Notes under the pieces: generated by a model
Seen by the model: only the letters and a program-made list of their open reading frames with translations
The model's database searches: none
What the model was told of the DNA's origin: nothing
Assembly: GCA_964016885.1 (NCBI GenBank)
Contig: OZ024740.1
Coordinates: 401,946,001-402,010,000, forward strand
Reading direction: 5' to 3'
DNA length: 64,000 nt
From: Eledone cirrhosa
Lineage: Eukaryota
Position numbers and translations under genes: made by a program
Part shown: positions 1-64,000 of the stretch, one piece after another
How the letters are laid out: each line of letters begins with the position of its first letter
How positions within the stretch are numbered: position 1 is the stretch's first letter

Positions 1-91
1 CACTTGCATGTTAATTTCATGAGCAGACCATCCGTTACCATATCATTCATCGCCATAATCGACGGAGTGTCAGTTTTATATATATATATAT

Positions 92-733
92 AAGGAGAAT
101 AGAAATGACTGTGTAGTTGCTATTTAAGGTAACTTAAAATGCTGTGGGAATACAAAGAAAGCACGAACGGGGGGGGGGGGGAGTTTTCCTCATCAGTTGT
201 CTACTGGGGGTCTAGGATATTTCTACGCTTTAAAGACAAGATACCACTTCACCTCAGGGCGTCAATAACTGGATAAGTTATTGGGAAAATGAAGGAAGGA
301 GGGAAGGAAAGCAAAGGGGAAGAAAAGAGAAACTAACAAAACAGCGAAAAAAACAAATACACAAACCGAGCAATGTGCGAGCAACTCGAGGAAGGAAATC
401 CAAGAACACTCGATAAAAGAACTTAAGTTCAAGACCGAGTAATCGAGAGAAAAGACACACGTCCTATTGCCGCAGTTGTGAGTGATAAGAGAACTGCTAA
501 ACGTCAGACGAGGGGGTGAGTGTGAGAGGGAGAAAGGGAGAGAAAGAAAGTGGGGTAACTCTTTTCTTCCCCTTTGCTGTCCTTCCCTCCTTCCTTCGTT
601 TTCCCAATAACTTATTGACGCCCTGGGGTGAAGTGGTATCTTGTCTTTAAAGCGTAGAAATATCCCAGACCCCAGTAGACAACTGATGAGGACCCCCGCC
701 CCCGCCCTGTTCTTGCTTTCTTCGTATTCCCAC
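92..733. mobile_element. Short (TA)n-flanked element with inverted arms (PLE pseudo-LTR-like remnant)
   Basis: About 145-310 is the approximate reverse complement of about 580-733 (e.g. aaagacaagataccacttcac / gtgaagtggtatcttgtcttt); both outer ends abut TA runs. Confidence 0.55.
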
Positions 734-750
734 TATATATATATATATAT

Positions 751-784
<34 letters not shown>

Positions 785-940
785 GTAGAACATTGGAGGG
801 TTATATCCGTAGTAGTAGAGCACTCAGTCCATTGGACGAGTTTGGTAGACGTAGTTCCACAACAGTTAGTTCACCATACCGAGAACAAATGTTTCACCTT
901 ATGTGGAACTAAATCTATCTATCTATCTCTCTCTATATAT

Positions 941-1145
941 ATATTTATTAAAATAACAGATTAAAGTTTAAGCAAAGAATCGCTGGTTTGACCCTTAACG
1001 GGATCTTAAGGGTGAAAGCAGCGATTCTTTGCTTAAACTTTAATCTGTTATTTTAATAAATATTTGCTCTAGCGTTCTTATATATTTGATATAAATTTAT
1101 CCTTATCGAGCCCTCTTTGGATTTTAGTCTTCAAATTTATTATTA

Positions 1146-1150
<5 letters not shown>
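941..1150. mobile_element. Fold-back (TA)n-inserted element; related copies at 46341-46512 and 51668-51840
   Basis: Near-perfect palindrome 941-1063 (loop cgggatc 999-1005); tail gagccctctttggattttagtcttcaa shared with the other two copies. Confidence 0.7.
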
Positions 1151-1219
<69 letters not shown>

Positions 1220-2179
1220 GTAATAATAATAATATATATATATATATATATAAATGGGGGGGGGGGCATGACACCGTTTATAGCAATCTTTTTTCATACA
1301 TGTATAAACAATGAAACAATTAGATTAATTAACTTACATTTGTCAGTTGACAACATTTCTTAGATAGAACCCATATTTGGTAGAAAAAATATCAATCCCA
1401 CAAGGGAAATAAGTAACCTTACTAGTGTCGACATTTCTAATTTGAACAGAAAATGACGCCTGTAAATACCTGTAACTTGCCCGGCACTATCAATTCTGCC
1501 ACCCACTGTTCTTTCTAATAATTGTTTCTAACTATGAAAAAGGAACAACATTTTTGTTATGGATTAATTGAGTAAATCGAATTCAATTTTTTGGTTGTAC
1601 AATATTTTATCAACTCCGGAAAATGAACGGTAAAAAATGACCTCGGTGGTTTTCGACCCAGATCGTAAAGAGCCGGAATAGCTACAGCATGGCATTTTGC
1701 CGACGTTAACAATTTTACTATACTACCACAATTGATTTACTTAATAATTGTTTCGACTTTTAGCACAAGGCCAGCAATTACCCCAGTGCATTACTGGTAT
1801 TTTATTTTATCGATCCCTTTCAAGGCAAAGTCAACCTCGACGGGATTTACTTAATAATGGTGATTGGTTCTCATTTCGACACAAAGTCAACAGTTCTGAG
1901 TAAGGAAAAAGTCGACTAAATCCACTCCAATAATTGACTGGCCCACTTTTTATCAAGCCAGGCGTAGCTAATCATGGTGATATTTGGACTCAACGTAAAA
2001 AGACCTAACACAAAAGCGTAAGGCATTCTCTGAGCGCTTTTCCGATTCTGCCCCACACCAAAATAATTAAATCTACTTTTTCGAGAACAGTGTTACTTAA
2101 TGATGTAATGTCTGTTGCTTGTTCTAAGTGGATGGTTATGTATTTGGTTTTCTTGTTATTTAGGAAGAGTTTCATGGCT

Positions 2180-3215
2180 TGAGTAGAAGCACCTAACTAA
2201 TGTAAGATATACTCTGTCCTACTCCTTGAATCTACACATAAGACGATGTTATCGGTGACTTCCAAATCTACTAGGTGTTACGATGGATGTCTCGTGTATC
2301 TACGCTATTGAAGAGAGAAGCCATCAAAATTCATTAACAGAAACACGTAGGGCATAGTCAAATACGATGATAAATGAATACTGAACGAACAGATCACCTT
2401 GAAGTAAACCTATGACTACCTGAAAGAAGTCAGATTCTCTTTATGGTGTCGGAACCGAAACGAAATTGTTTTCATACATAATCCTGATTCAATTTTCTAG
2501 TTTGAGAGAAATACCGTGGGCACGTAAAACTTCAAACATACGTTCACGGTTAATGCTATCAGAAGTTTTTCTAAAGTCTACAAAGGTCAATAAGGCTTCC
2601 TTTTGATGATTACCTAGTTCTTCGACCAGACGGCAGGAGGCCATAATCTGTGATGATGTAGACGTAGAAGACCTAAATCCATTTTGGTTTGGGCATAGGA
2701 TTTTTTGGGTTCTGGTTGAAGACTAGTCATGATAAGCCGATTATAAATTTTGGCAACCAACAGTGTCAGACTTATTCTATGATAATTGTCTAGTTTCCTA
2801 AGATCGCCTTTTGGGGGAATAGGTACTATTGCGGAATTACCCCATTCTTCTGGTCAGTTTTCGTTAAATTTCTCATTTCAGAAGTGCAGTTGGAGTATTT
2901 TAATTTTCCATAATTCTAGCGGAGGAACATTTAGGCTTGGTGCTTTTTTGTTTTTCATCTGACTTTTAAATTCACCCAGAGAGAAATCCTCAACAGGTCT
3001 TGACATTGTATAAACGTTCGACCGTGAATTCGTCGTTTATTATGCTGTTATTATTCATCAGTGCTTCGAAATAATTTTTCCAAGTATTCAGACATTTGCC
3101 ACCCTCAATAAATGTGACCCTCGAATTCTTTTTACCTGATGATTTTTCAATGAATTTCCAATGAATTTCCATACAAGAATTTCATTGAAATCAGCACTGA
3201 GATAGGATGGAAAAA
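2180..3215 (-). mobile_element. Decayed non-LTR retrotransposon RT (RTE-like) fragment
   Basis: Minus-strand translation gives IVPIPQKGDLRKLDNYHRISLTLLVAKIYNRL, LTFVDFRKTSDSINR and GLLQGDLFVQYSFIIVFDYALR (non-LTR RT motifs), with stops and frameshifts. Confidence 0.75.
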
Positions 3216-6200
3216 TGCCCCCCCAATCAAAACTCTTGTTTTCAGAACCATATTCAGTAACTATAGCTCGCTGCAATGTCTTACAATCTAAGGTTACGGA
3301 CATACAAACTAACCAACAACCTCTACAAAAACTGTATTGCGAGGAGGAAGACGAAACAATCAATATCCTCCTCAACTCCTTCGACAATTCCAGGGCTACT
3401 GACAACACTACTACTAGTAGTATTAATAATAATGTTTCTCCCCACATTTCGAACTGTGTAACACTATCGACATATTATCAACATTATTGGTTGTTAATGA
3501 ATTATTTTGGCATAGAGACGTGATAAATATTAATGATTCTTCTGGAATAACAAGCTGATAATTGTTAAACGAGGGTTGCATTTTACTATACAGCAAACTA
3601 CAACTATGCAATAGGTGTGAGATTATCTTCTGGCACAATTACGTGTTAGATGATAATTTAGTTAGTTTGACATGGGAAATTGATATCTTGCTAATGAAAC
3701 TTCCTGCCACTGTTGATGAACGATTTTTCTTATATCATGGACGGCAAAACGATCTTGACTAATGACATAAATACCCGGACAAAGCTGCTATAGTGCTTCT
3801 CTTATTTTTCGTGTCTTCATAATTATTTGAAACAGTATATTGACATAACTGGGTAGTAATAACACGTGTTGTAGTTGAGATGCTTTTGTTTTTGTAATCG
3901 TTATTCTTTGTGGTGGCGTGAGTGTTAGTTGTTTAATAGATGGTAGTGTTGGTGGTATTGTTATTGATGGTGGTGGTTGTAATGAGTGTTGTTGTCGCTT
4001 TGGTTGCCGTCGTAATTATTCTTTTGCTGATGGCAATAAAGTAGCTACTGCTGTTGCTCTTTAGCACTAGATTAGCTCTGAATAAACAAATTCCTTTCAA
4101 CCAAGGCCATTCTGTTTTTTTTCCCATGCATATCTTGTGAAGGATTACATTATTTTATATGTATTTTATCTTTTAATAGCAGTATGATGTGATATGTTCT
4201 GAATGTGGCTGGTATTTCCAGCTGCTAAAATGACCATGAATTTGGAGTAAATATCAATGATGGTTGTGGTGTGGGATTATTTTTCTTTTCTAAACTATGT
4301 TATTGCAAACAAAGTGGGATGCAAAACTAAATCAAAAAGAAGAAATGTCTTATAATCTTAAATCATCGTAGTTTGGTTTTTGTGTCTGTAATTATTCATC
4401 AGAATCAAGCTTGCCCGGCGTTGAATGACCCTGATGTTCCACTCATCTCGATAGTATGAGAGAACGGATCTCGGTAATATCAAATATAATCTGATAGATG
4501 GTCGATGTACATTTTCGCGGAGTGACTTCTTCAATAGCATCTACACTCTACAAAAGACAGATTATGCGATAAGCTACCTAAGGTATCGAGAAAGTCTCCG
4601 CTTCGTTAGAAACAGTTAGAGAGGTAAGATGAACTTGGTTAGTGACCCTTCTTTAGGCCCCACTCCATGTGGAAGCTACCATCTAAGTAATGATCATCAG
4701 TAGAATGTACTTCTATTCTAATCGTATATCTTTGGCCAAGAAAGTGATGTACACCTCTCCGTACATCCTTGTGCACCATGCTGACTTTCATTTCGGGCTT
4801 GCATGAACACAACAGGTTGATACGATTTGTCACTCTTAATGTTTAGAACAGAAAACCCTCTCTGACGACCTGGTTAAATGTTGGCAGAAGTTGAGTGTTT
4901 TAATCAATTTCCCTCATTTTAGCTTGTGAAACTGCAGTTAAAGGGAAATAATTCATTAAGCCCTAGGTATTTAAATTGCTTAACAATGAATTTTGCCTCT
5001 GAGATGATACGCGTACAGGGTTCCTTTATTCTAAGGCACTCTAAAGTGAAGTTCCCTGTAGTCAATTCTGAAACGTATTTGATATATATATATATTTGTA
5101 TTTATAAGCTCCTCTAAATCATGTTCTAAGCGTTATTATTCATTCATATGTAATGTATATTACTGACTATTTTATATATATATAAATTAGTCAGTAATAT
5201 TCATTATATCACAATGAATAATATCGTATATATATATATCGTATATATATATATACACACACACAAAGAGGGAAAGTTAGATAACTAATTAAGTAAAGAT
5301 ATAGATAAATATATGCAACTAGATGTATCTTGGTGTGTTAATTTTAACACCGAATTTAAAGAGATGGAGAAAGATTACATTCCTAAATATCATTACATCG
5401 TGATACAAAAAAAAGAAAGGATTATCCTTCACGAGGAAAACAAATTTATACTTACAGAATTGGTTTTGGAGGTAAATAATGAGATCCTATTGTGGGTTGA
5501 TTAAATTTGGCTGATAGTATTAGCATATAGAACAACCGCATACTAGAACCCTCGTTGACACTACAATTGCTACATCAGTCTATATATATTTCTGCGTAGT
5601 TATATATGTGTTAAAGTGTGTTTCTCCTCAAACATCCATGTTTTTCATATATTTCTTCATATGTTATAAGATTTTTTTCTTTTTCGCCTCTATATGTATG
5701 TTTGTGTAGAAAAGCATCAAATTGAATTTTGTGATTTTAATTATCAGCCAGACAAAATACAGACTCACTTGGCCTAAAACATACTATTTCTCTATTTCAC
5801 CATACCTCATGTTAACCTCGTCAACTTAAAATCTATATTTCATACCAAATACCCATAAATAAATTCCACACTTTATACATCAATATGGAAAGAAATAATT
5901 ATATGAATAAATAAATCAATATATCAGATATATGCAAACAAAGAGTAACATATGTATAAATAGATATAAAAGCGTTATATATATATATATATATATATAT
6001 GAATGTATGTATATATAATATGCAAAAGTCTAGTTATTGATGAAATGTGGAATTTTAAAGACAAAATTAAAAGCAGACATTAGTCTACAACATTTAACCT
6101 ATTAAGAACAACCAATATCGATCTTCCTTTTTATTAATATTAATTCTACATATTAACCAGTCTTTGGACCATTGTAAATCGTCGTTGGAACGCAGGAACG

Positions 6201-7344
6201 AACACACACAAAAACTAGATATATACGCACATCTTGCGTACACTCGTTTTCTGTCTGTGTCTGTGCGTGTGAATGTTTGAGTGTAAATGTACTCATACAG
6301 ATTTTCACATATACAGACATATACATTCGGAGCCAGAGAAACAAACAAAGAAGCATTCAGGAACACCGAAGAAGAACAGATTATAAAAACAAGAAAAAGG
6401 AAATAAAGATAGGGAACAAGAAAATCGAACAACAACAATAATATCAAAACAGAGGCATCTGAAAATGAGGAAAAGAAGTTGGTTGATAACGGCGATAAAT
6501 GCAACAATAGTGAGAATTGCTAGAGATAGTTGTTGCCACGTCTGAGTGTGTCTGATTTCCGTTTAAGGCCAAATACTAAACAACAAAAAAAAAAGCAGAA
6601 AAGGCAAAAATGTAAGAAAGCAAAAAGTAAGCTACCCAAAATAGAATAAAAAATAACGTAAAATAAATGGAGAGGGAGAAATGGCCGTTAAATAATAGTT
6701 TCTCTAATGTCATCTAACGAAGCCGATCTGTGTTCAATGACAAGCGCCATCTTGGCACGAACAACTGACCCGGGCGGAAGCAAAGTTGATAAGGCTCAAA
6801 TGACTCGTTAAATAAATTCAGCAAATCTCTAGAAAATCAGATCTTTTTTTTTTATCTTCTTCACTTCGCTAAGAACTACGTCGTCCATTTTATATAGCTC
6901 CTTTCCTTCTGTTTCTGTTGTTTATCATATTTTTTTACTCTTGTTCTTTCCCACCTCTCTTAGGATATCCATTTTGCGTCTTTCTTGTTCGTTTTTTTTC
7001 TTCTCTATGTTATCTTCACTTTCTTAATATCTTTTGTTCTATCTCGCCTTTTCTTTCTTTCACATTTCCATTTCTTCTTAACCACCATTCCATCTTTCCT
7101 TTATCCACTTCACTCAGTCATTCATTATATTATTCCTGTTCATCACCCTGCATCTCACACACTCTCTCTCACTCTTCCCCTTACTCTCTCTCTGTCACTC
7201 TCTCTTCCCCTTATTCTCTCTCTCTCTTCCCCTTACTCTCTTTCATCTTTCTTTTCATTTCGATTAACTTCAATCCTCTCCCAATGTTCTGCCAAGTTCA
7301 GTTTTCATCCCTCCCTTTTCTCACAATCTATCTATCTATCTATG

Positions 7345-7423
<79 letters not shown>

Positions 7424-7478
7424 ATATCTATCTATCTACCTACACACACAGACACACACACGCACACATATATATATA

Positions 7479-7551
<73 letters not shown>

Positions 7552-8605
7552 CTTAATAGCTATATGCTCAAACACACACACACACACATACACACACACG
7601 TATATATAAATATTTATATATATATGTCTGTCTACATATCTATATACCTTTCGACGTACCTATCTAACCAAATAAACTGTTTCACCATGTCATCAATAAT
7701 TGGCCTACTTCTGCTAAAGTTTGTATCAGTTTCTCTCTCTCCCCTTCTCTCCCCTTCTCTTTGTCTCTCTCTCCCTCTCTTTCACACACATTCTTTCTTT
7801 CTCTTCGTTTCCCTCATTTATCAATCTTTGTCTACTTCTACAAAAATGTATCTTTCCCTTTCTCTGTTCTCCTCTATTTTCCCTGTCCCCTCTCTCTCTC
7901 CTTCCCTTTCACCCCCATCCCCCCTCTCTCTCACCCTGTGTAAACTACTTCATTTACTCGTCTTCCTTTCTCTACGTTTGTTAAATTTATCAGTACTCAG
8001 ACCCCTTCTTCCAATACTATTTCCACTCTATCTCTCACTCCTTCTTTCGTTATCGTTATTCTCCCTCTCTCACGTTGTATATATCTATCTATTTATAACT
8101 CACGTTGTTCTGTATTTATCAGTATAATTTGTTTACTTTCTCCGTCCCTTTCATTTATCTCCTTTAGTCTCTCTATTTCTTCCCTTCCATCTTTATCTTT
8201 CAGTCATTCCCCCATCACCATCATGTTTTCTTCTATAATATTAGGTCTCTGTCCTTTCTCTCTATTATTCCCCGTTATAAACAAACACGCTTCCCTTACA
8301 TACAAGACATATGGCCATTTTTTCCTCCTTGATCTTATGTTGTGGAGATCAAGATCGAAGTAGCAACATAATTGGCAAGAACCACTAGAACACCAGAATG
8401 GTAGGCCCCAAAACACTAGAGTTATACTACTTTTGGAGATTTCTGTTTCATTCAATTACACAGTCATCGGCACCATCGTCATCGGCATCATCGTTATCAT
8501 CAATACCATCTCCTCGTCCTTCTTTTCTTTTCAAATTCTCCGCCTCATCAGAAGCATCTTTTAATTCGTTCCTGTCTCTCCTTCTCTCTCATATACTTCC
8601 AGTAT

Positions 8606-8700
8606 CTTCTTCTTCTTCTTCTTCTTCTTCTTCTTCTTCTTCTTCTTCTTCTTCTTCTTCTTCTTCGTCGTCGTCGTTGTCGTCGTCGTCGTCGTCGTCG
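8606..8700. repeat. (TCT)n/(TCG)n trinucleotide microsatellite
   Basis: Directly visible; explains the poly-S and poly-R ORFs. Confidence 0.95.
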
Positions 8701-8702
8701 TA

Positions 8703-8928
8703 TTGTCAGTATCGGTAAAGCGTCGGACAACGTGATTTGCGGCATAGAGTTATGGGCCTCCACGTTCTGTTTTCAAATCCCACCGAGATTAACTTTGCTT
8801 TTCATCCTTACGGGGGTTGGTAAAATAAAGCACCAGTAATACACTGGGGTCGATTTGATCGACTTTACCTTCCCCTTAAAATTGCTGGCCCTGTGCCTAA
8901 AGTAGAAACAATTATTATTATTATTATT
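8703..8928 (+). mobile_element. SINE family A, 5'-truncated copy with (ATT)n tail
   Basis: Shares actttgc..ttcatcc..cgggg..gataaaataaag.accagta and aattgctggcc..gtgcc.aaagtagaaac with 14570, 27612 and 60582. Confidence 0.8.
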
Positions 8929-8929
8929 G

Positions 8930-10330
8930 TTTATTCGCTCAGCTTCTAATGCTGGAGATGTATTTCTGTGTTAGCTGTTCACTACCAGTAAACTGAGGTT
9001 TCACCCCTTATTTTTTGAGTACCCTCCGGAGTATTGGAACTGTTCCAAGCAATGCTGTTTTTGATAAGGTTTCCATCCGTATTGCATTCCCTATTTGTTT
9101 AATGTATTTCTCAAGATCTTAACTCACTGTTCCCAAGATTCCAAATATTATTGGTATTAGCACCACTTTTTTCTCCCGAGTTCACCTGTCATATCGATCA
9201 CCCCCCCCCCCTATTTATCGCATAGCATGTTATTAGCTTTTTGCTTTCTTTCTCAATCAATACGATCTTGCCTTCTGTTTTCAACCTCATGCGCACACTA
9301 TACCACAAATTGCTACAGGATCATTGCATCATTTTCTATAAGGCCCTCGGTGTTATGTTCGTTCTGACTTTCTCACTATCAAGTACATATTTGTCACAAA
9401 GTGGCAATGTACTATCCTTGTTTTGATCTCGTGACGTCACTTATATTCTTTCTGAGCTAGAAGTGTGGATTGAGTGGTAATATGCCATACAGTTTCTCCA
9501 TTTATACCACAAATTCTCCATCACTTTCCACTGTGTGGTCTACTCTATGCTTGATATAGGTAATTTCTAGTGCTTATTCTTGAGCAGCACAGATTAAGGC
9601 TACTCTTTCCAGTTTCGACCTGAGAATAATTCTTAGTCTGCATTTGTATTCCACTCCACATTTTTTAAATTTCTTCCTGCATTAACTTATCAACATCCAA
9701 TATCCCTGTATACTTATAACCTTCCTCATTTATTTGCTTCATAACCTTTCGTGATGACAGCACCAACGCCATAATGCTTTTAATTTTGCCTCTCTTCAAG
9801 TTTAATACACGATACGTTTTTAATCCGAACACCATTCTGATGTCAGCACTAAATTTATATACCGTATCTTCAAGGGAACCAAACTGGGATTGTTACCGTA
9901 AAGCTTGAGGTCGTCCATGGCTAATTTTTGCTGGCGACCTTTGAATTTATACCTAGCCTTAGCTTTTCTCAAAACCATTGTCAGTAGTATCCTGCAGAGA
10001 ATAAACATCAGTGGTGGCAGGCTGTCCTCTTGGAATATACAGCTTTTGATTTCTATCGTTTTAAAATTTCTTTCATATGCTGACAGTTCAGTCTTCCATT
10101 CTTTCATACTTTTTTTAAAGAATCATTCAACATTTGAGGCAACACCAAATACGTTAACGGATTCCATAATCTAAGAATGTGGAATCATGTCATAGGATTT
10201 GCGGTAATCGATCCACGACACGATCAAGTTGGTTTTCCTCCTCTTGTTATACTTAAATATAGTTTTACCTATCAAAAGCTGGTCGTTTGTACTTCTGCAC
10301 CATTTCTTCTCATCTGATAGAACTCTATTT
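8930..10330 (-). mobile_element. Decayed R4/Dong-like non-LTR retrotransposon, 3' half
   Basis: Minus strand gives IFQEDSLPPLMF, MDDLKLYG, ICAAQE*AL and QKTALLGTVPILRR; the 3' end abuts a (TAA)n tract. Confidence 0.7.
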
Positions 10331-10344
10331 ATTATTGGAGGGGC

Positions 10345-10920
10345 AAATCCATGTCGTTCACCGGCGTCTTATGGCACTGGACTGACAGAGTGGGGTTTGT
10401 TTCGGACCAGACCTCCACGTGGATAAGAATTTTGACGAGGGTAGCCACTCTCAACCAAAAATGGGCCTAGAGGAAGTTGTCTCTGAAAGGTCGGGTGAAG
10501 GTGGCGAATGTGTACATCGCATCTGTCGTCTACTACCACCAAACAGTCATGCTTGCTTCCGTTGGGGCCTCGTCAAACTAAAGCGGCTCCTCTTCAACTT
10601 CTTGTGGAGGGGACAGGTTCCGTTGATGAGGCGTTCCATCTGCTGCCAGAACCCTCTACGTGGAGGGCTGGGCATGGCCAATGATGCGCAAACATGCCTA
10701 AACGTTGAACAGGTGTGGTCGCCATTTGTCCGACAGGCCTTTCCGCAGCTCGTCTGTGGGTCAAGCAGAGACCGTCACAGGGCGCCTGACATCTGGAATG
10801 TTACCAAGATCTCTCTGGCTTCTACCAGGCTCTCGAGTTCTATAGAGGATTAGTGGTGGAAAGTGCGACGATGCATTTGGAGGAGCTCTGGGCGTCGAGC
10901 AAGTCGAATTGACCAGTCTG
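10345..10920 (+). mobile_element. Decayed Tx1/L1-like LINE fragment (post-RT region)
   Basis: LSLKGRVKVANVYIASVVYY followed by KLKRLLFNFLWRG..RRSICCQNPLRGGLGM, typical of L1/Tx1 ORF2 after the RT. Confidence 0.7.
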
Positions 10921-10929
10921 AAGTCCGCG

Positions 10930-11130
10930 AAATCCAGTAAAAGCAGCGGTATAACTGTCTATCCATTTCTAGCTCTGGATTTCACCTAGACAGTGCTTCC
11001 CCATGCTTTCTGCTATAACTTGAAACAGGCGAAAATACATATGTTCAGCTGTGTAGATGGGATAGTTAGCATCATTTGCATATGAAGCTGTATAAGTTGA
11101 CTCAACTTAAATGTAGAATTAGTTTCGGCA
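10930..11130 (-). mobile_element. Degenerate copy of the 320-bp octamer/HHR element
   Basis: catttgcatatgaagctg.ataagttg.ctcaactta is shared with 25488-25524; the HHR core is decayed. Confidence 0.6.
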
Positions 11131-11810
11131 TACATGTATACATACATGCATGTGAATCTAAATTTTAAAAATTTCCACAAAAACAAATTTCGGTTTATTT
11201 CGATGGGATAATCATATCAACACTACATTGAGTATCAAAAGTCCTACCATAATAGAGTAGAATATAAGTGTGTTTATATATATATATAGTCGGAATATAT
11301 ATAGTTTTATGTTAGTCATGGCAATAGTCTGGTGGTGTAGCTTATTACTCAATGGGGTCGCAGCCGTTGCAGATAATAATGAATATTGTTTAATGCCTAT
11401 CTATATACAGAAACTGCGTAATTTGACGGCCGCCGCTAGAAAAATTCCGTCTCCTCCCTATACTCATATTTAGAACGAGTTAGGGGTTGGGAAAGATGGA
11501 TGATGGCTGAGGTTGGGTTTATGGAGGATGTCGTAGTTCTAGTATAAACATTTAGTTCATGACTGGCTTTGTTTTTAGGAATGGATTAATCACGAGTTCG
11601 AAATTCGATGGTCTTATCCACTAGATGACTTTCTTAATGTTAGCGTTAATTTCTCTATGTATTATTTACGTTTAATGCATTCAATAATGAGCTTTATTAT
11701 TCTAGTTATATCTACATTCAGATTTATGTATTTGAGGGTCCTACTTGCTTATTAGCATACACACACACATACAAACATACATACAAACACACACACACTC
11801 ACTCACACAC

Positions 11811-11862
<52 letters not shown>

Positions 11863-12150
11863 CGGCGATGAATTAGTTTTGCGAGGTTATTAACCTAAGA
11901 GAAGTATAAATAAATAAATAAATACGTACACAAGCACAATAACAACAAACACATATAAACACACACTAGTAAACTAAGATAGAATACAATAACCAATATA
12001 CAGTCACCCAAACACGAACACACATCAAACAAAACACTAGACACACACGCAAACGCATGCGCAGAGAAGACAAAAAAAAAATAAATAAAAATAAACAGAC
12101 TAAATAAAGATGGCGTAGGCATACAATACAACGGGAGGAAACATAAAAGC

Positions 12151-12192
12151 ACCACTGACGATGTTGCAGATGTGCAACGAAAGAACTTTGTT
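12151..12192 (+). ncRNA. Type I hammerhead ribozyme motif (weak stem I)
   Basis: acca CTGACGA t-gttgca-gatg-tgcaac GAAA gaac TT tgtt; homologous to 57176. Confidence 0.55.
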
Positions 12193-12378
12193 AGACTATA
12201 TATATGTGTTTGTATCTATATTGTATCTGTATTTTTGACCGTTGGTCAGTCAATGGTAACATTGAGGACTGAATAAATTAAATTAACCGATATAAAAGAC
12301 ACAGAAGCGAAAACCACCAAAACAGTGAGTGTGTTCTGTTATTAATTCTGGCAATATTATTACACAAATATGACCCTC

Positions 12379-12436
<58 letters not shown>

Positions 12437-12469
12437 ATATGTAGAGAGAGGAGAGAGAGAGAGAGAGTT

Positions 12470-12684
12470 GATCGACGAGACCCTAGACCTCGTTCGCTTA
12501 ACGTGTGGCGTCGATCTCGTTAAATCGGAGCGAGGAAATATCGGTCTTTCCATATATAACTCAGTCGCCCAGGAAGAAGGAGCAACGTGAAATAACGTGT
12601 CTTGCTCAAAGACCCTGTCCGGGAATCGAAATCACAACCTCATGATTGCAAATCCAATTCTCTAACCACTTAGTCACATGCCTT
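12470..12684 (-). mobile_element. tRNA-derived SINE family B
   Basis: Reverse-complement homolog of 52246-52470 (A/B boxes, ttgagcaagacac). Confidence 0.8.
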
Positions 12685-12705
12685 GACACACACACGCACA
12701 CACAC

Positions 12706-12755
<50 letters not shown>

Positions 12756-12765
12756 GTGTGTGTGC

Positions 12766-13301
<536 letters not shown>

Positions 13302-14177
13302 ATAAACTCATATATATATATATATATATACATATATGTACATAATATATATGTATATACATACACACAGACACACACACACATATATATATATATATGT
13401 GTGTGTATGTATATACATATTATATGTGTATATATATATATATTATGTACATATATGTATATCTAAGAATACCTATATACATACAGATATATATATATAC
13501 ATACAGACATATATATATATACATACAGATATATATATGTATAAATACATACATGTGTTCATACGCATATATACTCATGCACGACGGCAACAGACACACA
13601 TGCACCAACGCATATCATTTACACCGTGAAAGAAGTATTTTTGTTATTTAAGAACACACGAATGCTGTGTTCATTTTCTGTATATATCATCAGGTGTTAA
13701 AATGTTCGTCGCCTTTCTACGACCTGGTCACTGGCACAACTCCAGGTCATCTGATATATTAATAGATATATATATAGAAAAATAAACAACATACACAGAC
13801 GTATAGTTATTTAATCGTATACACAGAGATACGTAAGTGTAATTATATTTTAAGTGTCAGTTCTGTATTTATTAGCATATTTCTGAAAGAGCATATATAT
13901 ATATATATCGCTCATGCACGAAAGGAGATACAGAATACACACAACATATATAGACAGCGACATATATGTATATGTGCTTGTGTGTCAATGTAGAGTTATT
14001 GTATATATTTGTATGCATTAATATATATTTATTTTTCCACGTGCATGTATTTCTTTCTCTTGTTGGTAATATGAAGTTTATATATATAAAATATTACTAT
14101 GGTCAAATTACGTTTCAGTTGGAACAAAAGCAAATATTGATAGTTGTATTGGAAAGAATTCATTGGTGATGTATTTC

Positions 14178-14216
<39 letters not shown>

Positions 14217-14569
14217 GTGAAATTTTAGTAAGTAAGTTAATTTTTATAATTTTCTTATTTTACGTCTCTCATATTATTGTTCTGCATCCCTATGCATTGA
14301 ACCACAAAGTTACTAAGACAAAACCTATATATTTGCTGGCATAGGTATGCATCTGTATATATATGTTAGTAGATATACTAATTCTTTATATATATATATA
14401 TATATAATCATCACCATCAGGTCAAGCTTGCTCAGCTTTCTACGACACGTTTCCTCCATCCATCTCTGTCTATTATAGCGTTTGCCAGTTCTTCCGCAGT
14501 GCATCCAGTATCGTCTTCAAGTTGCTTGACGTATGTCTTCTTGGGACGACCAGTGATTATATATACATA

Positions 14570-14762
14570 GGGCGGTGGATTGGCAGTATCGGTAGAGTGT
14601 CGGACGCCATGCTTTCCAGCATAGTTACGTCCCTTTACGATCTGAGTTCAAATCTCGCCGAGGTTGACTTTGCCTTTCATCCATACGGGGTCGATAAAAT
14701 AAAGTACCAGTAATGCACTGGTAATTGCTGGCCTTGTGCCTAAAGTAGAAACAATTATTATT
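14570..14762 (+). mobile_element. tRNA-derived SINE family A
   Basis: A-box-like tggcagtatcggt, B-box-like gagttcaaatc, (ATT)n tail; near-identical to 60582-60773. Confidence 0.85.
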
Positions 14763-16934
14763 ATATATACATATATATATATATTTGGCTATAATAACAG
14801 AGAAAAATATTCTTCCTCACACCAAATAAATCTATGATTTACCTTCATTTATATGAAAGTCACAATAAATACGCACCCACCTGCAATTCACACGCACACT
14901 CACTAACACACACACAGATATAATATATATTTATACATATATGTGTGTTGAAGGACTAGCGTCCGAAAAGTTATGACTTTGTTCCTTCTATATCAAGTGT
15001 AAAACTATTAATATATGTTTCCTTGTACTTGTGTTTGCTTTGTTAATTCAGTTTGCCTTTTGCATATCTATATTCGACTTTATATTACTAGTCAACCTTT
15101 ACATGCGTGTGTATATGTGGTATGTGTGTATATGTCTTTGTTGGTGGCATTGTGTCCATCCATGTATATATTATTAACATATATGTGTGTGAGTTTGTAT
15201 GTGTGTATGTTTGTATACACGCACCCACGCACATACGCACACACACACATATATTATTTTTATGTATAAAATACACTCACACATACATACATACAATCAG
15301 ACAAAAACACACACACATACATACATACATGTATATATTGATATATATATTGTTTCATCGACACGTGTATTAATTTTATACATTGTCTTTTGAAGAGTTT
15401 GGGAATTTGCATTCATTACGAGGTTCCGATCTGATTATAATTAGAAGAGAACTCTATAAAATATGTGGGAAGAAATAATGATAAAAATCATTATAGGCCA
15501 AGAGTAAGTAAAGAGCAAGGCTGCAGACAGGAAGAATAAAAAGAAAAGGGCTCAACAATGACTGAACAAAGAGGGAGGATACCTTACCATAAATAGATTT
15601 GCTGAGATTGTAGTAGCTAGTAGAAAAAGATTTACCAATCGATAAAGCATTTCCGACCCATGTCTTTATTTCTGTTCAGCACTCGACCTTATGCCGTAAT
15701 AATCTAGTTGCCGACTCCGGCCGTCTGATAAGAGCAGGGAGTAAATTAATATTGTCGGCCAGATTATAATCTTTAAAAGAACCAGTTTACCGTACATGAG
15801 AAGACGCCTTCAATAGCAGCAGTAGTAGCAGCACCAGCACCAACGAAAGAGGGTATAAAATGACAAAAATGTTATATATTTTCGATATTAGGTGATTAAA
15901 AAGAAAAATATTAATACTTAGTTACAAAAACGATATCTTAATTAATAATAGTTTCTAATAAATCACGATTTCTCAAATTTATATAAATGGGGTATAGTTG
16001 ATGAGATTACTAATTTTATTTGAATAATTCATTTTAATCCACCCCTGAATGATGAAAGTCAAATCCAACTTAGGCAGGAATCAAACTCAGAATGGAAGTG
16101 AGCATAACTAAACACTATAAACAAACACCTCAAAACACTTTGTCCACCGAGTGTCTGCCAATCCACCAAACTAAATAGCTTATACGATTATTTAATCATA
16201 CGCCGATTTCTTAATTTAATAATTAGAAGAAGGATTACTTAATTAGAATTTCTTACCTAATACTTTTATAAAAACGGAAATGAATATTTTGGGGATATCA
16301 CATCTTACTTAGGCACATTTTTTAAGTGGGACATGATTTAACATTAATTCAAAACCAGGTCTTAATCTAATTGGGATATCAGTTCGACTATATACTTAAA
16401 CACACATCTATCTGAATAACATAGACACAGGCCCTCAGTGTTTGAGTGACAGGATAGCATGCTAACATCCATACCAATATTTCAACAAACCCGTATCATG
16501 CTTACATTAGAGGAGTTGCATAATGATATTAGTGTATGACTGGTATGGTAGACTACAAATACAAACAAAATGTATCAGAGGGTCAATTGTGTAACGAAGA
16601 AGTATAAAGAAACGTTGGGTTAATACAGAAACTGCAGATTCCAGTGGATCTTTACTCATAGCAGAATGTTTAGAGTAACAGATATGTTAACGTATTATTG
16701 ATAGAACATTTCAGCAAAAGATATATTTATTGAAACTCCGGTTGATACCTTACCGAGAAAACCCTAAGGAATACAAATCATTGAGTGATTTACAACGGTT
16801 TACGAACAAGTCGGCGCATTATATGCATTATATGATCAACCAACTTTCATCAACTGACTAATATGTATATATATATAAACAAAATTCTAATTTTATTTTC
16901 AATATTCGGCAAGGCCAGTCGTAACTCGCTAGGT

Positions 16935-16983
16935 ATGCAAATGAGGCTACTCAGCCGATGTCTACTTACGAAAATGCTATATA
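16935..16983 (+). promoter_or_regulatory. Octamer (ATGCAAAT) - 35 nt - TATATA cassette upstream of an HHR
   Basis: The same motifs and 35-nt spacing occur on the minus strand at 25496-25448; promoter function is inferred. Confidence 0.5.
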
Positions 16984-17015
16984 TTTTCAACCGTTCAACA
17001 GACTAGCAGATGTAT

Positions 17016-17058
17016 ACTGTCCTGATGAAGGGTAATGACCCAGAAACATGTTGATTGT
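17016..17058 (+). ncRNA. Minimal type I hammerhead ribozyme motif
   Basis: actgtc CTGATGA a-gggt-aatg-accc-a GAAA CATG TT gattgt; palindromic loop III. Confidence 0.7.
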
Positions 17059-17197
17059 TCCTCAAAGCCAGTTTTGAACAAACAGCGGACGATCGATCAC
17101 CGGCACAGCTTCAAATCGGGCCTTTTGTTTACAAACGTATCGAACATATATAACCCATACGTACATATGTATATGTATATATGTATGTGTATGTATA

Positions 17198-17272
<75 letters not shown>

Positions 17273-17283
17273 GTATGCATACT

Positions 17284-17318
<35 letters not shown>

Positions 17319-17319
17319 T

Positions 17320-18240
17320 CACTCAACCCCGGTCCCTTATCCTCCATTTCACCATTGAATATAACATATACCCCATCTCCCAGTTCTTCCTTGAAACTTT
17401 GCCATTACGATCTCACCACACTCTCTGCAACTACCCACATTCCTTTCTCTATTTTAATTTAAGCACCACCGCCATCGCCCCTACCCATACGGCATTGACT
17501 CGTGCACACCGATTCCTCCCTTACCCACCACACACTCAATTTAAACCTACGCCCCCTACACATTTTCTGACTGATGAATATACCACACACATACCCCCTT
17601 AGCTCTTCCTTAGAACTCTGCCACTACCATCTCCGCACACACACACACACACCCTCCTCGCAATCCCCACAATTCCTTTCTCTATTCCATTTTAACTACA
17701 GCTTTTCCTTTCAACCCGGAAAATACTTCTATTCGACTTACCTCGGCCTTCGTGACATTTGACCTACCTTCACCAGCCTGAAATCTACCTGGATTATACT
17801 ACCACACACCTCTGCCAAATTCACATACCACCAAGAACACGCTCCCACATATGCACGAACACATAACTCTACTAAAAACACATTTAACACGAGCAAACGT
17901 ATCGTAGTGGGCACCCCCACTGCACGTCTGAAACCCTTACCTCACCCCCCAATACGACACCCAATCACTGCCCCTCACTTCTCCTTTATAGTTTTGTTTT
18001 TTTATTTTCTTTCTAACTTTATTTTAACAACCTTTTATTTATTTTTTGTATCTGTCATTCTTTAACATTATTTTCTTTGCTTTTTTTTCCTTTTATGTTA
18101 TTTCTGATGAAAAGCAAATGCCCGATACGTTGACTATATAACTCATTCTTCTTCCTCCGAGCTTGAAACTAATACACTTCATGATATTGCATCCTCTTGT
18201 TCTTACGTTACACATTTCTTTGACTTATGTACATATAAGA
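17320..18240 (+). mobile_element. Highly decayed C-rich PLE-like 3' region with a degenerate HHR
   Basis: C-rich like the sense strand of the 61.7-63.9 kb PLE; CTGATGA aaagcaaatgccc GATA CG TT at 18104. Confidence 0.4.
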
Positions 18241-18445
18241 GATAATTTTGATATATGATTTACAGCAGTGTATAAAACACGCTGAGGAAATTTAAAGATG
18301 AAGAAAAATCTGTTATTCTCATTTTACACAGAAAAAAAAAAGGATTACCTATACCTGTTTCACAGCCAAATTGCATTTCAACTTTTTTTCAGGGTAGAAA
18401 ATCTGCCAAGAAATCAATATCCACTGTGTTTAATCTTATTTAAGA

Positions 18446-19237
18446 CTAGCAGGAGTACCTAGCGTTGCCTGCGTAGGTAAAATAATATCTGCTTTGATCA
18501 TCGCGACTGCGTCTCGATGATTCATCTATGGCCACACACAGGCCATGCGGGGGTGGGTGGTGATGACCTCTATCACTGAGAAACACGGGTGACTGACGAA
18601 GGGGCAAGCTGGGGGAGGGAGTTTCGAAATTGAACGAAATCGGTTGAAAAATGTGGGAGCTAGAGCCGAAAAGGCGGAAATTTGAGCGAAAAGGTATTTT
18701 CAAATATTTAAGATGCTGCCACGCCATTTCTGAAAATAAAATCCAAAATGTAAAGCCACTTTAAGACGTGAAATAATCAGATCTAGCGTAGTTTAAAATT
18801 TAAACAAAGTAGGTTGATTAATATGGGAGCTAGAGCCGGGAAAGTGGAAATTTGAGTCTAAAAGTGGTGTTTTTGAATATTTAAGCGGCTGCCACGCCGT
18901 CCCATGAACAACAAATGCAAAATATAAAGCCATTACAGGATGTGCAATGATAAATCCTATTTTTGCTTTAAAATTTGAACGGAATCAGTGGCAAAATATG
19001 GGAGCTAGAGCCAAAAATCTTATTTTTCGATACCTAAAAAAAGGTGACACCCCTATAGATTTTTATCTGCAGAATGACCCCGGAATAAAGAAAAGATACG
19101 CTGATATATAGAAAACACTTCCCGATGACTAATCTATGAGCCTGTAAAGTTTCATGAAAATCGGTCGTAAGATATAGGCCCCTATAGGTAATACACAGAC
19201 ACACACCCACACATACTTAATTTTATATATATACAGA
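18446..19237 (-). mobile_element. Non-autonomous Helitron-like element
   Basis: Minus strand begins a|TC and ends CTAG|t; imperfect subterminal hairpin 18456-18479; three internal ~170-bp repeats (gggagctagagcc at 18655, 18825, 19000). Confidence 0.75.
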
Positions 19238-19434
19238 TGGCAGGTTTTATGTATAAAATGTTTTGTTTCATTTGGGAAGCTCAGATATCTAAGGAGAGGA
19301 TATTTTGTAGGTTTCTTGTACTTGTTCTGGCTACACACATATATATACATATATTTGTAAAGTTACACTATACTTCAGCCTTACATTTTATGTGTACGAA
19401 AAGTACTCAACTCTCTTTCTTTCTCTTTCTCTCG

Positions 19435-19482
<48 letters not shown>

Positions 19483-19487
19483 ACACA

Positions 19488-19545
<58 letters not shown>

Positions 19546-19546
19546 C

Positions 19547-19747
19547 AGGCGATCGAACTTCGTCAAATCGGACCGAGGAAACAATGTTTCCATTGGTCTT
19601 TCTAATTGTAAATACGTTCGCAACTCTATCGTTCGCAACTCCAAATAGAAGGAGCAACGTGAAATAAAGACCTTGCTCAAGGAACATCACCTGGTCATGG
19701 AATCGAACTCACAATCTTATGAGTGCGATTCCAATTCTCTAACCACT
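19547..19747 (-). mobile_element. tRNA-derived SINE family B
   Basis: Reverse-complement homolog of 52246-52470. Confidence 0.8.
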
Positions 19748-19749
19748 AT

Positions 19750-19816
<67 letters not shown>

Positions 19817-20034
19817 TAGAATAGAATGAAACGAAATTTCATTTCTCACCCTTAGCACGGCACTTACTTAAATGTAAGTATGTATGTATACGTACATACA
19901 TATATGTATACAGACGTACAGTAGTATGTATATATATACATACATGCACATATATATGCACGTATCGGTTTACCGTTAATATGCATAAGGAAAGTATATA
20001 CCTTCAGACGTTCAACCATCTGGCAGGAAGGTAT

Positions 20035-20077
20035 ATGATGCTGACGATAGCTAATAAGCTTGAAACTAGTACATCGT
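20035..20077 (+). ncRNA. Minimal type I hammerhead ribozyme motif
   Basis: atgatg CTGACGA t-agct-aata-agct-t GAAA CTAG TA catcgt. Confidence 0.85.
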
Positions 20078-20295
20078 TCCTGTGTCAGTGTTGAACAAAA
20101 AAGTTACGTGGTTGCCTAAACACTGTACGGCGTAATTCGGGCTGTTTGTTTGTTTACAAACAAACAGACCGAGCATTATAATAAATGTTCGGTAAACCGA
20201 TACGTGCATATATATATGTGTGCATGTATGTATATATATACATACTACTGTACGTCCGTATACATATATGTATATACGTATACGTACATACATAC

Positions 20296-20368
<73 letters not shown>

Positions 20369-22138
20369 AACATATGTGTATGTGTATGTATCTATTTATG
20401 TACGTATTTATACATTCATACTTACCAACATACACACATTCATACACCCATACATCTATACACAACATAGAAGTGATAAATGAATCAATATTGCAATATA
20501 AGACATATCATCTGAAATGATAATAGTAATGAAAAACTCGACAAACAAAAAATATAATAGTTTAGACGAAATATTGATACATGAGATTTTCGTGGTGCAA
20601 ATAATCTTCTCAACAAATCTGCTGAAAATAGAATTTGCTGATTTTGTAATTTAGAGAAAATGAACATATATATGTTTGTATGTATGTGTGTATGTGTATA
20701 TGTATGTATATATGTACGTATGTGTGTATGTATGTGTGTATATATGTGTGTAAGTATGTATGCATTTATGTATGTATGTATTTATGTATGTATGTATGTA
20801 TGTATATATATATATGTGTGTGTATGTGTGTATGTATTTATGTATGTAAGTATGTATAAATATATATGTATGTATATATAAAAATAAGAGGTGTGTATGT
20901 ATGAAGGTATGTATGTGTGTGTGTTTGTGTGTGTATGTGCGTGTGTGTTTGTGCGTTTATGTGTGTGTGTGTGTGTGTGTCTGTATGTCTGTGTTTGTGT
21001 GTGTGTGTTTGTGTGTGCCTGTCTGTGTGTGCCTACACATATGTAAGTTAATACACTTTGAGTACAGTAAATATATAATGAAAACAAGAAAACTCTGTAC
21101 TTTGTTCAGTGTAATGTGGAGATCAGGACATTTTAGAACATATATAGTTATTTATTGAACCTTCCATTTCTCCAAACATGTATGCGTGTTTATTTGTGTA
21201 ACTGTGCGTATATGAGTGGTTAAATATATCTTGACCAATTAAACATTTTAGCTATTATCCACCTTTTGCTGGTCATCAGATTTTCTCCTACTTCAGGCAT
21301 AAATATTTACATCTTTCGAAGTTAGATTGACAGAAATACAGACAATTTGGACTTTCTATGAACTCATCTTCATGATCGAAATTTCATCAATTTGGTATTG
21401 TTGTTGCTTTTTACTCCCAGGTGAACAGAACTATCGTGAAAGACATTTCAAATATGACCAGCCTCTATGTTTTATTTATCAAAAAAATATTTTCCAATAC
21501 GCCCTTCCATGGTTCGTGTGAGAAAATCGCAATTTGAGAAAGATTTGACGACTATAACTAGCAAGTGGGATACTGCCATGTAGAGGTTGCTTCGTTGATT
21601 CAATTTATTATGTAATTATTGTCAACAACTCTTGTTTTCTCAAATTTTATGCCGATTTTCGTTCTTCTTTTGTTGAAAGAAACGCATGAATATATAATAG
21701 AGATAATCATTTCCTCCACAGATATTAGCTATTCTCTCTAAATTACAAGATCAGCAAATTCTATTTTTGCAGATTTGCTGAGATGAATGTTTCTTATTTG
21801 TAAAACCACTTTTATCTACATTTAGAGTAAACTACCTTTCGATTATTATTGTTAATATTATTATTGTTGTTGTTGTTGTTGTTTCATGTGACGACTAACA
21901 TAATGTGATATAGATTAATCTCTGTCATTTCCTTCGAATTGGTTTTTCTAGAACAACAAGAACATTCAAAACCATATTCAAAACAGAATCAATTCGTATC
22001 TTCTCTCTACAGCACATATTTACCGGGATAGACACCCTTACTGAATGCAAAACTATATATAGATATATACACACATCCGCACACACGAACACACACAGAG
22101 ACACATAGACACACATACACACACAGACACACACATGT

Positions 22139-22193
<55 letters not shown>

Positions 22194-22195
<2 letters not shown>

Positions 22196-22377
22196 CGAAG
22201 GAAATGTGGTAAGGAACCAGGTGGACCATAACGCACTATAGTACTCAATACTTAGGGTAGTAGAGTGGGTAATAGGAACCAGTAAGACCCCTACGGCTGA
22301 GCTCAAGCCGTTTCGACGGCTAATTCTGAATTAGCCGTCGAAACGGCTTGAGCTCAGCCGTCGGGGTCTTACTGGTT

Positions 22378-22382
<5 letters not shown>
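22194..22382. mobile_element. (TA)n-flanked fold-back element; 55-bp-arm palindrome
   Basis: 22272-22382 palindrome with 1 mismatch, centred at 22327, plus a ~78-bp one-sided extension. Confidence 0.85.
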
Positions 22383-22448
<66 letters not shown>

Positions 22449-22751
22449 CAGAAATAATCAGGAGAAGGTAAAACTCCTTAGCGGAATTGTGACAACTAAT
22501 GGAGTAGACGGACGAACTCATATACAGACAAGAGTATATAGTTTTTTGCTGTCAGCTCTCAATCGGATATATTCATAGTTTCGACACTTTCAGATAATAA
22601 TAACCCAACTGATGGTGTCAAGTATTATAATCTGTTTTAAAAGGTGCTCAGAAATTACGAAAACGCATACTAGGCAAAAGAACGCATATACTAGAAGAAA
22701 GAAAACGAGTTAAATGCGACACTAATACGATATATATGTAAATAGACAAAC

Positions 22752-22897
<146 letters not shown>

Positions 22898-22984
22898 TGT
22901 TATACATGGGGAGGGTCATATTTGTGTAATATTGCCAGAATTAATAACAGAACACACTCACTATTTTATGTTTAGTGTACTGGC

Positions 22985-23021
<37 letters not shown>

Positions 23022-24599
23022 AGTCAGTACACTAAACATAAAATACAAGTGTACATGTGTTAATGTGAGTAAGAGAAGCATTTCTTGACTTTGAACATTT
23101 CACACTGTAGCAGAGGAGAGTTACGGAGACAACTGAATGGCAGAACATTTGAGAGATGAATTAAAGGGATCAGAATAAACGGAAATGACTATTAGAGAAG
23201 GAGTGCAATGAGAGTGAAAGAGAGAAATAGAAGAGAAAGAAATAGAGAAGGTCATAGTATAGAGTTAATAAAGTAACTTGATAATACAAAAAAAAAAGCA
23301 CGGAGACGTTTTAAATAGAGTGCAGGACGTATTGACTAGAGATAATGTATGACATTAAATTAAGCGAAAAAAGAAATAATGTCATCAACTGTAACTATAT
23401 TAGTAAAACATGATATGTATATCACATAAATGACAGTGAAAACTTGGTAAAGACGGACACAATTCCTCCTCGTCAAATGTATACTGAAACTTTTCCTAGT
23501 TTCGGTTTCTTTAAAGATATTACTATACTGCCCAGTGCATTATTTGTCCCCTGAGAGAGAGAGAGAAATATTTAAGATGAAGACACAACGGTACATAAAG
23601 ATTTCTTTCCTCACTGGCCAAAACAAAACAAAAAAAATCTACTTAAAGATATGTGCCAAGAAAACTGCTACATTTTATGCAGGAAAAACGCAACACACAA
23701 ATATAGGTAGATAACATTAACTGACACAACCTAATTTTGAAATCTGAACTGTTGCTTACTATTGCTGTTAATTATTCTCTTTCTCTATCTATCTATCTAT
23801 TTAGATTTATGATTTGAGTCAGGCCAACTTATTACAGTGGGTGTTTGCTCTACTACTGTATTTATTACTTTTACGACTATTGTTTTCGTAATGTGTGTTC
23901 AACATTATTGCTGTTTGTAATGTTAATGTTATTATTTCCTAAACGATTTTCTTTTCGTAATTTGTTTGTGCTAAATTACTTCAATTTTCCCTGGGTTTCT
24001 TGATTATCACTACAATTACTAATTATTTTTTTAGCCTTGTAGAAAAGCGAACAATTGGTCAGTTTAGGTACATTATTATTGTTCAAATTGGATCTAAGGA
24101 GAGTCATATCATGCGAGATGATTTTATAAGTATTGCAGTCTCCCTGTGGGTTATCTATATACACAGCTTTATCATTATAATTAGACATTTGTAGGGCTTC
24201 ATTATAATATTGCTTAGATCTGTTTATAAAGGTAAACTTTGTGTCGAAACAATTGTAATGATAATAGTGAGTGATTTAAAACCTTCTATCTGTCACCTTA
24301 ATTTGTTAAATATATATGTATATATATATATAAGCTATAAAAATGATAAAGGGTTAAGTTTAATAGTTTAACAAAACATGCCAAACATGGTTTCGGGTAT
24401 AGCAAAGCTAACCTGGAGTCCATGGGCGATAATTGGAGCATATTCAACTCAATGATCAAATCTGACCCCACCCAAAACGGATGAAGAATTATTAATACAT
24501 GGTCACAATAGTGAGGTTATTTCAGACGCTTCCAAATTTTCATCGTTATTTATAGAATCGTTTAGCTTACAGAATCCAATATTAAATTAAAAATCTCCT

Positions 24600-25140
24600 A
24601 GTGTAGATTTCTCTCCTATTATTGAAAAAGAGTTAGTAGCAATTTAGGATGAGTTAATAAAGAAAACGTCCACAATTTCAAATAGAATATCTAATATAAT
24701 CATACATGGAACAGGGATTAAAATTCAACTTTATCCAGATATATGGAAATTTACCTATATATTAGTAATGCCTAAACCACACAAGGACAACTATCACTCT
24801 ACTAGATAAATTCGTCCAGCAGCTCCACTAACTAATCTATCGAAAATGCTAGAAAGAATTATATGTGATAGATTATCGTATTTAGAAGAGACTGAATATT
24901 TTCCTCAAATCTCAATTCGAATTTCGAGCGAATAGAAACACCACGAATTGTGTAAATGAAATAAACACAGTCATCAGAAACTCAAAACTGGGGAAAGAAT
25001 AAAAAAATTTGATCTCACTAGATATAAAGTGAAAACATTACAGTAGAAAACTTATATCAATTTTATATTCCCAACTATATTTGCAACTGTGTTGAAAAAC
25101 TTTCTCTCTGATCGAAGTACAATTCTAGGGTCTCCCACAA
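24600..25140 (+). mobile_element. Decayed Jockey/I/R1-like LINE RT N-terminal fragment
   Basis: YPDIWKFTYILVMPKPHKD..IRP..LTNLSKMLERIICDRL..QFEFRANRNT. Confidence 0.65.
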
Positions 25141-25142
25141 GG

Positions 25143-25212
<70 letters not shown>

Positions 25213-25215
<3 letters not shown>

Positions 25216-25580
25216 AAATAAGATTTCGCTTCAAGCATAGCTTTATACAATATATATAGAAATTTCGTATTTATAAAGAAATACGGTTTTAGGAAGCCGT
25301 AGCTATGCAAACACCGGGGCTAATGCCCCCTGGTGGTGTCCACAGAAGCAAGGGGGACAACCGTCTATGCATTTCAGGCTTGACTGGCCTTCGTCAGGAC
25401 GCTCCCTCCCACCGCTTCCTACTGCTGGACTTGAAAACAGTCGAGAATATATAGTTTTCTCTTCTGTGTAAATGAGATGGTTAATCTCATTTGCATATGA
25501 AGCTGCATAAGTTGGCTCAACTTATAATAGAAAAGAAATAAGATTTCGCTTCAAGCATAGCTTTATACAATATGTATATA
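25213..25580 (-). mobile_element. 320-bp retrozyme-like monomer with a ~41-bp terminal redundancy, inserted in (TA)n
   Basis: aagaaataagatttcgcttcaagcatagctttatacaatat at 25213 and 25533; contains an HHR, an octamer and a TATA. Confidence 0.8.
25362..25401 (-). ncRNA. Minimal type I hammerhead ribozyme motif
   Basis: Minus strand: cgtc CTGACGA aggc-cagtcaa-gcct GAAA TGCA TA gacg; stems I and II fully Watson-Crick. Confidence 0.9.
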
Positions 25581-25689
25581 AATTATATATATACATATAT
25601 GTACGTGTATGTATATAAATTATATATATATATGTACGTGTTTACATATATATCTAGATATAAGCTAACCCGAATCTAGGTCATTAACA

Positions 25690-26140
25690 CTCTTCTTTGA
25701 GGATCCCATCCCGGTTGACATCGACCAATTTCTATGTTGGGCTATGTTGGGCCGTATTATCGGATCAGATTATCGCGTTATCTTGCTTTGGCCTTCCCTT
25801 TAATTCTTCTCCACCTCTTTGGTGTCCACTCTGTTACTCTAATAGACCACATAATGTTTCTGAGCCGTAGCAAGGCCATCTACGTTTGCCTTTTTTCATG
25901 GTCTCGATTATATACTTCACTCCTGTCTGCTGTCGAATACCTGTGTAACCTATCCTGTCACCTAAGATGATGCCAAGCCTGATTCGTTCTATTTTACGTT
26001 CGGCCGTTGCAAGAGGCCCTGCAATGGCGGTGGTGAGTGACCATGCTTCAATTCTATATATCATCACCGGCAAAACATATTCATTAAATAAATTTCCATT
26101 GGATTCGATTGCTTACTTGGGAATTCCAATGACGTTATAA
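25690..26140 (-). mobile_element. Decayed RTE-clade LINE 3' fragment
   Basis: LPVMIYRIEAWSLT..ERKIERIRLGIILGDRI..IRQQTGVKYII..KRRW. Confidence 0.75.
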
Positions 26141-26784
26141 ACACTTCCAGAAAAATAGAAGCAATAGAAAAAAATCCCCATAATAGAACAGATATAGAGA
26201 ATACAGAAACAAAACACAACCCATATGTACAGCACTTTCAATAGTAAAAGATGGCAATAAAACTCATTGAAACGTTACATGTACCTAAGGCACACAGAGC
26301 TGCACTCGATTATACAATGAAAGTACAAAATATAAATAATTCTCTTAAAATAACATTAAAAATAATTATAATGGCAATAAAAATACGACTAACAATGCGA
26401 GGAACATCAAACGATATCTCCAGAAAAGACGTGATCGTGATCTTTGTCACAGGGGTTATGTCACAAGTTTTCTGCAATATGTAAAATATTATAAGAAAAA
26501 GTAATAGTAACAGAAAAATAAAATGTAAGAAAGAATTTCATAGTCGGTTAGGAAAAGAAATATTCACAAGTTTTCTTTATCACACCGAAGGGAAGTATTT
26601 TCAACGCAACTGAAAAGGTTTGTGAAAAAATGTTTTGCTGAATAAGATAGTAGAAAAATATCTGTAATGCATTTCTGCTTTTTAGTCATCGTTTGTTTTA
26701 AAAGACATACACAGAAACACATACCCTCACGCACACTTACACACACAGATAGATAGAGAAACACTACACGCCCACACTTATGTA

Positions 26785-26835
<51 letters not shown>

Positions 26836-27432
26836 TTCTTTATTTATTTACTTACGTATATCATTTTTTCTCCTAACTTGTAATAAACTGTTGACATGTA
26901 TGTGAAATTCCCTTCATATGATGAGGGGTGTCCTCCTCCCTTACAAATCAACAAATTACTCACACTCGCATCTTTTGATCTACTAATCATATGACAAACA
27001 TTGAAAATAAAAACAGGTTTAGGGAAGTGATCTTATCTGATGGTGGAAGAATTACATGTCAAATTCAACTTAGTTTGACGTTTCGGTTACTTTCTTTGAG
27101 ATTTCAGTTCTTCAAAAACTACATATTTACTTATTTATTTGTTCATTATTCGAAATTCTATTAGGTTACCCACAGCTCTGATCTCAACTGAGAAAAAATT
27201 TCACGGTGGGCGCCAACATTCACATGATGACAGAACATTTCTGTCGTTGAATAATTATAATAACATATTATTTTTCACAGTTAAATACAAGTTAACCAGA
27301 TCAATTAAACTCAGACCTTAGATGAAATTACTTGCACAATATGAACGTTTTACTGAATGTTATTAAAATTCATTGAAGAAAGAATAAAAAATGCATAGTT
27401 TTATTTCTTCTAATTTCGGAACATGATAGAAC

Positions 27433-27463
<31 letters not shown>

Positions 27464-27578
27464 TGTATATATGTAAACATACACAAAAACACACACACAC
27501 ATACATATATATATACATGTATATATGTATATATATATATATACATACACACACGCACACACCCACACGCACACACAG

Positions 27579-27611
<33 letters not shown>

Positions 27612-27612
<1 letters not shown>

Positions 27613-27788
27613 GGCAGTACCGGTAGAGGGTCGGACGCTATGCTTTGAAGCATAGAGTTACGGCCCTTGCCATTCTGAGTTCGAATCCCGCCGAGGTTAA
27701 CTTTGCCTTTCATCCTTACAGGGTCGATAAAATAAAGTACCAGTATTGCACTGGGTAATTGCTGGCTTTGTGCCCAAAAGTAGAAACA
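27612..27788 (+). mobile_element. tRNA-derived SINE family A
   Basis: Homologous to 14570; B box gagttcgaatcc. Confidence 0.85.
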
Positions 27789-49846: not shown

Positions 49847-49887
49847 CTATATATATATATATATGCTATATATATATATATATATAT

Positions 49888-49944
<57 letters not shown>

Positions 49945-49954
49945 TATATATATA

Positions 49955-50008
<54 letters not shown>

Positions 50009-50058
50009 TATATATATATACTATATATATATATATATATATATAGTATATATATATA

Positions 50059-50172
<114 letters not shown>

Positions 50173-50252
50173 ATATATATATATATATATATAGCATATA
50201 TATATATATATATATAGTATATATATATATGTATATATATACTATATATATA

Positions 50253-50298
<46 letters not shown>

Positions 50299-50394
50299 TA
50301 TTTACATATATATACTATATATATATACTATATATATGTATATATATAAATATATATATATACTATATATATATATACTATATATATATATATA

Positions 50395-50435
<41 letters not shown>

Positions 50436-50490
50436 ATATATATATATATAGTATATATATATACTATATATATACTATATATATATGTAT

Positions 50491-50572
<82 letters not shown>

Positions 50573-50621
50573 TATATATATATATATACTATATATATAT
50601 ATATACAATATATATATATAT

Positions 50622-50684
<63 letters not shown>

Positions 50685-50755
50685 TATATATATATATACT
50701 ATATATTTATATATACTATATATATATATATACAAGATATATATATATATATATA

Positions 50756-50792
<37 letters not shown>

Positions 50793-50849
50793 ATATATAT
50801 ATATATAGTATATATATATACTATATATATATACTATATATATATATAT

Positions 50850-50947
<98 letters not shown>

Positions 50948-51000
50948 TATATATATATATATATATATACTATATATATATATATACTATATATATATAT

Positions 51001-51039
<39 letters not shown>

Positions 51040-51088
51040 TATATATATATATACTATATATATATATATATACTATATATATATATAT

Positions 51089-51151
<63 letters not shown>

Positions 51152-51176
51152 TATATATATATATACTATATATATA

Positions 51177-51247
<71 letters not shown>

Positions 51248-51270
51248 CTATATATATATATATATATATA

Positions 51271-51330
<60 letters not shown>

Positions 51331-51351
51331 CTATATATATATATATATATA

Positions 51352-51382
<31 letters not shown>

Positions 51383-51408
51383 CTATATATATATATACTA
51401 TATATATA

Positions 51409-51456
<48 letters not shown>

Positions 51457-51474
51457 TATATATATATATATATA

Positions 51475-51544
<70 letters not shown>

Positions 51545-51600
51545 TGTATATATATATATATACTATATATATATATATATACTATATATATATATATATA

Positions 51601-51634
<34 letters not shown>

Positions 51635-51838
51635 TATATATATATATATATATACACTCTATATATATTTATTGAAATAACAGATTAAAGTTTAAGCAAA
51701 GAATCGCTGCTTTCACACTTAACGGGATCTTCTGAAACTAACAAAGTCAATCTGTAAACGCAGAACTGGATATTTCAAAAAACGTTGCAACCGGAGGAAG
51801 AGCCCTCTTTGGATTTTAGTCTTCAATTTTATTATTAT

Positions 51839-51878
<40 letters not shown>

Positions 51879-51888
51879 TATATATATA

Positions 51889-51926
<38 letters not shown>

Positions 51927-51942
51927 TATATATATATATATA

Positions 51943-52041
<99 letters not shown>

Positions 52042-52245
52042 TATATATATATATATAAACTATATATATATATACTATATATATATAGTATATATATACT
52101 ATATATATATATACTATATATATATATATATAAACTATATATATATATACTATATATATATATACTAAATATATATATATATATACTATATATATATATA
52201 TATACTATATATATATATATATACTATATATATACTATATTTAGT

Positions 52246-52470
52246 GAAGGCGTGTGGCTGAGTGGTTAGAGTATTGGATTCACAATCGTGAGGTTGTGAG
52301 TTCGATTCCTGAACCAGGCGATGCGTTATGTCCTTGAGCAAGACACTTTATTTCACGTTGCTCCTTCTACCTGGAGTTGCGACCGATAGATAGTATTAGC
52401 AATTGGAAAGACCAACGGAAACATAGTTTCCTCGGTCCGATTTGACGAAAGTCGATCGACTAGAATAATA
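52246..52470 (+). mobile_element. tRNA-derived SINE family B
   Basis: A box tggctgagtgg, anticodon-like ttcacaa, B box gagttcgattcc, then a non-tRNA body; two minus-strand homologs in the window. Confidence 0.85.
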
Positions 52471-52644
52471 CTATATATATATATATACTATATATATATA
52501 TATATATATATACTATATATATATACATATATATATATACTATATATATATATATATACTATATATATATATATATACTATATATATATACTATATATAT
52601 ATATATATATATATACTATATATATATACTATATATATATATAT

Positions 52645-52675
<31 letters not shown>

Positions 52676-52799
52676 GTAGGAGGTGAGTTTTATTGTAATA
52701 CAATAAAGCAATGCAGATATCGGATAAGAAGCACTCTACAGTTTGTAGGACTGGAGTATACATAATATAAGATCAAAAGATGGTTAAAGGAGTTCCATG

Positions 52800-52870
52800 T
52801 ATTTTATTATGCGCATTTCAAAAACAAACATCATCATGCAATAATATTTGTGTTTTCATCAGATAAAACA
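52800..52870 (-). ncRNA. PLE-associated hammerhead ribozyme motif
   Basis: Minus strand: tgttttat CTGATGA [long stem II] GAAA TGCGCA TA ataaaata; palindromic stem-loop III. Confidence 0.85.
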
Positions 52871-53594
52871 GGAGAACATGGTATGAAGGCTAAAAAACAC
52901 TTGTGGATAGTGCAGTTTTAAATCAACATATGAAAAGTGGTTTTAGATTGATGTGTGATATTGGGAAAAATATTTTATTTGGAGAGGGGGGTGGAAAGTT
53001 TGAAAAAGAGGAGGAGATGAGAGGGAGAGATGGGTGATAGAGAGAAAGAGATAGTTTTTATAACTGAGAGGAGATATATTGTTTTACATAGAGAGGTTGA
53101 AAACCGTTGGAAGATAATGTGTAAATTAAAAAAATTTGAAAATTAACGAAAGGAGGATATGTGCGAGGAAAAAGTATTTTATTTAGGGAGGGGGGGGATG
53201 AAAAAAGGGGGAGGAGATGAGAGTGAAGGTGGAGAGGGAGAGATGGGTGATAGAGAGAAAGAGATAGTTTTTATAACTGAGAGAAAGATATATTGTTTTA
53301 CATAGAGAGAGGTTGAGAACCGTTGGAAGATAATGTATAAATTAAAGGAATTTGAAAATTAACGAAGGGAATTTATGTATGAAGATAGAGAGAAGAAATA
53401 ATAATTGTGGATGAATATTCTAACGTCAAAAAAAGGGGTATGTTGATAAGTATTGTGGCAATTTCAAAATTAACGAAGAGAAAAATTATTAAGGTTTGTG
53501 TGTAGAAGGATTTGAGAAAAATAATGTGAAGTTAAAGTTTGTATATTGGAGGAATTGATAATATATGCGAATAAAGAGTTAATATGTATTAAGA

Positions 53595-55379
53595 ATGAGT
53601 TCGTTGATGGGGATGTTTAGTAAAGCCATCTTGGATAGAATTATCCCACAGGTTAGTTCTAATTGCTCTTCTTTGAACCTAAATTTATGGTTTGGTACTT
53701 CTGAGGTGATTGGCTGGTTCAACAAATTGAATAATAAAAACAAACTGAAATTTATTCAATTTGATATTGCCAGCTACTATTCCTCCATTTCGCCTTCACT
53801 TCTCAATAATGCTCTATCTTTCGCACTTAAATATTCTGACATCACCACAGATGAACTTCACATCATCCTCACCGCACGTAAAACCATCCTAGAGTTCAAC
53901 AACGAATATTGGACCAGAGCCGATACCTCTAACAACTTCGACATCACAATGGGAGCATCCGATTCATCCCAATTGACTGATTTAATTGGTATCTTCATTT
54001 TGAACTCTTTGAGTCGGAAAATTCCTCAACTTCGCGGTGGAATTTATCGTGACGATGGACTCTTTACTATCCTAAATTGCAATATAGTTAACCTTAATAT
54101 TATTAAGAACAATATACGTAATCTCTTTAACCAACATAACCTAAAAATTGAATTTGATAATAGTATCAAACTAGCTAATTTCTTGGATGTATCTCTTAAT
54201 CTTGACACTGGCCTATATTACCCTTACCATAAAAACAATGAGAACCTAAATTATGTTAACTTTAAATCTAACCATCCTACCAATATCAAGAATGCTATAG
54301 TTAGTAATATTGGAAAAAGAATATCTAACATATCCTCTAATAAAAACATCTTTGATGCTAACGCCAATTACTATAATAACGCACTTTCTAAAGCCGGCTA
54401 TCCAGATAAAATCAAATATAGTAAAGAAACAAATTCTAGAAAAACTTACAGTAGAATAATTAATCATGATCATTCCAATAATTTTAATAAAAGACCTAGA
54501 TACAAAAACATAATCTGGTATAATGCTCCTTTCTCCATCTCTATTAATAACAATATTCTTAAATTATTTTTTAGGGCCTTAAATAAATGCTTCCCTCCCT
54601 CACATATCTATAGTAAAATATTTAACAAACACACCATCAAATTTTCTTATTCCACATCCTCCAATATTTCCAACATCATCTCTAAACACAACAATAAAAT
54701 ACTAAATACTAAATCTCTTCCTTCCAACATTGAATTTCATAATAACAGTAATAGTACTCCCGACGTCATTGTAAACCCTAGGCTAACTTCTGTAAACCCA
54801 AATACAACGTCAAACACAACTTCGCTAAATGTTCATAATCCAACTCTAAATCAAGAAACTATTATTCCTATTATTCCTATCGCAAACAACTTCTCCAATC
54901 CAATTCCTTCTATAGATAACACTAGGTCACTCATTAATAATCTCTCTAATTGCAACTGCCGCATTAAAAATAAATGTCCTCTCAACAACCATTGTCTCGA
55001 TAAAAACTTAATTTATGAATGTAAAATTATAACTAGCACCAATTCCTTCACCTATTTTGGCTCCACTTCCACCTCTTTTAAAGCTCGTCTCTATAATCAT
55101 CATTCATCTTTCAAATACAAACTTAAAAGAACCAACACTGCTCTCTCAGAACTCATATGGTCCTTAAAAGACAAAAAAATTAAATATACCATCTTTTGGA
55201 AGAAGGTTTCTTCTGCATCCTCATACTTGAACAGCTCTCTATCTAAAATCTGTAATCTCTGCCTAAATGAAAAATTTACCATTATCTCTAACCTAGATTC
55301 TATAATAAATAGACGTACAGATTTGTTTTCTATCTGCCTGCATAAATTCCATAGAACTTTTCACAAAGTATACAGTTAA
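53595..55379 (+). CDS. PLE reverse transcriptase (N-terminally truncated) + GIY-YIG endonuclease, tentatively Nematis-like clade
   Basis: FIQFDIASYYSSI, ITMGA, IYRDDGL, NFLDVSLNL, SNHP; CNC..CPL..CL..LIY..YFGST..FKARLYNH..CNLCLNEK. The first ~6 codons come from the inverted arm. Confidence 0.93.
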   Translation: MSSLMGMFSKAILDRIIPQVSSNCSSLNLNLWFGTSEVIGWFNKLNNKNKLKFIQFDIASYYSSISPSLLNNALSFALKYSDITTDELHIILTARKTILEFNNEYWTRADTSNNFDITMGASDSSQLTDLIGIFILNSLSRKIPQLRGGIYRDDGLFTILNCNIVNLNIIKNNIRNLFNQHNLKIEFDNSIKLANFLDVSLNLDTGLYYPYHKNNENLNYVNFKSNHPTNIKNAIVSNIGKRISNISSNKNIFDANANYYNNALSKAGYPDKIKYSKETNSRKTYSRIINHDHSNNFNKRPRYKNIIWYNAPFSISINNNILKLFFRALNKCFPPSHIYSKIFNKHTIKFSYSTSSNISNIISKHNNKILNTKSLPSNIEFHNNSNSTPDVIVNPRLTSVNPNTTSNTTSLNVHNPTLNQETIIPIIPIANNFSNPIPSIDNTRSLINNLSNCNCRIKNKCPLNNHCLDKNLIYECKIITSTNSFTYFGSTSTSFKARLYNHHSSFKYKLKRTNTALSELIWSLKDKKIKYTIFWKKVSSASSYLNSSLSKICNLCLNEKFTIISNLDSIINRRTDLFSICLHKFHRTFHKVYS

Positions 55380-55736
55380 TATTCAATTCTTTATCAATTT
55401 AGAATCTTTTCTCAAAGGCACATATACATACACCTCTTTAAAATATACCCATCTTCCTACCATACTTTAAAGGGCATTATACACTCTATAATACTTGTTT
55501 ACTCATTACCCTCATTCTATCTTCACCTTGTAAAATCCTTCATAACATATACATCTGTTTTTTGACGTTAGAATATTCATCCGCAATCATTATTTTTTTT
55601 TCTCTATCATAAATCTTTTTAATCTCAATTTCATCCTTAATTTATTTTTTTTTCTCCCCATCAACGAACTCATTCTTAATACATATTAACTCTATATATA
55701 TATATACTATATATATATATACTATATATATATATA

Positions 55737-55808
<72 letters not shown>

Positions 55809-55826
55809 TATATATATATATATATA

Positions 55827-55860
<34 letters not shown>

Positions 55861-56013
55861 TATATATATATACTATATATATATATATACTATATATATA
55901 TATATATACTATATATATATATACTATATATATATATACTATATATATATATACTATATATATATATATACTATATATATATATACTATATATATATATA
56001 CTATATATATATA

Positions 56014-56044
<31 letters not shown>

Positions 56045-56201
56045 CTATATATATATATATATACTATATATATATATACTATATATATATATATATACTA
56101 TATATATATATATATATATATACTATATATATATATATATATACTATATACTATATATATATATACTATATATATATATATATATATACTATATATATAT
56201 A

Positions 56202-56247
<46 letters not shown>

Positions 56248-56365
56248 TATATATATATATATATATATACTATATATATATACTATATATATATATATAC
56301 TATATATATATATATACTATATATATATATATACTATATATATATATACTATATATATATATATA

Positions 56366-56403
<38 letters not shown>

Positions 56404-56724
56404 TACATATATATATATATATATATATATAGTATATGTATATATATATAATATATGTATATATATATAATATATGTATATATATATACTATATGTATAT
56501 ATATATACTATATGTATATATATATACTATACGTATATATATATACTATATGTATATATATATATATACTATATATATATATATTTACTATATGTATATA
56601 TATATACTATATGTATATATATATTTACTATATGTATATATATATATACTATATGTATATATATATACTATATGTATATATATATACTATATGATTATTT
56701 ATATACTATATGATTATATATATC

Positions 56725-56810
56725 CCACTTCTGACAGAATATTTTTCAAGGGCGGTGCCCCAGCATGGCCTCAGCCGGATGGCTGTAACAGGTAAAATAG
56801 TAAAAGAGTA
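56725..56810 (+). mobile_element. SINE 3'-end fragment
   Basis: ggcggtgccccagcatggcc..ggtaaaatagtaaaagagta resembles recalled octopus SINE tails. Confidence 0.45.
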
Positions 56811-57175
56811 TACTATATATATATATATTTACTATATGTATATATATACTATATATATATAAACTATATGTATATATATATACTATATATATATATATAT
56901 TTACTATATGTATATATATACTATATATATATATATACTATATGTATATATATATACTATATGTATATATATATAATATATGTATATATACTTTATATAT
57001 ATATATATATATATATATTTCGTTTCTGAATTTGTTTAGCAAGATTCTTTATCTGAAATCGTGTGTTGAAACCGATATTGTTATACTTTGCAGACTGAGC
57101 ACACAACACACACACAGAAACAAAATGGCGTATGACAGAACAAAGGAGAGGCACAGAAACAAAGAAAGGAATCCC

Positions 57176-57220
57176 AGTCACTGAAGAGGTCACAGAGTGT
57201 GTGACGAAAGAACTATGACT
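57176..57220 (+). ncRNA. Type I hammerhead ribozyme motif
   Basis: agtca CTGAAGA g-gtcaca-gagtg-tgtgac GAAA gaac TA tgact. Confidence 0.8.
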
Positions 57221-57370
57221 ATATATAAACAACTATCTGGTTGTGGAACCAACCAACCAACAAGAAATTTATAAATTTAAAAATTTATAAATTTATAAAT
57301 ATATAATAAATTGAAGTGAAAGCAACTGGTGCGTGTGTTTCTTATTGGCAACATCACCCTCCTAAAGTAT

Positions 57371-57430
<60 letters not shown>

Positions 57431-57434
<4 letters not shown>

Positions 57435-57770
57435 TTTCTAGCAGCCACCCTACTCGCCGTCAGGCACTAATCACAATCTTTCTGACTTGACCACTGGCCA
57501 TGTAACAATTCTTAGCCATTTTGAATTAGTTTTTGGCGGGGTTCATTAAGAATAATCTTTGTCCAATTGAATTTGTTTCCTGATGATTTCGAAACTCGTG
57601 AGATTTATCCATGATCGGATATTTCCATAAGCGAATGAAAACCCCGAGGGTAGAAACATGATTTTGGTATGTTTTTGTACATTTTTTCTTCTAACTTTCG
57701 TTTTGTACCTAATTGTGTATGGTTAACTCTATGTCTAGTCAATTTCTACGTGCGATTTGAAATACTAGGA
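57431..57770 (+). repeat. ~340-bp repeat; direct copy at 59827-60167, partial inverted copy at 37311-37370
   Basis: gcgctttctagcagccac...aatactagga in both copies. Confidence 0.9.
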
Positions 57771-57826
57771 AAATCTTCTGTGGCTGTGGATCGCGGATAA
57801 AATAGCTATCATTTATTTATATTTAT

Positions 57827-57906
<80 letters not shown>

Positions 57907-57930
57907 TATATATATATATATATATATATA

Positions 57931-57980
<50 letters not shown>

Positions 57981-58029
57981 TATATATATATATATATATA
58001 TATATACTATATATATATATATATATATA

Positions 58030-58063
<34 letters not shown>

Positions 58064-58067
58064 TATA

Positions 58068-58097
<30 letters not shown>

Positions 58098-58098
<1 letters not shown>

Positions 58099-59780
58099 TG
58101 TAAATGACCAAGCTAGCTAGATTGAAAAATACTAATTAGATTAATACAGTTTGCCTGTCTCGATTTACAATAATAAATCAATAAAAACAAACCCATATTG
58201 GCAATAGCCGTGATACCTGGACAAATTTAAATTTCAAAATCCAAACCTGTTCCGTAGACAAAATTAAATTTCAAAACCCAAATAAGTTTCGCAACGACAA
58301 TTTAAAAAAGTGACAAATTTCAATTTCTGTGGTCATCGGTAGGTATCCAGAAAATTGGCATGTTTCCCCTCGAAATACTTAGGAGGACAGGTAGTCAAGT
58401 GTTAATGCACATGGTTTTCCAGCTCCTAGCTATCCCCATACTCATGCTGCTAGAAATAACAGCCGTTTTTATGGGACTAAAATTTAGCTCAACAAAAGGA
58501 GCCGGCAATACTATATTTAGAGTTATAAATTCAAACAGTCTTTTACAATTAATTAGCTCAAAGAAAGAAGCATTTCTGAGTCGTGAAATAGAAGTTAATA
58601 TAAATTAATATATGATAAACACTAATATAAACATATAAGTGTTTTTATTGTAAATGACCAAGTTAGCTAGATTGAAAAATACTAATTAGATTAATACAGT
58701 TTGCCTGTCTCGATTTAAAACAATAAATCAATAAAAACAAACCCACATTGGCAATAGCCGTGATACCTGGACAAATTTAAATTTCAAAACCCAAATAAGT
58801 TTCGCAACGATAATTTAAAAAAGTGAAAAATTCCTATTTCTGTGATCATCGGCAGGTATCCAGAAAATTGGCATGTGTCACCTCGAAATACTTAGGAGGA
58901 CTGGTAGTCAAGTGTTAACGCACATGGTTTTCCAGCTCCTAGCTATCCCCATACCCATGCTGCTAGAAATAACAGCCGTTTTTATGGACTAAAATTTAGC
59001 TCAACAAAAGGAGCCGTCAATACTATATTTAGAGTTATAAATTCAAACAGTCTTTTACAATTAATTAGCTCAAAGAAAGAAGCATTTCTGAGCCTTGAAA
59101 TACAAGTTAATATAAATTAATATATGATAAACACTAATATAAACATATAAGTGTTTTTATTGTAAATGACCAAGTTAGCTAGATTGAAAAATACTAATTA
59201 GATTAATACAGTTTGCCTGTCTCGATTTAAAACAATAAATCAATAAAAACAAACCCACATTGGCAATAGCCGTGATACCTGGACAAATTTAAATTTCAAA
59301 ACCCAAATAAGTTTCGCAACGATAATTTAAAAAAGTGAAACATTCCTATTTCTGTGATCATCGGCAGGTATCCAGAAAATTGGCATGTTTCACCTCGAAA
59401 TACTTAGGAGGACTGGTAGTCAAGTGTTAACGCACATGGTTTTCCAGCTCCTAGCTATCCCCATACTCATGCTGCTAGAAATAACAGCCGTTTTTATGGA
59501 CTAAAATTTAGCTCAACAAAAGGAGCCGTCAATACTATATTTAGAGTTATAAACTCAAACAGTCTTTTACAATTAATTAGCTCAAAGAAAGAAGCATTTC
59601 TGAGCCTTGAAATACAAGTTAATATAAATTAATATATGATAAACACTAATATAAACATATAAGTGTTTGTATTGTAAAAGACCAAGTTAGCTAGATTGAA
59701 AAATACTAATTAGATTAATACAGTTTGCCTGTCTCGATTTAAAATAATAAATCAATAAAAACAAACCCATATTGGCAATA

Positions 59781-59781
<1 letters not shown>
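58098..59781. repeat. Tandem array of a ~512-bp unit (3.2 copies) inside (TA)n
   Basis: Units start ttgtaaa at 58098, 58648, 59160 and 59672. Confidence 0.95.
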
Positions 59782-59830
<49 letters not shown>

Positions 59831-60581
59831 TTTCTAGCAGCCACTCTACTCGCCGTCAGACACTAATCACAAGCTGTCTGACTTGCCACTGGCAATGTAA
59901 CAATTCTTAGCCATTTTGAATTCGTTTTTGGCGGGGATCCTTTAAGAATAATCTTTGTCCAATTGAATTTGTTTCCTGATGATTTCGAAACTCGTGAGAT
60001 TTATCCATGATCGGATATTTCCATAAGCGAATGCAAACCCCGAGGGTAGAAACATGATTTTGGTATGTTTTTGTACATTTTTTCTTCTAACTTTCATTTT
60101 GTATCTAATTGTGTATGGTTAACTCTATGTCTAGTCAATTTCTACGTGCGATTAGAAATACTAGGAATCATGATGATTAGCGGAAATTTAAAATATTTCC
60201 TTTTTCGCTAAGTTTTTGAATAACCGCCTGGGACCGGGGTTATTCCCTTGCCGGAATTAGCACGTGATAATTATAGATACGATTAGCAGCTTATAGCAGC
60301 AACATATAATTTGTCACTCCGATCCCAGGAAGAGCGATAAACCTGTTGATAAACTGAATCCAACGTTCGATCACCAATAACAGGAGCTTGCCTTTCAAGT
60401 AAGTCTGATATTTGATTTCGGATTCAAAGAAACACTTTGAACGACTGTTCGTTTAATTTGAACAGGTGTACTTTTTCTCAACCTGATTAGTTCTATCGTT
60501 GCTATGGTATATATTGTGTGTTAGTTTAGCCTTCCACAATGTTCGATTTGTCAATCTATTTAAACGTATGTTATTACTATA

Positions 60582-60773
60582 AGGGCGGTGGATTGGCAGT
60601 ATCGGTAGAGGGTCGGATGCCATGCTTTCCAGCATAGTTACGTCCCTTTACTATCTGAGTTCAAATCTGGCCGAGGTTGACTTTGCCTTTAATCCTTACG
60701 GGGTCGATAAAATAAAGTACCAGTAATGCAGTGGGTAATTGCTGGCCTTGTGCCTAAAGTAGAAACAGTTATT
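60582..60773 (+). mobile_element. tRNA-derived SINE family A
   Basis: Near-identical to 14570-14762. Confidence 0.85.
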
Positions 60774-61714
60774 ACTCTAAGGACCTACCATATCGAGTGC
60801 TTTGCTAACTCATCACTTCATATAAGTAGGCCGAATTCACTTGCAAACCGCCAGAGATTCGATTTTACTGATTTCCAATTATATATATATATATATATAT
60901 AATTATTGAAATTTCCGTTGGAAACAGAAAAGGTCATAGAAATGAAGAGTGCTCTATGTAAGTATCAGAGCAAAATTTAATGTATAAAATCAACACAATT
61001 ACCTCATTACCAGAGGTTTCCCGAATGAGGCGAATACGAAATAAACAACTTCATTCGTTCGTCAGACGAGGCAATATAAAACATGGGCAAATACTTAGAA
61101 AAACACATCAAGAAAATCAAAAAAAATATATAGATAAATGAAATAGAAATTGAAATATATAAAAAATCTATCAAGAAAAATAGTTAGGTGTGTGTATGTG
61201 TATGTATATACGCTCACAGATATGCATATATGTATATATGCACATGTAAATGTATAGTTAGAAAGTGTGCGTAATTATAAAAATTTAGGGCAAATGTATC
61301 TATATGTCTGTATTATACAGACAGAAATGGTTACATCGTAAATATAAGAATATAAAGTCGCGCGCATAAAAACGCCTGGACACTCGTACACTTAGATGTG
61401 GAAAGAAAGGAGGTAAAGATAGTATAATAATTAAAAGAAAAGTATCTGTCTCGATATATTTATAAAAATATAGTAACGATAAATTAGAAAGAAAAGATAG
61501 AAAGAAAAAATTAAAGAAAACAAAAAAAGAGGGGGTACATACATACACGGACACGCGTGTCTCACAAAAGAAATGTAAAAATAATTAAACTTATATACAC
61601 ACACGCACTTACACTTCCATACGTTCGATACGTACATACACACACACACACATACTTATACTCGCGCATATAAACCTGTATGCATGCCCACGTATGCATG
61701 CCCACGTATGAAAC

Positions 61715-63854
61715 TCTTGAGAGCGGTGTGGACGAGAGAGAGGGGGTAACCTCTGGGGATGAAATGGCTGACTAGGGAAAGGGGCTGGGACTCAAAGTCA
61801 CTATCTAGGCTACAGAGGCGGCGGATCCTGAGGAGTTGGGAGTAGGGAATAGAGTGTTTAGTGTGTGTGGGTGGGAAGAGGTGAAGTCAAGGTAGGAGTG
61901 GGAGTCGGTGGGTTTGAAGAAGGCGGAGGTGACGAGGGAGTGGTGGGAGGGGTCGAAGGCGACGGAGATGTCTAAGAAGTGGACGTGGGTGGTGGAGATA
62001 GAGGTGGTGAAGTGGAGGGAGGGGTGGAAGGAGCAGAAGAAGGAGAGAAAGGAGTCGAGCTGTTCTCGGGTGAGGGTCGTGGCTCCGATACAGTCGTCGA
62101 TGTAACGACCGTACAGTTCGGGCGTGGGGCCGGTATACACGCAAAGATTTGGGCCTCAACATGGCCAACAAAAGGGTTGGCACAGTTTGGGCCCATTCTT
62201 GTACCCATGGCTACACCCGTGACCTGTTGGTAAAACTCACCCGAGAAGGAGAAACAGTTGAGGGTGGGGACGAGCTCGGCGAGGCGAAGGATGGTGGGGG
62301 TGGAAGAGGTGGGGAGGGGCGAGAGTCGAGGTAGTGCTTGAGGGCACGTAGGCCGTCGTCGTGGAGGATGACGGTATAGAGGGACTTGATATCTAGGGTG
62401 AAGAGGAAGGGCTGTGGGCCGGGTGGGTAGGTGAAGGAGTCGAAAAGGCGCAGGACGTGATTGGTGTTGGAGATGTGGGAGGGGAAGGTGGTGACAAGGG
62501 GGGCGAGGATGGAGTCAAGGAAGGCGGAGATGAGTTCGGTGGGGCAGTTGCAAGAGGAGACGATGGGGCGGCCGGGGTTGTCGGGTTTGTGCAGTTTGGA
62601 GAGGAAGTAGATGGTGGGGGTGCGGACGATGAGGTGGGAAGCGATGGGGCGGGGGATGAGGGAGGAGGAGACAAGGTGTTGGATGGTGGAGTAAACTTGT
62701 TGTTGGTAGAGGGGTGTGGGATCGGAGGGTAGAGGGCGGTAGAAGAGGGGGTTACGAAGCTGCCTGAGGGCTTCGGCCGTGTAGAGGTCCGCGCGCCACC
62801 CACCACGGCGCCTCCCTTGTCCGCCGGTTTGATGACGATGTCATCTCGGCTACGGAGGGAGCGGATACCGAGGAGTTCGCCCCGTGAGATGTTATTCCGT
62901 TTGGAACGGTGGCGGAAGTCGAAGCGATTTACGGCGCTACGGCTGGCATCGACGAACGCGTCCAGGGTGCTAAATTGCCCTGGGGCCGGCGTCCAAGATG
63001 ATGGTCGTCGGCCCAGGGCGAGAAACGGGACTGGGGCGCTCGGAGCCGGTGGCGTTTGACCGAAATGTGCCTGTAGCTTCGTGCGTCGCACGAATCGCTC
63101 GACTTCCGTTCGGGTGCGGAACTCGTCGCTGTGCGGAGTGTGGAGTATGAAGCGAAGGCCTCTAATGAGGAGTGAGCGCTCAGGTGCGGAGAGGGGGAGG
63201 TCAGGGGTATGGTGACAACAAGTGGTGGGGTTTGGGTGTGTGAGGGAGGAAGGGAGGGTGTGGTGAGGGGTGAGGTGTAGGGTGGAGATTGGGTAGGGGT
63301 GTGGGTTGAGGGAGGGGTGGAGAGTGGTTGGGATGGGTGGAATGGGGGACTCATAGGGATGGTCGGGTGGTGATGGATGGGGTGGTTGGGAGGAGTGCGT
63401 GTAGCTTACAGTCTTTGGTGGAGGTGAGGAAGGAGAAGAGGTCGTGGTTGAGGTTTTGGATGAAGATGAGGATGGCGTGGGCGAGGAGGGGGTGGCAGGC
63501 GGAGTTAAGGCGGAGGAGGGTGGGGGGCAGTTGGTTGTCAAGTTTGCGGATGGTGGAGCGGGAGGCGCGGATGGAGTTGCGCATTAGGAGGCGCGAGGAT
63601 CGGGTGAGGATACGTTAGGTGGAGGGGGAAGCCTGGGAGGGGGATGTGTGGAAGTGTAGATGGAAGCCGATGGGGATAAGGTGGAGGTGGAGGCAGCGGC
63701 TGAGGAAATGGATGTGGCTGGAGTGCCGGGTTTTGGCGAAGAGAAGGTAGGACGTTGAAGGGCCGAGGGGAGATAGCAGGGTGGGAGGAGGGTGGGTAAG
63801 GAAAAGTTTGAGGCTAGTGTGGTGTTGGTGGAGAAAGGATCTCAGTCTGGGCAT
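61715..63854 (-). pseudogene. Frameshifted GC-rich Penelope-like element ORF (N-terminus + RT, no endonuclease), tentatively Neptune-like
   Basis: HIHFLSRCL..IPIGF, DIVIKPADKGGAVV, KLHKPDNPGRPIVS, LDIKSLYT, MGTRMGP, YGRYIDDCIG, FLDI and KPTDSHSYL..SSHP, spread over several frames. Confidence 0.9.
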
Positions 63855-64000
63855 GGTGGGCGTGGAGTGGAACCAGGGGGAGGAATGAGAAGGAGGGTGT
63901 GTGAAGCGGCGTTGGAGATATATAACTTTCGGAGTTTATGAAATTGGTTATTTGGCAATCAGTGTCATATGTATAGTATAAGTATTATGCATTCTGGTCG

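Follow-up and report, generated by a model that had tools for sequence, protein, structure and literature searches.

What drives transcription of a short non-coding hammerhead repeat in a cephalopod genome, and can the repeat carry that promoter with it when it moves? The question arises in a window of 64,000 nucleotides (the whole stretch of DNA analyzed here) from Eledone cirrhosa (assembly GCA_964016885.1, contig OZ024740.1, positions 401,946,001 to 402,010,000 of the forward strand), where an octamer, a TATA box and a hammerhead ribozyme follow each other in one repeat copy, E17. Our best reading, partly supported by the comparison of copies, is an upstream-type promoter carried within the repeat unit. 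It is probable that the head of these elements holds a promoter of some kind, and conservation suggests that a compact promoter of octamer and TATA under selection is the likely form. The specific reading, a retrozyme-type family with a built-in octamer-35-TATA promoter and the cycle proposed below, we regard as evenly poised between right and wrong. The features of E17 are:

16878..17164, plus strand: E17, a solitary, decayed copy of ~287 nt; bounds approximate (left, a short TA run; right, a TATG/TA microsatellite)
16934..16945, plus strand: octamer block, 12 nt, with the octamer ATGCAAAT at 16935-42; identical in E25, 11/12 in E11
16943..16977, plus strand: spacer, 35 nt; 19/35 letters as in E25, no gaps; in PSE position if the inferred start is right
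16978..16983, plus strand: TATATA box, a sequence match
17005..17009, plus strand: purine at TATA+27 and GCAG at TATA+28..31, at like offsets in E17, E25, E20 and E11
17016..17058, plus strand: type I hammerhead; stem I 17016-21 with 17053-58, core 17022-28, stem II 17030-41, GAAA 17043-46, palindromic helix III 17046-51, predicted cut after 17052
17059..17164, plus strand: tail in common with E20, 60/81 aligned letters (z 6.0)

An earlier note on this DNA had reported the octamer, the 35-nt gap, the TATATA box and the CTGATGA core at 17022, and each was found as described. The octamer-TATA-hammerhead layout is far above chance. When the repeat-masked window was simulated 40 times with an order-3 Markov model, an octamer followed after 35 nt by TATAWA was expected 0.025 times per window and was observed twice, and the full layout occurred in none of the 40. 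The octamer by itself was not enriched (3.0 expected and 4 observed in the same simulations). The related copies in the window are:

25213..25584, minus strand: E25, a young copy with a 320-nt unit; octamer 25496-89, TATATA 25453-48, core 25397
10930..11157, minus strand: E11, an old copy that matches E25 at 72% over 179 nt; undamaged octamer at 11081-74
19874..20295, plus strand: E20, with an intact hammerhead; core 20041, TATATA 19995
47823..48897, both strands: E48, a related, young 310-nt hammerhead repeat; TATAAG 48687, no octamer

E25 bears out what had been said of an element near 25.4 kb, that it has the same motifs at the same gap of 35 nt, and the TATATA of the 20-kb element E20 does precede its core by 40 nt. 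The spacers of E17 and E25 had been described as different. Their letters do differ, but the spacers are homologous and colinear (21/35 against the family majority), and the equal 35-nt gap therefore reflects common descent in part. A third octamer copy, which the earlier note did not contain, lies in E11 (11081, minus strand), with a gap of 32 nt, a mutated TATA box (TATGTA at 11041), a broken core and an unalignable tail. No octamer was found at the matching place in E20, which ends abruptly 19 nt upstream of its TATA and has its own 3′ end repeated in inverted orientation in front of it (19874-19975 vs 20190-20295, 92%); truncation may account for the missing octamer. An octamer-like ATGCATAA is seen at 19981-19988, just 14 nt before the TATA of E20, and could be either the octamer block moved close by a spacer deletion or sequence of the inversion junction. 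E48 comprises 2.5 head-to-tail units on the minus strand and one inverted copy on the plus strand inside (TA)n, one unit having a 13-nt deletion in stem II, and this region may be misassembled. The octamer is absent from two of the five lineages examined (E20 and E48). A sequence model of the five copies found no further members above 13 bits in the window besides the E48 tandem copies. Among the tails, E17 and E20 align and the other nine pairs reach z 2.8 at most, with no clear match of the E17 tail to those of E25, E11 or E48. An upstream terminal repeat for E17 (16798-823 vs the E20 tail) was considered and rejected, its score of 27 being equalled or exceeded by 5 of 92 unrelated windows.

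Judged by pairing and covariation, the hammerheads in these copies are real. A type I descriptor (helix I of ~6 bp, helix II of 4 bp, short palindromic helix III) matched six sites in the window, five of which have the palindromic helix III (E17, E20, E25 and two E48 copies). Of the 60 cells in the alignment of the five rows, 55 are paired, and both sides have changed in 9 of the 12 pairs across the five copies, a number that none of 500 shuffles reached, the structure being drawn from the same five rows. Two paired positions of stem II both vary among E25 relatives, from G-C towards A-U, as unphased changes. Stem I of E17 keeps five of its six pairs, with one mismatch and one wobble, which suggests that the E17 ribozyme is probably a weak or dead copy. 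The build is the canonical metazoan one, which is thought to act as a dimer (PMC4209133). At gathering score, Rfam gave no matches in the window, leaving the hammerheads undetected and indicating no snRNA gene; among 150 listed of the 229 Rfam matches with E up to 5 between 10.5 and 26 kb there was no hammerhead, and these 150 were microsatellite matches to miRNA-type models.

The promoter-like head is where the copies agree best. Octamer and TATA of E17 agree with the E25 majority at 14/14 positions, compared with 39/65 in the rest of the colinear block (Fisher p 0.002, with the motif positions chosen after the match was seen), and an identical run of 12 nt anywhere in the block has p 0.14. 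The octamer is kept at 8/8 positions in three copies (E17, E25 and E11), against 7/20 upstream and 13/30 downstream. Past the box, GCAG stands at TATA+28..31 in all four of E17, E25, E20 and E11, anchored to TATA without gaps, with pyrimidine-purine at TATA+26/27 and CA fixed at TATA+29/30, and 5 of the 22 letters between TATA and GCAG are invariant across these copies. The TATA-anchored register 0 is the best one in 6/6 copy pairs. The distance from GCAG to the core varies (12, 24, 14 and 21 nt in E17, E25, E20 and E11), with indels after GCAG in every lineage and none before it. If the CA at +29/30 is the start, TATA would fall at -30, the spacer at -65 to -31 and the octamer at about -73; TATA usually lies near -30 (PMC7279448), and the location described for the PSE matches the -65 to -31 region (PMC9652321). 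From these offsets, the RNA start in E17 is predicted at 17008 (or 17005). The literature searched yielded no mollusc PSE motif. In E48 the TATA box is at a similar distance from the basal stem as in the other copies, and the spacer agrees at 18/35 positions at the TATA-anchored register, a value exceeded among 319 TATA sites only by E25, E17 and one unrelated site.

A comparison across genomic copies, which the earlier note had proposed as a check, placed none of at least 11 polymorphic places out of 320 within the motifs, an outcome to be expected among such close E25 relatives (p 0.61 from the listed rows of run X1, p 0.44 on adding seven further X1 rows; 40 of 115 rows listed). At 1–3 RAD loci there is a TATA change or a spacer deletion of 1 or 8 nt, amounting to <0.1% of contig depth. 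A depth peak at the octamer bin was dropped as evidence of conservation, as depth follows likeness to E25, and RAD reads starting at 25496 probably mark a restriction site. An internal promoter remains the best reading in view of the fixed TATA-GCAG distance, the motifs lying inside the unit and the excess of identity in octamer and TATA. Selection on it, as the earlier note had it, is likely; this claim is weakened by the p value of the 12-nt run, by hairpins that overlap the motifs and by the octamer missing from two of five lineages.

The unit that carries the octamer and TATA is a high-copy one. Unit sizes are 320 nt in E25, 310 nt in E48 and ~287 nt in E17, with a GC content of 0.34–0.42 and no credible coding frame in the units. 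With the E25 unit as the only reference and a likeness of 80%, 3710 and 3854 contigs and 1806 and 1549 RAD reads were matched in four of the six sequencing runs listed. The summed contig depth on the E25 unit was 189,000 and 197,000, compared with 5–17 for 16 long pieces listed. The E25 family has roughly ten thousand copies, a depth-based figure and not a strict copy number. E25 itself is bounded by terminal direct repeats of 52 nt (25213-64 and 25533-84, 50/52 identical, 320 nt apart), and its 3′ end sits on a (TA)n run. Among diverged E25 records some join the terminal repeat to the promoter side and others to the unit start, and the loose ends past the terminal repeat are (TA)n-like or the start of the unit itself. 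Because of these joints and TA-rich ends, the order repeat-body-repeat-(TA)n can be taken as a trait of the E25 family. No true dimers or multimers of this family were seen: the joint records have at most 46 letters on the shorter side (15 of 38 rows listed), and this maximum coincides exactly with the edge of the terminal repeat. A joint of 25578 to 25265 was rejected as proof of a multimer since any copy with both terminal repeats yields it. The tandem state is 2.5 units in E48 (in the possibly misassembled region) and 1.16 units in E25, and E17 is solitary. Features of tRNA-derived SINEs were not found: A and B box patterns were unmatched in 5/5 units and ARAGORN reported 0 genes.

The surroundings are rich in repeats, with 88 tandem-repeat rows, mostly (TA)n, and frames of Penelope-like reverse transcriptases, and Pfam named none of the retroelement frames of the window. 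One frame is a candidate helper:

53583..55379, plus strand: Penelope-like ORF for RT and endonuclease; its linker is CxCX5C, as in the Hydra clade that targets (TA)n

This frame had 109 protein matches, the best in Argonauta hians (35%) and the one of highest identity in Octopus sinensis (48% over 32% of the query). No shared tail linking it to the hammerhead elements was found, and no RT frame adjoins E11, E17, E20 or E25 in the window. Partial tandems, 5′ inversions and (TA)n targets are described as hallmarks of Penelope-like elements, as is the CxCX5C linker for those of the (TA)n-targeting Hydra clade (PMC8557442), and the tandem and inverted arrangement of E48 and E20 agrees with the insertions described there. 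The E17 family is likely to consist of non-LTR retrozymes mobilized by Penelope-like elements.

Several other features of the window were observed. The elements at 53583-55379 and 39324-40334 are Hydra-clade-like Penelope elements with the CxCX5C linker, YRDD and a GIY-YIG-like end, and hammerhead-like cores with a long stem II region occur with such elements at 41321 (plus strand) and 52862 (minus strand). A Penelope-like RT of another type, GC-rich and frameshifted, is located at 61805-63583 on the minus strand. Two near-identical fold-back palindromes of 120 nt lie beside (TA)n at 42276-42397 and 43992-44115, each with a CTGATGA core and GAAA ~20 nt on; they are either a real inversion or an assembly artefact. 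An inverted pair of a 186-nt segment (144-329 and 559-733, 88%), each with a CTGATGA core, also lies beside (TA)n runs, a duplicated segment of 387 nt (57386-57771 and 59782-60167, 96%) has a minimal hammerhead-like core with GAAA 11 nt after the core start, and at 18593-19017 a CTGACGA core that the type I descriptor did not match is followed by a diverged tandem repeat of ~170–180 nt (74%). An abundant repeat of ~190 nt has five copies (1742-1848, 8702-8921, 14569-14782, 27612-27809 and 60582-60774); we take it to resemble an octopus SINE, and a protein search with one of its frames gave no match. Degenerate (TA)n arrays of great length, in which internal blocks recur, extend over 29973-35798 and 42397-52240, there is a gap of 200 N at 41986-42185, and the assembly around the long arrays may be unreliable.

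How an upstream promoter could be retained by such a repeat can be set out as a cycle. In the proposed cycle the octamer, the 35-nt spacer and the TATA box would act as a compact promoter, with RNA starting ~30 nt past TATA, ahead of the ribozyme. A promoter upstream of the start is lost in retrotransposition unless the RNA continues into the next unit. At a multi-unit source locus the polymerase would pass one hammerhead, a whole unit and then the next hammerhead, and the paired hammerheads would cut out a monomer that contains the promoter of the next unit. This monomer would be circularized, copied for one lap or more by a Penelope-like RT and inserted in (TA)n; copying the circle for more than one lap would produce terminal redundancy as seen in E25. 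Sources would then have to be copies of about two units, and single-lap copies such as E17 and E25 would keep the promoter as DNA but be unable to regenerate it. The different families would have the promoter-ribozyme head in common and differ in their tails. The start near +30, the polymerase, the cleavage, the circle and the helper are all steps that we infer. A broader version, in which several cephalopod hammerhead families share a head of ~75 nt directly before the ribozyme, in ~ten thousand copies, seems to us doubtful, if worth stating: the head would consist of the octamer or a PSE block, 35 nt, TATA and a start at +30, cleavage would trim the leader and the circle would carry the next promoter.

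For the polymerase we have a weak preference, by analogy, for Pol II or dual use over Pol III. One lap would cross two T4 runs in E25 and likewise in E48, and RPPH1, whose distal element adjoins the PSE, is described as serving both polymerases (PMC9652321), which is why Pol II or dual use is favored. No T5+ run is present in any unit, and none on the opposite strand either; the argument is weak because of this equal absence.

The chief rival, which we consider unlikely, takes the conserved block to be the PSE (SNAPc site) of this lineage in place of a site for an Oct factor, making the head a captured U6-type Pol III promoter of PSE and TATA. Over the first 11 letters of the U6 PSE predicted for Schistosoma japonicum, the block agrees at 9/11 positions in E17 and E25 and 8/11 in E11, 9/11 is reached by only E17 and E25 among the 319 TATA sites in the window, and the schistosome PSE is predicted to start at -71 compared with about -73 for the block (PMC5460494); in human, PSE together with TATA selects Pol III (PMC9652321). 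However, the schistosome PSE is itself a prediction (PMC5460494) and the 11-letter window was picked after looking, the whole motif matches at only 10–12 of 21 positions, and its PSE-TATA distance is 35 compared with 43 here. E48 is without the block. Pol III could also end short of a full lap at the T4 runs of E17 (+65), E11 (+70) and E48 (+67); E25 and E20 have no T4 run at this place. A more improbable explanation is that these letters are conserved for a role in RNA, as hairpins or as protein or RT recognition sites of a self-paired circular RNA, and that the resemblance to a promoter is superficial. Whole units as circles do fold far better than shuffles (z -4.6 for E25 and -4.9 for E48, 60 shuffles each), predicted hairpins in E25 cover the 3′ half of the octamer, where one of 9 bp opens, and the flanks of TATA (z -3.7), a hairpin over TATA is predicted in E48 (equally stable at 1% of 172 background sites) and in E25 (12%), and a palindromic TATATA could aid dimer formation. 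Yet folding of the octamer/TATA region above background was not found in E17, E20 or E11, the box of E48 is not palindromic, and stems would not require an exact TATA-GCAG distance across differing arms. Neither TATA nor the 5′ half of the octamer is paired, and TATA lies in the hairpin loops of the two young lineages, so stem pairing fails to explain its conservation.

Neutral inheritance appears to us equally improbable: the copies would be homologues of ~60% identity whose motifs and gap were picked post hoc, with transcription coming from flanking host read-through. The comparison does rest on only three octamer-bearing copies, chance octamers are common (3.0 per window), the 12-nt run has the p value given above, and the whole block is colinear, the spacer (21/35) and the stretch from TATA to GCAG (13/22) being identical to this extent without gaps. 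Against this, the best-kept runs are a textbook octamer, a TATA box and a +30 site in promoter geometry, indels occur after GCAG in every lineage and not before, and the E48 spacer is best at the TATA-anchored register, where one unrelated site of the 319 exceeds it. The copies might also be solo pseudo-LTR pieces of an autonomous Penelope-like element whose promoter this would be, a very remote prospect in our judgment. Pseudo-LTRs are described as holding the start site and a hammerhead, in elements with partial tandems, inversions and (TA)n targets (PMC8557442), but no RT frame lies beside E11, E17, E20 or E25 in the window, E25 is closed by its own terminal repeat with loose ends that are (TA)n-like or unit start, and the hammerhead-like cores beside the Penelope-like ORFs of the window differ in build.

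Animal retrozymes are abundant as circular RNAs and the paper that defines them names no promoter in its main text (PMC7229834); the question can be put directly to the test with a module of 75 nt that has a predicted start base and cut site and two boxes open to mutation. The proposed cycle would explain how an upstream-type promoter survives retrotransposition. If the broader version with a shared head is true, invertebrate non-LTR retrozymes would have in that head their first defined promoter, and it would reveal the snRNA-type promoter code of cephalopods and could offer a ready driver for small RNAs. According to a 2026 preprint (10.64898/2026.09.23.753964), functional promoters are unidentified in cephalopods, where a compact native promoter would be useful. 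In the openly licensed literature searched we found neither a description of cephalopod retrozymes nor an invertebrate retrozyme with an octamer-TATA promoter. In the giant squid genome 235 hammerhead matches were counted and not described, as far as given in PMC6962438, and a term search of the supplements of PMC4918200 and PMC2837043 found no octamer, the PMC2837043 rows consisting mostly of dots. The full ribozyme with the layout was found in none of the other pattern-scan stretches (25, 0, 4 viral, 19 metagenome and 55 prokaryote), where the viral, metagenome and prokaryote ones serve only as chance background, and model R1 had 0 matches in 78 loci (L026-L103). At the metagenome loci L042 and L044 (match at 601) a CTGATGA core with a 5-bp stem II may be a real hammerhead; the upstream octamer and TATA look accidental there (TA run, gaps of 32 and 36).

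Metazoan non-LTR retrozymes were defined by Cervera and de la Pena (2020) and reported from mussel among others (PMC7229834). Retrozyme units are taken to be non-coding, 150–450 nt long and of GC <50%, and E25, E48 and E17 lie within these ranges. Like the retrozymes described in that paper, the elements have a type I hammerhead with palindromic helix III, a non-coding unit of 310–320 nt, a GC content of 34–42%, strong self-pairing and Penelope-like elements nearby, and in these sequence features they resemble non-LTR retrozymes. They differ in that the E25 family consists mainly of one unit plus a 52-nt terminal repeat and not of long arrays, and in that a promoter-like module precedes the ribozyme here; no natural promoter is named in the main text of PMC7229834, where "promoter" occurs twice, both times for T7. 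Compared with type 3 promoters of U6, 7SK and H1, the head is alike in having a PSE-sized gap, an octamer and a TATA that would lie near -30 on the predicted start (PMC7279448, PMC9652321, PMC11340601). The type 3 octamer is normally described at -170 to -250, whereas the start inferred here would put it at about -73, nearer to the exceptional arrangement of RPPH1. The head also differs from type 3 in that no PSE was identified, there is no T5+ terminator in the units and the module is inside a mobile repeat.

In immunoglobulin V and histone H2B genes, the Pol II promoter has an octamer a few turns upstream of the TATA box. These are promoters of vertebrate protein-coding genes, and the E17 head may resemble them in this respect. 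Newt satellite 2, the work of Coats et al. in 1994, reportedly has a TATA-less Pol II snRNA promoter with octamer and PSE. It is like the present elements in being a hammerhead repeat of ~330 nt with a snRNA-type promoter inside the unit, and unlike them in lacking the TATA that is present here with an octamer-TATA gap of 35 nt. The hammerhead satellite of schistosomes (Ferbeyre et al., 1998) is described as having its own promoter too, in another lophotrochozoan (PMC2220036); that internal promoter is given as a Pol III one, while here no A or B box was matched and the motifs are of the upstream type. Hammerhead repeats with an internal promoter are already known from newt and schistosome (PMC2220036).
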